DNA from: Pontiella sp.
Lineage (GTDB): Bacteria > Verrucomicrobiota > Kiritimatiellia > Kiritimatiellales > Pontiellaceae
Reading direction: 5' to 3'
Assembly (NCBI GenBank): GCA_050290185.1
Contig: JBNKHE010000004.1
Span: 244,409-308,408 of the forward strand
DNA: 64,000 nucleotides
Of this stretch, positions 1 through 64,000 are shown piece by piece. A program made the position numbers and the translations under genes. Each line of letters begins with the position of its first letter. Position 1 is the stretch's first letter. The notes beneath the pieces are model-generated. The model worked only from the letters and a program-made list of their open reading frames with translations. It did no database searches and was not told the origin of the DNA.

Positions 1-1
1 A

Positions 2-910
2 GTGCGAGGCTCTAATGATTATGAAGTAGTTAATCTTTACATTGACAAAGCAGCTGCCGGAAATATGACTGGAGTCGACTGGAATAATGCATATACAGAT
101 ATTTATGATGCATTATCAAAGGTTGAGACTGGAGATTATACCCATGGAGCAAATTTGATCTTTGCGGGTGGTGATACACATACAGTTACCAATGTGCTTA
201 ATCTTCCTTACGGAGTGTCCCTGATCGGTACTAACCCAACAAATTTAACAACAATATCGAATACCACTCCTACGTCCTGGACCTATCAGTTTTTGACACA
301 ATCCTCCAACTTCACAGTTCTTGCAAATCTAGATCTTCAAACTACAGGGTTGGGAAATCTTCTTATCGGAGGAGCAAACACCAATCAAGCTGCTACTGTA
401 ATTGATAATTGCCTAATGAGCTCTGACGACACAACAATTGGCTACATTGATGGTTATAAGCATGGCTCTATACTCTCCATTTTTAATTCGGGCATAATCA
501 GTTCACTGAATGGCATCGCAACTTATGCTGAGCATTTAAATATTGTTTCACAGAACACTTACATTGCCGCAGAGGGTAACCATCCGAGTTATCCAGGATA
601 TTCGTGCGGAGTTTATGCATCACATGCCCGAATTCACTTTTATGGCACGTCCTCAAGCAATTCAACTATTGCAACCGCAAATACTCAAAAAAACACTCTC
701 TATCCTTACAATGGGCCAGTCTTCTCGGATAATGCTCGGATCTATCTTGAGAACTACCACTTAGATACTTCTGAAATGAAGGATATTACTAACTATACGA
801 TGAGAGCCGTTGGATTAACGGGTCATATACTTTATCGCAATTTAGACTTCTCACCCTCGATTACAACAAATGCATCATCGAGTATAACGGAATTGGTTGA
901 TTTCGACTAA
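2..910 (+). CDS. Cassette protein, 5'-truncated by window edge; probable secreted beta-helix (pectin-lyase-like fold) protein
   Basis: Open frame from window edge; LYIDKAAAGNMTGVDWNNAYTDIYDAL resembles beta-helix N-cap motifs; Asn/Thr/Ser-rich. Confidence 0.6.
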   Translation: MRGSNDYEVVNLYIDKAAAGNMTGVDWNNAYTDIYDALSKVETGDYTHGANLIFAGGDTHTVTNVLNLPYGVSLIGTNPTNLTTISNTTPTSWTYQFLTQSSNFTVLANLDLQTTGLGNLLIGGANTNQAATVIDNCLMSSDDTTIGYIDGYKHGSILSIFNSGIISSLNGIATYAEHLNIVSQNTYIAAEGNHPSYPGYSCGVYASHARIHFYGTSSSNSTIATANTQKNTLYPYNGPVFSDNARIYLENYHLDTSEMKDITNYTMRAVGLTGHILYRNLDFSPSITTNASSSITELVDFD

Positions 911-952
911 AAGCCGCAATCACACATCCAAAAAAATAGGAATAAATAGCAA

Positions 953-1040
953 GTCGAACCAGCTCATAGACCCTACTTGGACGACGCCCATCGATTCGGT
1001 CAAAGCCTGATTCCCAAGCGGATCATGAGTAACGTTGTGC
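953..1040 (+). repeat. attC site (family B, 88 bp)
   Basis: GTCGAAC...CTCATAGACC / GGATCATGAG...GTTGTGC. Confidence 0.85.
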
Positions 1041-1146
1041 ACAGATAATTTATCGGAGATAAATAACGAGTGAAAAGAGAGGTTCAAACCGCACAATCTA
1101 TAGTGTCAAACGTTTATGCCCGCTCAGGTCACACGTAACGTTGGAA
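1041..1146 (+). repeat. Orphan right half of a family-A attC
   Basis: CAGATAATTTATCGGAGATAAATAACGAGTG...CAGGTCACACGTAACGTTGGAA without its left arm. Confidence 0.85.
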
Positions 1147-1162
1147 ATTAAAAGGAGAACAG

Positions 1163-1792
1163 ATGAAAAAATTATTGATAGGACTATCGGCTATAGCGGC
1201 ATCCACAGCTCTTGCATCCACAGTTGTACCCACAGAGCCTAAGGCCCAAGGAAAGAAACTGGCGGTACAGATAGTTAAAGTTGATTCAACCAAACATTAC
1301 GACATGACATCTCCCGAATATCCCGACATTCTTCTAGCCCCAGATAAATTGCTAAGTGATGAATCCAATACGATAACACAATATCCAGTGTTATATGGAG
1401 AACCTGGAACATCAGTTACAAATGATCAAACTGAAGCGATTAGCTATGTTGATGGCTATTCCATTGTTGAGGGAAAGGTAGTTCCTGAAGAACACGTCCA
1501 TAAGATTGGATTATTTATTTCTGCGGATATCTCCGAACTTAAAGGCAACGCAGTCAAACTAAACCTTAACATTCAAAATGAGCAGTTTTTTGGATATGAC
1601 GAACAAACTGTGGACGGTAATCAGAAAGTGAAACTAGCCTTCTTCAACAGCCAAAGCCACAATACACCGATAACGTTGGCAATAGGAAACTGGCTAGTGC
1701 TCGGTGGCATATTGAATGAGACAACCAGTTCAAGTGCTATCTCACACACTTCTGTCTATCTGGTTCGCGTCATAGACCCATTGCAGGAATAA
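1163..1792 (+). CDS. Cassette: secreted protein resembling a stand-alone secretin beta-core domain
   Basis: Signal peptide; ..IGLFISADI..KLNLNI..FFGYDE..FFNSQSHNTPITLAIGNWLVLGGIL..VRVIDP pattern. Confidence 0.55.
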   Translation: MKKLLIGLSAIAASTALASTVVPTEPKAQGKKLAVQIVKVDSTKHYDMTSPEYPDILLAPDKLLSDESNTITQYPVLYGEPGTSVTNDQTEAISYVDGYSIVEGKVVPEEHVHKIGLFISADISELKGNAVKLNLNIQNEQFFGYDEQTVDGNQKVKLAFFNSQSHNTPITLAIGNWLVLGGILNETTSSSAISHTSVYLVRVIDPLQE

Positions 1793-1797
1793 AATAT

Positions 1798-1946
1798 TTC
1801 CAGCCAGCGCGTGGGGACCCTACGCGGCCGAAAGCGAAGCGACAGATAATTTATGAAAGAAATAACGAGAGAAACGAGTGGTTCAAAACGCAGAATTTTC
1901 ATGCCTAACGCATAAGTCCCGCGCAGGTCACACGTAACCGTTCGGC
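1798..1946 (+). repeat. attC site (family A long; R'' mutated TTCCAGC)
   Basis: CAGCGCGTGG..CCTACGCGG...CCCGCGCAGGTCACACGTAACCGTTCGGC. Confidence 0.85.
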
Positions 1947-1957
1947 ATAAGGAAACA

Positions 1958-2305
1958 ATGAAAATACTATCCATCGTAACAATAAGTTCTCTTTTTCTTT
2001 TTGGATGCAATCCATCCTCTCAAAACAGCAAATGCATAAAGAAGATAGAGGTTAGCTCTGTCACTATTGTTGATCCAACCATTCCTACGGGCGTATCTGG
2101 GTCAACCAATACAAAAGGAGGACTATCCGAGGAAAGAGAATCTCCATACAAAACCTATTATAAAACTGACTTCAGTCACATTTACATCGAGTCAGATGAG
2201 GAATGGTTAAGAATAACCCGAGTATTCAAAAAATCCGGAGTAAAAGAAACAACGGTCGATTATTATAAGCCAGATTCGGTGATAAAATTTACGACTAAAG
2301 ATTAA
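1958..2305 (+). CDS. Cassette: hypothetical lipoprotein
   Basis: Lipobox LFGC after hydrophobic N-terminus; RBS AAGGA. Confidence 0.75.
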   Translation: MKILSIVTISSLFLFGCNPSSQNSKCIKKIEVSSVTIVDPTIPTGVSGSTNTKGGLSEERESPYKTYYKTDFSHIYIESDEEWLRITRVFKKSGVKETTVDYYKPDSVIKFTTKD

Positions 2306-2314
2306 ACATAATGA

Positions 2315-2404
2315 GCCGAACCAGCGCGTGGACCTTACGCGGTAAAACGCACAGTTTTCATGCCCAACGCATAAGTCCCGCGCAGGTCACACGTAACGTT
2401 CTTG
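2315..2404 (+). repeat. attC site (family A short, 90 bp)
   Basis: GCCGAACCAGCGCGTGGACCTTACGCGG...CCCGCGCAGGTCACACGTAACGTTCTTG. Confidence 0.9.
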
Positions 2405-2421
2405 CGGACGCTGCGCTTGCC

Positions 2422-2516
2422 GCAGAACCAGGCCGCTGCACCAACATTCCGGCTGGCCGTCCGCAGGCTCCGCCTGCTACCGTCCACCCGGAAAGTTGGT
2501 GAGCGCCGCATTAGAA
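2422..2516 (+). repeat. GC-rich foreign-type attC closing an ORF-less mini-cassette (R' ATTAGAA)
   Basis: GCAGAAC..CGCTGCACCAAC-ATTCCGG / CCGGAAAGTTGGTGAGCG..ATTAGAA; next cassette closes with TTCTAAC. Confidence 0.75.
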
Positions 2517-2527
2517 ACGGAGATAAT

Positions 2528-3031
2528 ATGACGGAAGAAACAAAACAGAAGTTTATAGATCATCCTGCACCCAGCATCGGCTTGTTTACGCTTCTCGTTG
2601 TAATTATCTGCTTTCTGATTACCGTAATCCCAATGGCAATATCGGACATGCCCAAAGAAGAGCTTGGTTCACCTTCCGCAATCGGAATTTATGCTGTCCT
2701 TGGCTTTGCGATTGCCATCCTGTGTTTCTACCTGTGGCCACTCTACACCACATATTACATCGTTGATGATAATGGCATAACGATAAAATATGGTCCATGG
2801 ACACGTGTATCCCAATGGAATGAATTCAAAATGGTATATTGGCAAAAGGGGATGTTTGTCTCAAAGATCGGGGTGCCTTCTATCACCCCATGTGTACGCC
2901 TCTCAAATGGTCTTGTCCTTCCAAGGAAACACAAGACATGGGGACTATACATTACCCCAAATGATCCGGAAGCATTCATCCGTAAGATCGAGTTGTTTGC
3001 TCCAGAATTAACCAAAGAGATGATAAAATAG
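2528..3031 (+). CDS. Cassette: membrane protein with bacterial PH-like domain
   Basis: Two TM helices then Y-x-V-DDNGITIKYG..ITPNDPEAF; start moved to ATG 2528, downstream of the attC. Confidence 0.7.
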   Translation: MTEETKQKFIDHPAPSIGLFTLLVVIICFLITVIPMAISDMPKEELGSPSAIGIYAVLGFAIAILCFYLWPLYTTYYIVDDNGITIKYGPWTRVSQWNEFKMVYWQKGMFVSKIGVPSITPCVRLSNGLVLPRKHKTWGLYITPNDPEAFIRKIELFAPELTKEMIK

Positions 3032-3034
3032 GAT

Positions 3035-3182
3035 TTCTAACCAGCGCGTGGACCTTACGGGACCGCATGCGCATCGCAGATAATTTATCGGAGATAAATA
3101 ACGAGTGAAACGAGAGGTTCAAACCGCACAGTTTTCATGCCTGACGTTGGTAGTCCCGCGCAGGTCACACATAACGTTGGAT
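3035..3182 (+). repeat. attC site (family A long)
   Basis: TTCTAACCAGCGCGTGGACC...CAGGTCACACATAACGTTGGAT. Confidence 0.9.
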
Positions 3183-3204
3183 GCAGAAAACAAGGAGAGT
3201 AAAG

Positions 3205-3633
3205 ATGGAAGACAAAGTTTCAGAAGAGCAAGAATTTCATGCAGGGCAAGCATCAACTCCGGCTGTAGAGGTTGCGCCCACACCCGAATCGTCGCCGATT
3301 GCTGGATTTACTAATGAGCAAAGAACGCTTGCGCTCTGCGCATATCTGATCCCGTTAGTAACCAGTTCAAACTTCATTGCTCCCCTCATTATCTGGCTGT
3401 TAAAAAAAGGTGAAGACTCATACGTCGAAAATCATGCCAAGGAATCGCTCAACTTTCAGATTACGTTTGTGATCTTTGTCTTCGTTGCATGGCTGAGCAT
3501 CTTTTTATTAATAGGTGCACTTTTGTTCCCTGCAGTCATAATCACTTATATAGTTTTTGGCATCATTGCCTGCGTCAAAGCGTACAAGGGTGAAGAATAC
3601 AGAATCCCACTCTGCATCCGCTTCATCAAATAG
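3205..3633 (+). CDS. Cassette: DUF4870 membrane protein
   Basis: PLIIWLLKK...HAKESLNFQIT...KAYKGEEYRIP signature. Confidence 0.9.
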   Translation: MEDKVSEEQEFHAGQASTPAVEVAPTPESSPIAGFTNEQRTLALCAYLIPLVTSSNFIAPLIIWLLKKGEDSYVENHAKESLNFQITFVIFVFVAWLSIFLLIGALLFPAVIITYIVFGIIACVKAYKGEEYRIPLCIRFIK

Positions 3634-3675
3634 TCAAAAAATACCATAAGAAGACCTCTTCAGATAAATAAGGAC

Positions 3676-3821
3676 ATCCAACCAGCGCGTGGACCTTACG
3701 CGGCCGCACGCGCAGCGCAGATAATTTATCGGAGATAAATAATGAGTGAAACGAGAGGCTCAAAACGCACAATCTATCGTGCCAAACGTTTATTTCGCGC
3801 AGGTCACACGTAGCGTTGGCT
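3676..3821 (+). repeat. attC site (family A long)
   Basis: ATCCAAC...GTTGGCT. Confidence 0.9.
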
Positions 3822-3848
3822 TTCATAAAATCCTAAAAGGAGCAAGCA

Positions 3849-4103
3849 ATGGAAATTGAACAAATTATTATCACATTAGTTATAGGTGGTGTTGCGGGCT
3901 GGCTAGCTGGAATTCTCTTCAAGGGAGGGGGATTCGGCCTCGTTGGAAATATAATTGTAGGGTTGCTTGGAGCCGTGTTAGGAGGATGGTTATTTAGAGT
4001 TCTTAATATTTCAGTTGGTGGTGAATGGGTAGGCCCAATTGTTACATCGACGATAGGAGCAATCGTTCTCCTCTTTGCGATAAGCTTCGTGAAAAGGAAA
4101 TAG
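3849..4103 (+). CDS. Cassette: GlsB/YeaQ/YmgE (transglycosylase-associated) membrane protein
   Basis: IGGVAGWLAG..GGGFGLVGNIIVGLLGAVLGGWLF..IGAIVLL. Confidence 0.92.
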   Translation: MEIEQIIITLVIGGVAGWLAGILFKGGGFGLVGNIIVGLLGAVLGGWLFRVLNISVGGEWVGPIVTSTIGAIVLLFAISFVKRK

Positions 4104-4191
4104 CCAACCAGCGCCTGAACCTTACGCGGTAAAACGCACAATTTTCATGCCTAACGCATATGTCCCGCGCAGGTTACACGTAACGTTCGGT
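4102..4191 (+). repeat. attC site (family A short)
   Basis: AGCCAAC...GTTCGGT. Confidence 0.9.
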
Positions 4192-4201
4192 AAAAACATA
4201 A

Positions 4202-4528
4202 ATGAAGCAACCCATATCAACCTCTGAAACTCGACCCAAACGGAATCGACTGTTGTTTATGTCCACACTAGTTGCTCTTACTGGATTTTTTGGAATTCCT
4301 CTCACGTTCCAAATAATCGCCAAGGCAGACTTCTTCAGTATTCTTTTCTTTCTGCCATGCATTCCTCTGATGTTCAACCTAATCGGACTAGGCTTAGTTG
4401 CTTGCGATAAACTCAAGACAAAGGGACTCATTATTTACCTAATTCCATGCTTCATTCTATCATTTTTCGTAATAGCAGGCACAGCCGGCATGCTCCACTT
4501 CTTTATTGTGTATGAATCAATGCCCTAG
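4202..4528 (+). CDS. Cassette: hypothetical 3-TM membrane protein
   Basis: Fills cassette; three hydrophobic segments. Confidence 0.65.
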   Translation: MKQPISTSETRPKRNRLLFMSTLVALTGFFGIPLTFQIIAKADFFSILFFLPCIPLMFNLIGLGLVACDKLKTKGLIIYLIPCFILSFFVIAGTAGMLHFFIVYESMP

Positions 4529-4561
4529 AAAGATGAACAAAACATCTCCAATAATAATGAA

Positions 4562-4656
4562 ACCGAACCAGGGCATGGACCCGACAGAGTCCGGCAGTTA
4601 ATTTAACGGCAAAGAACCACTCCCCCCATTTTTGCGGGTCACGCCTAACATTAGAC
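4562..4656 (+). repeat. attC site (distinct type; R' ATTAGAC)
   Basis: ACCGAACCAGGGCATGGACCCG...CGGGTCACGCCTAACATTAGAC. Confidence 0.8.
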
Positions 4657-4664
4657 AAAAATAG

Positions 4665-5222
4665 ATGATTAATCTCCGTCCATTCCAATCCTCAGACATT
4701 TCCTGTTTTAATGAGTTCTCAGGGGATGATTGGACGGTTTTTAATTGGTTGGATGAGATCGGGCGGCCGATTATAAAGGAAAAGTTTTTGAAAGATCTAG
4801 AGAACCCTGAGTTGCATTCTTACATCGCGGTTGAATCGAACCAGCAAGAAGTCGTCGGGCATCTTCAAATAAAAGAAATGGAACCAGGAGTTGGTCGCTT
4901 TCACAGGTTTGTAGTAAGCAAAAAAGAGAAAAGAAGAAAAGGAATTGGAAGAGATATATTGTCCCAAGCGCTTAAAATCGCGTTCGAAGAATTTGAGTTC
5001 GACCTGATGACTCTGGGAGTTTTTGATATTAATACTCCAGCAATCAGTTTCTGCGAATCTATGGGCTTTCAACCACACTCCTCAAAGTTGATTGATTATC
5101 GCTTTAACGATAATCTCACCCACCCTTTGAATATGACGCTCCCGAAAGAAAATTGGGAGTCTAACAAGGCATGTGAGAGGAATGCCGAGATCGCTCCCGC
5201 TCCTCGCCATCTCTCCACTTGA
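4665..5222 (+). CDS. Cassette: GNAT N-acetyltransferase
   Basis: RRKGIGR motif A; LGVFDINTPAISFCESMGF; frame reads through its attC. Confidence 0.85.
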   Translation: MINLRPFQSSDISCFNEFSGDDWTVFNWLDEIGRPIIKEKFLKDLENPELHSYIAVESNQQEVVGHLQIKEMEPGVGRFHRFVVSKKEKRRKGIGRDILSQALKIAFEEFEFDLMTLGVFDINTPAISFCESMGFQPHSSKLIDYRFNDNLTHPLNMTLPKENWESNKACERNAEIAPAPRHLST

Positions 5223-5230
5223 CGTTGGGC
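5159..5230 (+). repeat. Short attC site (72 bp)
   Basis: GTCTAACAAG...GAGAGG..GCCGAG / CTCGCCATCTCTC..CTTGACGTTGGGC. Confidence 0.75.
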
Positions 5231-5241
5231 AAAGAAAAAAT

Positions 5242-5847
5242 ATGTACATACCTGATAGATTTAAGATGAATGACAGGGAGGTAGTTAATACCTTCATTCG
5301 TAAGCATAATTTCGGACTGCTTGTCACAACCGACGGAAAAACCATCGATGAGACCTTAACACCCTTCCTAATTTCAGAAACCGAAGAGTGTCTGTACGGC
5401 CATATTGCACGGGCAAACCCGCAATGGACGAAATGGGATGACTCAACAATAGCCAAAGTGATGTTCACCGGCCCTCATTCTTATATTTCCCCAAAGTTTT
5501 ATGAGTCTGAATTGAACGTACCGACGTGGAATTATACGGCGGTTTCAATCAGCGGAGAAATTAAGACCCAAAATAACAGGCCTGAAATTATTGAATTTCT
5601 AGATGCCTTGGTTACCCAACATGAAGCACCGGAAGCTCCATGGAATCTAGATAAAGATGATGAACGCTATATGAAGCTACTCGACGGGATCGTTGTCTTC
5701 AGACTCCAAATTAAGGATGTCGAAGCATCGTATAAATTAAACCAAAATAAGAAAGTAGAGGATCAGTTGAGTGTTATAGCGGCTCTGGAAAGTTCAGATA
5801 ATCCAATTGATAACGAAGTTGCTAAAATGATGAAGCAGAACATATAA
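5242..5847 (+). CDS. Cassette: FMN-binding negative transcriptional regulator (PaiB family)
   Basis: MYIP..F; GHIARANPQW; GPHSYISP; VPTWNY; KLNQNK. Confidence 0.92.
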   Translation: MYIPDRFKMNDREVVNTFIRKHNFGLLVTTDGKTIDETLTPFLISETEECLYGHIARANPQWTKWDDSTIAKVMFTGPHSYISPKFYESELNVPTWNYTAVSISGEIKTQNNRPEIIEFLDALVTQHEAPEAPWNLDKDDERYMKLLDGIVVFRLQIKDVEASYKLNQNKKVEDQLSVIAALESSDNPIDNEVAKMMKQNI

Positions 5848-5849
5848 TA

Positions 5850-5998
5850 GCTCAACCAGCGCGTGGAGCTTACGCAGCCGCACGCGTAGCGCAGATAATT
5901 TATCGGAGATAAATAACGAGTGAAACGAGCGGTTCAAAACGCACAATTTTCATGCCCACAACACAGAAGCCCCGCGCAGGTCACACGTAACGTTTCAG
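5850..5998 (+). repeat. attC site (family A long)
   Basis: GCTCAACCAGCGCGTGGAGC...CAGGTCACACGTAACGTTTCAG. Confidence 0.9.
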
Positions 5999-6008
5999 GA
6001 GAGAAAAT

Positions 6009-6350
6009 ATGAACAAAATATGCATCTATGCTTCTTTGTTAATTCTACTGTTGAGCGGATGCACAACACCCGAAATACAAATAGAGAAAGCTTCAGCTTT
6101 ATCCCAAGAAAAAATCGAAATTATGAGAGAGCAAGTTCAGGAAGATTTACAGCAATATCAAATGCAGCAGATCAGAGCTGGTCTGCCACCCCTCCCCATT
6201 CCTCTGACCGAAGAAAACATTGCTCGCATTCAATCTGAACTAAAAGCACATACAGAAAAACCAGAGGTTTATGTTGAGGCAAAAACAACCCCTGAACTAC
6301 AAAAAATGATACACGACTCCATCGTTCGTGGAATGCAGCAAGCAGATTAA
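6009..6350 (+). CDS. Cassette: hypothetical lipoprotein
   Basis: Lipobox LSGC; RBS AGGAG. Confidence 0.75.
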   Translation: MNKICIYASLLILLLSGCTTPEIQIEKASALSQEKIEIMREQVQEDLQQYQMQQIRAGLPPLPIPLTEENIARIQSELKAHTEKPEVYVEAKTTPELQKMIHDSIVRGMQQAD

Positions 6351-6356
6351 AAATTT

Positions 6357-6447
6357 TGCCAACCAGCGCGTGGACCTTACGAGGTAAAACGCACAATCTG
6401 TCGTGCCAAACGTTTATGTCCCGCGCAGGTCACACGTAACGTTCTGA
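6357..6447 (+). repeat. attC site (family A short)
   Basis: TGCCAAC...GTTCTGA. Confidence 0.9.
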
Positions 6448-6646
6448 CATATATTATTGATTTTTTTACAGCATGTGTATTTGCCTGATAATAACAGTTT
6501 TTCTTAGAAATAAACATAGTTTCGATTCGGGTTTTGCAGATACCAACTCAATAGCTTAGCGAGCACAATATTTGCATCATAGACAGGCCAGCAAATATGT
6601 TTCCATTTAGGAAAATGCAGGTAAAACATTAGTATTAGGAGGTTTT

Positions 6647-7348
6647 GTGAAGAAATGTAAGTTCGTGGCGTTGTTGGCCTTCATGGCATTTGTGGGAATA
6701 TCATCGGCTGATTTAGTAAGTATCACTGTCAGGGGGAAAGCTGACACAACTAAAATGGGATATTTATCTGGTCATAGTTACAGCTTTACTTGGGTTCTCA
6801 ATGATACATATACCGGCAGTCCTTGGGATGAATATTCTGCTTCTAAAAATCAATGGTATGTTCAAGAATCCATTTACCCGGCACTGTGGGACTCAGTTCA
6901 CGGAAGCGGGTTATCTGGAACGTACGTCCGTCCCTCACCATGGAATGAGGACTACTTGTCTATAAATTCTCAACTTGATACGGATCAAGTAAACTTAACC
7001 GCCGAAGCACCCGTTACCGACATCGGTCTTACCGTGAACGGCGTCAAAGTGGCATGGGTTGCGGCTATAAATCTTCGGTTTAGTGAATTTTCATTTCCGG
7101 AGACATTCTCTAACCCTGCAAATTATATGACAGGATATTTAGGGACATATACACCGAGTGATGGATTTATGCGCGTCGGAGACATAAATGGTAACAACAT
7201 CTACTTTACTGCGACCAGTGTAGAAGTAGTTCCGGAGCCGTCGAGCGCGTTGCTGCTGGTGGTCGGTTCTGGCGGCATCCTGCTCTATCGCCGCACGAGG
7301 GAACGTCATCAAACCGAGATTCCCTCCCGCCGACATTTCTTCCAGTAG
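6647..7348 (+). CDS. Cassette: PEP-CTERM sorting-domain protein
   Basis: Signal peptide; VPEPSSALLLVVGSGGILLYRR; RBS AGGAGG before GTG. Confidence 0.9.
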   Translation: MKKCKFVALLAFMAFVGISSADLVSITVRGKADTTKMGYLSGHSYSFTWVLNDTYTGSPWDEYSASKNQWYVQESIYPALWDSVHGSGLSGTYVRPSPWNEDYLSINSQLDTDQVNLTAEAPVTDIGLTVNGVKVAWVAAINLRFSEFSFPETFSNPANYMTGYLGTYTPSDGFMRVGDINGNNIYFTATSVEVVPEPSSALLLVVGSGGILLYRRTRERHQTEIPSRRHFFQ

Positions 7349-7437
7349 TTCATGGAGGGCTGATCTTGTATTGTCCTTAGGTCGTAATAGAGCCGTGGGG
7401 GTTATTATACATTGTCATGACGAGCAGGGATAACGTT

Positions 7438-7632
7438 TCAGAACCAGCCAAACCATAAAGATGTCCTCTATCTCCCCCACTCCCTTCAATTCACACCTAG
7501 TAAAATCTACTAAATAATCACCAATGGTGTATTTGATGACTCACAAAGAAATTGACTAAACTAATTGTATTTTATGGGGAGTAATGACTCAAACTTGCTC
7601 GACCAAAGACGTTAGTCTGAAAAAACAAATGA
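7438..7632 (+). pseudogene. Truncated attC (R'' TCAGAAC only) fused to a decayed cassette remnant
   Basis: TCAGAACCAGC matches the opening GTTCTGA, but the rest of the attC is missing; ~180 bp with stops precede the next attC. Confidence 0.55.
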
Positions 7633-7780
7633 ATCGAACCCGTGCGTGGACCTTACACGGCCTCACGCGCAGCGCAGATAATTGATCGGAGATAAATAAC
7701 GAGTGAAACGAGAGGCTCAAAACGCACAATCTATCGTACCAAACGCTTATTTCCCGCGCAGGTTAAACGTAACGTCCGAC
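7633..7780 (+). repeat. attC site (family A long; R' mutated GTCCGAC)
   Basis: ATCGAACCCGTGCGTGGACC...CAGGTTAAACGTAACGTCCGAC. Confidence 0.85.
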
Positions 7781-7847
7781 GAAAGAAAAATTTAAGAAAC
7801 CTGCCTAATGCAGAGATTTGAAAACATTAAAATTATAAGGAGATAGA

Positions 7848-8063
7848 ATGAAAAAAATCGGCGGTACAATATTCTTTTTTGGAGCGGGATCCATAGTTCT
7901 ATATTTTGTGCATATGGAATTTATCATCTTATCTTGGATTGACATGTGGGGCCCTTTAGTCGGTTGGATAATTCGAGGAGTGTTACTTGTGGTTGGTGGT
8001 GTTCTTTGGCTCATTGGAAGGCCTGATACGGAACAAAAACGACAGTCTGAATTTGCAGAATAA
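7848..8063 (+). CDS. Cassette: small 2-TM membrane protein
   Basis: RBS AGGAG; GSIVLYF..LSWIDMWG..VGWIIR. Confidence 0.75.
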   Translation: MKKIGGTIFFFGAGSIVLYFVHMEFIILSWIDMWGPLVGWIIRGVLLVVGGVLWLIGRPDTEQKRQSEFAE

Positions 8064-8068
8064 TTTAT

Positions 8069-8216
8069 ATCGAACCAGCGCGTGGACCTTGCGCGGTCGC
8101 ACGCGCTGCGCAGATAATTTATCTGCGATAAATAACGAATGAAATGAGAGGTTCAAACCGTACAATCTATCGTGCCAAATGCTTATTTCCCACGCGGGTC
8201 ACGCCAAACGTTAGGC
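8069..8216 (+). repeat. attC site (family A long, chimeric right end)
   Basis: ATCGAAC...GCGGGTCACGCCAAACGTTAGGC. Confidence 0.88.
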
Positions 8217-8237
8217 ACCTATAAAAAAGGAACAAAA

Positions 8238-8509
8238 ATGAAAAACAGATCAAACGAATATCAGTCGCCCAAACTAGTAAAATCATTGTGATTTTATACG
8301 TAGTATTCAGCCTGCTGTATTCTCTAATCGGTATTCCAATGATTATCTTTGGTGGTTCTGAAATGAAGATAATGGGCTTCATGTATCTCTTCATGCCAAT
8401 TCTCGCAGGCATCTTTGGGTTTATCGGTTGCTGGGTTTACAACCTGGTTGCAGGGAAATTCGGTGGTGTTGAATTTGAAGTAAAAGACATTGGAGAAACA
8501 ATGGCCTAA
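8238..8509 (+). pseudogene. Cassette: DUF3566-like small membrane protein with 1-nt frameshift after the ATG
   Basis: Adding one A to the run at 8241-8245 gives MKKQIKRISVAQTSKIIVILY...YNLVAGKFGGVEFE. Confidence 0.65.
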
Positions 8510-8591
8510 CCAGGTCATTGACCCTACTTGGACAACGCCCGTTTTTGAAGGCAAAGTCTGAGTTCCAAGAAGGTCACACGTAACGTTCGAC
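8504..8591 (+). repeat. attC site (family B left arm, family A right end)
   Basis: GCCTAACCAGGTCATTGACCCTACTTGG...CCAAGAAGGTCACACGTAACGTTCGAC. Confidence 0.85.
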
Positions 8592-8606
8592 TGAGAGGAA
8601 CATTAT

Positions 8607-9350
8607 ATGATCAAACCAAAAACATTCGTATCTTCAGTAATCCTAACCATGGTTGCGTTAATCTCTCAACATGCTGACGGACAGGTATTGTTTGGCAGCA
8701 CCAACGATGGTTCCGGCTCTGGAACTCATTCAGCAGGGCATTTAACCGGACATATAATCTACGTTTCTGAAGAAGCCATCCTCACCCATATCGGCATCAT
8801 TTTTGATCAGCCTGGAGGAACGTGCAGAGCAGGAATATACGCAGACTCGGAAGACCAGCCCGGGAAATTACTTGGCGAGATTCCTGCGCTTCGCATACGT
8901 GATCGCGGAGCTACGGAACTTCCCATTGCCGAACCACTGGTTTTATCCCCTGGTAACTACTGGGTTATGATTGCATGTAACCGAGATACGAAGATTTCAA
9001 AGTCACAATCAGCTTCAACCAAGGTTTGTTATCGTCCCTTTGTCTTTGACGAAACCATGCCGGATCCCATAGGTATAACAACTAATTATATGACGACCTC
9101 AACCGAAGACGTTTATCTCAAGTGCAACTATATTAAAGAAGACGTCTGCCCTTTCTCCTCGGCACCAGCAGGAGAGATTTACTTCCCAACAATCAAAGGG
9201 AAAGTATATCAGGTTCAGTTTACAGAAGATATAGAATCACCCAACTGGCAACCTTTTGCACCTCCCTTTACGGCAACCGGAGCAAACACCAATATATTTT
9301 TCTCAACACGCAATACACCAAAACGGCGGTACCGGGTTATTGTAAAATAG
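8607..9350 (+). CDS. Cassette: secreted beta-sandwich protein with a C-terminal ..YQVQ..W..RYRV domain
   Basis: Signal peptide; CRAGIYADSEDQPGKLL; LSPGNYWV; C-terminal domain similar to that of 29734-35430. Confidence 0.75.
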   Translation: MIKPKTFVSSVILTMVALISQHADGQVLFGSTNDGSGSGTHSAGHLTGHIIYVSEEAILTHIGIIFDQPGGTCRAGIYADSEDQPGKLLGEIPALRIRDRGATELPIAEPLVLSPGNYWVMIACNRDTKISKSQSASTKVCYRPFVFDETMPDPIGITTNYMTTSTEDVYLKCNYIKEDVCPFSSAPAGEIYFPTIKGKVYQVQFTEDIESPNWQPFAPPFTATGANTNIFFSTRNTPKRRYRVIVK

Positions 9351-9355
9351 AATTA

Positions 9356-9491
9356 GTCGAACCAGCGTGTGGACCTTACGCGAGCGCAGATAATTTATCA
9401 GAGAAAAAACGAGTGAAGCGAGAGGCTCAAAACGCACTCTCCGTCGTGCCTGACGTTGATGGTCCCGCGCAGGTCACACCAGACGTTCGCT
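9356..9491 (+). repeat. attC site (family A, 136 bp)
   Basis: GTCGAAC...GTTCGCT. Confidence 0.88.
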
Positions 9492-9503
9492 AACAGGAAT
9501 ATT

Positions 9504-10166
9504 ATGATACAAAAATTAATCAAGAACACTCTGATCCCAACGCTGACCTTAATCGGATTAGCAGGATGCCAAGTTTACCATCATGCCGAAATTTCTGGGA
9601 ACGTAATTCACGACCCACAGCTAGGTTGGAATGGTTATACTGTGAATATTCCAGACGGTTACTACATTATACCAAAAAAGGTCGCAGCCGCATCAGCTGG
9701 CCCCCTTGAGCATCCGGTTAACTGGTTGGTGAAGGAACGCGATATTTACACGCTCTCTCTAGCACTCAATTTTGATGAGCGCTTTCTATTTAAGAGCGAT
9801 GATGAGCAATCATACATTTTATTTGCTTCTGAGCGGCTCGATTTTATCAAGAGCCTCAATCAATTCTCAACCGTAATAAAAAAGAGAGTAATGTATAATA
9901 TAAGGGACTACCAAAAGGTCCGGTTAAATGACAGCGATGCATTGTTCGAGCAAATGACCATCAACGGCATGATGGCCTGCCGCGTAAGCGGACGGCTACG
10001 GCCCTATTTCAAAAAGAATTATCCCACGATTTTTTATGAAGGTTATTTTTTCCTAGGCCACTTAAACGAAACTTTTTGGGTTGAGGGGATTTCATCGGCA
10101 AAAGGTCGAACTGAGCTGCAACGCGGAGTAAAAGAGATGGCGGAAAGCCTGATGAATCCATTATAA
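9504..10166 (+). CDS. Cassette: hypothetical lipoprotein
   Basis: Lipobox LAGC; start moved downstream of the attC. Confidence 0.75.
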   Translation: MIQKLIKNTLIPTLTLIGLAGCQVYHHAEISGNVIHDPQLGWNGYTVNIPDGYYIIPKKVAAASAGPLEHPVNWLVKERDIYTLSLALNFDERFLFKSDDEQSYILFASERLDFIKSLNQFSTVIKKRVMYNIRDYQKVRLNDSDALFEQMTINGMMACRVSGRLRPYFKKNYPTIFYEGYFFLGHLNETFWVEGISSAKGRTELQRGVKEMAESLMNPL

Positions 10167-10175
10167 TTCAAGATA

Positions 10176-10324
10176 AGCGAATCAGCGCGTGGACCTTACG
10201 CGGGGCATACGCGCAGCGCAGATAATTTATCGGAGATAAATAACGAGTGAAACGAGAGGTTAAAAACGCATGATTTTCATGCCAGACGTTTATGAGCAGC
10301 GTCGGGTCACACGTAGCGTTGGGA
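10176..10324 (+). repeat. attC site (family A long; R'' mutated AGCGAAT)
   Basis: AGCGAATCAGCGCGTGGACC...GGGTCACACGTAGCGTTGGGA. Confidence 0.85.
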
Positions 10325-10334
10325 GAATGTAAAC

Positions 10335-11129
10335 ATGAAAGTATATCATATTGATGCATTCACCGACGACCTGTTTAAGGGGAATCCTGCTGGAGTTATC
10401 ATTCTGAACAATGACGACATCAGCGATGCTCTCAAACAGAGCATCGCAAGAGAATTGAAGCACTCAGAGACTGCGTTTGTCCTCATAAAAGAAGGACATG
10501 TAAATTTAAGGTGGTTTACACCGGAGCGGGAAGTTGACCTTTGTGGTCATGCAACCATTGCGTCAGCTCATATCTTATGGGAGTCTGGAGTATTTGATTC
10601 TCAGGAGAAAGTGGACTTCCAAACTAGATCAGGCACTCTTCGAGCTATTCACAATAGAGGGAAAATTGAATTGGATTTCCCTCAGCTGTTTGTAGATGAA
10701 TGTGAGCAAAACATAATCCTAAACGAAGCTTTTAGGATAGAGCCAGTTTATACGGGAAAGAACTCCAAAAGATACCTGCTCCAAATAGAGAGTCCTGATG
10801 AGCTTAGAAAATTACAGCCTGATTTTGAGTTGCTGAAGAAAGCAGATCTTGGAGCATTCATGATAACCTGCAGATCAGATCGACCGGGTTATGATTTTCT
10901 TTCGCGATTCTTTGCCCCATGTGTTGGAATTCATGAAGACCCGGTTACCGGATCTGCACATTGTTACCTTGCTCCATACTGGGGTAGGATTCTCAATAAA
11001 AAAACCATGGTTGGTTTTCAGGAATCAAGCCGTACAGGAATCGTTGAATGTGAGCTCCAGGAAAAACATAGATTAAAAATATCAGGACAAGCTAAAACTG
11101 TATTTGAAGCTGAAATGAATATCACCTAA
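10335..11129 (+). CDS. Cassette: PhzF family isomerase
   Basis: DAFT..F.GNPAGV; SETAF; EVDLCGHAT; EDPVTGSAH. Confidence 0.95.
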   Translation: MKVYHIDAFTDDLFKGNPAGVIILNNDDISDALKQSIARELKHSETAFVLIKEGHVNLRWFTPEREVDLCGHATIASAHILWESGVFDSQEKVDFQTRSGTLRAIHNRGKIELDFPQLFVDECEQNIILNEAFRIEPVYTGKNSKRYLLQIESPDELRKLQPDFELLKKADLGAFMITCRSDRPGYDFLSRFFAPCVGIHEDPVTGSAHCYLAPYWGRILNKKTMVGFQESSRTGIVECELQEKHRLKISGQAKTVFEAEMNIT

Positions 11130-11187
11130 CCAGAGCATTCACCCTATCGTTTTCTCCGCGCGCTCAGGGTGATGCTTAACGTTGGCC
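11124..11187 (+). repeat. Short attC site (64 bp)
   Basis: ACCTAACCAGAGCATTCACCCT...AGGGTGATGCTTAACGTTGGCC. Confidence 0.85.
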
Positions 11188-11198
11188 AGAAATAACAA

Positions 11199-11630
11199 AT
11201 GAACATTACGAAACTAACAGAAGCTGATCTCCCAGCCCTTGCATCTCTCTACACGCAATTCTGGGGCGAAGAGTCATCAGTGGATAAAATGCAGTCCACA
11301 TTTGCTAAACTCCAAGATAATCCTGACTACACCTTCTTAGCAGCACGTCTTGATGATCAAATTGTTGGCTCTGTAATGGGTGTAGTTTGTCATGAGCTAT
11401 ACGGGGACTGTAAACCATTCATGGTCGTTGAAGATATGATAATTGATAAGACTGTACGACGGCAAGGTATCGGTTCCCTTTTAATGAATTCAATTGAGGA
11501 AAAAGCGAAAGAGAGAGAGTGCTGTCATCTTATATTAGTGACCGATACAGACCGATATGATGCACGTCAGTTCTATGAGTCATTGGGATTTGATCCAGAG
11601 AAGAACAAAGGATTCAAAAAGAAACTATAA
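11199..11630 (+). CDS. Cassette: GNAT N-acetyltransferase
   Basis: VRRQGIGSLL; ARQFYESLGF. Confidence 0.92.
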   Translation: MNITKLTEADLPALASLYTQFWGEESSVDKMQSTFAKLQDNPDYTFLAARLDDQIVGSVMGVVCHELYGDCKPFMVVEDMIIDKTVRRQGIGSLLMNSIEEKAKERECCHLILVTDTDRYDARQFYESLGFDPEKNKGFKKKL

Positions 11631-11633
11631 CAG

Positions 11634-11866
11634 GGCCAACCAGTGCGTGGACCTTACGCGGCCGAAAGCGACACGTAGTGAGGCTGGAGTTCACAGCAAT
11701 GAAGCGCGGAATGGCAACCGAAGATAATTTCCGCATGCGCGAAGCCATAATTTCCAGAAGGGAAATAGTGAACAGAGAGAACGGTTCAAGAACGAAGAGG
11801 TTCAAAACGCACAATTTTCTCATGCCCAACGCATATATCCCGTTCAGGTCACACGTAACGTTCGAC
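11634..11866 (+). repeat. Very long attC site (family A, 233 bp)
   Basis: GGCCAACCAGTGCGTGGACCTTACGCGG ... CAGGTCACACGTAACGTTCGAC with an extended central region. Confidence 0.85.
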
Positions 11867-11946
11867 AAAGATATCTAAACTAAACTATCTGGCTTTAACG
11901 TTATTAACGTTTATATGCGTCCAGCCATGCAACAGAAAGGGAACCT

Positions 11947-12531
11947 ATGAAACACACGATCGTACTAATCGTTGCAATTCTGCCTGCACTTATTTGGGGT
12001 TGCACAACAAAGAGCATTCAAGCTCCTGCTATTGCGCTATCCCAAGATCAGGCGGAAAACAATGCAGATTTAAGAGCAATGTTACCTAGGGGTACATCGA
12101 TTGAAGATGCTAAGCAGATTATATTGGCTCAAGGATATGACTGGGAGTTGAAAACAACACGTTCAAAGCTAGACGGGACTCCAACACCATCCAACCCTTA
12201 TGCCATATGCACCAAGCCTAACACTGAACCTGTAACCATCGCATTTTCTTCTGACAATACAGTGGCTATAGTCAACATCCTCGAAACACCAAAAACTACT
12301 AAGATCGAAAACATTGTCTACAGTGCAATTGCTGACTATCCGAAGGAAAACGGAAGGAATCCGAACACCACCGAAGAGATCATAGAGTATATTTTGAAAA
12401 ACAATCCGAATGTCGATAAGGCTGACTTAGGATCTATTTCCTTAATAACAAGACCCAACGGAAAGAAACAGCTACGGTTTAATCCTCGAGACTACGCGAT
12501 AAGTTATGTTGACTTGCCTAAATTACAATAA
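11947..12531 (+). CDS. Cassette: hypothetical lipoprotein
   Basis: IWGC lipobox-like. Confidence 0.7.
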   Translation: MKHTIVLIVAILPALIWGCTTKSIQAPAIALSQDQAENNADLRAMLPRGTSIEDAKQIILAQGYDWELKTTRSKLDGTPTPSNPYAICTKPNTEPVTIAFSSDNTVAIVNILETPKTTKIENIVYSAIADYPKENGRNPNTTEEIIEYILKNNPNVDKADLGSISLITRPNGKKQLRFNPRDYAISYVDLPKLQ

Positions 12532-12534
12532 CAG

Positions 12535-12623
12535 GCCTAACCAGCGGGCTGAGCTTACCCGGCACAACGCCCGTCGATTAAGTGAAGTTGATTTCCCGGG
12601 TCAGTTCACCCGTAACGTTCGAT
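12535..12623 (+). repeat. attC site (family B-like)
   Basis: GCCTAACCAGCGGGCTGAGCT..CCCGG / CCCGGGTCAGTTCACCCGTAACGTTCGAT. Confidence 0.85.
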
Positions 12624-12645
12624 TAATAAAGGAAAGAGTGAGATT

Positions 12646-13095
12646 ATGATACCAACGCAATGGACCACCCAAAGCGGGCAGAAGGATCTTCCAGAACTTT
12701 TGAAGAAACTGGAACAAGAAGGTGGCTCAATTGTTGAGTATAGATCCGTGATCTCTGCAGTAATCTTCTATCGGATATCATCAAAGCTGTATTGGGTTTC
12801 CAGAGATAAAAGCCAATCATTCCAGGGACTCATTGTTTCCATACCAACCATGCTCCTTGGGTGGTGGTCTATACAGGGATTCTTTTGGACCTTTTCAGTT
12901 ATAGTCAGCAACGTTTTGGGCGGTATTGATGTAACAGAGTTGTTCACGACTCCACCAGAGAATGGAGAGCTAAGTGATCGCATAATTAGAAGGATTGAAC
13001 AGCAACGGAAAAATCAGCAATGGTCGTTTGTTGGTGGATTACTTCTCTTACTGGCAATCATCATTATTTTTTTCGTGATGCCCTGTTTAAAATAA
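12646..13095 (+). CDS. Cassette: hypothetical membrane protein
   Basis: TMLLGWWSIQGFFWT..NVLGGIDVT motif; C-terminal TM. Confidence 0.75.
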   Translation: MIPTQWTTQSGQKDLPELLKKLEQEGGSIVEYRSVISAVIFYRISSKLYWVSRDKSQSFQGLIVSIPTMLLGWWSIQGFFWTFSVIVSNVLGGIDVTELFTTPPENGELSDRIIRRIEQQRKNQQWSFVGGLLLLLAIIIIFFVMPCLK

Positions 13096-13098
13096 TAA

Positions 13099-13244
13099 AT
13101 CGAACCAGCGCGTGGACCGTGAATCGCACCAAGGCGCTATTTCCCCTTAAGGGAAGTTATCTATCGCTGCGCTTTCGGCGCGGAACAACGCATTTTTGAT
13201 TCGGTCAACGTTTAGCTCAACGCGGGTCACACGTAACGTTGGCA
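13099..13244 (+). repeat. attC site (family A arms, different centre)
   Basis: ATCGAACCAGCGCGTGGACC...GCGGGTCACACGTAACGTTGGCA. Confidence 0.88.
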
Positions 13245-13258
13245 GTAAAAGGTAAAAC

Positions 13259-14047
13259 ATGAAGAAAAACATAATTGCAACGGTGATAATTTGTTTGCTG
13301 ATGGAAATACACGTCACAGCGGCAAACGAGAATTTCCATACATTTACCGATACGAAAGGACGAAGCATTCGAGCTAAACTGCTTAAATTCGAGGCCTCAA
13401 CCGGGCGGGTCTTCATCTTGACTGATAGCGGTAACAGGACATGGATGAATCCTTCTGCCTTATCGTATGAATCCGCAGCCTATGTCCGCAGATGGATACA
13501 GGCCAACCAGTTTCTTTCTGAGAATTATCTACGCGTATCAATCAATAAACGGTTCATTGGTGATGAAATTTGCTATGACTTGACGATGGAAAACCGCACG
13601 AAAAACCCGCTACCTTCTTTGAAGGTAGACTATGTTATTTATATCAACCGGAAGGGGTATAACGGGACGCCTGATGAGATGCGCTGTATTGGAGGGACAA
13701 TCACGATAGACAATTTTGCCGCCCGCAAAAAGGTCGTAAAGACAACAAAAGAGGTATCCTTGGAGAAGCAGATGCGGGCCGCTTATACGACTGGCCTTAA
13801 CGGCACTCTGACAACAGATAACATGAAGATTCGCGAGGATAAGCCCTTAGGGATATGGTTTAAGATCTATGGTCCCCCTCTGGATGGTGTTCGTTCGGTG
13901 CGTGATGCTTCCTTTCCAAATGCGTTAAAGGAGCATGTCGTGTGGGCAAAACATGTGTTTATTTCGCAAGATACGGATTTGAGTCCGGATGTGGATTCGA
14001 TGTCAGGTCTGGATTCTCAGCTGGATAATCTGAATTCGATGATGTAG
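13259..14047 (+). CDS. Last cassette: secreted SHD1-like-domain protein
   Basis: Signal peptide; FHTFTDTKGRSIRAKL...LSYESAAYVRRW. Confidence 0.75.
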   Translation: MKKNIIATVIICLLMEIHVTAANENFHTFTDTKGRSIRAKLLKFEASTGRVFILTDSGNRTWMNPSALSYESAAYVRRWIQANQFLSENYLRVSINKRFIGDEICYDLTMENRTKNPLPSLKVDYVIYINRKGYNGTPDEMRCIGGTITIDNFAARKKVVKTTKEVSLEKQMRAAYTTGLNGTLTTDNMKIREDKPLGIWFKIYGPPLDGVRSVRDASFPNALKEHVVWAKHVFISQDTDLSPDVDSMSGLDSQLDNLNSMM

Positions 14048-14061
14048 CAATGAACTAATTG

Positions 14062-14090
14062 TTCACCCAGCGCGAGGGGCCTTCCGCGGA
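14062..14090 (+). repeat. Degenerate left arm of terminal attC
   Basis: ACCCAGCGCGAGGGGCCTTCCGCGG vs consensus AACCAGCGCGTGGACCTTACGCGG; no right arm. Confidence 0.6.
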
Positions 14091-14142
14091 CGGAGCATCG
14101 CGGAGGAGGTTGCGCAAGGAACGAGAGTCCCCAAAATGCATT

Positions 14143-14200
14143 CGCCATCGCCGAAGGCTTCATCATTCGCTGAAGCTACGGCAGACGAGATGGCGGACAA
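14143..14200. repeat. REP-like palindromic element
   Basis: CGCCATCGCCGAAGGCTTCA..TGAAGCTACGGC..GATGGCGGACAAG nested inverted repeat. Confidence 0.45.
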
Positions 14201-14266
14201 GCCTGTTTTAATGCCTGATATGAATTGATTGGAGTAGGGACAAGATCGCACGTAAGATTCTCCTCC

Positions 14267-14914
14267 ATGATTGAATACAAGAACATCATATTGCAGGTGC
14301 ATGGCCAGACGCTCCTGAAGCAGGTGAGCCTGCATATTGCTGCGGGTGACAAGGTCGTACTGCGCGGAACATCCGGTTGCGGCAAAAGTTCGCTATTGAA
14401 ATGTGCCATGGGGGCGATTCCTATCGCGGCGGGTTCGGTACGGGTCGATGGGATGGAACTCTCGGCAGAGACAGTGATGGATATCCGCAGCCGTATCGCC
14501 TTCATCGGACAGGAACCCGTACTGGGTGCCGGCTCTGTTCGCGATGCCCTCCTGCTGCCCTTCGGCTACAAGACCCATCGTCATAACCATCCGGACAAAG
14601 GAAAGATTGCCGATCTGCTCCAACGCCTGCATCTGGCGGTTGATATTCTCGAGAAACCCTGCGCCCGGATTTCCGGCGGCGAGAAACAGCGCATCGCCAT
14701 CGCCCGCGCCCTGTTGCTCGATAAGACTGTTTTTCTAGCCGATGAAATCACATCGGCCCTCGACCCGGCAAGCAAGGCCGCGGTCATGGAGGAACTCTTC
14801 AATTCCGGCATTACGCTTTTATCGGTATCGCACGATCCGGAATGGATCAGAGCGGGAAACCGCATTATCGACATCGCAAACCAGGAGCTGAACGAGGTAC
14901 GGCATGACCGCTGA
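14267..14914 (+). CDS. ABC transporter ATPase (FetA/YbbL-like)
   Basis: GTSGCGKS; ISGGEKQR; DEITSALD; adjacent UPF0014 permease. Confidence 0.9.
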   Translation: MIEYKNIILQVHGQTLLKQVSLHIAAGDKVVLRGTSGCGKSSLLKCAMGAIPIAAGSVRVDGMELSAETVMDIRSRIAFIGQEPVLGAGSVRDALLLPFGYKTHRHNHPDKGKIADLLQRLHLAVDILEKPCARISGGEKQRIAIARALLLDKTVFLADEITSALDPASKAAVMEELFNSGITLLSVSHDPEWIRAGNRIIDIANQELNEVRHDR

Positions 14915-15689
14915 ACTTTCCCTGCTATCCATGCTATGGATGTACGCACTCATGCTAGTGCCGCTGGCGATTTTCTTCTACCTGCGGCTCGGCATTGCCC
15001 GCGACACGCTGCTGGCACTGGCACGCATGACCATCCAGTTGATTCTGGTCGGCCTCTATCTAAAGTTTGTCTTCCAGCTCAACAATGCTTTTATCAGCCT
15101 GCTGTGGGTGGTGACCATGCTGGTGGTGGCAAACATGAGCATCCTGAACAAGGCAGGCCTGAAACGCAGCCGTTTTTTCTGGCGGTCCCTGGCCGGCGTG
15201 GCAGGAAGCACGCTCCTAGCCAGCGGATGGTTCATCCTCGTGGCCATCCGCCCCGACCCCATCTACGACGCACGCTACCTGGTTCCGATCACGGGCATGA
15301 TTCTGGGGAATTGCCTGCGGAGCAACGTACTGAGTCTGGAGCGGTTCTACAGCGGCATCCGGAAAAATGAAAACGAGTTCATGACCTATCTCATGCTCGG
15401 CGCCACGTTGCGAGAGGCCGTACAGCCCTACCTGCGCGATGCCATCAAAGCCGCCGTCAATCCCTCTGTCGCCACCATGGCCACCATGGGCATAGTTTCC
15501 CTGCCCGGCATGATGACCGGCCAGATTCTGGGAGGCGCGATGCCGATGGAAGCCATCAAATACCAGATCGGCATCATGATCTGCATCTTCACTTCGATGG
15601 TTGTAGCTGCGCTGGTCAACATCCTGCTCAGCCTGCCGGTCGCCTTCGACGACCACCAGCGGCTGAACGAGGGTATCTTCAGATCGTAA
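14904..15689 (+). CDS. ABC transporter permease (FetB/YbbM, UPF0014)
   Basis: RMTIQL..VG; PITGMILGN; GIVSLPGMMTGQILGG; YQI. Confidence 0.92.
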   Translation: MTAELSLLSMLWMYALMLVPLAIFFYLRLGIARDTLLALARMTIQLILVGLYLKFVFQLNNAFISLLWVVTMLVVANMSILNKAGLKRSRFFWRSLAGVAGSTLLASGWFILVAIRPDPIYDARYLVPITGMILGNCLRSNVLSLERFYSGIRKNENEFMTYLMLGATLREAVQPYLRDAIKAAVNPSVATMATMGIVSLPGMMTGQILGGAMPMEAIKYQIGIMICIFTSMVVAALVNILLSLPVAFDDHQRLNEGIFRS

Positions 15690-15746
15690 ACGTAGAAGCG
15701 ACTTCCTGTCGTTTCTGCGATATCGCAGCCAGCGTATCCATCCGTT

Positions 15747-16607
15747 TTACAACGCCGAGCCGCGCCAATGCAGCTTCTGCGTAAGAACGGAGAAGTAGCT
15801 GTGATCCTGGAGTTGCAGGAAGCGGGCTTCATGCGGGCTCTTGCGGATTTCGATGCGCCCGCCCTTTTCGATCTTGTATTCATCCTGTCCATCGATCGAA
15901 AGAATCAGTTCCTTGGTAGCGTTCACCACCTCGATTTCGATCCGGCTGGAGTCGGGCACCACCAGCGGACGCGTTCCGAGGGTGTGCGGACAGATGACAT
16001 TAATCCCGAAACCGCCGATTCCCGGATGCAGAATCGGACCGCCAGCCGATAACGAATGGCCGGTGCTTCCGGTCGGGGTCGATACGATCAGGCCATCGCA
16101 CATCAGCGAGCCGATCGGCTCGCCATCAATCGAAAGCTTTAAGGTGGAAATACGGGAAGACGCCCCCCAACCAAGCACAATGTCGTTCAGCGCGGATTCC
16201 TCGCCCACCGGATTGCCATTCTGGAAAATGCGGCATTCAGCAACGAGACGCCTGGACACCTTGTAGGTCCTGTGTGCGATGGCGTCGAGTGCTGCGGCGA
16301 TTTCCGTATCGCCCACGCTGGTCAGAAAGCCGAGACTCCCGAGATTGATCCCCATGATCGGCACGTCGGAGCCATGCAGCGCGCGCGAGGTATACAGCAC
16401 CGTACCATCGCCTCCCAGCGCCAGCACCACATCGACCTTTTTGTCGAACGAGTCGGCGGGAAGGTACTCCGCACCGAGCGCTTCAACCATGGAAGCATCT
16501 TCGGCATAGAGCGCAAACTTGTGCTTTTCCGCCAGTTGCCGCAGCTCTTTCAGTACATGCGATGCACGAGGCCGCTTCGTATTCACAATAACGCCAATCT
16601 TTTTCAT
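15747..16607 (-). CDS. nadK: NAD(+) kinase
   Basis: LGGDGT; GINLGSLGFL; DGLIVSTPTGSTGHSLSAGGP. Confidence 0.95.
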   Translation of the reverse strand: MKKIGVIVNTKRPRASHVLKELRQLAEKHKFALYAEDASMVEALGAEYLPADSFDKKVDVVLALGGDGTVLYTSRALHGSDVPIMGINLGSLGFLTSVGDTEIAAALDAIAHRTYKVSRRLVAECRIFQNGNPVGEESALNDIVLGWGASSRISTLKLSIDGEPIGSLMCDGLIVSTPTGSTGHSLSAGGPILHPGIGGFGINVICPHTLGTRPLVVPDSSRIEIEVVNATKELILSIDGQDEYKIEKGGRIEIRKSPHEARFLQLQDHSYFSVLTQKLHWRGSAL

Positions 16608-16705
16608 GGCAAAAGTATAGATGGCCGGCGCCGGCTTTCCAAGAACACGGAAAGCCATTTTTAAACGGTCAGCAAGCCTGTTTCATCAACGATCTGGACC
16701 GCTCA

Positions 16706-18004
16706 TCAATCAGTCTTCTGTGTCGCATGCAGGTAGGAGTCCAACGGAGAGGCGAACGACGTGCCCCGGTGTATTTCGCCATCATACAGGACGCTGCCAG
16801 GAAGGAAGTCATCCGCCTTGGTATTCGAGTAGCCGGCGACATTTCCATTTTCGTCCGTGGCACCCACTGAGATGGTGGCGGGACTGGCCGCCGGGTTGAC
16901 GGCAACATTGAGTCCATCGTTCCCGGCAGCAACGAAAATGGTGATCCCCTGCTCCGCGGCATACTGTACCGCATACTCTAGAAAACCGAGATCCTCGTAG
17001 GTCCCGAAACTCAGGTTGATTATATCGATCTTTGATCCGATTGCATAATCGACCGCCCGCATGAGAATGTCGGATGAGGTCATTCCGTTTTCATCAAACA
17101 CCCGCACCGCCAATACCGGAGCCCCGATCTCCGCAGGATTCGCGCCCAAAGGGGTTATCGCTCCGGAGGCAATCAGGGCAACCAGTGTGCCGTGACCGGA
17201 AGGATCCGTCATATCGGCAGCCGGATCAACGGCGTTATAGATGCCCCGGATATAGGGCAGGTCCGCGTATTTTGGATCCAGCCCCGAGTCAAATACAGCG
17301 ATTGCCGTTTCGCCGGGAACCAGATTTAAATTCATGCCGGATCGCGTTCCGGAAATCGGAACCGCCGGATTGCCGTCGCCGGAAAAGGCGCGATTCGGTT
17401 CTGCCGCCTTCACCTTATCCTGCGCCGATGCGATAGCCATCGCATCTTCAACAGACAGCCCTTCCCTGAGCTTGATGCGGTAGATTCCGGGAGGATCGAT
17501 GACTTCGATCACGGTGCCGCCAAGCTTATCCAGCAGCGCCTTGAGATCGTCCGTGGTCGAGCCCTCGGCAAAACCCACCATGATCTCGCCGCGGACATAT
17601 TTAATACCGTTGGGCCCTTCAACGACATCCAGTACCCGCTCGCCTTTGCCCAACCTTTGAACAGACGACTCATGCCCATCGGAAAAGATGCGAATGGAGG
17701 AGACCTTGTAGAATTTTCCGAGCGGGCCATCGACCAGAGTCCATTCCAGGAGATAGCTGTGCGGACTCGCCAACTGAGAGATCACCCGGTCGACCTTGGC
17801 GTTTTCCCAGCTACCCGGAACGCGGGCGAGGTCGAGTGACGGGTCGATCAGAACCTCCACACCGCATTGTTCAAATAGTGCCAGCACCTTGGGCAGGGAG
17901 GCCCCCTCACCGTTCAGCCATACGCGATCGCCCTCCATGCGGAGCGACGCCCCCGTGGCCATCAGCGGCAATAAAAGAAACAGGATGGCAGTCTTAAATC
18001 TCAT
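16706..18004 (-). CDS. S8 subtilisin-like peptidase with N-terminal STN/N0-like domain and prodomain
   Basis: IAVFDSG, GHGT, AAGN, GTSFASP; signal peptide from ATG 18004. Confidence 0.85.
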   Translation of the reverse strand: MRFKTAILFLLLPLMATGASLRMEGDRVWLNGEGASLPKVLALFEQCGVEVLIDPSLDLARVPGSWENAKVDRVISQLASPHSYLLEWTLVDGPLGKFYKVSSIRIFSDGHESSVQRLGKGERVLDVVEGPNGIKYVRGEIMVGFAEGSTTDDLKALLDKLGGTVIEVIDPPGIYRIKLREGLSVEDAMAIASAQDKVKAAEPNRAFSGDGNPAVPISGTRSGMNLNLVPGETAIAVFDSGLDPKYADLPYIRGIYNAVDPAADMTDPSGHGTLVALIASGAITPLGANPAEIGAPVLAVRVFDENGMTSSDILMRAVDYAIGSKIDIINLSFGTYEDLGFLEYAVQYAAEQGITIFVAAGNDGLNVAVNPAASPATISVGATDENGNVAGYSNTKADDFLPGSVLYDGEIHRGTSFASPLDSYLHATQKTD

Positions 18005-18107
18005 ACCAGCAAAATAACGGCTTCCTTCAGGAAAACAATGCATACTTTCGCGCAGCGCAAAATCTCCGGCCTTGTCTTACGGGAAAGGACTGCATTAGAG
18101 TCCCGGC

Positions 18108-18986
18108 ATGTATCCGGATATTCATGAGGCTAAACAGATCACAGTCGCAGGCATGGTGGCCAACCTGCTTCTATCCGCGGTCAAATTTACCCTGGGTATA
18201 CTGGGACACTCCCATGCGGTAATCGCCGATGCCGTACACAGCCTGTCGGATATGGTGACGGACGTACTGGTATTGTTCGGATTGAAATTCTGGTCCGCAC
18301 CGGCGGACGAGCAGCACCCGTATGGCCACCAGCGCTTCGAGACCATCATCACGCTGCTGATCAGTGTATTGCTGGCCGTTGTCGCTGTTGAAATCGGATG
18401 GGATGCCGTCGAACGCCTTGGCGGGAAAGCGAGCCGGCCCCCGCTGCTGTTTGCGGTGCTGGGCCCGGCGGTGTCGATTATCACCAAGGAGATTCTCTTC
18501 CGCAAAACCCGGGCCGTGGGCAAACGGATCCACTCGCCGGCGCTTATCGCCAATGCCTGGCACCATCGAAGCGATGCCATGAGTTCCATTCCGGCGCTCG
18601 TGACTGTGGGCATCGCCGCCATCGGCCCGCGCTGGGCGTTTCTCGATGCGCTCGGTGCCGTCCTCGTGGCCGGACTTATTCTCAAGGTAGCCTGGGAGAT
18701 CGCAGCACCGGCCCTATCCGAGCTTTCCGAACGGGGAGCCGATGAACAAGATGTTCAGCAAATCGCAAATCTGGCCAAATCGGTTACGGGCGTTTGCTCG
18801 GTTCACCGGTTGCGGACCCGCCGTCTCGGAGCCGGCCTGTTTGTCGACCTGCATGTACTGGTAAACGGCGACCAGTCGGTGCGCGAAGGCCACGACATCG
18901 CCACCGCCGTCCAGAACCAGCTTCTCGAAAAAGGGCCGGCGGTTGCAGACGTCACCGTACACATCGAGCCGGATAACGACGATTGA
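18108..18986 (+). CDS. Cation diffusion facilitator (FieF-like)
   Basis: ADAVHSLSD; HPYGH; HHRSD; VHIEP. Confidence 0.95.
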   Translation: MYPDIHEAKQITVAGMVANLLLSAVKFTLGILGHSHAVIADAVHSLSDMVTDVLVLFGLKFWSAPADEQHPYGHQRFETIITLLISVLLAVVAVEIGWDAVERLGGKASRPPLLFAVLGPAVSIITKEILFRKTRAVGKRIHSPALIANAWHHRSDAMSSIPALVTVGIAAIGPRWAFLDALGAVLVAGLILKVAWEIAAPALSELSERGADEQDVQQIANLAKSVTGVCSVHRLRTRRLGAGLFVDLHVLVNGDQSVREGHDIATAVQNQLLEKGPAVADVTVHIEPDNDD

Positions 18987-21900
18987 TCAGCGCTTGAGCG
19001 GAAGGAACAGCACGTCCAGTTTCTTCTCTCCGTTTTCCGGATCCTTCTCATAGCGGAACAGACGCCACATGAACGAAAGCTTGTAGTATCCGTTCTTATA
19101 GGAATCGACGGTGATCGCAGGGAAGATGTCCGTGCTCATGTCGCCATTGAGTTTTTCGTAGTGGAACAGATGCCACAGCACGCGCCGGCGGAAATAGTCG
19201 TGCCCCTCTTCTTTCGATTCCTGTTCGTGCCGGGTGTCGTACAGGATGCCCAGCAACGAAGAGGTTTCCAGCCGGCTTCCTGATATACGCCTGTCGTTGA
19301 TGCGATGATGCCACAACGGGAAGAACGATTGTTGTTTTGTGTAGACATGCAATGTACGGGAACCCTCTTTCCGGCCCGCTTCGTAGTCCCAATATTCCGA
19401 TGATTCTCCCAGGGAGAGCAGGTAGTGCAGTTTTTTGGTTTCCTGCACCGTCTGCGTGGTGCCGGCTTTTGCCCCCCGAGTCTTTCCCTTCCCGGTCCAG
19501 TGGTCATAGTCATAGATTCCCAAGAACCCGTGGTTCGAGCGGTTTTCGTTCTTTCTGTAATAGCCCAAAGGGAAATAATAGCCTTGGACCGCATCGGTCG
19601 AAAGGCTTCGCTTGTGCCAGTAAGCCGGGAAAACCCAACTCCCGGATTTACCGCTTCCGATTTCATAGCGGCCCACCAAAGGCGTGGCAAAATAGCTCCT
19701 CTGCCGGTTTTTGCCGTAGATGGCCGAATAGAAATATTTATCCTTCTCCCACAGATAGAACGGCAGGAGATGCGAACCTTCCGTGCCCGACAAGCCCTGC
19801 CGCCAATATCCCAGACCGCCCAGCAACAGATAATCCGTGGATTCGGGGGCCTGACTCCAGCCACTCAGCAAGAGCGGAATGGCATGGTTTCTTCGATTAC
19901 CCGATATCCATGTGGCATAGGGGAGCGACAGAAATGACCCTTCCTCCGGAACGGCGTAGTAGAACGGGAGCACGTAGCTGTAGGAGTATGCTCCGCCCTT
20001 CCGGTAGCCGGCCAACCCGAGCGCAAACGTCCCGCCCGAACTGTCGCTGCCGGTATGCCATCCGCTCAACAGCGGAAGAACCAGATGGTTTTTCCGGTAG
20101 TCGTCGCCCCAGGTGGAATACGGGAGCGAATAGAAGCTTCCGTCCTGCGGGGCGGAATAATAGAACGGAAATACGTAGTGATAGGGATGCTCCGTACCTG
20201 ATCGATATCCGGCCAGTCCGGCGGCGATGATTCCGCGGGACATCCCTTCTTCTGAATACCAGCCGCTCAGCAACGGCGGGAGGAGACGGTATTGCCGGTC
20301 GTCGCCGTTGCGCCATGCGCTGTATGGGAGCGAAATGAAAGATCCCTGTTTCGGGGACGCGTAGTAGAGCGGCGCAACATAGGAATAGTCATTGGGACCT
20401 CCCCGCTGGAAGCCGACCAGCCCCGCCGCCAATATGGCGCGGGTCTTTTCATCCCCGGTTTTCCAGCCGCTCAGCAACGGTGGAATCACGTGGTTCTGTT
20501 TTCCATCATCATCCCAGGTCGAATACGGCAATGAGACGAATGTACGATCCCGGGGAGCCCGGTAGTAGAACGGGAATACATAGTGCGAGCTTCCGGTTTC
20601 ACTCCATCGCTGGGCAGCCAATCCGCCGAGGTAGATGTTGCGCCCGGAATCTGCATTCTTTGCCCCGCCGCTCAACAACGGCAATGCCATCCAGTTTTCC
20701 TGGTCGCCCAGCCGCCAGCGGCCGCCAAGCAACGTCATGAAATGCGCGTCATAATCTTCGTTCACATAGACCAACGGGATATAGCAGCGCCAGGCCAGCG
20801 ATCCATCGTCATGCAGCTTACGGGCATAAAACGGAGTGACCAGGATCGAGCCATCGGCGGATCGGGCGCTGTAATAAAACGGGAAAGAAGCCTTCCACGC
20901 CGTTCCATCCGGATGTTTTTCCGCCATCCAAACCGGCGAATAGAACGAAGAAGAATTTGGCGTATAGTTCCGATAGTAGAGCGGAATGGTCGTGTCCCAG
21001 CCGGATCCATCAGCCTTTTTCCGGCTTAACCACGGTAGGGAATAGAACGACGAAGCCTCGGCCGAAAAGTCCCGGTAAAAGAGCGGAACCGAAGCCTGCC
21101 ACCCGGAACCATCCGCACGCTTTTTTGAGAGCCACGGCAGCGAGTAGAAGGCCGATCCCTCGTCGGAATAGCTGCGGTAGTACAACGGAGCAAGTGCATG
21201 CCAGCCCGAACCATCGGCATACTTCTTCATCCACCAGGGCAATGTATACAGGGATGTTGATTGCGGGTTCGAGCTGTAGAAATAAAGCGGAAACGAGCTG
21301 TTCCAGCCGGTGCCATCGGCATACTTCTTGCGCATCCACGGCAGGGAATAAAACGAAGAATACTGGTCGGAATAGCCATGGTAATAGGCCGGCACAACAG
21401 CACTGAATCCGGAACCGTCAGCCCGCTTTTTCCACCACCACGGCAGGGTGTATAATGCCGTGGCTTCAGGATTGGAGCCGTAGTAGTAAACAGGCAGAAG
21501 ATGGTGATGCCGGCTGTCCGGTGACGAGGCCAGCCCCCCCAATCCCAGGGCATACCAGCTACATGACCAGTCATCCCCCGTGCGTCCCCACGACAAAGCA
21601 GGGAACAGCGTCCAACTGGTGAGGCTCCCTTGCCAGGTTCGCTGCCACAGCGGCAAGGCCAGATCCCAGCTCCTGCCGCCCGGATTTTTCGCCAGGCTAC
21701 GGCTGTAGGGCAACGATAGGAAAGTGGAACGTTGGCCGGTTTTTGCATAGGCGTAAGCCGGGATGACCCAGCTCCCCGAGCCGGCCCTATTCGTATAGGA
21801 GTGGATCAACGGCCATACAACATCGCGTTCAAGAGAACCCGGAGTCTGCTTCATCCCGTAAACCGGCCAGAGGTGCCAGGCATTCCAGGTGTCGTAGCGA

Positions 21901-22388
21901 TGCCGTGCATAGAACGGCCATGCCAGATGCAGCGAGTTGCCGCGTTCCTTGTTCTGCCAGATCCACAGCGGAAACAAGGCATCGTGGCCGGTACCCGCCA
22001 GCGGGCGACCTTCATGCCAGTACAGGGGCAGCACATTGAAATAATCATCACCCCAATAAACCGGAAAGAAACGATAATCCTTTTCAGCGGGAGCGAAGCG
22101 CCCGAGCGGCCACAAGACGTTGTAGACCGGATGGTCCGTGTCCAGGTCGTACGCCGAATACACCGGCCGAACCGCCTGATGTTCCGGGCTGAATTCCATC
22201 AAAGGCCATAGAACAGCCAGTGCGGGATCGCGGTAGTAGACGATGGGCCAAAGATTAAACCGATCCGCAGCCGGACCTTCACGCTTCTCATATTCCCCGG
22301 AATAAAACGGCGTCCCTTTCATAGACGTCGTACTGCATCCGGCCGACAACAACACTCCAACTGCCAGCGGCAGAATCCATTTCTTCAT
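18987..22388 (-). CDS. Large lipoprotein made of aromatic-rich beta-hairpin repeats
   Basis: MKKWILPLAVGVLLSAGC lipobox; dozens of P(L/F)(F/Y)Y / SLP(W/Y) repeats. Confidence 0.85.
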   Translation of the reverse strand: MKKWILPLAVGVLLSAGCSTTSMKGTPFYSGEYEKREGPAADRFNLWPIVYYRDPALAVLWPLMEFSPEHQAVRPVYSAYDLDTDHPVYNVLWPLGRFAPAEKDYRFFPVYWGDDYFNVLPLYWHEGRPLAGTGHDALFPLWIWQNKERGNSLHLAWPFYARHRYDTWNAWHLWPVYGMKQTPGSLERDVVWPLIHSYTNRAGSGSWVIPAYAYAKTGQRSTFLSLPYSRSLAKNPGGRSWDLALPLWQRTWQGSLTSWTLFPALSWGRTGDDWSCSWYALGLGGLASSPDSRHHHLLPVYYYGSNPEATALYTLPWWWKKRADGSGFSAVVPAYYHGYSDQYSSFYSLPWMRKKYADGTGWNSSFPLYFYSSNPQSTSLYTLPWWMKKYADGSGWHALAPLYYRSYSDEGSAFYSLPWLSKKRADGSGWQASVPLFYRDFSAEASSFYSLPWLSRKKADGSGWDTTIPLYYRNYTPNSSSFYSPVWMAEKHPDGTAWKASFPFYYSARSADGSILVTPFYARKLHDDGSLAWRCYIPLVYVNEDYDAHFMTLLGGRWRLGDQENWMALPLLSGGAKNADSGRNIYLGGLAAQRWSETGSSHYVFPFYYRAPRDRTFVSLPYSTWDDDGKQNHVIPPLLSGWKTGDEKTRAILAAGLVGFQRGGPNDYSYVAPLYYASPKQGSFISLPYSAWRNGDDRQYRLLPPLLSGWYSEEGMSRGIIAAGLAGYRSGTEHPYHYVFPFYYSAPQDGSFYSLPYSTWGDDYRKNHLVLPLLSGWHTGSDSSGGTFALGLAGYRKGGAYSYSYVLPFYYAVPEEGSFLSLPYATWISGNRRNHAIPLLLSGWSQAPESTDYLLLGGLGYWRQGLSGTEGSHLLPFYLWEKDKYFYSAIYGKNRQRSYFATPLVGRYEIGSGKSGSWVFPAYWHKRSLSTDAVQGYYFPLGYYRKNENRSNHGFLGIYDYDHWTGKGKTRGAKAGTTQTVQETKKLHYLLSLGESSEYWDYEAGRKEGSRTLHVYTKQQSFFPLWHHRINDRRISGSRLETSSLLGILYDTRHEQESKEEGHDYFRRRVLWHLFHYEKLNGDMSTDIFPAITVDSYKNGYYKLSFMWRLFRYEKDPENGEKKLDVLFLPLKR

Positions 22389-22507
22389 TACACACCCTCC
22401 AATCAACGGTTGATGCCTCCCGCTCCGCCAACTCATCGCAAACTATCACGCTCTTATAGGGATTTTAACAGCCAAAAACGTCGCGAGCTGAATGCGTTTG
22501 ACCTGCC

Positions 22508-23320
22508 ATGACTAAATCCGCACAATCCCGCGCCGATATGAAACAAGAAAAAGCAACCGTACTCGAACACCATAACTTCCAGGGCGACTACCGCATCCTC
22601 CGCCTCGGCGCACCCGCCGTGGGACCGCTGGTCAAGCCCGGACAGTTTCTTCATCTTCAGGTTCCACAGCTGGGCGACCGCATTCTGCGCCGCCCCTTCA
22701 GCATCTACAAAGCCGGCGCCGAAGGCGTGAGCATTCTCTACAAGCCGGTGGGACGCGGCACAGAGTCCATGATCTCGCTGCAAGTCGGCCAGAAGCTCGA
22801 CATCATCGGCCCGCTGGGCAACGGCTATCCGAAAATGGCCCCCGGCAAGCTACCGGTTCTGGTGGCAGGCGGCTACGGCAACGCCGCACTTTACCTGAAG
22901 GCCAAAGAACTCCCTGTCAAAGGCGTCGCCTTTTTTGGAGGACGTGCAGCGCAGGACATCCTTTGTGTCGATGAATTCAAGGAACTCGGGTGGGACGTCC
23001 GCCCCACGACCGACGATGGCTCGCTTGGGATCAAGGGTCTTGTGACCGATGCCTTCGATCCCTGGATGAAGGAGCAGGAAAACGCTACCGATCTAGAACT
23101 GTTCGTCTGCGGCCCCAATCCCATGCTCAAAGCCATGGGCGACCGGGCAATTGAAAACGACTTCACCGCGTGGCTTTCGCTCGACAAAAACATGGCCTGC
23201 GGAGTCGGCGCCTGCCTGACCTGCGTCATCAAGCGCAAAACCGACGATGGATGGGAATGGGCGCGTTGCTGCAAGGACGGCCCGATCTTCGAGTCCAGAG
23301 AGATTATATGGGAAGAATAG
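22508..23320 (+). CDS. pyrK: Dihydroorotate dehydrogenase electron transfer subunit
   Basis: PGQF; RRPFS; GPLGNG; CGP; MACGVGACLTC...CKDGP. Confidence 0.95.
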   Translation: MTKSAQSRADMKQEKATVLEHHNFQGDYRILRLGAPAVGPLVKPGQFLHLQVPQLGDRILRRPFSIYKAGAEGVSILYKPVGRGTESMISLQVGQKLDIIGPLGNGYPKMAPGKLPVLVAGGYGNAALYLKAKELPVKGVAFFGGRAAQDILCVDEFKELGWDVRPTTDDGSLGIKGLVTDAFDPWMKEQENATDLELFVCGPNPMLKAMGDRAIENDFTAWLSLDKNMACGVGACLTCVIKRKTDDGWEWARCCKDGPIFESREIIWEE

Positions 23321-23321
23321 A

Positions 23322-23383
23322 AACCACGGAATACACAGAAAACACGGGGAACTCTCAAACCTACTTCCGTGTATGCAGTGGTT
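23322..23383. repeat. Intergenic palindromic repeat (ACCACGGAATACAC type)
   Basis: AACCACGGAATACAC..ACACGG / CCGTGTATGCAGTGGTT. Confidence 0.6.
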
Positions 23384-23402
23384 GGTAAAAACGGATTCTT
23401 AA

Positions 23403-24317
23403 ATGAGTGTAGATTTGAAAATAAAAATCGGTGCGATGGAGATGAAGAATCCGGTGACGGTGGCTTCGGGAACATTTGGCTACGGACCGGAATATGCCGA
23501 ACTGGTCGATCTGAACCGGTTGGGCGCCATCACCGTCAAGGGCATCTGCCCCGAAGAGCATATCGGAAACCAGACCCCGCGAACCTGCGAAACGCGCGGC
23601 GGCATGCTCAATGCCATCGGCCTGCCGGGTCCGGGGGCCAAGGGTTTCATCGAAAAATATGTTCCCTTCCTGAAACAATACGACACGCCGGTTATCGTCA
23701 ATATCTGGGGCAAGGCCATGGGGGATTATGGCCGGGTTGTTGAATTGCTCGATGATGAAGATACTGTATCCGCCTATGAGATCAACCTCTCCTGCCCCAA
23801 CGTAAAGGAAGGCGGCTCCGCCTTCGGAACGGATGTCGACATGTTCTCGCGGGTGATCGAACTGGTCCGTGGCAAAACGCAAAAACCGATCATCCCCAAG
23901 CTGGCACCGAACGTTTCCAATATCGGTGAGTTTGCGAAAGCGGCGGAGAACTGCGGAGCCGACGCGATCTCGATTATGAATTCGTATCCTGCCATGGCCA
24001 TCAACATCGAAACCCTCGAGCCCGAGCTGGCCAACCGGACAGGCGGACTCAGTGGTCCGGCCATCAAACCGATTGCCATCAAGCTGGTATGGGATGCCGC
24101 CAAAGCCACGAAACTGCCGATCATCGGCATGGGTGGAATCTTCGAACCGGAGGATGCCATTGAATTTATGGTGGCCGGTGCAACCGCCGTCGCCGTGGGA
24201 ACCGCGAACTTCATTGATCCCTCGACTGTCGACCGGGTTATCGACGGGATCGAGGCCTATCTCGTACACAAGGGCCATGCTTCGGTTCAAGACATCGTCG
24301 GAACTGTTCGGGCATGA
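23403..24317 (+). CDS. pyrD: Dihydroorotate dehydrogenase 1B catalytic subunit
   Basis: ASGTFGYG; NAIGL; EINLSCPN; GGLSGPAIKP. Confidence 0.96.
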   Translation: MSVDLKIKIGAMEMKNPVTVASGTFGYGPEYAELVDLNRLGAITVKGICPEEHIGNQTPRTCETRGGMLNAIGLPGPGAKGFIEKYVPFLKQYDTPVIVNIWGKAMGDYGRVVELLDDEDTVSAYEINLSCPNVKEGGSAFGTDVDMFSRVIELVRGKTQKPIIPKLAPNVSNIGEFAKAAENCGADAISIMNSYPAMAINIETLEPELANRTGGLSGPAIKPIAIKLVWDAAKATKLPIIGMGGIFEPEDAIEFMVAGATAVAVGTANFIDPSTVDRVIDGIEAYLVHKGHASVQDIVGTVRA

Positions 24318-24895
24318 CGAAACTGCGTTTTAGCGGAACACTTGCATTGGGAGCGCTCTTTACCGCTCTCATACTGTATTATTCATTTTACCAGCCCTTC
24401 ATCCCCGGTGCTGTTCAACAAGCCATTCCGTCGGAATCATCGTTTGTATACCACGCAGAGTCACTGGAAGACCTGCTGCAGAGCCCGGTCTGCGCACAGC
24501 TTGATAAAACCCTGGGTGCTGGCAACTCGCTTCGCGGGCTGCTGGAGTCGAATGAATGGACCGGACTGGCCGCGGCCTCGGAGATAGCCGTAGCCGACAT
24601 CCCGTTCCAGCAAGTCGGCCAGTGCAAAAGCTGGGCGGTGGCGAGCTGGGTCGGGTGGCGCAGCCCCTGGCTACGCTGGAAGCTTGAAAATGCGTCCGAC
24701 AAAAACCTCATTTTTCTTGGAAAGCATTCCGTCTGGCCAGTGTGGCGCTATGATGCACCCGACATCGCCAGAGGTATGAGCCTTACCTTCGCCTTGACGG
24801 ACAATCTCTTCCTGGCTTGCCTTTCCGAGAGACCTGCGGATATTGTGTTTCTGCTGGATGCCTACGACAAAGACGTTCCGACAGCCACCCCCTAA
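24314..24895 (+). CDS. Hypothetical membrane-anchored protein
   Basis: ATGA overlap with pyrD; N-terminal TM. Confidence 0.7.
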   Translation: MTKLRFSGTLALGALFTALILYYSFYQPFIPGAVQQAIPSESSFVYHAESLEDLLQSPVCAQLDKTLGAGNSLRGLLESNEWTGLAAASEIAVADIPFQQVGQCKSWAVASWVGWRSPWLRWKLENASDKNLIFLGKHSVWPVWRYDAPDIARGMSLTFALTDNLFLACLSERPADIVFLLDAYDKDVPTATP

Positions 24896-24910
24896 AAAAG
24901 GACATCAACG

Positions 24911-25879
24911 ATGACCCGAAAGATTATTGCCCTACTGGCCGCCTGCACCTTGATATCAGGTTGCAACAGCATAAAAAGCGATGGTAAATCCGAAGTTCTG
25001 CTCAACGAGGACCAGATTCAAGCGGCCCTCGCGAACGCCAAGCCTCCGCAGCAGTTCGGGTTTTCGGTCTATCCCACCGTAAACAACGGAATCGCCATGC
25101 GCGGCAGTGCCCGGTTGCATCCCAGACATGTGGCCAGCGCTAAATTTATCTCCAGCGATCTTCCGGTCATCCACATGAACGGATCCGCAGCCCGGATGAC
25201 GATGAATGCACTCCTTGACCCAAGCTCAACGGAATCATGGTTTGACTTTGAAAAAGCACAGGAATTCAAGGCCAGTTTTCTGGGACTGGACGGACGAACC
25301 ATTGCTTATCAGGGGAATAGCTATGTCGGCAACATCGCGGCCTATGCAGCTGTCATTCCTCAGATGCGTATCAACCAGCTCTTTATTGAAAATTCGCCTG
25401 TGTTTGTGCGTATGGCCCTGAACTCACTGGGCCCACTGAACCGCGGCATTCAGGATTGCAAGATCCACAGCCTGATCGGATATGATATTCTCAGCACCTT
25501 TGAATATGTCCAGTTTGACCTGGATCGGGGACGCGTAAACTTTTCAGCAACCATCGCCTACACGCCAAACGAAAACCGGCTGATCGGTGAAGCTGCAATC
25601 GTCCGGGCCAGGGGAATCGGGCTGGCCGTTGCCGGTGCCGTTGGCGGAAACAAAACCCCCATTATACTCGATGTGGCCGGCAACTATGATTTTGTCGTCA
25701 ACAACGCAACCGCGTCGATCACCCCGATGATCGAGCTTGGCGAAGTGGTCTATGTGAACACCCCTACGATCCAAAGCGCCACATACGATGGACTGCCGCG
25801 CGCGGGAATCGGTATGCTCAGGAAATATGTGGTTACCGTCTGCCCCCGAAAAGGCGTGGTTTATTTCGAGCGTCCATAG
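24911..25879 (+). CDS. Lipoprotein with two degenerate retropepsin-like aspartyl-protease domains
   Basis: ISGC lipobox; ALLDPSS and IILDVAG in place of DTG; LIGYDIL..VQFD. Confidence 0.65.
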   Translation: MTRKIIALLAACTLISGCNSIKSDGKSEVLLNEDQIQAALANAKPPQQFGFSVYPTVNNGIAMRGSARLHPRHVASAKFISSDLPVIHMNGSAARMTMNALLDPSSTESWFDFEKAQEFKASFLGLDGRTIAYQGNSYVGNIAAYAAVIPQMRINQLFIENSPVFVRMALNSLGPLNRGIQDCKIHSLIGYDILSTFEYVQFDLDRGRVNFSATIAYTPNENRLIGEAAIVRARGIGLAVAGAVGGNKTPIILDVAGNYDFVVNNATASITPMIELGEVVYVNTPTIQSATYDGLPRAGIGMLRKYVVTVCPRKGVVYFERP

Positions 25880-26175
25880 GTGCTGGATCTTGAACGCACC
25901 AGATGCCGAAGCGCCAGAATGGGATGGTGCCGCATCATGCGCGGACCGGAAAAGCGCATGATTTCCTGAACCTGTTTGCGCATATCCGGTTTATAGCAAT
26001 GCACCGAGCACTGGTTGCAAACCGGCTTTTTGATCCCGAATGGGCATTTTTCGATGCGCTGTTGCGCATACGTCAAAAGCCCGGAACAATTTTCGCAAAG
26101 ATCCTTTGCCGCACCGTGGTGGGCGCGGCAATAGATGCGGATCATGGCTTGGATCGTCCGGGCTTCGAGATTCAT
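25861..26175 (-). CDS. YgbA / nitrous oxide-stimulated promoter family protein
   Basis: E..TI..MIRIYC..HH...LC..C..L..YA..R..KCP...KP.C..C..HCY; MRFSGPRM. Confidence 0.9.
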   Translation of the reverse strand: MNLEARTIQAMIRIYCRAHHGAAKDLCENCSGLLTYAQQRIEKCPFGIKKPVCNQCSVHCYKPDMRKQVQEIMRFSGPRMMRHHPILALRHLVRSRSSTYGRSK

Positions 26176-26379
26176 GCCAGATGGTTTATTCGAAAACCCA
26201 GCCCCTGCCAAGGTTGAACCGCTGGTTCGTCGCCGGTCATTTGCTTCCAAGCCATGCGGATGTTCCGTGAATACGAGGCTTTGATTTGCAAAGCCAATAC
26301 TTTTTCCATCTCAAAAAAAGCGGTTTTTAAAGGGATTTTCGGGCGCTGGAAATAAAAACAAAAATAAATGCGGTTTTCG

Positions 26380-26406
26380 GGTAACGATCTGAATTCCCAC
26401 CTCGTA
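26380..26406 (+). promoter_or_regulatory. Putative ECF sigma promoter 1 (GGTAAC-N17-CGTA)
   Basis: AAC/CGT ECF geometry; duplicated at 29441. Confidence 0.7.
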
Positions 26407-26412
26407 TTCATA

Positions 26413-26524
26413 GTTGAACCCAACAACACCCTATTTGAAGCAAACGCAGCTCAAGTGAACCCAAACCCATTGCGTGCTTCCGATACTTACTCCGAACCCC
26501 GCCTAACCAGCGGGGTTTTATTTT
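26413..26524 (+). ncRNA. Putative sRNA copy 1 (~110 nt) with intrinsic terminator
   Basis: Paralogous to 29474-29579; hairpin with loop CTCAAGTGAACCCAAACC; terminator CCCCGC..GCGGGG-TTTTATTTT. Confidence 0.65.
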
Positions 26525-26566
26525 GCCCGCAACACACGACAGTGCTACGCTTTCCTTTAACTTTTC

Positions 26567-28786
26567 ATGGATGAAAATGGTATGGACGAGTCCGAAAACA
26601 AGGATCAGCAGCCGGAACAAAAAAACAGGCAACCCAACCGGGAGATCGGAAATCCCAACCTCTTTGCCGGCGACATCGTTTTTTCGGATACTGAAAAAAT
26701 CCTTTTCGAAGAGGATTTGCAGGATCAGTCTAAATCCCACGACGATCTGATGGATGGGAATCCGGCCGACCGCTACTCGCCCAACAGAAAACTCAACCAA
26801 GGCGGAATGAAGGCCATCTGGGAAGTCGATGACCACCGTACGGCCCGCAAGGTGGCTATGGCGCTGATTCAGGACTCCAAGATAGCCGCGAAGGAGGACA
26901 TAGATTCATTCCTTTACGAAGCCCGGTTAACGGCAAACCTGCAGCATCCAAACATTATTCCAATCTACGACATCGCCGTCGATGAAGACGGGAATCCCTA
27001 TTTCACCATGAAGGCGCTCAAGGGCGAAACCCTCGGCGAGATCATCAGGAAACTGCACGAAGGCAATAGTGCCTACCGTAAACGCTACACCCGAACCCGC
27101 CTGATCGGCATCTTCCTGAAGGTCTGCAACGCCATTGACTATGCCCATACCAAAGGCGTCATCCATCTTGACCTAAAGCCATCCAATGTCATTGTCGGCG
27201 ATTTCGGCGACGTACATGTACTCGATTGGGGCCTATCCACCTTGATCACCCATCTCAATGAATATGATGGAGAACCCGTTTCGTGGCATAGTATGGACGA
27301 TGTGGCCTTGGAAAATGGTCAGACGCTCACCCGATATCTCGAAAGCACCGCCAAACGCCGCCATGTCGTGGGCGGCACCCCGGGCTACATGTCGCCGGAA
27401 CAGGCCCAGGGATCGCCGGCGGATATCGACTTTCAAACCGATGTCTACATGCTCGGCTCAATGCTCTACGAAATCCTGACCTACCAGTGCCCTATCCTTG
27501 GCGACACGGTCAAAGAAGTCCTTCAAAAAACTGTGCGAGGCGATTTCCCAACACCAACCAAACGCGCTCCTGAACTCCGCATTCCGCAGGCGCTTGCCGC
27601 CATCGCCATGAAAGCCATGCGGACCGCGCCGGATGAACGCTACGCCAATGTCGCCGCACTGATCCGCGACATCCATCAATATCAGGACGGCTTCGCCACC
27701 ATCGCCGAAAACCCAACCTTCTTTACCCACTTTGCCCTACTGGTGCGCCGGCACAAGATGGCGGTCAGCCTGATTGCAGCCTCGGCTGCGCTTATCACAG
27801 TTATTCTGGTGCAGAGCTTCAACGAGATCAAAGCGAGCGAACAGGTAGCGGTCAGCGCCCTGGCCGCGTTGCAGGAAAAAAACGACTATATCGCCGAAAC
27901 GGCCAAGCAGGTGGCCCCGGATTACCTCACCCTCGCACAACGCGAGGAAAGGACCTTTGCTTTCGACGCCGCGGAACAGGATCTAGACCGGAGCCTGGCC
28001 TTCGATCCAAACAATCCGGCGGCATGGAAGCTGAAGCTCCGGATGCTGCTGGCGCAGCAACGTTTTACCGAAGCCCGGGAAATCCTTGAGGGGGAAACCG
28101 GACCGGATGATGACGACGCCCTGCGCAAGCTGGCGCGAAGCAGCGGCTATGCCGAGCCGGTGACGGATGCAGACCTCCCCCGGCTGGCCATCGATTTCCG
28201 TTCGCATGGTATGTCCAGCGGACTCCCGCGCCTGTTCCATCACCTCAACCAGCAACCATTTGATCCGGAAACCCGCTTTCCGGCCCTGGCCGAATCCCTC
28301 AAACAACTCAACCCCAATGTTCAGGAGCTCCATTTTAGCTGGCAGGCAGGCGAACCGAATGGCTGGAACATTGACATTGGAAACAACCCGGGGCTAGACG
28401 ATATTACACCGCTGTGCGGATTAAACATCGTAAACCTCAAGGCCCATAACATCGGCACACCCAACCTTGCCCTGCTTACCGAAAACGGCATGCGCTCCCT
28501 CGACCTGTCAAAGACGCAGTTGAACCATCTGTTCGACCTGGACCAGCTTGCCGGCCTACGGGAACTCAATATCAACGGAACCCGAATCCGCAACATCTCC
28601 AATATCGTAAAGTATCCCCAACTCACCTCGCTCGACATCAGCCATATTGATGGCCTTTCGATTTCGCCACAGCTTGTTTGGTGCCGAAATCTCAAGTGGC
28701 TCACCGTTGCAGAAAGATTCCGCAATGATCCAACCATCCAGTCCCTGGCAAACCGCGGCGTCATTATCATCTACACCGACAACTGA
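26567..28786 (+). CDS. Membrane Ser/Thr protein kinase (Hanks type) with TPR and LRR C-terminal region
   Basis: FLYEARLTANLQHPNI; IHLDLKPSN; DWG; GTPGYMSPEQ; TM; LRR (LRELNINGTRI, LTSLDIS). Confidence 0.93.
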   Translation: MDENGMDESENKDQQPEQKNRQPNREIGNPNLFAGDIVFSDTEKILFEEDLQDQSKSHDDLMDGNPADRYSPNRKLNQGGMKAIWEVDDHRTARKVAMALIQDSKIAAKEDIDSFLYEARLTANLQHPNIIPIYDIAVDEDGNPYFTMKALKGETLGEIIRKLHEGNSAYRKRYTRTRLIGIFLKVCNAIDYAHTKGVIHLDLKPSNVIVGDFGDVHVLDWGLSTLITHLNEYDGEPVSWHSMDDVALENGQTLTRYLESTAKRRHVVGGTPGYMSPEQAQGSPADIDFQTDVYMLGSMLYEILTYQCPILGDTVKEVLQKTVRGDFPTPTKRAPELRIPQALAAIAMKAMRTAPDERYANVAALIRDIHQYQDGFATIAENPTFFTHFALLVRRHKMAVSLIAASAALITVILVQSFNEIKASEQVAVSALAALQEKNDYIAETAKQVAPDYLTLAQREERTFAFDAAEQDLDRSLAFDPNNPAAWKLKLRMLLAQQRFTEAREILEGETGPDDDDALRKLARSSGYAEPVTDADLPRLAIDFRSHGMSSGLPRLFHHLNQQPFDPETRFPALAESLKQLNPNVQELHFSWQAGEPNGWNIDIGNNPGLDDITPLCGLNIVNLKAHNIGTPNLALLTENGMRSLDLSKTQLNHLFDLDQLAGLRELNINGTRIRNISNIVKYPQLTSLDISHIDGLSISPQLVWCRNLKWLTVAERFRNDPTIQSLANRGVIIIYTDN

Positions 28787-28787
28787 C

Positions 28788-29396
28788 ATGGAATCAGAAA
28801 ACTACAATCCAACGCGGGTTACCCTGCTCGCCAAACTGAAAAAGACCGAGAACGACCAGGCGTGGCTCGAGTTCGAAACCATCTACCGCGGCTTTATCCT
28901 CAGCCTGATCCTGCGCATGGGCATCAACTCCGAGGATGCCGAGGATATCAGCCAGGCGGTCCTGACCAAGGTATGGCAGAAGATCGAGGATTTCGAATAC
29001 AACCAGAACAAAGGCAAATTCCACAACTGGCTCGCCGCCATGACCCGCAACACCGTCAAGGACTTCTTTCGGACCAAAAAGAATTTCATCACCGGCCGCG
29101 ATTCGGTCGAATATCAGGAACAATACCTCGATATCGAGGAGCATGTGCTCCCCGGCATCGAAAACCTCGCGCGCGAAGAATGGGTGCTTCACATCACCAA
29201 TCTGGCGTGGGACAACATCAAAGATGGCATCTACGAAAGCAAACGCGAGGTGTTCAAACTCGTATCACAGGATGTCTCTACCCGGGAAATTGCTGAAAAA
29301 CTCGGTATTTCAGAGGCCAGCGTGCGTGTCTATAAGGCCGAGGTCTTTGAAAAAATGCGCACGGAGATCACCCGTCTCAACCGGGAACTAGGCTAA
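28788..29396 (+). CDS. ECF RNA polymerase sigma factor (STK-associated type)
   Basis: N-terminal TRVTLL..L; AW.EF..IY; DAEDISQ; KGKFHNWL; EIAEKLGIS; starts 1 nt after kinase stop. Confidence 0.92.
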   Translation: MESENYNPTRVTLLAKLKKTENDQAWLEFETIYRGFILSLILRMGINSEDAEDISQAVLTKVWQKIEDFEYNQNKGKFHNWLAAMTRNTVKDFFRTKKNFITGRDSVEYQEQYLDIEEHVLPGIENLAREEWVLHITNLAWDNIKDGIYESKREVFKLVSQDVSTREIAEKLGISEASVRVYKAEVFEKMRTEITRLNRELG

Positions 29397-29440
29397 AAAT
29401 ACGGATTTTATGAAAAAATCATAAAAAAAGTCCGGTTTCG

Positions 29441-29467
29441 GGTAACGATCCCCCCTGCACCCTCGAA
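29441..29467 (+). promoter_or_regulatory. Putative ECF sigma promoter 2 (GGTAAC-N17-CGAA)
   Basis: Same TTTCGGGTAACGATC..CCTCGWATT layout as 26375-26408. Confidence 0.7.
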
Positions 29468-29473
29468 TTACTT

Positions 29474-29579
29474 AATGAACCCAACAATTTCATAAGGCAA
29501 ACGCAACGACTCAAGTGAACCCAAACCTGTTGCAGCCAATTACTCCGGCCCCGCCCTAACCCAGCGGGGCTTTTATTTT
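29474..29579 (+). ncRNA. Putative sRNA copy 2 (~105 nt) with intrinsic terminator
   Basis: Paralog of 26413-26524; no downstream + strand ORF, so it cannot be a leader. Confidence 0.68.
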
Positions 29580-29623
29580 ATCTGAATCAATACTCATTAT
29601 TTATCCCTAGGTTTTGGGGGATC

Positions 29624-29659
29624 AAAAGGGAAAGGCCCCGGCTTGCGCCGGGGCCTTTC
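29624..29659 (-). terminator. Intrinsic terminator of the pilMNOPQ-protease operon
   Basis: GAAAGGCCCCGGC-GCAA-GCCGGGGCCTTTC then CCTTTT on minus strand. Confidence 0.8.
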
Positions 29660-29733
29660 GAGATACCGGACCCCTTGTTTTAGGAGGGAGGACCTGTTCC
29701 AAACAGTCCGGATTTTATTTGGGAGATTGATTT

Positions 29734-32700
29734 CTAGTTTCTGACCTCCACCTTGTAGAATCGGCAACCGTCGCTATTCGGGTCAACAATCACCATAGGA
29801 TTGCCATCGCCCGGTTCATCGACGATTAGTTGCTGCCATGTCCCGCCGATTTCGGTGCAATAGTAGACCGTGTAGTAACGACCTGCTACCGAATCAAAGA
29901 CGATATCGCAACCACCTTCAGCAGACGGCTGGATGTCGGAGACATAGAAGTAGGAAGTCGGATCGGTGGCACTGGTGCCGGCAATCACTTCGTCTCCATC
30001 CGGACTGAGGTCACCATCGGTGTCGGAATTCGTTGGATCGTACCCGGCCATGAATTCCTGATAGCTCGTCAGTCCGTCTCCATCGGAATCCGTCTCGAAG
30101 GAAGTAAGCCCGTAATTAATAACGAAACTTTGCAGCGAAGCCGTCAGCGTTGTCCAGGTCTCCCTGGGATCCGTTCCATTGGCAATTTCGACGGTATCCA
30201 ATACCCCGTCGCTATCCGTATCGGCTGACGGATTGACATACTCATAGGCACCAATATCCACCGTATAGTAGGTGTTTGTATCGGCATCCCCATCCAAGGG
30301 ACGCGGCGTATCCTCAATGTCGTACAACGGTGCGCTGTAGTATGTGCCCTTATCCACACAAGGCGACCCAGGCAAGAGGTGATAATTTCCGCCACCGACA
30401 TAATTAGGAGTCGCATCGGTGTTGAAACGGTCCACCACAAAACCATATCCGTCGCTGATATCGCAATACCAAGGATCAAACTGTTTGGAACCCTGACGGC
30501 AATGCAACGAATTGTAACGATCATCCCCGGGTTCATACCGAACCGGACTAAGCCACTCGGCATCATTGCAGTAGTTAGTCCAAATGATGGTATTGCGGAT
30601 ATATTCCACGAAGTTTCCGAGCGATGTAATGCCGCCTCCGCGCGTCATGGCCAGATTCTCTGCCAACGTGCAGTTAATGGTCCGTGCGGAGCAACGAGAG
30701 CCTACGTAGATGCCTCCCCCCAGACCAAAATCGGGATATTCCTTGTTCTCGGGATAATCCAGATCCAATGCGGATGTACGGTTACCGGCAATCACGCAAT
30801 TCTGAACCAACGGCAAGCTTCCGTCCAACAACAGGATTCCACCGCCATTTTCATCATCGTGCGTTTCATCTACCATATCCTCGATCAGGTTCGCAAGTTC
30901 TGCGATATTGGTTGAGGCCATGCGCGATACACCATTATACGTGTAGTAATCTGGAGCATAGTTGCCGGTCACGGAGCACTGATCGATGGTTGGAGAGCTG
31001 TTCTCGCAGCGGATGCCGCCTTGGCAATCGGAAACCGTGCACCCTATGATCTGGGCAGAAGGATCGTTGACCAGCCAGATTCCCCGCCCAATGCCATAGA
31101 TATTGCTGGCATGCTCGATGACCGTATTCCGAATTTCCAATCCGCTGCTGTCGAACACTATTATGCCACCTGCGGCATAGGAGATGGTGCAATCCAGGAT
31201 ACGGGGAGTCGATCCGTCTAAGGCACGGATCGCCACGCCTTCCACGATGTTTGTGATGACGCAGTTCGTTATAACCGGACTCGAATTGAATTCGCAGTAG
31301 ATGGCATCGTCGCGGCAGGTTTGAACAATGCAATCGGCAATGGTTGGACTCGTCGCGTCACGACAGACAATACCATGTTCCTCGCCACATGAGCCATCTG
31401 AACAATCCGTATTTTCCAGCGAAGTTTGAATCGTTACTCCGCGCAATACTGTATCAAGCCCTTGTCCACCTTCAAAGATGAAGCCGGCACCCAGGCCATG
31501 GCTTTTCACAATCGTCCTGGAAACGTCGTTTGTGTTTTCAGCCAAAATGCGGAGCTGAAGAGTCCCGGGATTGATATCGCGGTTTCCAACACCGTAGTAT
31601 TGCCCTTCCTGAATAAGAATAGTGTATCCATTGGAAGCGACATTGATGGCTTCCTGAATCGCATCGAACGGATGGTCGATAGAACCATTTTCGGAAGGAT
31701 CACTCAATTGGGGGTCCTGTGGCTGGCCGCCAAACAGATACCAATCGTATGGGCCATCATCGTTTACAACAACCGGATCGGAGGCATTGGTGGCCTGCGT
31801 ACCCCAGGCAAACTCCCAGTCATCGCTAAATCCGTCGCCGTCAGTATCCACGTTGTCGGGATCGCTTCCGTTGAGATATTCCTGATAGTTCGAGAGTCCG
31901 TCGCCATCATGATCGCCAAAAGCGCCATTATTGGTGTTGATGGTGCCATCATCGAGCGGATTCAAATAGTGGGTTTCCTCCCATCCATCAGGCAATAAAT
32001 CGCCATCCGTGTCCGGATTGTTTGGATCCGTGATATACATGTTGGTAATCGGCATGCCGTTGAATGAGAGCGCCACCCGGAAGTCATTGGTGATTTCCCA
32101 GTTGTCACCCAGTAGATCGTCATCGCTATCGGCTTTATTCGGATTCGTCGCACCGGGATAGTTTACGGCATTGGTAAGTGCATATTCACCCAAATTTGAT
32201 AAATCGAGTCCAGGAATCGAGTTGTCGCCATCAGGATCATCCTGAGCATCATCCACCAGCGGATTCAGGCCATTATCGATTTCCCAACCATCCGGCATAG
32301 CGTCGTTATCCGTATCGGGATTCGCCGGATCCGTCCCCGCCAGGCTTTCTTCCAGATTGGTGGCACCGTCGGAGTCGGGATCGTTGGCGGCATCGTCCAC
32401 CAGCGGATTCAGTCCGTTGTCGATTTCCCACTGGTCGCTCATTCCATCGCCATCGGTATCGGCTTCGAGCGGATCGGTCAGATAGAGGTTGTCCACGCCA
32501 TTGGTCGTCACTTCGTAGTGATCGGATAAGCCGTCGCCATCCGTATCGGATGTACGCGGATCGGTCAGATAGATCTGCACCTCCTGATAACCGTCCTCCA
32601 GCCCATCGGCGTCCTGATCGGGATTCGCGGGATCAAGATTGGCAAGATATTCGCCCCAGTTGATGATCCCGTCCGAGTCGAAGTCGTTCGTGTAGGACTG

Positions 32701-35430
32701 GTCGAGATTTCCAAAATTAACGATCTCCCAGTTATCGTACATACCGTCCTCATCGGAATCGATCGAACATCTGAAGACATGCAATCCCCTGCCCTTGCCG
32801 GCCACATAGGCATAGCCGTTGGCAATGGTGACCCCATAGGCCTCGATGTTGGCATAATGCGTATAGGGCGTGATATCGCTCAGGTCGGATGCATCCATGA
32901 TACGCAACCCTTTCGCCCCATCGGCCATGTAGAGCAACCCATCGAAATAGGCCACGTCCTCGGCCGAACCGGGGGTATCAGTGCCACCCAGCTTGGTCTT
33001 GGCTGCGTTGTAAACCAGTGCGCCATATTCCTGCAGCGCCACATACAGCTTGTTGTTCTCTGCAAACACAGCCGCACAGTTCCTGTTGCCATCGCCATCC
33101 GCAATGGATTTAGCCGAATAGGTCGATGACTTGGCGGATGTCGCAATCTTTCCAAGGCCACCGTACATCGCCATGTAGACGGATCCTCCGACCAGCGCCA
33201 CATCGTTGACCTTGAAATTCGGATCGCCGTTGCCGGAAAACGAAGCGGTCACGTAGGCACTGCTCGGGTTGGATATATCAACTACCGTCAGACCGTTGGA
33301 AACGGACGCCAGATAGGCAAACCCGCCACCCACATCCACTTTGGAAGCGGGAACCGAAACCGAGGACAGCAACACAGGATCCGTCGGGTCGGAAACATCC
33401 ACGACGAAGAATCCGTTTTCAGCATCAGCCACATAGGCATAGTCGCCATCCACCCTCACGCCCCGGACCGAGCCGGAGGTGGAATAGGATCCCACCAACT
33501 CCGGATTTTCCGGTTGACTGAGACTTAGTATTTTGAGGCCGAATCCACCGTCGGCTACATAGGCATATCCGTTGGCAACCACGACATCGTACGTATCGAG
33601 GCACTGGCTGTTGAAGCCCAGATATTGCAGCTTCGGCAACGTACCCATAACATCGCGAGGATTGAATCCGTAGCGGATCTCCCAGCCATCAATCAAACTG
33701 TCGTCATCCGAATCCGGATCATTTGGAATACACGCGCTCTGGTATTCCTCAAGGTTCGTCAGAAAATCGTTGTCGCCGTCAAGCAGCGCATCGAGTGGAT
33801 TGTTTGGATCCAGCCCATAGTTCTCTTCCCACGAATCGGGGATGCCGTCCTTGTCGGAGTCGCTGGCGCTGGCAAACATGGCAAAAACATTCATGCGTCC
33901 GCCCGAGACCACCTTTCCAGCCAGAACCGGAAGCTCATCAACACTATCCAGCAAGACCTGCTTGGCCTCCGCCGGAGAGATATCCGCATTCAGGCTGATC
34001 AACAGCGTCATCGCACCTGCTACATGGGGACAGGCCATGGAGGTGCCCTGAAGCGTTTCCGTCCCGCCATCGAGATAGGTACTGACAATATTCACACCCG
34101 GTGCGGCCAGGTCCACCGAATTGGCTCCGTAGTTTGAAAATGTCGCCAGATTGTCGTTTTCGTCGGTCGCGGCCACGGCAATGACATTGGGCAAATCATA
34201 GCTGGCCGGATACTGCGGGAGCGAATCGTTATCCGACGAATCATTGCCGGCGGCGGCCACAAAAATGCAACCCTGCTCATTGGCATATTCGACCGCATCA
34301 TAGATCGTCTGGCTGTAGCCCGTACCCCCATAGGAATTCGATAGCACCTTGGCTCCATTGCGGGCCGCGTAGCGGATACCATCGACGATATCCGAATCCA
34401 GCAGGCCCTCTTCGGTTCCAACGCGCACCGGCATGATCGAAGCCGTCCAGCAAACCCCAACCACCTGGTTGGCATTGTTCCCGACTGCGCCGATGGTTCC
34501 GGCGCAATGCGTTCCATGGCCGTCGCTATCATTGGGGTCGTCGTCGTCGGACACAAAGTCCCAGCCATTGATATCGTCCACATATCCGTTTCCATCGTTG
34601 TCCTTACCGTCTCCGGGGATTTCGATGCTGTTGATCCACAGGTTGGCCTCCAGATCGGGATGATCCAGATCCATGCCGGTGTCGATGACGGCAACCACCG
34701 CATCACTGCTTCCGGTTGTGATATCCCATGCATCGGGCATGGAAATCTTGGGCATACCCCAAAGGTTTCCGTACATCGTATCGTTGGGAACAGCCGTAAG
34801 GTGGCGTACATAATCGGGCTCGGCATAAGCAATCGACCGGGCTTCGGCCGCAAAGTATTCAACGGCCTGTTCGACCGCATCAAGTCCGGGGGCTTCGAGC
34901 CGGACAATGAAGGTATCACCATCGGATAATGTGCGAACCACGGTTGCGTTGTATTGCGCAACCAGTTCCTTTAATTCGTCCGCCGAGCTCCCCTCGCGGA
35001 GATGAACCAGTACATGATCGGCAACCATTTCCATCCGGCCGACTGGAACTAACTTCCGCTGATCAGGATCCTGGCGCAATGTTTCCGTTACAATCCTGTT
35101 CGGATATTTTCCGGTGCGCTGTACCAGCCTCCGGGATTCCACATCCCCGTTGCTCAGCATGGTTTGACGTTCTGCAAGAACCTTGGATCCATCCACCATT
35201 GCGGTGCCATTGAATGCTGCACCACCCAATGTTTCAGCGTCCAAGCCCGCTGACGGGGCCGTTGCACTCACTGATTGGGGTTCGGAATCCGTTTGCCCGC
35301 TGATGATCGTGGTTCTCGGCCCCGCGAAGTAGTATATCGCAACCCCTGCCACGAGTAACGCAGCACCAGCCATCGGCCATCCAAAAAACTTCTTTTTCAC
35401 AACTGCTCCCATCTTGCCGTATTCCGCCAA
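29734..35430 (-). CDS. Giant multidomain S8 protease: N-terminal TM, prodomain, subtilase, LVIVD repeats, TSP3-like Ca-binding repeats, beta-helix/choice-of-anchor-Q-like region, C-terminal RFYKV domain
   Basis: VAVIDTG, GHGTH, GTSMACP; YAYVADG..GL; DSDGDGL.D..E repeats; YHLLPGSPCVDKG..DIGAYE; start may be ATG 35412. Confidence 0.92.
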   Translation of the reverse strand: MAEYGKMGAVVKKKFFGWPMAGAALLVAGVAIYYFAGPRTTIISGQTDSEPQSVSATAPSAGLDAETLGGAAFNGTAMVDGSKVLAERQTMLSNGDVESRRLVQRTGKYPNRIVTETLRQDPDQRKLVPVGRMEMVADHVLVHLREGSSADELKELVAQYNATVVRTLSDGDTFIVRLEAPGLDAVEQAVEYFAAEARSIAYAEPDYVRHLTAVPNDTMYGNLWGMPKISMPDAWDITTGSSDAVVAVIDTGMDLDHPDLEANLWINSIEIPGDGKDNDGNGYVDDINGWDFVSDDDDPNDSDGHGTHCAGTIGAVGNNANQVVGVCWTASIMPVRVGTEEGLLDSDIVDGIRYAARNGAKVLSNSYGGTGYSQTIYDAVEYANEQGCIFVAAAGNDSSDNDSLPQYPASYDLPNVIAVAATDENDNLATFSNYGANSVDLAAPGVNIVSTYLDGGTETLQGTSMACPHVAGAMTLLISLNADISPAEAKQVLLDSVDELPVLAGKVVSGGRMNVFAMFASASDSDKDGIPDSWEENYGLDPNNPLDALLDGDNDFLTNLEEYQSACIPNDPDSDDDSLIDGWEIRYGFNPRDVMGTLPKLQYLGFNSQCLDTYDVVVANGYAYVADGGFGLKILSLSQPENPELVGSYSTSGSVRGVRVDGDYAYVADAENGFFVVDVSDPTDPVLLSSVSVPASKVDVGGGFAYLASVSNGLTVVDISNPSSAYVTASFSGNGDPNFKVNDVALVGGSVYMAMYGGLGKIATSAKSSTYSAKSIADGDGNRNCAAVFAENNKLYVALQEYGALVYNAAKTKLGGTDTPGSAEDVAYFDGLLYMADGAKGLRIMDASDLSDITPYTHYANIEAYGVTIANGYAYVAGKGRGLHVFRCSIDSDEDGMYDNWEIVNFGNLDQSYTNDFDSDGIINWGEYLANLDPANPDQDADGLEDGYQEVQIYLTDPRTSDTDGDGLSDHYEVTTNGVDNLYLTDPLEADTDGDGMSDQWEIDNGLNPLVDDAANDPDSDGATNLEESLAGTDPANPDTDNDAMPDGWEIDNGLNPLVDDAQDDPDGDNSIPGLDLSNLGEYALTNAVNYPGATNPNKADSDDDLLGDNWEITNDFRVALSFNGMPITNMYITDPNNPDTDGDLLPDGWEETHYLNPLDDGTINTNNGAFGDHDGDGLSNYQEYLNGSDPDNVDTDGDGFSDDWEFAWGTQATNASDPVVVNDDGPYDWYLFGGQPQDPQLSDPSENGSIDHPFDAIQEAINVASNGYTILIQEGQYYGVGNRDINPGTLQLRILAENTNDVSRTIVKSHGLGAGFIFEGGQGLDTVLRGVTIQTSLENTDCSDGSCGEEHGIVCRDATSPTIADCIVQTCRDDAIYCEFNSSPVITNCVITNIVEGVAIRALDGSTPRILDCTISYAAGGIIVFDSSGLEIRNTVIEHASNIYGIGRGIWLVNDPSAQIIGCTVSDCQGGIRCENSSPTIDQCSVTGNYAPDYYTYNGVSRMASTNIAELANLIEDMVDETHDDENGGGILLLDGSLPLVQNCVIAGNRTSALDLDYPENKEYPDFGLGGGIYVGSRCSARTINCTLAENLAMTRGGGITSLGNFVEYIRNTIIWTNYCNDAEWLSPVRYEPGDDRYNSLHCRQGSKQFDPWYCDISDGYGFVVDRFNTDATPNYVGGGNYHLLPGSPCVDKGTYYSAPLYDIEDTPRPLDGDADTNTYYTVDIGAYEYVNPSADTDSDGVLDTVEIANGTDPRETWTTLTASLQSFVINYGLTSFETDSDGDGLTSYQEFMAGYDPTNSDTDGDLSPDGDEVIAGTSATDPTSYFYVSDIQPSAEGGCDIVFDSVAGRYYTVYYCTEIGGTWQQLIVDEPGDGNPMVIVDPNSDGCRFYKVEVRN

Positions 35431-35456
35431 CGCGGAATTCCGGGCAATATTTCAGA

Positions 35457-37364
35457 TTAGTCCAGTTCCGCGAGCTCAGCGTTTGCCGAATCCTGCTTCT
35501 CTTGTTCTTTGCGGAGGATACGTTCCCGTTCCTCGATGCGCTGTTGCTCTTCGAGTTTCATCATCTTCAGCATGTCGTCAAGCTTGTCGTTTTCTTCCGA
35601 CTCGTAATACTCGCGGCCATGTTCGCGAAGGATGCGGGAGTTGCGATCCTGAATAACCTGGCGACGAGCCAGCTCAGCATCGGACGGCATGCCGGTATCC
35701 GAATCAAGGTTCTGTGTATTCGCCAGTCCGACCGTAACGAAGATGATGGTCTCATCCTGTCCGCGTACAGTCTGCTCCCAAGAGAAAAGCCGTCCGAGCA
35801 ATGGAATACTTCCCAGCAACGGAACCTTGTGTTCTTCTTCCGACTCGGTCACTTCCGTCAGACCGCCGATGGCCGCCGTCTGCCCGCTGGCCAGATTGAA
35901 AACGGTCTGAATACTTTTCTCGTCGATGATGGGATACGTATTGTCCCCGGCCTGTTTATCGGCAAACTTGCGGGTTAGCGAGGGCTGTATCCTCACCGTG
36001 ATGTTGCTCGACGTGTTGATCGAAGGGACCACATCCAGCTTGATGCCGTATTCGAAGAAAGGCTCTTTCTCGTCTAGGGTGAAGGTGATGGTATCCGGCG
36101 TATCGTTCAGCGCCTGCTGACGTTCCTGCCTCAAGTTCGGCTCCTTACGGATGATCGAAATGTTGGCCGGTTCTTCATTGGCCACGATAATTTTCGGATT
36201 CGATACAATATTCACGCCTTTGTTTTGCTCCAGAGCGCTAAGTATCATTCGGAATTCGTCGGCACTCAGGACACTGGTAAACACCTCTTCCCGGCCCTTG
36301 ACCGAGACATCCTGCAACGCAGGCGTCACGCCTTCGAGGGTAAAGATGCCGGATCCGGGATTACGCTGCCCCCCATTCGCATAGCCACCGGCATCCTCAT
36401 AGGCATTTCCAGCGACGTCGCGGAACGTGTTTGCCGTAGTGGAATCCGTTTTAGTGCGACTAAAGCTTTTCGTGGTGGCACCCGAGGAACCGAGGCCATA
36501 GCCCTGCAGAACGGACCAGTCGACGCCAAGATCCTTCTGCGCGTCGTCGGTCAGCTCCATGAACTTGGATTCAATGTAGACCTGCTGGCGAACCGTATCA
36601 ATGGAGGAAAGTACTTCGCGAACCTCGCCTAGGCTGGACTCGGTACTCTTCACCACCAGCATGTTGCGGGAGGCAAACTCGGAGATCGTGGCGTTTTTGG
36701 GCAAGAGCTGCCGGATGAGTTCGGCGACGTTGGGAACCGTGGCATATTTCAGGATAAACGTTTCAACAACCTGCGGCTCCGGCGCACCGGCCGGGCGGCG
36801 GCGGACGCTGTAGACATTAGATCCGGCAACGCGCTGGTAGAGTTCATAGTCGTACGTATCGAGGATCGACTGGAGAGCCGGGCGCCATTCAACATCCTTG
36901 AGATTTACTGAAATCTGGGAAGCTTCGGTGAGCTCGGGCACGATAATGTTTGCGCCGGAAAGCTGGGCGAAGAGGGTGATGGCTTCATCAAGTCCCACCT
37001 TATTCAGGCGAACGGAAATCAGGTTTTCCGTGGTCATGCCCATGCTGTTTTCAGAGTCGCTCGACATACTGAGGTTGTCCACCTGATCCGCGTCCTCCGG
37101 GTCGCTCGCATCGGAGTCATCCATAACCACATCGACCTCTTCGGCGCCCTCCTCGGCAACAACTGTTGCCTCTTCCGCCTGGCTTGAAGGTGTGGTGTCG
37201 GCAGGCGCAGCCTCTGCCGATTCAGCGGGTTGCTGATTCAACTTATTCAACAGGTTCAGCAGATCCTGGTCCTCAACCTTCTCTTGCTGTGCCTGAACCA
37301 TCGTCACTGCCAGTACAACGACTGCAGTTGCGACCCAAAATCTGGCTATTGTGCATGTTCTCAT
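35457..37364 (-). CDS. pilQ: Secretin (PilQ/GspD family)
   Basis: QVYIESKFME..DLGVDW; SNPKI; GQTAAIGGL; KVPLLGSIPLLGRLF. Confidence 0.9.
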   Translation of the reverse strand: MRTCTIARFWVATAVVVLAVTMVQAQQEKVEDQDLLNLLNKLNQQPAESAEAAPADTTPSSQAEEATVVAEEGAEEVDVVMDDSDASDPEDADQVDNLSMSSDSENSMGMTTENLISVRLNKVGLDEAITLFAQLSGANIIVPELTEASQISVNLKDVEWRPALQSILDTYDYELYQRVAGSNVYSVRRRPAGAPEPQVVETFILKYATVPNVAELIRQLLPKNATISEFASRNMLVVKSTESSLGEVREVLSSIDTVRQQVYIESKFMELTDDAQKDLGVDWSVLQGYGLGSSGATTKSFSRTKTDSTTANTFRDVAGNAYEDAGGYANGGQRNPGSGIFTLEGVTPALQDVSVKGREEVFTSVLSADEFRMILSALEQNKGVNIVSNPKIIVANEEPANISIIRKEPNLRQERQQALNDTPDTITFTLDEKEPFFEYGIKLDVVPSINTSSNITVRIQPSLTRKFADKQAGDNTYPIIDEKSIQTVFNLASGQTAAIGGLTEVTESEEEHKVPLLGSIPLLGRLFSWEQTVRGQDETIIFVTVGLANTQNLDSDTGMPSDAELARRQVIQDRNSRILREHGREYYESEENDKLDDMLKMMKLEEQQRIEERERILRKEQEKQDSANAELAELD

Positions 37365-37398
37365 CGTATTGCCTTCCTGTTTACCTCTGAATTAAAAT

Positions 37399-37827
37399 CT
37401 AACGTACCGACACTCGGCGCAACTTTACGGATCCCGGGGGTTCGATGGAATCAACCGCCCATGTATAGACGGAGCCATCGAGGCGAACTGAAACCGTATC
37501 TCCCACACTCTTCAACTCACCGTTGATCACCGCGTAGTACTCGCTCTCTGCGCTACTGCTTACCCCATTGATAACGACGTTTTTCATAGCTTTCTGCCAA
37601 CTGCCGCCGGTTGACGCCACGGAGCTCTCCTCCGATGAGTTCTGCGTACTTATCGGCATGTAGCCTACCGGCCAGAACGGATCGCGTTTTACAGCGGCAT
37701 GGCCCTTTTTAGCATTATTAGTGCCAGTTTTTACATCGGTGCCTTCCCCGGAATATGCGATGCATGCAGCAAACGTGGTCAGAACTAAAAGTATACAGCG
37801 GTTCTTCATTACAGTGTGGCATTTCAT
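37399..37827 (-). CDS. PilP-like / GspC-HR-like assembly protein
   Basis: RDPFWP motif; INGVS..AVING; position between pilO and secretin. Confidence 0.7.
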   Translation of the reverse strand: MKCHTVMKNRCILLVLTTFAACIAYSGEGTDVKTGTNNAKKGHAAVKRDPFWPVGYMPISTQNSSEESSVASTGGSWQKAMKNVVINGVSSSAESEYYAVINGELKSVGDTVSVRLDGSVYTWAVDSIEPPGSVKLRRVSVR

Positions 37828-39299
37828 GGTTGATCTCCAATTAAGCTGTCCAACAAGGAATTAAGAGATTCATTATTCTCAGTATTGCTTTGATCCATCA
37901 GAAGTGATTCGAGCTTTTCAGCACTTTTCCTGGTCGTGATGTAGTTGGAGTCCGTTGCGTCCGATGTACCGGATGGGCCGAGGTCCGGCTCGGGCTTCTC
38001 TTCACTTACGGTTTCCGGTTCAGCAACCTGGTCCGCGACAGGTTCCGTATCATTTAAAACAACCGGTTCATCGGTGGCATCCGGACCGGAACCTGATTGC
38101 AGATTTTCCAACAAGGAGTCGATCGCATCACCAGGTTCTTCCGGTTCAATGTTTTCTACTCCTGCTGAAGGCTCTTCAGGCTCAGGCACCACGTGTCCCT
38201 CAACATCCGGGGTTACAGTTTCCAGCACCGATTCCGGTTCGGCCAACTCGAGTGCTGCTGGAGTCTTTTCGATGGTTTCGGGCTCGGGTTCCGGCTCGAT
38301 TGCTACTGCCTGTTCCGGCTCGGAAACCTGTACTTCCGGCTGGGGCTCCGGCTCTGGAGGTGTCGGTTCAAGATCAGGTTCCGTTGTTGGTTCAAGCGTC
38401 ACTTCCGGTTCGGGTTGCGGCTCGATCGGTTCGATCTGCTTGGGCTCGGGCTTCGGCATAACACGCGGTTCGGGCGGTGTAGGTTCGGATTTGGGTCCTG
38501 GCTCAACCTTCACTACCGACTCAGGCCGGACGGAAGGTGGCGTCGTTGCGGATTTCGGAACTGTGCGTGGCGCGGGCGGTGTGGGCTCAGACTTGAGTTC
38601 GGGTTGGGGCTGGGCACGCGCTGCGGCCTCGTTTGATGCTGCTTCCGCATTGAGCGCATTTTCCCGTTCCTGCAGCGCCAACTCCTGTTGCTTGGATTCA
38701 ACGGAGTCCCAGCTCTCGGAAATTTTTCCAAGATTAAACGGCCATTGCAACCAAAGCTGAACACTATGCTTATCCCGCGATGCGCCGCTCGCCATATCCA
38801 GTCCGGCAAACCGAACCAACGGATAACTTTCCTTCATGCTTTTGATGAATGCTTTAACATTGTTGTATCCACCATGGGCACTAACACGCAACGCATAGGA
38901 TTCCAGTTTCAGCTCTTCGCCGGTCTCGTCTGGCGACTTGTTCTGGATGCTGGGGATTTCATCAATGGAATCAACTTCAAGCCCCGACATCCTGGCTTGC
39001 GAATAAACCACCTCGGTAGCCCATGAATAGTAGTTTCGTTCCGGCGGCGCATTTTTGATCTGTTCCTTCAGCTCCAGCATCGTCGCCTGGAAGTCGTCGC
39101 TCACCACGTTGCGTCTGGACAAGGTCCGATCGGCAGCATCAATCTTACCCTCCAACTCCGTCAGCTCCGCTTTGGCCTCCCTAACCGACGAAAGACTTAA
39201 GCGAATACCGATTACCACTACGATGAGCAGGATCACGGCCACAAGAGCGCCGAGCACCATATATTGTTTTTGCTCCTTGGTTAAGGTATTGAGGCTCAT
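37824..39299 (-). CDS. PilO/GspM-like protein with long Pro/Glu-rich C-terminal extension
   Basis: TM + coiled coil + GGYNNVKAFI..M...YPL; ~280-aa PEPE-rich tail. Confidence 0.75.
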   Translation of the reverse strand: MSLNTLTKEQKQYMVLGALVAVILLIVVVIGIRLSLSSVREAKAELTELEGKIDAADRTLSRRNVVSDDFQATMLELKEQIKNAPPERNYYSWATEVVYSQARMSGLEVDSIDEIPSIQNKSPDETGEELKLESYALRVSAHGGYNNVKAFIKSMKESYPLVRFAGLDMASGASRDKHSVQLWLQWPFNLGKISESWDSVESKQQELALQERENALNAEAASNEAAARAQPQPELKSEPTPPAPRTVPKSATTPPSVRPESVVKVEPGPKSEPTPPEPRVMPKPEPKQIEPIEPQPEPEVTLEPTTEPDLEPTPPEPEPQPEVQVSEPEQAVAIEPEPEPETIEKTPAALELAEPESVLETVTPDVEGHVVPEPEEPSAGVENIEPEEPGDAIDSLLENLQSGSGPDATDEPVVLNDTEPVADQVAEPETVSEEKPEPDLGPSGTSDATDSNYITTRKSAEKLESLLMDQSNTENNESLNSLLDSLIGDQP

Positions 39300-39922
39300 T
39301 TTGTGCCTCCTTCTTCGTTGGAGCCGATGATGCTGAATTCGCGCACGTTCAATCCTTCAGCGTTCTGCCGTTTACGCATATTGGTCAGCTCTACGTCCTT
39401 GAATGCTGCACCAATGCCCGCGGAGGAAAGAAGATCCCGATGAAACTGCCATACATCATCCTCGGCCCGTTCGCCCTGGGAGATCCCTTCGATCTGCAAC
39501 TTGAAATTCAGCTGCATGTCCTCGGGAACTTCATAGACACCAGGGGTAACCGCTCCACGCAGCGCGAATCGAGTGAACTGAATATTCCGGGGAACGACTT
39601 CCTGAAGTTCATCCATCAGGTCGACCAGCGGCAGCTGGGAATCCCGCCAGCCTACAAACAGTGAGAGAACCTTCTGATTGGCCGCGAGGCTCCGGTTTTC
39701 TTCCTTGTACAAAGCAAGGGTGGGTTCAAGGTTCGTCCAGATTTCGCGGGTAGCTTTCAGATCAGCCTGAATTCCGTTGTACTGCACCAGTTTGATTCCG
39801 CTCAAAACGGCAATCAGAAGAATCGGCGTTACCACCACGCTGATCATCATGAACCGTCGGCTTACCGCACCTTGATAGCGTTGCTCGCTCTTCTTAAGCA
39901 GGTTGACTCGTGGGTAGCTCAT
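39296..39922 (-). CDS. pilN: PilN-like protein
   Basis: RVNLL N-terminal motif; TM; DEL..VVP.NIQF. Confidence 0.8.
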   Translation of the reverse strand: MSYPRVNLLKKSEQRYQGAVSRRFMMISVVVTPILLIAVLSGIKLVQYNGIQADLKATREIWTNLEPTLALYKEENRSLAANQKVLSLFVGWRDSQLPLVDLMDELQEVVPRNIQFTRFALRGAVTPGVYEVPEDMQLNFKLQIEGISQGERAEDDVWQFHRDLLSSAGIGAAFKDVELTNMRKRQNAEGLNVREFSIIGSNEEGGTK

Positions 39923-40932
39923 TGATCCTCCAACCCGCCAATAGCGACGCCAATGGCTGCCGAAAAACGCGTGGCCTGCTCTTCGATCTCGGGCGGGATA
40001 ACATCATCGTCGTATTGGATGTTTTCAAACGGGCTCCATTTCACGACATCGGCATGCAGCATCTGCCCCATTTCAGTGGTCCAACTGGACATAAGGCTGA
40101 GCCCGCCGGAAACGAAGATTTTGGTTACACGACAGTTCCGGTGCCGCTCAATGAAATCCTTCGAAATCGATATCTGTTTGGTCAAAGGCTCCAATACGCT
40201 GGCTAGCGATGATGAGATATTGATGGAGCGGTCGCTGAGAATCGACCGTGCCAGATCATCATCAACCCCCAGATCCGCAGCCAGCTTTTTACGCAACTGG
40301 CTACTTCCAAAATCTACTTTTCCGACCAATACAACCACACCTTGGTTCAAGAACACAAAATTACTGGTGGATTCTCCGGCTTCGATCAGGCAGACCGCTT
40401 CGCCGGCACATTCCTCCCCTCGTGCATGAAGAAAAGCCGATATGACTGCGAGGCCGGATACTTCGAGAGAGGCGGGTGCGGGAGGCCCTGCAGGGAACAT
40501 GTTCAGCATGAAACCCACATCATCCTGAGGAATGGCCGCGGCAAGGAAGCTAGAATCCTGCCGGCCTTTGCCTTGATTAATCAGTCTGGCAGACGGCCGG
40601 TAGTCATCTGTCACATTGAGCAACTCGCGGATCTTGGAATCGGACAAGACAGAGTTGCCCTCCTGCAAAGGCGTATTCACCATGCGGATCACGGCCTCGG
40701 GGCACGTGTAGCATAGACAGCTGTAGTACGACAGCATGTTGCGTGGCAGTTCGATTCTGGTGGATGCAGAATGGAAGTCCACTGGAGGCAGCAGGTCGAT
40801 GCCCGATAACGAAACGTTATCGCCCGATTGTTTAAGCCGCACTACCTTGGTTGCCGTTGTGGAAAAATCGATTCCGACCAGATCGCTATGATGGCGTTGA
40901 GCTTGTTTTTTCGAGAATGTTTTCTTAATCAT
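39919..40932 (-). CDS. pilM: PilM-like actin-fold assembly protein
   Basis: VGIDF..ATKVV; IFVSGGLS; AAIGVAIG. Confidence 0.85.
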   Translation of the reverse strand: MIKKTFSKKQAQRHHSDLVGIDFSTTATKVVRLKQSGDNVSLSGIDLLPPVDFHSASTRIELPRNMLSYYSCLCYTCPEAVIRMVNTPLQEGNSVLSDSKIRELLNVTDDYRPSARLINQGKGRQDSSFLAAAIPQDDVGFMLNMFPAGPPAPASLEVSGLAVISAFLHARGEECAGEAVCLIEAGESTSNFVFLNQGVVVLVGKVDFGSSQLRKKLAADLGVDDDLARSILSDRSINISSSLASVLEPLTKQISISKDFIERHRNCRVTKIFVSGGLSLMSSWTTEMGQMLHADVVKWSPFENIQYDDDVIPPEIEEQATRFSAAIGVAIGGLEDQ

Positions 40933-41010
40933 TTTTCCCTTATGCTCTTATCTCAATACGGTTTCCCCTCTCCCTAGAGAACCCGCATATTTGCTGTGCG
41001 CAAACCAGTA

Positions 41011-41027
41011 AAGCAGTATCCATACCA
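41011..41027 (-). promoter_or_regulatory. sigma54 (-24/-12) promoter of pilM operon
   Basis: TGGTATGGATACTGCTT (GG-N10-GC). Confidence 0.6.
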
Positions 41028-41126
41028 TGATGATCCGACAATTTCCCTCTTGCTAAAAACCAGCTCGGTATCAATGATGTACACCATAAGGTTTTTCATT
41101 AGACCCCGAATTAGCAGGAGTGATGT

Positions 41127-41654
41127 GTGAGCGAAGTGAGTGACAGCAACCTGATGCCCAGCGGGGATTTGACGGAAGAAGAAGAGGTGCACGCTCAGTG
41201 GACCATGTTGCTGACCATACTGTTGCTGATTGCCGGCTTCCTGTTTGCCAGCACCCTGCTCATGCACCAGGTTGTTCAAGCCCGATCCCCGGAGGATAAA
41301 CCGATCTTTCAACTGTTTTCCCTGATTGAGAAGGGCAAGTCATTCGCAGCGCGCGCGCCCGCCCGGGAAACGCCCTCCGAGGAAATCAGGGAAACGCAAT
41401 CCTCCCCGCTTGAAGGAATAAAGAAAATCGTCATCAGTCAGGTCTCCTCAGAAAAAGTAAGGTGGCCCCGGCTTAGAATGACAGGGTTCGGCAAAGCAGC
41501 AGACGGTTCCGAAGGATTTGCCATTATCAATGGAGAGCTTGTCCATCCCGGAGAACTTGCCGGAAAAGTCACGCTCGTGGAAGTACGCGCCCACGATGTA
41601 GTCGTTGAATACAAAGGAGAGCGCAAGAACCTTACGGTTGAACTGAAGGATTAG
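41127..41654 (+). CDS. Bitopic membrane protein with GspB/GspC-like C-terminal domain
   Basis: TM; LRMTG..FAIING..VHPGE..V.LVEV...VVVEYKG. Confidence 0.65.
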   Translation: MSEVSDSNLMPSGDLTEEEEVHAQWTMLLTILLLIAGFLFASTLLMHQVVQARSPEDKPIFQLFSLIEKGKSFAARAPARETPSEEIRETQSSPLEGIKKIVISQVSSEKVRWPRLRMTGFGKAADGSEGFAIINGELVHPGELAGKVTLVEVRAHDVVVEYKGERKNLTVELKD

Positions 41655-42522
41655 TCTTGGCCACCTGCGCGCGCAGTCGAGCGAGTGCCAGGTCGTAGTC
41701 TTCGGGCTCAACCAGATAGGTATGGCACCGGTGTCCACTCGCAGATTCCATCTTTTCCACCAAGGCATTGTTAAATGGATTTAATACGGCCACCAGCAAG
41801 TCGGTTCCCAAAAATGCAAATGGCAAGGCGCCATCGTGCGCGGCAAACTCCAGCGGCAATGCTTGGGCAACCTCTTCCGATATTTCGTAACATGACAGAA
41901 TGATGCCCGGCACCCCCGAACGGGAGGACAAATAGTTCATGATCCGGTTCATTTGTGTAAATCCACGGTCATTTAAAACATGCAGTACGCTGACGGGGAC
42001 ATCCAATTCCTTGGACGACACCTCGGTCAGATCGTGCAACACGCTGGAATACTCTTCCTGAGACAACTGGTTTTCCTCGTACAACCGCCAGGCGAGCGCC
42101 AACTCCTCGCTGATATCGACTTCTTTCTTTCTGGAGCTGCTGAAATCCTGCGTTGAACGGCGCTCCGGTTCGGCTGCATTTCCAGAGACCGGTTCAGAAT
42201 CAGCCACCATGCGCAACCGCGCCTTTTGGGCAGCAACCTCTGATGGATATTCGGTTTCGTGCAGCGCCAGTTGATCACGAATAAAAGGAAGCAGGCTCTT
42301 TTCGTCGTTATTCACATAAACATCGATGATGCGGTTGAGGTATTCGACGGCCTTAGCGCTCTCCCCCACCTTATTATAGGCACTGTATAGGGCCTTCAAC
42401 GCATCGCTGTCATTGGGCATCACTTCCAGAATCTGCTCCAGCATCGCAATGCTGTCGGCCAGGTTCTGATCAATTGTCTCTTTGGAATCTTCCATGCTCG
42501 TCTCCGGATTACTAAACAACAA
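41632..42522 (-). CDS. TPR-like + T2SSE/GSPII N-terminal-domain protein lacking ATPase
   Basis: LEQILEVMPND..AL..LY; LP..FA..GALPF..LLVAVLNPFN. Confidence 0.7.
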   Translation of the reverse strand: MLFSNPETSMEDSKETIDQNLADSIAMLEQILEVMPNDSDALKALYSAYNKVGESAKAVEYLNRIIDVYVNNDEKSLLPFIRDQLALHETEYPSEVAAQKARLRMVADSEPVSGNAAEPERRSTQDFSSSRKKEVDISEELALAWRLYEENQLSQEEYSSVLHDLTEVSSKELDVPVSVLHVLNDRGFTQMNRIMNYLSSRSGVPGIILSCYEISEEVAQALPLEFAAHDGALPFAFLGTDLLVAVLNPFNNALVEKMESASGHRCHTYLVEPEDYDLALARLRAQVAKTNPSVQP

Positions 42523-42661
42523 TCCCCCTCAAAGCATGAAGCAGGCCATAAACAATCCATTCACAGCATAGCCCACTTTTTTATTATTGATAACTCCAAC
42601 TCCATCCGAAAGCATCCCTCGCCTCACCCACGGAACACTTCTTCATGCAAAAAGCCAATGC

Positions 42662-42678
42662 AAGCGAATCCAATGCCA
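42662..42678 (-). promoter_or_regulatory. sigma54 promoter (leftward)
   Basis: TGGCATTGGATTCGCTT. Confidence 0.6.
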
Positions 42679-42701
42679 CGGTTATGCACGTGCAGCCATG
42701 T

Positions 42702-42718
42702 TAGGCATGGGTTGTGCT
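42702..42718 (+). promoter_or_regulatory. sigma54 promoter of pilB operon
   Basis: TAGGCATGGGTTGTGCT, 40 nt before pilB. Confidence 0.6.
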
Positions 42719-42757
42719 TATTGAGTGCTGGTTAAATGAATCGGAAATGAAAATAAG

Positions 42758-44467
42758 ATGAGCACAACACGAAAAAGCCTGATGGATTGCCTTAAGCAGA
42801 TCCGCCCCATTGAAGCGGAGATCTTCGAGGAGGCGGAAAAAGAAGCGGAATCCACCCAAAAGCCGCTGGAGCAGCTGCTGATGGAGCAGGGTGTGGTTTC
42901 CGACGTCGACCTGGTGCTGGCCACTGCGGACTATCTCGACATCCGTCCCATTTCACTGGCTTCATTCACGCCGGAACCCACGCTGGTGGAGTTGATGACG
43001 AAAGAAAAGTGGCAGGAACTCAAGGCGCTGCCGATCTGCAAGATGGGATCGCAAATCACGGTCGCCATGGCCGACCCCTTTAATATTGTCGGGCGTGAGA
43101 CGATTACATCCAGCACCCAACTGGAACTGGTACCGGTCGTGGCGTTGGAACAGGAAATTGACGAGGCCACCGCATCCCTGACTTCCGAGCCATCGCAGGC
43201 ACTGGAAGATCTTCTCAAGGACATGGCCGATGAGAACGATGTCGAGATCGACCAGGATAGCCTCGACGAAGCCGGTCTGGATGAAGTCCTCGAAAACGCC
43301 GGAGAAGCCCCGGTGATCCGAATCACCAACTCCATTTTGATCGAAGCGCTTCGCAAACATGCGTCGGACATCCACATCGAACCGATGGAAAAAACCGTTC
43401 GGTTGCGAAACCGTATTGACGGCGTGCTCTACGAATCCCCCAGCCCGCCGAAAAACCTCCAGAATGCCATCATCTCACGTTTGAAAATCATGTCGCACCT
43501 CGATATTGCTGAGCGGCGTATTCCCCAGGACGGCCGTTTCAAGATCAAGGCCCTGGGCAAGGAAGTGGATGTGCGCGTCAGCATGCTTCCCACGGTCCAT
43601 GGCGAAAAAGTGGTGATGCGTATCCTCGATAAAAGCGCCCTTGCCCCCAACCTTGATTCGCTCGGGCTCGACGAGGTTTCGCAGGATAACTTTACCTACG
43701 CCCTTGGACAACCCTACGGCATGATTCTGGTAACGGGTCCGACGGGTAGCGGTAAAACCACCACCCTTTATTCCGCCCTGCAGGAACTCAACGTCGTTGG
43801 CACCAATATTATCACCACTGAAAACCCGGTGGAATACCAGCTTCACGGCATCAATCAGGTACAGATTAACCCGCAGGTCGGACTGACCTTTGCGGCGGCG
43901 CTGCGTTCCATCCTGCGTCAGGACCCGGACGTGGTGATGGTCGGGGAAATCCGTGATGCCGAAACCGCCACGATTGCCGTCGAGGCGGCGTTGACCGGCC
44001 ATATGGTGTTGAGCACGCTGCACACCAACGATGCCGCCGGCGCCATTGCCCGCCTGACCGACATGGGCATTGAACCCTTCATGCTAGCATCGTCCGTTCT
44101 ACTGACCCAGGCGCAACGTCTTTATCGAAAGCTTTGCCCGGTCTGTAAAAAGGAAATGGATGTGCCGCTCGAAACCCTTAAGAAAAATCGAATTGATCCC
44201 TCCGTACTTGAAGGCACCCAGTTCTATCAGAAGTCGGGTTGCCCGAAATGCAACGGAATTGGCTACAAAGGCCGTGGAGCCTTGATGGAAATCCTGCTGG
44301 TCAATGATGCCATCCGACGCACCATCCTGACTAATCCGGATGCGGATGCCATCGCTAAAATTGCGATTGAGAATGGCATGCGCACACTGCGCGATGCCGG
44401 CATGGAAAGATTGCGTGATGGGCTGACGAGCATTGAGGAAATCATGCGTGTCACCAGTGAACATTAA
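42758..44467 (+). CDS. pilB: Type IV pilus assembly ATPase PilB/GspE
   Basis: ASDIHIEP; PQDGR; GPTGSGKTTT; LRQDPD; TGH..LSTLH; CxxC..CxxC. Confidence 0.93.
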   Translation: MSTTRKSLMDCLKQIRPIEAEIFEEAEKEAESTQKPLEQLLMEQGVVSDVDLVLATADYLDIRPISLASFTPEPTLVELMTKEKWQELKALPICKMGSQITVAMADPFNIVGRETITSSTQLELVPVVALEQEIDEATASLTSEPSQALEDLLKDMADENDVEIDQDSLDEAGLDEVLENAGEAPVIRITNSILIEALRKHASDIHIEPMEKTVRLRNRIDGVLYESPSPPKNLQNAIISRLKIMSHLDIAERRIPQDGRFKIKALGKEVDVRVSMLPTVHGEKVVMRILDKSALAPNLDSLGLDEVSQDNFTYALGQPYGMILVTGPTGSGKTTTLYSALQELNVVGTNIITTENPVEYQLHGINQVQINPQVGLTFAAALRSILRQDPDVVMVGEIRDAETATIAVEAALTGHMVLSTLHTNDAAGAIARLTDMGIEPFMLASSVLLTQAQRLYRKLCPVCKKEMDVPLETLKKNRIDPSVLEGTQFYQKSGCPKCNGIGYKGRGALMEILLVNDAIRRTILTNPDADAIAKIAIENGMRTLRDAGMERLRDGLTSIEEIMRVTSEH

Positions 44468-44477
44468 GAGGAAACCC

Positions 44478-45569
44478 ATGAACAAGAACAAATTGAAAGC
44501 AAAAGGAAGCCTTCCGGTCGTGCGGGGTGCACGAACAATAAGGCTCAAGGAACTTTCCATATTTACCCGGCAGGTTTCAGCCATGCTGTCGGCCGGCATG
44601 CCACTGGTGCAAACATTGTGCGCCATGGAAGAGCAGACTGACAACAAGAACTTCAGGCCCGTGATTGCCGGCATTCGCTCCCGTGTTGAAGGCGGCTCCA
44701 TGTATTCCGAAGCCCTGACCTGCTATCCGACGGTTTTCGATGAACTGTATGTGAGTATGGTGCGCGCCGGTGAGGTGGGCGGCATCCTTCCCGAAACATG
44801 CTCCCGCGTGGCCGAGTTTCTCGAATCAAGCAACAAGCTTCGAGCCAAGGTGAAGTCCGCCATGATGTACCCCACCGTCGTCATTATCGTGGCGCTTGGC
44901 CTAGCCACTGCTCTGATCATGTTCGTGGTGCCTGTTTTTGCGAATATGTTTTCTGGTATGGGAGCCGACCTCCCTGGCCTGACCCAGGCCTTGCTCGACT
45001 TCAGCCACCTGTTGACGACCTATTGGTGGATCGTGCTTTTGCTAATGACTTCCTGCATCATGGGATTTCAACACTATTACAAAACCGACAAGGGGCAGTA
45101 TAAGGTCGACGAACTGAAACTGCGCTTCCCCATCCTGGGGCAACTGGCCACCAAGTTGGCGGTCAGCCGCTTCGCCTCCACCTTTTCTCAGTTGCTGCAC
45201 AGTGGGGTTCAGATCATGGAATCGCTGGAAATCGTGGGATTAGCCACCGGCAACCGCGTGATTGGCGATTCGCTCATCAAGGCGCGGAAGACCATCGAGG
45301 AAGGGCAGCCGCTCTCCTCCGCCCTGGAACCGAATAAATACTATCCGCGCATGCTCGTTCACATGCTTTCGGCGGGGGAAAAAACCGGACAGGTCGAAGA
45401 GATGATGGACAAGGTCTCGGAGTTCTATGAAACCGAAGTGGAAACCATGGTGAACGGTTTGACCTCCATGATCGAACCACTCCTGATGGTATTCATCGGC
45501 GGGGTGATCGGCACGATCGTCGTCGCAATGTTCCTGCCGATCTTCAAGATGAGCGAAGTCGTAATGTAG
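44478..45569 (+). CDS. pilC: Platform protein PilC/GspF
   Basis: FTRQ..ML.AG.PL; SAMMYP; GEKTG; IEP..AMFLPIF. Confidence 0.93.
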   Translation: MNKNKLKAKGSLPVVRGARTIRLKELSIFTRQVSAMLSAGMPLVQTLCAMEEQTDNKNFRPVIAGIRSRVEGGSMYSEALTCYPTVFDELYVSMVRAGEVGGILPETCSRVAEFLESSNKLRAKVKSAMMYPTVVIIVALGLATALIMFVVPVFANMFSGMGADLPGLTQALLDFSHLLTTYWWIVLLLMTSCIMGFQHYYKTDKGQYKVDELKLRFPILGQLATKLAVSRFASTFSQLLHSGVQIMESLEIVGLATGNRVIGDSLIKARKTIEEGQPLSSALEPNKYYPRMLVHMLSAGEKTGQVEEMMDKVSEFYETEVETMVNGLTSMIEPLLMVFIGGVIGTIVVAMFLPIFKMSEVVM

Positions 45570-45588
45570 CCGAACACACGGATGATTA

Positions 45589-46890
45589 ATGAGCGCGTTC
45601 AGAAAAATCACCACATGGCCGGAGCTGACAGCAATTTTGCTGGCCAGACTGCTGGTGCTGTGGCTGATCGTGTTCATTTCACTCCTGTTGCCTACGGATG
45701 ACATCGCATTCTACGCCTTCATGGGCGTCGCATTCATTATCACCATCCCCTACTCGATATGGTTACGCAGCAAACTGCGCACCGTGGAGTTTGCCCCGCT
45801 TCAATTCATGGTCGACCTGATTATGGTGACCGGTCTGGTCTATTTTACCGGAGGCATTCATAGCGACTTCACACTACTCTACCCCTTGGTCATCCTTTCC
45901 GCCGGTATTGTGGGAACCCCGAAACAAGCCATGAGCATTACCGTGCTTTCCATTGTCGTCTATTCACTGATGGCGATAATGCTCCGCGATGGCGTGCTCA
46001 CCGAAGTGATGCCCCCGTCCGTCATGCTGGGTATGAACTCAACCGCAACAGCCATCGTGATACGCGGATTCATTTTCGTCTTCTTCGGGGGAACCAGTAT
46101 CTATATCGCAAAGCGTTGCGATTTCATCTATCGCCAGGAACAGGTTTTGGGAAACACCACCTCCACCTTGCTGGAAAACATCCCGGCTCCGGCCCTGTTG
46201 CTTTCAGATAATGGCAACATTCTTTTTGCCAACGAACCGGCATGTTTCACCTTGAATACCTCTCGGGAAATCCTGTGCGCCCACAAATTCCAGGAACTGC
46301 GGCAGGAATCGGGCAAGCCCATCCCGGAATCGTTCGGTCATGCCGCAACACTGACCCGAATGAATGCCATTCCCCTTCCGGTCTCTTACCGCACCCAGGA
46401 CTTCCAACTGCCCCACTCGGCGTCGCTCGGGGGCCAAAATGCCGGCAAAAGCCCCATCAAGGTCACTTTGTTGGTTTTCAACGATATTTCGGAAGAACTG
46501 AAAACCCGGCGACAGCTCGCAAAGGTGGAGCGAATTACCAATGCCACCCGGATCGCCAGCGAAATGGCGCATGAAATCCATGCACCATTAGCATCCCTTT
46601 CCGCCTCCCTCCAGTTGCTCAAACACTACGAAGCGAAGGCCACAGCCGCCGATTGGCTACCGAACAGTCCGCGACGGAAGGATCGTAGTGAACTGTTCGG
46701 ACTTATTGAGGATGCCTCGAACCAGATGGAAACGGTCATACGTAACTTCCTCGACTTCGCCGAATTCTCTCCGAAGGACCTTCTGTCAATCATTAAGCTT
46801 GACTCAACGGATGAAAAACAGGGTTATATAAGCCATCTGAATACCATAGGGAGAGGTTTAAGGGATGGCCAAGATTCTTATAGCGGATGA
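45589..46890 (+). CDS. PilS-like membrane sensor (TMs, PAS, HisKA) lacking the HATPase domain
   Basis: D...TGLVYFTGG..S.F..LY; EMAHEIHAPL; ORF ends shortly after the DHp domain. Confidence 0.8.
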   Translation: MSAFRKITTWPELTAILLARLLVLWLIVFISLLLPTDDIAFYAFMGVAFIITIPYSIWLRSKLRTVEFAPLQFMVDLIMVTGLVYFTGGIHSDFTLLYPLVILSAGIVGTPKQAMSITVLSIVVYSLMAIMLRDGVLTEVMPPSVMLGMNSTATAIVIRGFIFVFFGGTSIYIAKRCDFIYRQEQVLGNTTSTLLENIPAPALLLSDNGNILFANEPACFTLNTSREILCAHKFQELRQESGKPIPESFGHAATLTRMNAIPLPVSYRTQDFQLPHSASLGGQNAGKSPIKVTLLVFNDISEELKTRRQLAKVERITNATRIASEMAHEIHAPLASLSASLQLLKHYEAKATAADWLPNSPRRKDRSELFGLIEDASNQMETVIRNFLDFAEFSPKDLLSIIKLDSTDEKQGYISHLNTIGRGLRDGQDSYSG

Positions 46891-48244
46891 CGATCCGACG
46901 ATACTCAGCTTGCTGAATAAAATACTACTTTCAAAGGGATATGACGTCCAATTAGCCGAAAACGGCAGCGTAGCTGAAAAGGCCCTGAAGTCCGACCAGT
47001 TCGATCTGCTCATTTCAGATATCAAAATGGAACCGGTCGATGGCATGCAGCTGCTCAAGCGAACCCGGCAAATGCGGCCCCATGTGGGCGTGATCATGCT
47101 CACCGCCTATGCCACCGTCGCAACCGCAGTCGAAGCCATGAAGGAAGGCGCCTTCGACTATATCCCCAAACCGTTTAAGATCGATGAATTGCTCGAAACG
47201 GTTAAGCGGGCCCTCGACTACCAGAAGTCCCTGGCAGAACAGATCAGCGGCAATTCCGCCATAGAATCCAAGAAATATTTCGGAAACATCGTGGCGGTCA
47301 GCGACCAGATGGTCAATGTCTGCGAAATGATCAAGCGGGTCGCCCCCACCAAGACCACGATCATGATTACCGGCGAAAGCGGAACCGGCAAGGAATTGGT
47401 TGCCGAAGCCGTGCACAGCTTCAGCGCGCGTTCCGAAGGTCCGTTCATCCCGGTCAACTGCGCCGCACTGCCCGAAACCCTCATCGAATCGGAGCTGTTC
47501 GGACACGTCAAAGGCTCCTTTACCGGGGCCAATGCCACCAAGGAGGGCCTTTTCGAAGCCGCCAAGGGGGGGACGCTTTTCCTCGACGAAATCAACTCCA
47601 TCCCCCACGGCCTTCAATCCAAACTATTGCGCGCCATCCAGAATAAGAAAATCCGCAAAGTGGGTGGAATCGAGGAATTCGATGTGGATGTGCGCATCCT
47701 CGCCGCATCGAACCGAAACCTGGAAACCATGGTAAAGGAAGGCACTTTCCGCGAAGACCTGTACTATCGCCTCAGTGTGATTTCCATTGATATCCCCCCG
47801 CTGAAGCAACGTCCGGAGGATGTCCTCCCCCTCGTTCAGCACTTTATTGCCCACGAAATGGAAGGAGCTGAATTCCCGACCATTGACAATGCCGTACTCT
47901 CCATTCTTCAGAACTATGTATGGCCGGGCAATGTTCGTGAGCTGCAGAATGTCATTCAGCACTGCCTGACCTTTCTGCACGACAATAAAATCACCAAGGA
48001 AACCCTGCCTTCCAAGTTGATTGTCTCCTACGAAGAAAACCCCGGCGCCCAGAATGCCGCGCTGACCGGTGAATTCGAAAAGGGAAAATCGCTTAAAGCC
48101 TTCCTCCGAGCCAAGGAAAAGGAATACCTAAAAACAGTAATCAACACCATGGGGGGCGACAAAGCCGCCGCCGCCAAAGAACTGGATATCAGTCTGGCCA
48201 CCCTGTACCGCAAACTGCCGGAAGAGGGACAAGAGCCAGAATAG
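46865..48244 (+). CDS. pilR: sigma54-dependent response regulator (PilR/NtrC family)
   Basis: REC (DDD, SD, KPF); GESGTGKE; ELFGHVKGSFTGA; WPGNVREL; Fis HTH. Confidence 0.88.
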   Translation: MAKILIADDDPTILSLLNKILLSKGYDVQLAENGSVAEKALKSDQFDLLISDIKMEPVDGMQLLKRTRQMRPHVGVIMLTAYATVATAVEAMKEGAFDYIPKPFKIDELLETVKRALDYQKSLAEQISGNSAIESKKYFGNIVAVSDQMVNVCEMIKRVAPTKTTIMITGESGTGKELVAEAVHSFSARSEGPFIPVNCAALPETLIESELFGHVKGSFTGANATKEGLFEAAKGGTLFLDEINSIPHGLQSKLLRAIQNKKIRKVGGIEEFDVDVRILAASNRNLETMVKEGTFREDLYYRLSVISIDIPPLKQRPEDVLPLVQHFIAHEMEGAEFPTIDNAVLSILQNYVWPGNVRELQNVIQHCLTFLHDNKITKETLPSKLIVSYEENPGAQNAALTGEFEKGKSLKAFLRAKEKEYLKTVINTMGGDKAAAAKELDISLATLYRKLPEEGQEPE

Positions 48245-48277
48245 GGTCCATTTCCAGCGATATGCCCTATTTGTCCT

Positions 48278-48307
48278 AAACACCCTGTTCGCGCAGGGTG
48301 TTTTTTT
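48278..48307 (+). terminator. Intrinsic terminator after pilR
   Basis: CACCCTG-TTCGCG-CAGGGTG-TTTTTTT. Confidence 0.85.
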
Positions 48308-48521
48308 GATTTATACCCCCTTGCCCTCAAATATCGTCTTTCCAGTATTTGCTACTCGGAAATTTCTCAAAAACTGGATAAATCGAAGTTTATTCAGATT
48401 CCATCCGAGTACCGGCCGTCCTTTATCGGCCGCCATGAAAAAACATAATTCGTTTGTATTATTTGAATTACGTATATTTAACAACATCTTCACAGTCTGA
48501 ATAACTTTCCTCAAATAATAA

Positions 48522-48538
48522 TTGGCACGGAATACGCT
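48522..48538 (+). promoter_or_regulatory. sigma54 promoter of major pilin
   Basis: TTGGCACGGAATACGCT. Confidence 0.75.
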
Positions 48539-48628
48539 ATATAGGTTCTCGTCTGACAGGAAACATGAGGCGAGCTCAATGCGGACAACTGAATGAAGTG
48601 CATTAAATAAACCAAATGGAGAAAAAAA

Positions 48629-48964
48629 ATGAAGAAAATGAATAAAAAGTCGGGTTTCACCTTGGTAGAAATCATGATCGTAGTTGCCATCATCGGTCTG
48701 CTCGCAGCAATCGGTATTCCTTCCTTTCAGAAGGCACGTCAAAACTCGATAGATAAAGCCAAGGACAATAACGTTCGCATCGTTAATGCCGCGGTTGAAC
48801 AGTATGCAATGGACAACGCCCTGACTGACGGTGCTACCGTTGCCGCGTCTGTGTATGATGCATATCTCGACGGCGGAACTGCCAGCCTGGCAGTGGGTAA
48901 CACGACCTGCAAAAACCCGACTGTTACGGTCGGCACCCCGGCTACAACAACTGATATGTACTAA
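48629..48964 (+). CDS. pilA: Type IV major pilin
   Basis: KKSG|FTLVEIMIVVAIIGLLAAIGIP; own promoter and terminator. Confidence 0.9.
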   Translation: MKKMNKKSGFTLVEIMIVVAIIGLLAAIGIPSFQKARQNSIDKAKDNNVRIVNAAVEQYAMDNALTDGATVAASVYDAYLDGGTASLAVGNTTCKNPTVTVGTPATTTDMY

Positions 48965-48983
48965 CCAGTACACACTCAGCTAG

Positions 48984-49021
48984 AAAAAGGGATTTCTGAT
49001 ATCAGAAATCCCTTTTTTTTT
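48984..49021 (+). terminator. Strong (bidirectional) terminator after pilin
   Basis: AAAAAGGGATTTCTGAT/ATCAGAAATCCCTTTTT. Confidence 0.9.
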
Positions 49022-49060
49022 CCATTGCAGACATGTTCGGTTACACCCTACCTTGCTTTC

Positions 49061-51142
49061 ATGAAAAAGCCTGTTGAATCTCTGGTATTGACACTTTGCA
49101 TGGGTTTGCTTATGGCCTCAGCGGCCTATATCACGCTGACCTCCTCTACCGCCGATGGCCATTTGGGCATAGTGGAATCCGATGAAGGCCTTTACATGCA
49201 ATATGCCCGCAACATGGCTACGGGCCATCCTTACATTTTTTCCCCCGGAGACTCCCCTTCAACGGGAAGCACCTCCCATCTCTACCCCCTCGTTCTCGCA
49301 GTCCTCTATAAGCTGGGCGCAACCGGATCCGCGTTTTTCACTGCCGGTTTCATCCTGAACAGCCTGTTCTTTCTGGGTATCATTACGTGCGTGTGGTTGC
49401 TCGCCAGGAAGATGTGTCCGCGAATGATGCCCGCAGCGTTATTCCTGACCGTGATCAGCGGACATACCCTCTCCGCGGTATTTGGCCAAACAGATATCGG
49501 CCTATTTACGCTTCTCGCATTGGGCACGGTGGCAGCCATGTTCTACAACCGCTACAAGCTAACCGTTGTCTTGGCCCTGCTATGCGGCCTGACCCGTCCG
49601 GAGGGGTTCATTTTTTCCGTAGCTTTTTTCCTGACCGGCACAGGAACCATCCTGCTTAACCGGAAACATGAAAATGCGCCGGGAACTCCGAAACAAGGCC
49701 GTTTTTTTCTTTTGGCGGGCCTGGCGGGTGCCATGGCCTTTGCTCTCACACTGTATATCAACTACCGCATGACCGGACATCCGCAGTTCATGTCGGTGGT
49801 GAACAAAGGATACTTCAAAATATATCCGCTGTTCGGCGCAATCGAACATACCCTGTATGATGCCGGATCTATGATAAAAGGAGTATTTTTCGGGCTATCC
49901 ACCACATCGAGACAGTTTTTCGTTTTCCCGGTCCTTGGAGGGCTGCTTAGCTTATGCGGCATCCTGCTGCATCCTCGCCAGTGTAAACAGATTCAACTCT
50001 GTGAAATGTGGATGGCGCTCAGCCTGGGAGCCGTTATCGTGACCGTGTCCTCCAGCGCATGGCAAGGCATCTCCAACGACCGCTATCTCGGATGGATCAT
50101 GCCCATCTGGACCATCTACATGCTGATTGGAATCGACGAACTCGCCAAACGCGTCGACACTAAACGGTTCAAACCCGTCCTCATCGGTCTTCTTGCGGCC
50201 TACCAACTTGCATCCACCGCCTATTTTTTCGTCTATGCCTACTCGTCCAGCTGCTTTCATGAAAAAAGTGCGAATTTCTGCGACCAAATCAAGGAAACGA
50301 TTCCCGAAACCGAAACGCTTGGATCCCTGCAGGGCGGCGGGTTGCAGTATTACCTGCCCAACCATCGGATACACAACCTCTTCGGCATCACCTCGCCGGA
50401 ATTTTCCCAGCCGCATTTCGACACCCAGCTCCTGCGTATTGTCGATATCCTGAAACATCAACCCAACCTAAGGTTTGACAATTGGATGATGCTCAGCAGC
50501 GATTGGGAAAGCCAGAAATGGATAAAGCCATTCGTTGGAGACTTGGTTTTGCAGGATACCGACGCCGCCGTTACAACCGCCAATATATATTGTGTCTATA
50601 AAGCCAACTGGGCCGCACTGGACGGGGGCGACACCCCGGTACTGCTCAAATCCCGACTGGAAAACCTGAAGCTGATTGACCGGCTGGATATCGGATACCA
50701 GAAGGATGAAATCAGCCATGACTACCGTGCCATCCTTCGGTTCAAGAACACCGTTCTCCCGCTCACCTTGCTTACTGCCCCATTGGATAGCAGCGACTAT
50801 TCCGATGTCGGTCGTATGGTCATGGGTCGCGAACAGTTTACCGTCCACTCCACGTTACCAGGAAAGCCGCTGTATATTGCATTGCGCACCTCAAACAAGA
50901 TCCAAGGAACCACTTATTTCGGGCGCCAAAACTCAACCATCAGCAGCCTCGAAATGAACGATTCCCTTGCCCTTGAACTTTTCATTGATGGACAGGAAGT
51001 CGCCTGTCCTCCGCTGGACATCAGTAAGGAAGGCTTCAACGAAGTCCTGATTGAAGTACCAGGAACAGCCGTACGCAGCGAGCATCCACAGATTAAGGTG
51101 GTGGGCGACCATCTCTCCTTTTCCTATTGGTTCTATCAATAA
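49061..51142 (+). CDS. GT-C fold polytopic glycosyltransferase-like protein
   Basis: SDE..Y.QYARN..GHP..F.PG..STGSTS.LY; TRPEG; RY; many TMs. Confidence 0.7.
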   Translation: MKKPVESLVLTLCMGLLMASAAYITLTSSTADGHLGIVESDEGLYMQYARNMATGHPYIFSPGDSPSTGSTSHLYPLVLAVLYKLGATGSAFFTAGFILNSLFFLGIITCVWLLARKMCPRMMPAALFLTVISGHTLSAVFGQTDIGLFTLLALGTVAAMFYNRYKLTVVLALLCGLTRPEGFIFSVAFFLTGTGTILLNRKHENAPGTPKQGRFFLLAGLAGAMAFALTLYINYRMTGHPQFMSVVNKGYFKIYPLFGAIEHTLYDAGSMIKGVFFGLSTTSRQFFVFPVLGGLLSLCGILLHPRQCKQIQLCEMWMALSLGAVIVTVSSSAWQGISNDRYLGWIMPIWTIYMLIGIDELAKRVDTKRFKPVLIGLLAAYQLASTAYFFVYAYSSSCFHEKSANFCDQIKETIPETETLGSLQGGGLQYYLPNHRIHNLFGITSPEFSQPHFDTQLLRIVDILKHQPNLRFDNWMMLSSDWESQKWIKPFVGDLVLQDTDAAVTTANIYCVYKANWAALDGGDTPVLLKSRLENLKLIDRLDIGYQKDEISHDYRAILRFKNTVLPLTLLTAPLDSSDYSDVGRMVMGREQFTVHSTLPGKPLYIALRTSNKIQGTTYFGRQNSTISSLEMNDSLALELFIDGQEVACPPLDISKEGFNEVLIEVPGTAVRSEHPQIKVVGDHLSFSYWFYQ

Positions 51143-52623
51143 TGAAAGAAACACCCCACCCCACCTTCTCTCGCTGGATCAACAGGTTGCCCTATTTGCT
51201 CTTTCTCACCGTAGTTGTCTTTTATGCATCCAGTCCGTTCAGTCTGCTCGATTTTCCCTTGGATGATGCGTGGATTCACCGGGTCTATTCGCAATCCTTC
51301 GCCCACGGACATGGATTCGCCTACAATCCCGGCCAGCAGGAGGCCGGATCAACCAGCCCGTTGTGGAGCATCATCACCGCACCCACCCACTGGCTGGAGG
51401 CTCTGGGAACCGACGCCGTTGTACTCGCGGTGAAATTCATGGGGATCATATTGGCTCTGTTCGTAATTGAAGCGACAAGACGATGCGGTCGAAATCTCGG
51501 AAATTCTGCGATCGTGGGCATCATCGCTGCATCAATCGTCGCGCTTGATCCCCGCCTTGCATTCTCAGCATTGTCTGGGATGGAAACCAACCTCCTGCTG
51601 GCATTATGGATCGGATCGGCGCTCTGTTTAATCGAAGGCCGCTTTTTCCTGGCCACCATGCTGATCAGCCTGACTCCCGCTGCCCGCCCCGAAGCCTTGG
51701 TAATTTTCCCGTTTTTTGCCATCGCCGCCATCATTTCGGCGCTCCGCGGAAAACTGGCCATTCGCAGGCTTATGACGCTAGCCATACTTCCCGTACCCAT
51801 GCTGATATGGAGTCTTTTCTGCAAATGCACCAATGGCCATTGGCTACCCACCACGTTCTACATGAAATCGAAATCGATGGCGCTGGATGTCAATCAGCTC
51901 GGCACTGCATGGTCCCTCCTCGGACTCCATGGACCGCTGCCTGCGCTGATCGTGATACTTCTTTCCAGCGTTGGCGCCTATTCACTGCTGCGCTGGCATA
52001 GACATGCTGAAATCCTGTTGCTTACGCTGACCGCACCACTCGTCTACCTGGTGGGTGTTTTGCTTTCCCGCAAATTTTTCATCGAAGGCTACTACTGGCT
52101 TCGCTGGAGCGACCCGGCCACGATACTCATCACGGCAACAGCCGCCATAGGCCTTGGAATTGCAGCAGTCCACAGTAAAGGATGGAAAACCCGTTCAGCG
52201 ACGGTGCTGCTATTGCTGTTCACCCTGCCCCATCTCGCGAACGCGATGCTCTCGTGGCGCACGCGGCTGATCTCCGACTGCCGGGTCATAAACCTGATCA
52301 CGATTCAGGCCGGCAAGTGGATGGATGCAAACCTGCCCGAAGATGCGGTGATCGCCGTGAACGATGCAGGCGCGACCCGCTACTTTGGTAAACGCAGGAC
52401 GATTGATCTCATGGGCCTTAACTGCGCGGATATTGCATTTGGAACCATGACCCCGAATAATACCGGGATCATTGATTATCTCGCCATCACACCCACCTGG
52501 TTTGTAGGCAAAGGCCTATACGATGGGATGCCGGTTTGTACGAATTTCTCCGTTGCGGCAGAGGAATACACCATCACGCCCAACAAAGGTCAGCGCGAAA
52601 TCGTCATTTTCAAATGCCGCTAG
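51142..52623 (+). CDS. GT-C fold polytopic glycosyltransferase-like protein
   Basis: DDAWIH..YS..FA.GHG..YNPG..GSTSPLW; SGMET; RPE; DAGA..Y..ID..GL. Confidence 0.75.
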   Translation: MKETPHPTFSRWINRLPYLLFLTVVVFYASSPFSLLDFPLDDAWIHRVYSQSFAHGHGFAYNPGQQEAGSTSPLWSIITAPTHWLEALGTDAVVLAVKFMGIILALFVIEATRRCGRNLGNSAIVGIIAASIVALDPRLAFSALSGMETNLLLALWIGSALCLIEGRFFLATMLISLTPAARPEALVIFPFFAIAAIISALRGKLAIRRLMTLAILPVPMLIWSLFCKCTNGHWLPTTFYMKSKSMALDVNQLGTAWSLLGLHGPLPALIVILLSSVGAYSLLRWHRHAEILLLTLTAPLVYLVGVLLSRKFFIEGYYWLRWSDPATILITATAAIGLGIAAVHSKGWKTRSATVLLLLFTLPHLANAMLSWRTRLISDCRVINLITIQAGKWMDANLPEDAVIAVNDAGATRYFGKRRTIDLMGLNCADIAFGTMTPNNTGIIDYLAITPTWFVGKGLYDGMPVCTNFSVAAEEYTITPNKGQREIVIFKCR

Positions 52624-52836
52624 CGCACGCGCCCCTGCCACTTGATGTGATGGATGAGCCATTACTGGCATTGGTCGAAGGTATGGGCATACCAGCGGAC
52701 CGGAGATGACCAGACATCCGCAATCGGCACGCATATGAATCGGGAGGCCTGCAACCCTAACGAATCCTTAACAAAAAGCGTTGGATCACAACGCTTTTTA
52801 GTGCAATTTCGCCGGATTTGAGGGGAAACACATTCG

Positions 52837-54786
52837 GTGAACCGGTTTATCAAAACATTCTATCTCTGGCTGGGCGTTGCAACGCTGTGCAACCTGCTCA
52901 CGCTATTGGCCGACACCTTGTGGGGTGAGCTGCCGAACAGCAGGCTTTTGCTCTATCCCGCCGCGTGGATGATACAGTTGCCGCTCCTTGCCGGACTCAC
53001 GCTGATGCACCACGGCGCAAACCAGTTGCTGCACCTGCTTCCGGATCGACATGCCCGGAAGGGCCAATGGCTGATCTGCTCGGTGGTGCTCTTCATGTTC
53101 ACGGGGATTTACCTCGCCTCCCAGGTCATGCAGATCGAAGTGGACTCCTTCCTCTCGTGGGACATGCTGAAAGTGGGACTCAGCGACACAAAGCAGATCC
53201 TTCCCGATATCGGCCGCCGCATTGGACTTCACCTGTTCGTATTGGGCATTTTTTCACTCCTGCTCGGGCTGGCTTATGTCCGGCGCTACCACAATGCCCG
53301 CATTGAACATTCAGGAAGGGTGTTCACCATTCTTCTGGTGTTTTTTGCGTTCAGCGTTACCAGCTCGTATGCTTTCGCATTCAACTCGGTCAAGGAATCG
53401 GCGTGGCGCGCACGCAATGAGATTCTTCCGACCACCTATCTGGCCGCGGCTTTGGTCGAGGACATCCTGCTCGAAAACCGGATACACGAGGAAGCAATCA
53501 AAACCATCGTACTGCCGCAGCAGGTTGAACTCGGAGACTATCTGGAAGCCTCCCCGCCTCAATCGACACCCAACGTTTTCTTCATCATGCTGGAAGCCAT
53601 CCCATGGGATCACTTTCCTTTCACCGGATACCCACGCTCCGGGGTCACGCCCAACCTCAATGCGCTCGCGCAGGACTGCATCATCTTCCCGCGCACCTAC
53701 GCCACCGCCAATCACTCCAGCTATTCGCAGCCCAGCATCCACAGCTCGCAGTATCCGTTGCGGACCACCTCGCTGGATCAGTATGAAACGGTGGACTACC
53801 CCAAAACAATGCTGTTCGACATCCTCGCCGCCGCCCGCTACCAAACCGCCTTCATCTCGGCTCAGAACGAGGATTGGATGGGCATGAAGCGCTTCATCTT
53901 TGCCCACACCCATCTCCAGTATTTCCTGCACTCAAAGGATGAGCTTGGAAACAATATCGGCAAGGAATGCAAGATCGATGACCGCCTTGTCTGTACCAGG
54001 GCCATGGAACACCTGGACCGTCGCGATCCGGATGAACCGGTTTTCATGTATGTCGACTTTCAGCGTACCCACTTCCCCTACGACATCCCGAAGGATGCCC
54101 CGCACCCCTACCAGCCCTGCGATACCGATGACTTCAAGTTCACCTTCTACAGCTACGATCAGGACCATGCCGATGTCGTCATCAACAAGTTCGACAACGC
54201 CCTCCACTATGTGGACGAACAGGTAGGCGTGTTCATCGATAACCTGAAGCAAAACGGCCTATACGAAAACAGCCTGATCATCGTTTCCGCCGACCATGGA
54301 GAAGCGTTTTACCAGCATGGCTATCCCACCCACAGCACCACCCTCTACGACGATCAGATCCGCGTCTGCACCCTCATCAAGCAACCCGGCCAACACACCT
54401 CTTCCATACGCGACGACGCAATCTCGCTGATCGACATCAATCCCACCATCCTCGAAGTACTCGGCATGGAAAACCATCCCAATTTCCAAGGCCAGCAGGT
54501 GCTGGACAAACCGCGTAGCAATCCGATCTACCTCCTCTCGCACGGCGTGGTAAAGGCCATGGGCGTTGTCGATTTCCCCTGGAAGTATTTCCGCTCCGAA
54601 ACCCAGCCGCCCCGGCTCATCAATCTCGCCACCGACCCATCGGAATCCACCGATCTCTCCAGCCAGTATCCAGACGAACTTCAGAAGTTGCGGGAAGAGG
54701 TGGAACGCTTCCGGCAGCAGCAACTCTACTACTATCGGGATATGACGCCCGAAGAGCGCGAAGAATATTACCCTCCCCGGCTTTGA
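52837..54786 (+). CDS. Membrane-anchored alkaline-phosphatase-superfamily enzyme (LTA synthase/sulfatase-like)
   Basis: 5 TMs; PNVFFIMLE; TH.PY; SADHGE..HG..TH; no CxPxR sulfatase motif. Confidence 0.8.
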   Translation: MNRFIKTFYLWLGVATLCNLLTLLADTLWGELPNSRLLLYPAAWMIQLPLLAGLTLMHHGANQLLHLLPDRHARKGQWLICSVVLFMFTGIYLASQVMQIEVDSFLSWDMLKVGLSDTKQILPDIGRRIGLHLFVLGIFSLLLGLAYVRRYHNARIEHSGRVFTILLVFFAFSVTSSYAFAFNSVKESAWRARNEILPTTYLAAALVEDILLENRIHEEAIKTIVLPQQVELGDYLEASPPQSTPNVFFIMLEAIPWDHFPFTGYPRSGVTPNLNALAQDCIIFPRTYATANHSSYSQPSIHSSQYPLRTTSLDQYETVDYPKTMLFDILAAARYQTAFISAQNEDWMGMKRFIFAHTHLQYFLHSKDELGNNIGKECKIDDRLVCTRAMEHLDRRDPDEPVFMYVDFQRTHFPYDIPKDAPHPYQPCDTDDFKFTFYSYDQDHADVVINKFDNALHYVDEQVGVFIDNLKQNGLYENSLIIVSADHGEAFYQHGYPTHSTTLYDDQIRVCTLIKQPGQHTSSIRDDAISLIDINPTILEVLGMENHPNFQGQQVLDKPRSNPIYLLSHGVVKAMGVVDFPWKYFRSETQPPRLINLATDPSESTDLSSQYPDELQKLREEVERFRQQQLYYYRDMTPEEREEYYPPRL

Positions 54787-54884
54787 TCACGCCGAAGTGG
54801 AATGGATTGAACCGATGAAGACGGCATAATCCATGGTGGTCGCCCACTGCGAATCGATGATCCGGGACGGCTGGGTTTCGGAGC

Positions 54885-54910
54885 GTAGGGAGTGCTCTCC
54901 GAGCGCGCCG
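54885..54910. repeat. GTAG-type REP-like element
   Basis: GTAGGGAGTGCTCTCCGAGCGCGCC hairpin between convergent genes. Confidence 0.45.
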
Positions 54911-54950
54911 CACGACATGCCGAGGCTGGGTTTTCTCTCGTGGACCCGAT

Positions 54951-55457
54951 CTATTCCGGATGGTCGTTTGCTTCAAATGCGGAGACGACTTCTTTCAGCA
55001 ACCGGTTTAATGCATCCTGGTCCTTCGGGGATATTCCATCCGTCAGGGCATGCAGGGTTTCCACGTGGGCCTCCACCGCCTTGCTGATCAGCGCATGGCC
55101 TTTGTCGGTCAGGGAGACGTGACAGATGCGTTTATCATTCGGGCACTGTTTTCGGCGGACCAGTCCTTCTTCTTCCAGACGGTCGATGCGGTTGGTCATG
55201 GTGCCCGAAGTCACCATCGACGAATCCAGCAGCTGGCCCGGCGAGAGCGTGTAGGGAGGCCCGGAGCGCAGCAAGGTGGCCAGCAGGTCAAAACTCGAAC
55301 AGTTGAGATCGAAACGCCGGAAGGTTTCCTGGATGGCTTCCCGATAATAGGTGCCAATGCGGGCAATCCGCCCGGTAATGGCCATCGGGCTGACATCCAG
55401 ATCGGGCCGTTCCACCGCCCATTTTTCCAAAATTCTATCTACGTGATCTACTGACAT
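54951..55457 (-). CDS. pecS: MarR family regulator (PecS-like)
   Basis: DHVD.I..W..ERPDLDVSPM..GR; FDLLATL.RSG.PY.L.P; divergent EamA gene. Confidence 0.85.
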   Translation of the reverse strand: MSVDHVDRILEKWAVERPDLDVSPMAITGRIARIGTYYREAIQETFRRFDLNCSSFDLLATLLRSGPPYTLSPGQLLDSSMVTSGTMTNRIDRLEEEGLVRRKQCPNDKRICHVSLTDKGHALISKAVEAHVETLHALTDGISPKDQDALNRLLKEVVSAFEANDHPE

Positions 55458-55477
55458 GGGCGCATCATTCCATATTT

Positions 55478-55522
55478 TATCTTGACGTCAAACTAATAGG
55501 CACTTATCTCTACATCAAGATA
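55478..55522. promoter_or_regulatory. Two 18-bp palindromic PecS/MarR operators
   Basis: TATCTTGACGTCAAACTA (55478-55495) and TATCTCTACATCAAGATA (55505-55522). Confidence 0.75.
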
Positions 55523-55541
55523 ACTGCTGAGGAATCCCGAA

Positions 55542-56414
55542 ATGCCGAATTTTATAAACCTTTTTTTAACCATGCTGGCCCCCATGATCTGGGGATCCAC
55601 CTATCTGGTGACCAGCGAATGGCTGCCCCAGGGATATCCCATTACGGTGGCCATGCTGCGCGCATTGCCGGCGGGCCTGCTTCTACTGGCGTTCCTGCGT
55701 CAATGGCCGAAAGGACGACAGCTGTTCCAGGTGATTATCCTGGGCGCACTGAACTTTACCGTGTTCTGGATCTGCCTGTTTATTTCAGCCTACCGGTTGC
55801 CGGGCGGGGTGGCCGCCACCTTGGGCGCCGTCCAGCCGCTGATCGTGATCGGCCTCACCTACGCCCTGTTTAACGAGGACTTTACCATCCGCTTCTTTTT
55901 TCCAGCGCTTGCCGGAATCGTTGGCGTGGCACTGCTTGTACTAAAATCAACGGTCGCCCTCGACGGCATCGGCATCTTCGCGGCCCTGCTTGGCGCCGCC
56001 TCGATGGCCGTGGGCACAGTACTGAGCAAGAAATGGCGCAACGACACCCCATTGCTGACTTTTACGGGCTGGCAGCTGACGGCAGGCGGCCTGTTGCTCC
56101 TCCCCTTGTCCCTGTTTTTTGAGCCGAACTTTCCGTCCTTGACCCTGCACAATGTTTTCGGGCTGGTCTGGCTTGGCCTCGTCGGCGCGCTCCTGTCCTA
56201 TATCCTCTGGTTCCGCGGCGTCGCCCGGTTGGGTACGGTCCAGATTTCCTCCTTTGGCTTTTTAAGCCCGCTTACCGCGATTGTGCTGGGCTGGCTGGTC
56301 CTGGGGCAACGCCTGTCGCTCTTCCAGATCGCAGGCGCGATCATCATTCTCATCAGCATCATTACCATCAACAAAACAGGAGTAAAAAAACATGCAAACG
56401 CTAGAAGCCATTAA
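55542..56414 (+). CDS. pecM: EamA/DMT exporter (PecM-like)
   Basis: LAP.IWGSTY.VT; RALPAG; AYRLPGGVAAT; GWQL.AGG. Confidence 0.88.
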   Translation: MPNFINLFLTMLAPMIWGSTYLVTSEWLPQGYPITVAMLRALPAGLLLLAFLRQWPKGRQLFQVIILGALNFTVFWICLFISAYRLPGGVAATLGAVQPLIVIGLTYALFNEDFTIRFFFPALAGIVGVALLVLKSTVALDGIGIFAALLGAASMAVGTVLSKKWRNDTPLLTFTGWQLTAGGLLLLPLSLFFEPNFPSLTLHNVFGLVWLGLVGALLSYILWFRGVARLGTVQISSFGFLSPLTAIVLGWLVLGQRLSLFQIAGAIIILISIITINKTGVKKHANARSH

Positions 56415-56994
56415 AGCCCGAAGGTCCGTTAAATACTATGATCCGGATTTTGAAATGCCGCAGCAGGATATCGATACCCTGCTGGAGCACATGCTTGAGG
56501 CCCCCACCTCGTTCAATATCCAGCACTGGCGCATTGTCAGGGTCGAGGATAAAGCCTTGCGCGCCCAAATCCGCGAAGCCGCCTGGGACCAGGCGCAGGT
56601 CACGGATGCCTCCCTGTTGGTTGTGCTGTGTGCCGATATCAAAGCATGGGAAAAAGATCCCGCGCAATACTGGAAAAACGCCGAGGCCGAAACACAGGAA
56701 ATGATCCTGCCAATGATCCGGAATTTCTATGAAGGAAAAGAGCAGTTGCAACGGGACGAGGCCCTGCGCTCCGTCGGCATTATCGCGCAAACCGCCATGC
56801 TTGCCGCCAAATCAATGGGCTACGATTCCTGCCCGATGATCGGCTTTGACTCCCAAAAAGTCGCCGAACTCATCAACCTGCCGGAAAACCATGTCGTCGG
56901 CATGATGCTCACCATCGGAAAAGGGACCAAACCCGCCTGGCCGAAACCCGGACAGCTCCCCACCGAAAAAGTCCTGATCCGCAATACGTTCTAA
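56392..56994 (+). CDS. Nitroreductase family protein
   Basis: RRSVK; APTSFNIQHW; GYDSCPMIGFD. Confidence 0.93.
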   Translation: MQTLEAIKARRSVKYYDPDFEMPQQDIDTLLEHMLEAPTSFNIQHWRIVRVEDKALRAQIREAAWDQAQVTDASLLVVLCADIKAWEKDPAQYWKNAEAETQEMILPMIRNFYEGKEQLQRDEALRSVGIIAQTAMLAAKSMGYDSCPMIGFDSQKVAELINLPENHVVGMMLTIGKGTKPAWPKPGQLPTEKVLIRNTF

Positions 56995-57189
56995 AGGCAC
57001 CGGCAGGAGACGGCCCAAAGCGGCTTCGCAACATTGTGATTAAACGTTCGCTTTAGGTCAGCTCATCCCGCTGCAAATCACGAATACGCTCCCGCTTCCC
57101 TCCGGGTAAGCGGGAGCTGCAATGTGGAGTACATATGGCGCGCAAACCGCTTCAAGTGCCTGCCATGCGCCTGCCATGCGCCTGCAATG

Positions 57190-57504
57190 TCATGCAGCAA
57201 ACGTATTAAAATCCTCACCAGGTATGTTCGTGTTTTCGGCATCGGAACAGGAATCCAGAAATTCCAAAAGCGCATCCATGGCGGCGGCCGCATCATGTCC
57301 GACTACCGAGATCTCCACTAAATCCCCATGCTTGATGCCCAGAATCAGCAGTTCAAAAATACTGCATGCATCCGCCCGGTCCCCTGCCAGTGAAAACGTG
57401 ACCTCCGACCCATAGGAGCGGGCGATCCCGGCCACGATGGAAGCAGGCCGCATATGCAACCCGAATGGTTTGTTGTATATGATTGTTTGTTCGATCCGCT
57501 TCAT
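57190..57504 (-). CDS. HPr family phosphocarrier protein
   Basis: GLHMRPA; ADACSIFELL.LG. Confidence 0.88.
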   Translation of the reverse strand: MKRIEQTIIYNKPFGLHMRPASIVAGIARSYGSEVTFSLAGDRADACSIFELLILGIKHGDLVEISVVGHDAAAAMDALLEFLDSCSDAENTNIPGEDFNTFAA

Positions 57505-57861
57505 CTATGGCCTCCAATGGGTTCTTAGGGTGAACGCCTCCCGGCATCACAACGCCCCCACTTAAGCACTTCATTTTATCTTCAAAAGAGGGTTAATCAA
57601 TAAACTTCTCTGTGGGGATTTTCCCCACAAGAAATCGCAAACAGGATCATCCCACTTGACGATGAAACGTGGTGACGCGCCGCTGAGTGAATTATTGTAT
57701 CGGCTGCATCCTGCGGGCCTTGAATCTCACAGCCACAGCACCCGAGACGAAGTCGAGAGAGGCCGCCATCGGCAGTAATGACGCGGAACTAAATGGCAAA
57801 CTTCGCCATTCCCGAATCCAAGTTAATAACGGAAATCGGCCATTTCCGGATTGAGGAGAAT

Positions 57862-57903
57862 AAAAAAGACCCGGAATCCGTTATGGATCCGGGTCTTTGT
57901 TTT
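57862..57903 (-). terminator. Intrinsic terminator
   Basis: AAAAAAGACCCGGA..TCCGGGTCTTTGTTTT. Confidence 0.8.
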
Positions 57904-57928
57904 GCAATGCCATCGGCACGCAGGCGAA

Positions 57929-58570
57929 CTATTCGCCAATGATGGCCTGAACGGCTGCCTTGATTTCATCATTCTGGCAGTTGGCGTAGAAGTATTCCTT
58001 GAACTTCGGGCCGGCGATGGCGCCCTTCAGCAGGTCCTGATCCAGGTTTTTCAGAATGGTCAGCATGTCGGTATGCGTGACTTTCTTTACCTCGCTCAGG
58101 ATGTCGCGGTTCTTGGCCATAATGGCCGCGCGCTCTTTCGGGTAGCCCAGCCCCATTTCCATGCTGAACAGTTTTTCGAAGATATACTCCAGGTTCAGCT
58201 CGGCCGCCCAGCCAAAGCCCTTGGCATACGGCATGGCCAGCGCATTGCCGGCATTGATCTGGGCGAACGTAAAGGCATCCACCGGATCCTGGGCATGACC
58301 GCAAACCACGCCCGGAAACGAATTCAGCGCCAGCATGGCCCCCGCACCGGTACCGCATCCGGTAACCACAAAATCGGCCGCGCCGGAATTCAGCAGGATG
58401 GCTGCCAGGATCCCGTTCTGAACATACGTCAGCTGCTCCGCGTCCTCCGCCGAATACATGCCATAGTTGAACACTTCATGGCCCATTGGTTCGACGACTT
58501 TTTTAAGCGCCGCTTCAACAATACAGTTTTTAGCCGCCTGGCTGTTTTCGTTAATCAAAGCAATTTTCAT
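57929..58570 (-). CDS. RpiB/LacA/LacB-family isomerase (DhuI-like uronate ketol-isomerase)
   Basis: MKIALINENSQAAKN; TGCGTGAGA; FAQIN.GNA; KGFGWAAELNL; GYP.ER. Confidence 0.85.
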   Translation of the reverse strand: MKIALINENSQAAKNCIVEAALKKVVEPMGHEVFNYGMYSAEDAEQLTYVQNGILAAILLNSGAADFVVTGCGTGAGAMLALNSFPGVVCGHAQDPVDAFTFAQINAGNALAMPYAKGFGWAAELNLEYIFEKLFSMEMGLGYPKERAAIMAKNRDILSEVKKVTHTDMLTILKNLDQDLLKGAIAGPKFKEYFYANCQNDEIKAAVQAIIGE

Positions 58571-58767
58571 GTTTTTCACCTCATTTTTGTATTACTTGTT
58601 CCAGAAAGCGCCACACCATGAATCAATGCCGCGGCGGTGTGCAACCCCGAATCCCGCTAAGTTGGGCTGGTTTAGGTTGCAGGGCGTGCCTCCCGAAGAG
58701 GGCGGGCTTGTCGGGTTGGTGAAAACGGCTTCACATAGTGCCATTCAGGACCGACCCTTTAGACGTC

Positions 58768-58799
58768 AAAAGCGGCGCCGGATGCTTCCGGTGCCGCTT
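58768..58799 (-). terminator. Intrinsic terminator
   Basis: AAAAGCGGCGCCGGA..TCCGGTGCCGCTT. Confidence 0.7.
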
Positions 58800-58825
58800 C
58801 GCACGAATAGGCGGAATACCGCGGA

Positions 58826-59710
58826 TTAGAGGTTGATTGTCACATCGGCCGTGACGCGGTAGTCCATCAAGCCTTGTTCCTTGTCGGTCAGCGGAAATTC
58901 ATAGGCCGCACCCACGGAGATCTTTTTGTCGACAACGTAACGGCAGCCAAGCGCCAAGGTGGCAAAGTTGTTTCCATCCGCGTTGGCCGCGCCGAGGTTG
59001 ATCAAGTCACCGCCCTCGAAATTGGCCACGGCAGGAACAGCGCCGCCCACGTGGTCGTCGAACCGATTGCCGCCATCGCCTGCATCCAGAGTGTAGAAAT
59101 CGTTCAGTTCGATTACCGGATGAATGGCTTCGGTGAGGGCATAGCTGACATGGATGGCGTAGTAAAGCTCGTCCGATTGCTCGCTATCCAGCCCCACCTG
59201 GGCGCCGAACGTTCCGCCGAGCTGCCAGTTGTCAACAAGGGAGGCGCAGGTAACTGCCGGAGCAATCAACCCGTTGCCGTTCCCCTGGAAGGATTTGTCG
59301 TCGCCGATGGGGAGTTCGGCCACGGCACGGGCGGACACCACGGTTTTCTCGTTTTGCAGCAAAACATATTTCAATCCGGCGGCGAGGTCGGCCATCCCCT
59401 CGGTTTTGGCCAGCGTTGCATCGGGGTTGAGATCCACATACCCATCCTTGACCGCAATCAGTGAAAGGCGCTTGGCCAGCGGGATCTCGAATTGCAACGC
59501 ATAGACTTCCACATCCCCGCCAGCGGGAACCTTGCCCAATTGCGTATCGAGCTTCTTGGGGAGGGCGTGGTACATGAAGATGGGATGCACGGACAGTTCC
59601 GTAGCCGCTGGCCCATGCCAGACCGGATTGCTGATCGGCCGGATGAAATCCTGTGCGGATGCAATGCTGGCTCCTGCGAGCAATGAGATGGCAATAATGG
59701 TGTTACGCAT
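58826..59710 (-). CDS. Outer-membrane beta-barrel (SphA/MetA-pathway transporter-like)
   Basis: Signal peptide; G.ADLAAGLKY; ELPIGD; alternating strands to the C-terminus. Confidence 0.75.
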   Translation of the reverse strand: MRNTIIAISLLAGASIASAQDFIRPISNPVWHGPAATELSVHPIFMYHALPKKLDTQLGKVPAGGDVEVYALQFEIPLAKRLSLIAVKDGYVDLNPDATLAKTEGMADLAAGLKYVLLQNEKTVVSARAVAELPIGDDKSFQGNGNGLIAPAVTCASLVDNWQLGGTFGAQVGLDSEQSDELYYAIHVSYALTEAIHPVIELNDFYTLDAGDGGNRFDDHVGGAVPAVANFEGGDLINLGAANADGNNFATLALGCRYVVDKKISVGAAYEFPLTDKEQGLMDYRVTADVTINL

Positions 59711-60217
59711 ACGTATGGTCTCCTTAGTTTTGGTTTTCAGGCCCGGCACGGCTGTGAAGTCCCCCTTCTCAACCCCAACATGGCAAAGCCCTTACTAATA
59801 AGTTGCCGTAAATACGTACAACTCGTCAAGGGATTGTCGCATTTAAATACCTATTTATGATGCGTGTTTACTCGATGCGGTTGGCGCAAGGCTTTCCCTG
59901 GGTATTTTTAGAGGAATTGCCCCCTTTTTCCCCGGAAGGGAAGCCTGTTGGTTTTAGTCATTTATCCTTTGCTGACAGGCAGATACCTCGACAATACGCT
60001 CGTTATAACGTCTAAGACCCATAGAAAGCTCATCTATGCCTCTAACAAGTCGATTCAAGAACAGCTTATAAAGCGCCAGCGACAGATGCTGCTTGCCCGT
60101 ACTATTCGCGACTTTAAGAATCTTTTTCCCATAGCGCGCTCCATGAAGCGGGAACAGTCCTGATTTTTAGGGTTCGCGTGTTGGGTATACACTGGCAGGC
60201 CGCTCCGACTAGGTCCC

Positions 60218-60429
60218 CTATCGCCACGCCAATGAATGCTCGATGCGCGCAGAAACCATGCATTCCGCATCCTGCCCGAAGCACGGTTGACCGCTTTTGG
60301 GATACTCGATTTCCGTCCGGTCGCCGTAGCAACAGATCTGCCCCATATCGACCACCGGATAGCTGACATTGACACCGTATGCGGCACATGCCGCCAGCCC
60401 CACGTCCCACTGATAACCATCGTTTTCAT
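60218..60429 (-). pseudogene. Frameshifted, truncated N-terminal fragment of a DUF1566(Lcl)-type secreted protein
   Basis: RBS+MKTMVISG in one frame, then YPVVDMGQICCY..EI.YP..G..FGQDA in another; homology ends abruptly. Confidence 0.6.
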
Positions 60430-60565
60430 CCGCGACTCCTTTCTCTCAGGTACGGTAGTCACATAACAACCGGAACCTTAAGTGAGATGAACCTCGTGAA
60501 TCATGTCCGAATTTCTGACAGGGTCACAGGACCGCCCCAGGATAACCCGATAAACTTCTGGATTA

Positions 60566-60579
60566 TTGACGGGGATCAA
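60566..60579. promoter_or_regulatory. FNR/Crp-family box upstream of nrfH
   Basis: TTGAC-GGGG-ATCAA vs TTGAT-N4-ATCAA. Confidence 0.6.
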
Positions 60580-60696
60580 GTTTTTTTCCCCATAGATCCT
60601 TAAACTGCACCTTCAAGTTAAAGGTAAGTCAGAGCCGCTGAGATGGATCATGGAAAGTCACATGCATGTATGCGCCTGCCGTTGTGAGGATAGGGA

Positions 60697-61206
60697 ATGC
60701 CACCAAATAAGATTGTAATATTAGCCATTCTGCTAGGGCTGCTACTTGGAACCGGAGCCTTTACCTTCAGGTATGCCAAGGGCTTTTCCTACTTCAGCAC
60801 CGATCCTAAAGCCTGCGCAAACTGTCATATCATGACCCCGCAGTATGATTCATGGCAGAAATCGAGCCATCACACCGTGGCCGGTTGCGTTGACTGTCAC
60901 CTGCCGCATACCTTCTTCGCCAAATACATGGCGAAGGCCGAAAACGGCTACCACCACTCCAAGGGATTTACACTCCAGGATTTTCACGAACCGATCATGA
61001 TCAAGGAGAAGAACAGTCGTATTCTCCAACACAACTGCGTGAGTTGCCATGAAGACATGGTCCATGAAGTGTTTAAGCGGGATATCACAGATCCAGATGC
61101 GGTGAGCTGCATTCATTGCCATGCCTCAGTCGGCCATGGCGGGCTGCCCACAGGCATCGGCGGAGCCGACAAAGGGATTGAAAACGAAAGGGAAGGCCAT
61201 GAGTGA
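60697..61206 (+). CDS. nrfH: Cytochrome c nitrite reductase small subunit
   Basis: TM; CANCH, CVDCH, CVSCH, CIHCH; KAENGY.HS. Confidence 0.93.
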
Positions 61207-62626
61207 CATCAAAAAGAGAACGGTGGGCAGCGGGATATTTGTTGCCGTAGTTATAATTACAGCCCTTGCGGCGGCTGGCATAAGTGCCCTCCTGGTAAAT
61301 ATTGCCGAGCGCAAAAGCGAGGCCGCAAACCCGTATGTTCGACTGGTTGAGGTTGATGAGGATACGACCGATCCGGCCATCTGGGGCAAGAACTGGCCCA
61401 AGCAGTATGATTCCTACAAACGCACAGCCATAACGACCCACACCCGTTTTGGAGGACACGGCGGAAGCGAGGCTCTACCGGAAGAGAAAATCGAACGGGA
61501 CCCCTGGCTGAAACGCATGTTCCTCGGGTATGCCTTCTCCATCGATTACCGGGATCGCCGTGGACATGCATACATGCTGCAGGATCAGGAGCAGACCGAA
61601 CGGCAGACGAAACCGCAGTCCGGATCCTGCATGCACTGCCATGCCTCGATCATGCCGGTATACCGTGAACTGGGCGATGGAGATGCCCTTGCGGGAATGA
61701 ATAAAACCCATTCGATGGCGTATCAGGAACTCAACAAGATGGTGCACGACATGGATCATGCCCATCCGGTATCCTGCGTAGACTGCCATAGTCCGGAAGA
61801 CATGCAGCTGAGGGTAACCCGTCCGGCCTTCATCGTCGGCATCCAGAAGCTGGCCGAATCGGATGCCCCCGTTCCTGCCATACCCTCCATTGATATCTGG
61901 AGGCAGGGTCCCCGCTCACAGCCATACGATCCGAATGTCGATGCCACCCGTGGAGAGATGCGGTCCTTCGTGTGTGGTCAGTGCCATGTGGAATATTACT
62001 GTTCCTCCAAATTTCCACTCACCTTCCCGTGGGGTAACGGGCTGAAGATGGAAGATGAAGAAAAGTTCTGGAATGAGCTCACGATGGATGATGGACATCG
62101 CTTCTACGACTACAAGCACAAGGAATCCGGTGCCGAAATACTGAAAACCCAGCATCCGGAGTTCGAGCTGTGGAGTCAGGGTATCCATGCCCGCAGCGGT
62201 GTTGCCTGTGCGGACTGCCACATGCCGTACCAACGCGACGGTGCTTCCAAAGTATCCGATCACTGGGTTCGCAGTCCGCTGCTGAATGTCAACCGGGCCT
62301 GCCAGCCATGTCATCACATCGCTGAATCGGAAATCCTTGCCCGGGTGGACTCCATACAAGAAAAGAACTTTGATCTGCTGCAGCGTGCCGGAACGGCCCT
62401 CATGGACCTGCTGGATGCAGTCAACGCGGCAAAAGCAGCCGGAGCGACCGATGAACAGCTCAAGCCTGCGTTGGAACTGCAGCGCAAGGCCCAGTGGCGG
62501 CTCGACTACATTGCCGCCGAAAATTCCATGGGTTTCCATGCGCCTCAGGAAGCCGCCCGCATTCTCGGCGAATCCGCTGATTATGCACGGCAAGGGCAGA
62601 TTGAAGCGATGAAGTTGGTTAAGTAA
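61199..62626 (+). CDS. nrfA: Ammonia-forming cytochrome c nitrite reductase (CXXCH heme-1 variant)
   Basis: RGH; five [29 protein letters not shown]. Confidence 0.95.
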
Positions 62627-63112
62627 TCGTGCCCGCAATCCAGCAGGCACAACCTTAGACGAAGATTAAGGCCGGATTTTTTTCACGACAGAGAACATCG
62701 ACGGATCAAAGCCACGGTTCAATAACGACCGTTGAGAGTGGTTCAAGCTCCCCAAGAAAACATCCGTTGCCGCGATTCACTTGTCCGCCCTAGCTTTGGC
62801 GGTGGCGGATGATCGTGTTGATCAGGCTCTGTGTTTCCACTCGCTGCACTCATTGCTTTGCTTTAGCAAAGCCCGTCTCCCTGCGGTCGGCTCGGACGGT
62901 CATAGGATCGTCCCCGCACCTTCAGATGGTACCATGTACGGGCCGACCCTTGTCCCGGGCAGACCCCTGTCCGGGAGTTTCATTTGGCACTGCTCATCGT
63001 TCAATATTGCCGATTGCTAAACATCTAATCACAAATAACATGGGTGTATGTGTACCATCTGGATCCATCGATGTTATCTGGATGGCAAAAAACAAAAAAT
63101 GATGAGGCAAAA

Positions 63113-63850
63113 ATGAAGAATAAAAAAATAATGGTTGTTGGCTTGATGGTTGTGTTGGCGTTGTCCCCCATGGCCCATGCCGTGTTGATGATCACCAACG
63201 GTGACTTTGAGTCGGGGACCCCCGATTCCGCCAATATCGACTCTTGGTTCGACCAAGACACATCCGCCGGCGCTGCCGGATCTGTGGACCAGCCGGTCGC
63301 TACGTATAATCGCTATTTGAGCGGCCCGGGGACCACGGCTGCGCTTTTGGGTGACGGCCTTGATGGCTTTGGTCTGGGAGGAGGGCCCGCGGGTGTCGGA
63401 AACCGCTATCTCTATCAGTCCATCGGAACGAAAGAAGACGGTGTCGATTACTCTGTTTCGTTTGATTACGCGCAGGATTTCACTGGCTTCAGCGGTCCAA
63501 ACCGTGCGGTAGGTATCAAGGTGGACATTTATCAGGGGACGTTTGCCGGTGCGACTGATGATGTTGACATCGAAGGTCAAGGACTGACATTGATTACGTC
63601 GTTCCAGACACCAACCACGTCATTGGTTGATACATTTGTAAACTACAACAGCGGCGTGTTGGACCTTTCCTCTGCCAACACAACGGATGCACTGTGGATT
63701 CGCGTTTCCAACCTCCCGGGAGCAGGTTCCGATAATTTTTCGATGGCGACCGTCGATAACATCCAGATCATTCCGGAACCTGCCACGCTCGGCCTGGTTG
63801 GTTTGTTCGGCGCAGGCATTCTGTTTGTCCGTCGCCGCATCATGATGTGA
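63113..63850 (+). CDS. PEP-CTERM sorting-domain protein
   Basis: Signal peptide; ITNGDFE; IPEPATLGLVGLFGAGILFVRRR. Confidence 0.92.
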   Translation: MKNKKIMVVGLMVVLALSPMAHAVLMITNGDFESGTPDSANIDSWFDQDTSAGAAGSVDQPVATYNRYLSGPGTTAALLGDGLDGFGLGGGPAGVGNRYLYQSIGTKEDGVDYSVSFDYAQDFTGFSGPNRAVGIKVDIYQGTFAGATDDVDIEGQGLTLITSFQTPTTSLVDTFVNYNSGVLDLSSANTTDALWIRVSNLPGAGSDNFSMATVDNIQIIPEPATLGLVGLFGAGILFVRRRIMM

Positions 63851-64000
63851 TACCGCGGCCGCATACTATCCGGTAAAGCAAGTTGGTCTATTGCTTGCCG
63901 GTCCGCTTGCCGCGGAAAACAGGAACGGGGTCAGTAAACATGAAAGGCGGAAAACCTCCAAGACGCGTTGATTAACCCGTCATATAATCAATGAGGCACC

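Follow-up and report, generated by a model that had tools for sequence, protein, structure and literature searches.

The window, a 64,000-nucleotide stretch of a Pontiella genome (G000), carries on its plus strand an operon of just two genes, a membrane Hanks-type kinase (26567..28786) and a 202-amino-acid ECF sigma factor (28788..29396), with no anti-sigma gene. On either side lies a non-coding block (26371-26524 and 29433-29579), and both blocks are members of one small-RNA gene family. Every element that the original prediction had ascribed to this paralogous pair was found in place. The first block begins with an ECF-type promoter at 26379..26406 (+), in which a -35 GGGTAAC (26379-26385) is separated by a 17-nt spacer from a -10 CGTA (26403-26406). 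Taking the purine 7 nt past CGTA as the inferred start, RNA1 would run from 26413 to 26524 (+), about 112 nt, and comprise a 5' motif GAACCCAACAA (26416-26426), a hairpin (26437-26480) with its loop at 26450-26467, UUACUCC (26487-26493), and a terminator with a U-tail (26494-26524). RNA2 is laid out in the same way: GGGTAAC at 29440, a 17-nt spacer and CGAA at 29464 form its promoter (29440..29467, +), and an RNA of about 106 nt (29474..29579, +) contains GAACCCAACAA at 29477-29487, a hairpin at 29495-29537 with its loop at 29510-29527, UUACUCC at 29540-29546 and a U-tailed terminator at 29548-29579. The hairpin stems are unlike in sequence, both pair, and they hold a common 18-nt loop, CTCAAGTGAACCCAAACC. 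The AACCCA motifs of both RNAs are unpaired and displayed in loops; the terminator loop of RNA2 has AACCCA where that of RNA1 has AACCA. Aligned over 176 columns, the two blocks share 70% identity (blastn E 1.75e-13 in a search within their own genome), with folding z scores of -5.0 for RNA1 and -1.8 for RNA2. As had been predicted, no gene follows RNA2 on its own strand; by the gene calls the nearest plus-strand gene is 11.7 kb off, and the terminator at 29630..29659 (-) is a separate one, outside RNA2, that belongs to a convergent subtilase gene (29734-35430, minus strand).

Rfam 15 covariance models gave no match in the window at the gathering score, and an E-value scan of four loci gave sub-threshold terminator matches only, none of them on either window copy, so that the absence of a described family was borne out against Rfam. 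None of the openly accessible papers searched treats the system. The two RNAs appear to be previously undescribed, and the surface-protein operon that we predict as their target adds to the original prediction.

Genes of this family, about 100-125 nt long, were found with family model R1 in 48 of 53 genomes of the genus and in all 22 high-quality ones. An orthologue of the ECF gene is present in 46/53 and 22/22, respectively, and neither the RNA family nor the ECF orthologue was found outside Pontiella. There are one to four RNA copies per genome, each with its own promoter and many away from the kinase-ECF operon. Among 81 distinct copies, TAAC-N17-CGTA is exact in 76, with a spacer of variable sequence, ACCCA occurs at least twice in 76 and ACTCC occurs in 77; the spacing between the motifs varies freely. 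In an alignment fitted to the family model, 92.5% of cells are paired, compared with 80.0% when shuffled and 37-49% in slid controls, and all 17 pairs show two-sided changes; these counts come from genomes that are kin, hence non-independent, and they include three weak model matches (L083, L117 and L118) that were judged spurious and kept out of the 81-copy counts. Where a codon overlaps the 5' motif, 28 of 69 copies have ATG and the others a non-start codon, and no start codon is conserved in the family. RNAalifold proposed, on a mixed MAFFT alignment, a pairing between loop and terminator, which we rejected because terminator variants break it and keep the terminator. The family thus combines its own promoter, an intrinsic terminator, conserved structure, unpaired seeds and no conserved ORF, features that it shares with ECF-dependent trans-acting sRNAs of the FoxI/MicA type. 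The proposal of sibling sRNAs of about 110 nt is backed by this conservation, by covariation, by the lack of a conserved start codon, by co-occurrence with the ECF and by a conserved predicted target, of the MicA/RybB/FoxI type, that varies with the RNA.

The kinase, which may truly start at the ATG at 26582, has a kinase domain at residues ~71-359, a transmembrane segment at 398-416, TPR repeats and a weak LRR match. With the register set against PknA, its closest solved relative, the beta3 Lys is replaced by Ala99 and a Lys (Lys82) stands in the Gly-rich loop/beta2, as in WNK kinases; the catalytic and metal-binding Asp are intact (HLD202 and D220WG). GGMK and VAMA are found in 34 of 36 distinct kinase segments, the other two being canonical, unrelated kinases. 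A structure model made without an alignment reached a pLDDT of 36. The ECF factor is single-copy in the genus (73-94% identity), and its best NCBIfam match is the generic TIGR02937. Its DAED (50-53) is intact, and D50-A-E-D53 is kept in nearly all orthologues shown. Ser55 is shared by all orthologues, while paralogues lack it, and Thr9 is invariant as well; both are candidate phosphosites on the strength of this conservation. Since the beta3 Lys is missing from the kinase and DAED is kept in the sigma factor, activation by phosphorylation can only be presumed.

A genome-wide promoter scan of G000 placed only the two RNA genes at or above 27 bits; the next site, at 16.1, is intragenic. Scanning five well-assembled relatives gave 26 matches, of which 13 were RNA genes and the other 13 all lay inside long ORFs, compared with 23 matches in controls. 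By these scans TAAC-N17-CGTA exceeds background only at RNA genes. The kinase-ECF operon has a sigma70-like promoter of its own at 26523..26551 (+; TTGCCC-N17-TACGCT with a TG extension), which begins in the U-tail of RNA1, behind its terminator. It falls below a generic scan threshold. Of 33 loci tested, 22 have the pattern ahead of the kinase, and 11 of those 22 lack an upstream RNA. Autoregulation of the ECF, which the original prediction had cited as common among ECFs, is therefore unsupported, and since the motif stands out only at RNA genes and the operon has its own promoter, the ECF appears to control non-coding genes only and not its own.

The predicted target lies outside the window, in an operon (G000:C1:562640-563449) whose first gene encodes a secreted protein, beta-rich and with two repeats, and whose second gene passes the PEP-CTERM model TIGR02595. 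The codon-bias ranks of the two genes are 211 and 37 of 2567. The first protein has no Pfam or NCBIfam family, Atlas clusters that contain it are hypothetical only, no solved relative was found by sequence, and structure comparison yielded nothing in Foldseek at E<=0.001 and, with VIA, a best Z of 4.3; these searches pointed to no fold and gave no sign of an S-layer role. A 5' hairpin of its mRNA, UGGGUUCACUU, is complementary to the RNA loop, and its Shine-Dalgarno (SD) sequence GGAGUA is complementary to UUACUCC. Of 2560 starts, 4 have GGTTCACTT no more than 60 nt away, against an expectation of 0.43. Ranked by loop pairing with opening cost, the gene was fourth of 2560, and it was first once SD pairing was added; it is the sole gene of G000 with both TGGGT and GGAGTA. 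The SD pairing by itself is generic (GGAGTA in 52 of 2560 genes), and the 3' end of 16S was not found in the G000 assembly. Seed complements (TGGGTT or GTTGGGTT) showed no genome-wide enrichment around starts. Other candidates were rejected or put aside: the site before a Dabb gene is kept in only 3 of 30 loci, and the two top loop-only candidates, C1:30537 (a 13-bp match) and a kinase at C1:193549, had no conserved 12-mer and, among the loci inspected, no conserved TGGGTTCACTTG upstream of other genes.

The leader site is far better conserved than the protein behind it. TGGGTTCACTT is present in all 17 main-lineage orthologues with a readable leader, whose proteins are just ~30-45% identical; across all 18 leaders that were aligned, TGGGT and AGGAGTA do not vary, and pairing in the leader hairpin reaches 99%. 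There is little covariation at the main-lineage site because the site is nearly invariant. Among the 22 high-quality genomes the site was seen in 13 and not found in 8, and in one the contig ends in the leader; in G023, G178 and G201 a homologue was examined and lacks it, two of these homologues resembling a paralogue on G000:C8. The loop of the main-lineage RNA scored -18.8 against main leaders, -11.4 against divergent ones and a mean of -8.1 against 27 outgroup leaders from lineages where the RNA was not found; the divergent RNA loop scored -14.1 against divergent leaders and -8.6 against main ones, with one outgroup leader reaching -13.4 by chance. The hairpin site is present in 0 of the 27 outgroup leaders, and TGGGT in 2. 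The comparison thus shows, at the level of predicted pairing, a target site that shifts reciprocally with the RNA in the divergent lineage; two targets are involved in one clade, which counts as one event.

We suggest that a kinase-controlled ECF factor drives sibling sRNAs that repress a surface-protein operon, much as sigmaE and FoxI/FoxJ do and without Hfq, and we consider this reading reasonably likely. The kinase-ECF operon would be read from its own housekeeping promoter, of which we see the pattern and infer the activity. Through its TPR/LRR part the kinase would sense an extracytoplasmic signal and switch on the ECF, probably by phosphorylation, and the ECF would then transcribe only the one to four sibling RNAs, through promoters whose distribution is observed and whose sigma factor is assigned indirectly. 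The RNAs would pair in trans with the leader of the secreted-protein and PEP-CTERM operon, as the conserved complementarity suggests. Unpaired AACCCA may kiss the UGGGU loop of the 5'-terminal mRNA hairpin, RNA loop AAGUGAACCCA may then displace the 5' arm of that hairpin so that pairing grows to 11 bp, and UUACUCC would mask the Shine-Dalgarno GGAGUA(A). The central loop and UUACUCC are not collinear and antiparallel with their two sites; the AACCCA of the terminator loop is. Translation would be blocked and a protective 5' hairpin lost, turning the surface-protein operon off. The pairing would require no Hfq; searches of G000, which is 95.5% complete, found no Hfq, CsrA or ProQ (PF17209 and PF02599 were among the profiles searched). 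A fuller version, put forward tentatively as possible rather than probable, holds that a WNK-like kinase controls an ECF with solely non-coding output, that loop-loop kissing and SD masking act on the leader of a fast-evolving surface-protein/PEP-CTERM operon, that a second hairpin is an extra site or decoy, and that in these marine Kiritimatiellales, which degrade polysaccharides, the sigma factor does nothing but repress the cell coat.

The same RNAs and target could instead work positively or as a buffer, with pairing at the 5' hairpin stabilising or activating the operon, or with the upstream hairpin acting as a decoy RNA that titrates the sRNAs. The strongest duplex, at -21 kcal/mol, is indeed with the 5'-terminal leader hairpin and not with the SD, and the sigmaE sRNA FoxJ activates targets too (PMC11005410). 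However, the leader hairpin leaves the SD exposed, so opening it yields no translational gain, and UUACUCC is conserved with a GGAGUA match in 18/18 aligned leaders against 2/27 in the outgroup. The would-be decoy is another covarying hairpin, identical in its loop, ~200 nt upstream of the target gene in 12 of 18 cases; it has its own sigma70-like promoter and keeps only its loop sequence while the stems covary, but no terminator is visible after it. We regard a positive or buffering effect as improbable.

Very unlikely, in our view, are two further explanations. The RNAs might be protein sponges of the CsrB/RsmZ kind, whose AACCCA repeats titrate KhpA/B or an RRM protein, the leader complementarity being secondary. 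G000 encodes KhpA/B and one RRM protein, at least three ACCCA are present and loop-displayed in 62 of 81 copies, and a third paralogue type keeps AACCCA and not AAGUG. A sponge should mimic its mRNA site, though, whereas the leader carries the exact complement; the 11-bp extension accounts for the conserved AAGUG, CsrA is absent (no PF02599 match), and the repeats are ACCCA, not GGA. Alternatively, real RNAs may be read by another sigma factor, with the kinase-ECF pair a mere neighbour. Because G000 has 17 sigma70-r2 genes, we assigned the promoter to the kinase-linked ECF by linkage and co-loss. In one subclade the RNAs lie away from the operon, the motif does not stand directly before it, and other ECFs persist in the reduced genomes. 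Against this, those reduced genomes, with 3-7 sigma70-r2 matches, retain this ECF with the promoter adjoining, both deep lineages have promoter and RNA units at the flanks of the operon, such a unit follows directly behind the ECF stop in 22 of 36 ECF loci, and ECF and RNA are jointly missing outside the genus and from G184, G199 and G187, which are 61-87% complete. The predicted bracketing of the operon holds at the window locus and is not obligatory: 14/36 ECF loci have no RNA downstream, and of 19 readable loci, chosen as exceptions, 16 have none upstream of the kinase.

A further alternative, for which we see scant probability, makes GAACCCA a double-stranded DNA operator present both in the RNA genes and in the promoter region of the surface-protein operon, the RNAs doing something else. 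RNA complementarity is necessarily DNA identity on opposite strands, and a changed protein specificity would also give reciprocal change. Every motif nevertheless lies in a hairpin loop with covarying stems, its orientation is fixed (sense in all RNA genes, antisense in all target sites) while motif spacing is free, and the SD complement would be left unexplained. Last, copy 1 might act in cis on the kinase operon as an attenuator or leader, or the blocks might be small ORFs or mobile repeats; these readings are largely refuted and have next to no probability: copy 1 does end 42 nt upstream of the kinase ORF and its GAACCC could pair with the 3' arm of the terminator, but the operon promoter comes after that terminator and is retained with or without the RNA, the alternative pairing is broken by terminator variants, copy 2 has no gene behind it, and copy number, promoters and start codons speak against repeats and ORFs.

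If sRNA repression of the surface-protein operon is correct, a PEP-CTERM operon would here be controlled after transcription, and the cell coat could be switched off in response to a signal. The parts of the ECF classification consulted assign no promoter or regulon to the kinase-associated ECF factors of PVC phyla, one of which would now be given an exact promoter as well as an output and a predicted target. The principle of a "non-coding arm" would reach a third phylum and kinase-controlled sigma factors, in an extreme form for which no coding regulon was found. The predicted pair would also be a rare sRNA and target with visible reciprocal change, and attention is drawn to a clade of bacterial kinases whose active site is WNK-like.

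Several known systems invite comparison. The LhrC1-5 sRNAs of Listeria are several paralogues with repeated, C-rich unpaired seeds (UCCC) that pair with SD regions, and a two-component system drives their expression; the Pontiella RNAs resemble them as multi-seed siblings, with no homology detected. WNK kinases likewise have the beta3 Lys replaced and a Lys placed where the Gly-rich loop/beta2 ends (PMC12599244), but the Pontiella kinase is a bacterial Hanks-type enzyme closest to PknA. Kinase-associated ECF groups, namely ECF43 (EcfK/PknS, EcfP/PknT), ECF59, 61, 62, 217 and 283 (PMC7826278; PMC8999054), share with the Pontiella pair an ECF that adjoins a membrane Ser/Thr kinase and has no anti-sigma (PMC7826278). 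ECF43 has STTA in place of DAED, and EcfP is a proven phospho-activated ECF without DAED; the Pontiella ECF keeps DAED and so does not fit ECF43. The description of ECF61 as "promoter motif not conserved" fits the absent autoregulation, ECF59/61/62/217 are given as 100% Planctomycetes, and the word sRNA is absent from the main text on these groups (PMC7826278; PMC8999054). The Pontiella kinase differs from theirs in lying upstream, in its TPR/LRR type and in lacking the beta3 Lys. MicA, RybB and MicL turn an activating sigma factor into a repressor of envelope mRNAs, as we predict here, but they depend on Hfq, the anti-sigma RseA controls their sigma factor and there are more than 100 coding targets (PMC9546586), while no RseA-type anti-sigma lies beside the Pontiella ECF and Hfq was not found in its genome. 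A further parallel is with FoxI and FoxJ, sigmaE-dependent sRNAs of Fusobacterium nucleatum (PMC9546586; PMC11005410). Their sigmaE has a large coding regulon (PMC9546586), whereas none was detected for the Pontiella ECF, which has a Ser/Thr kinase as its partner; its RNAs, with no sequence relation found, would recognise a secreted-protein and PEP-CTERM operon and not a porin, by loop-loop and SD pairing. Both systems nonetheless have two sRNAs with ECF promoters, a host without Hfq and, as predicted here, an abundant envelope-protein mRNA that is repressed (PMC9546586; PMC11005410).

Two paralogous non-coding blocks flank a kinase-ECF sigma factor pair in the window, and on re-reading the sequence we found both (26371-26524, with RNA1; 29433-29579, with RNA2) as the original prediction had described them. 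They are 70% identical across 176 columns. Between them, on the plus strand, lie a 739-aa kinase (26567-28786) with a Pkinase domain, a single transmembrane segment at residues 398-416, TPR and weak LRR matches, and a 202-aa ECF sigma factor (28788-29396). The proposed Rfam search of both copies was run and returned no family, and a genome search gave no further full copy in the source genome, G000. At C2:160882-160919 of G000 there is a stub that resembles the RNA loop but has neither promoter nor terminator, 190 nt ahead of a 151-aa gene. Within the window, a 1898-aa subtilase with LVIVD, beta-helix and TSP3 repeats (29734-35430, minus strand) is convergent on RNA2 and is followed by a secretin gene (35457-37364), and a 1149-aa lipoprotein-like ORF without a Pfam family (18987-22436, minus strand) carries aromatic repeats of 34 and 67 aa.

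With 13 copies as the basis of a covariance model, the RNA was detected in 48 of 53 genus members, including all 22 genomes of high quality, at one to four copies each; in a 150-genome phylum sample the model's matches were confined to the genus, apart from one weak match judged spurious. A GTDB-wide pattern scan returned 79 loci, of which 59 are full RNAs (62-153 bits with the covariance model) labelled Pontiella, Pontiellaceae, Kiritimatiellales or Verrucomicrobiota, with two Lentisphaerae and one 'uncultured bacterium'; the remaining 20 reach no more than 21 bits. RNA and ECF co-occur: a single-copy ECF orthologue (73-94% identity) is present in 46 of the 53 genomes and all 22 high-quality ones, and neither was found in G184, G199 and G187, genomes 61-87% complete. 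Paralogous ECF loci have no RNA, and outside the genus ECF matches were seen in 4 of 146 class members, all at no more than 37% identity.

Among 81 distinct copies, 76 carry the ECF-type promoter TAAC-N17-CGTA exactly, around a spacer of variable sequence; ACCCA is found two or more times in 76 copies and three times in 62, ACTCC is present in 77 and AAGTGAACCCA in 55. The triplet over the 5' motif is ATG in 28/69 and GCG in 19/69, so no ORF is conserved. The conserved motifs are unpaired in the predicted fold. In a model-fitted alignment of 84 matches (three spurious), a fitting that favours the structure, 92.5% of cells were paired versus 80.0% when shuffled and 37-49% when slid, and all 17 base pairs had changed on both sides, bearing out the anticipated covariation. 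Type A copies lie ahead of the kinase and type B copies behind the ECF; B-like copies stand before a DEAD-box helicase gene, type C copies after fusA. A divergent pair in the small genomes G024, G008, G183 and G020 keeps the promoter, ACCCAC in a loop and ACUCC. Copies away from the operon (L015-L020; L121, L086, L119, L120, L122, L127; L281) adjoin other genes directly, which from sequence motifs we take to be a DEAD-box helicase or superoxide dismutase gene following the RNA, or fusA preceding it. Tandem duplicates occur in L020, L023 and L027. The ACCCAAGTGAACCCA of type B loops, as at L022:2200-2341, forms a perfect mirror repeat of 15 nt, and for this reason a reversed motif control matched RNA genes. 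Another conserved non-coding block, ACTGAATGAATG...CCGCCCCGAG...CTCCTCGGCAGC, lies upstream of the RNA promoter in L152 and L153; each of the four small genomes has it (also L144, L151).

The bracketing of the operon by RNAs holds in the window but not as a general rule: promoter and RNA directly follow the ECF stop in 22 of 36 ECF loci (14/28 in one parse and a further 8, all positive), and the upstream RNA is absent from 16 of 19 readable loci, which were picked as exceptions. Of 33 loci tested, 22 have a TTGCCC-N17-TACnnT promoter with a TG extension ahead of the kinase, whether or not an RNA is present. Because the operon keeps this promoter of its own, RNA1 is, on the sequence evidence, an independent gene and no leader of the kinase operon, and autoregulation of the ECF is unlikely and finds no support here.

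The proposed genome-wide promoter scan gave just the two RNA promoters as strong weight-matrix matches in G000 (27.8 and 27.1 bits; the next, at 16.1, is intragenic). In five well-assembled relatives RNA genes account for 13 of 26 pattern matches, the other 13 lying inside long ORFs, and a reversed control pattern gave 23 matches. No coding regulon is visible behind the motif in G000 or these relatives, where weak sites are possible, and the ECF regulon is apparently all-RNA. Since G000 has 17 sigma70-r2 genes, it is from linkage and co-loss that we infer that the operon's ECF reads the RNA promoter.

Of 2560 starts, 4 have the loop complement GGTTCACTT no more than 60 nt away, against 0.43 expected. 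Two candidate targets were tracked through orthologues. A Dabb gene was set aside, its site being retained in just 3 of 30 loci. The other, an operon for a secreted protein and a PEP-CTERM protein (G000:C1:562640-563449, minus strand), keeps its upstream site in 17/17 main-lineage orthologues with a readable leader, despite protein identities to G000 of 28-43%. Its leader opens directly after a sigma70-like promoter with the hairpin UAAGUG-GAAUGGGUU-CACUUA (99% paired) and runs on to AGGAGUA; TGGGT and AGGAGTA are invariant in 18/18 aligned leaders. The predicted loop-leader duplex has 11 bp plus 2-4 extra pairs (-21 kcal/mol), and UUACUCC of the RNA would pair with the target SD at -9.8 to -12.6. 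Among the 2560 genes the target ranks 4th by loop pairing with opening cost and 1st once the SD term is added. In the divergent lineage, the G020 and G024 targets read GAGUGGGUCUGC and the RNAs GCAACCCAC. The main loop scores -18.8 against the main leader versus -11.4 against the divergent one, and the divergent loop -14.1 against its own versus -8.6 against the main leader; each loop is thus predicted to pair better within its lineage, a reciprocal shift that is a single evolutionary event.

Across the order the target operon is found in 54 of 89 genomes. None of 27 homologue leaders taken from G184 and G199, from the sister genus and from three further families has the hairpin site, and TGGGT and GGAGTA occur in 2/27 of them each. 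Among the 22 high-quality genomes the site was seen in 13, all four assemblies of at most 10 contigs among them; in the other nine the target gene went undetected or was truncated, or the only homologue seen had no site. In 12/18 loci a further long hairpin, whose stems covary and whose loop is the same invariant UGGGUU, stands about 200 nt before the target gene. At G000:C1 ~563650-563720 (minus strand; L223:1676-1780) it follows a sigma70-like promoter of its own, and it may be either part of a longer leader or a separate decoy RNA. In L013 and L222 (G021) the RNA loop variant AAGCGAACCCA exactly matches the same genome's upstream hairpin, UGGGUUCGCUU. Leaders of G000:C1:30537-32474 and C1:193549-197301, the latter another Ser/Thr kinase adjoining a sigma factor, carry 13- and 12-bp loop complements and come top on loop pairing alone; they are possible species-specific targets. 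A paralogous secreted-protein and PEP-CTERM operon (G000:C8:156092-157385) has no leader site. In the sister family (L255, L256, L258, L262, L270, L274, L277-L279) a different conserved motif, ACTACGTATTGACACGTA-N6-TACGTAT, precedes the same operon and suggests another regulator there.

The first target protein is secreted and 208-271 aa long; it contains a two-fold internal repeat, and its model (pLDDT 77) is mostly beta. Family, cluster, solved-relative and structure searches assigned it no family or fold. The second is a PEP-CTERM protein (TIGR02595, above cut-off); by pattern search, G000 has 17 PEP-CTERM-like proteins. Codon bias, with ranks of 211 and 37 of 2567, points to high expression. 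PEP-CTERM proteins have been associated, in the literature sampled, with exopolysaccharide-linked sorting and floc formation, and a major cell-coat role for the target proteins may be envisaged.

In an alignment to PknA, Ala99 of the kinase takes the place of the catalytic beta3 Lys, and Lys82 that of the final Gly in the Gly-rich loop. The same holds for 34 of 36 distinct segments; the remaining two are canonical kinases. The alternative to an active enzyme is a pseudokinase; the Lys82-Ala99 arrangement matches the relocated Lys of the WNK active site, as outlined in PMC12599244. This WNK-like site also occurs in paralogous kinases beside further ECFs in the genus (L051, L052), and possibly marks a whole PVC kinase clade. 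The ECF keeps DAED, which EcfP does not in the account of PMC8999054. An invariant Ser55 lies two residues after DAED and has no counterpart in paralogues; the ECF may plausibly be activated by phosphorylation. Hfq, CsrA and ProQ were looked for in G000 and not found; the genome does encode KhpA/B and a single RRM protein.

The sRNA family is real and undescribed, and its predicted target is strongly supported. That stand-alone sRNA genes pair with the target leader we consider quite likely; the full mechanism, in which the kinase would activate the ECF and the sibling sRNAs shut down the surface-protein operon, we favour with less assurance. No published account of a Pontiella kinase-ECF-sRNA system was found in the literature searched. 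Among the groups listed in PMC7826278 and its supplement, the kinase-associated ECF59/61/62/217 are from Planctomycetes only. The Pontiella RNAs and ECF are not members of the sigmaE/FoxI/FoxJ sRNA families, nor of ECF43. We read the system as a hitherto unseen version of the ECF-sRNA circuit, apparently with an all-RNA regulon. It would work like the non-coding arm of sigmaE and is nearest to the Hfq-free FoxI/FoxJ, as described in PMC9546586 and PMC11005410.
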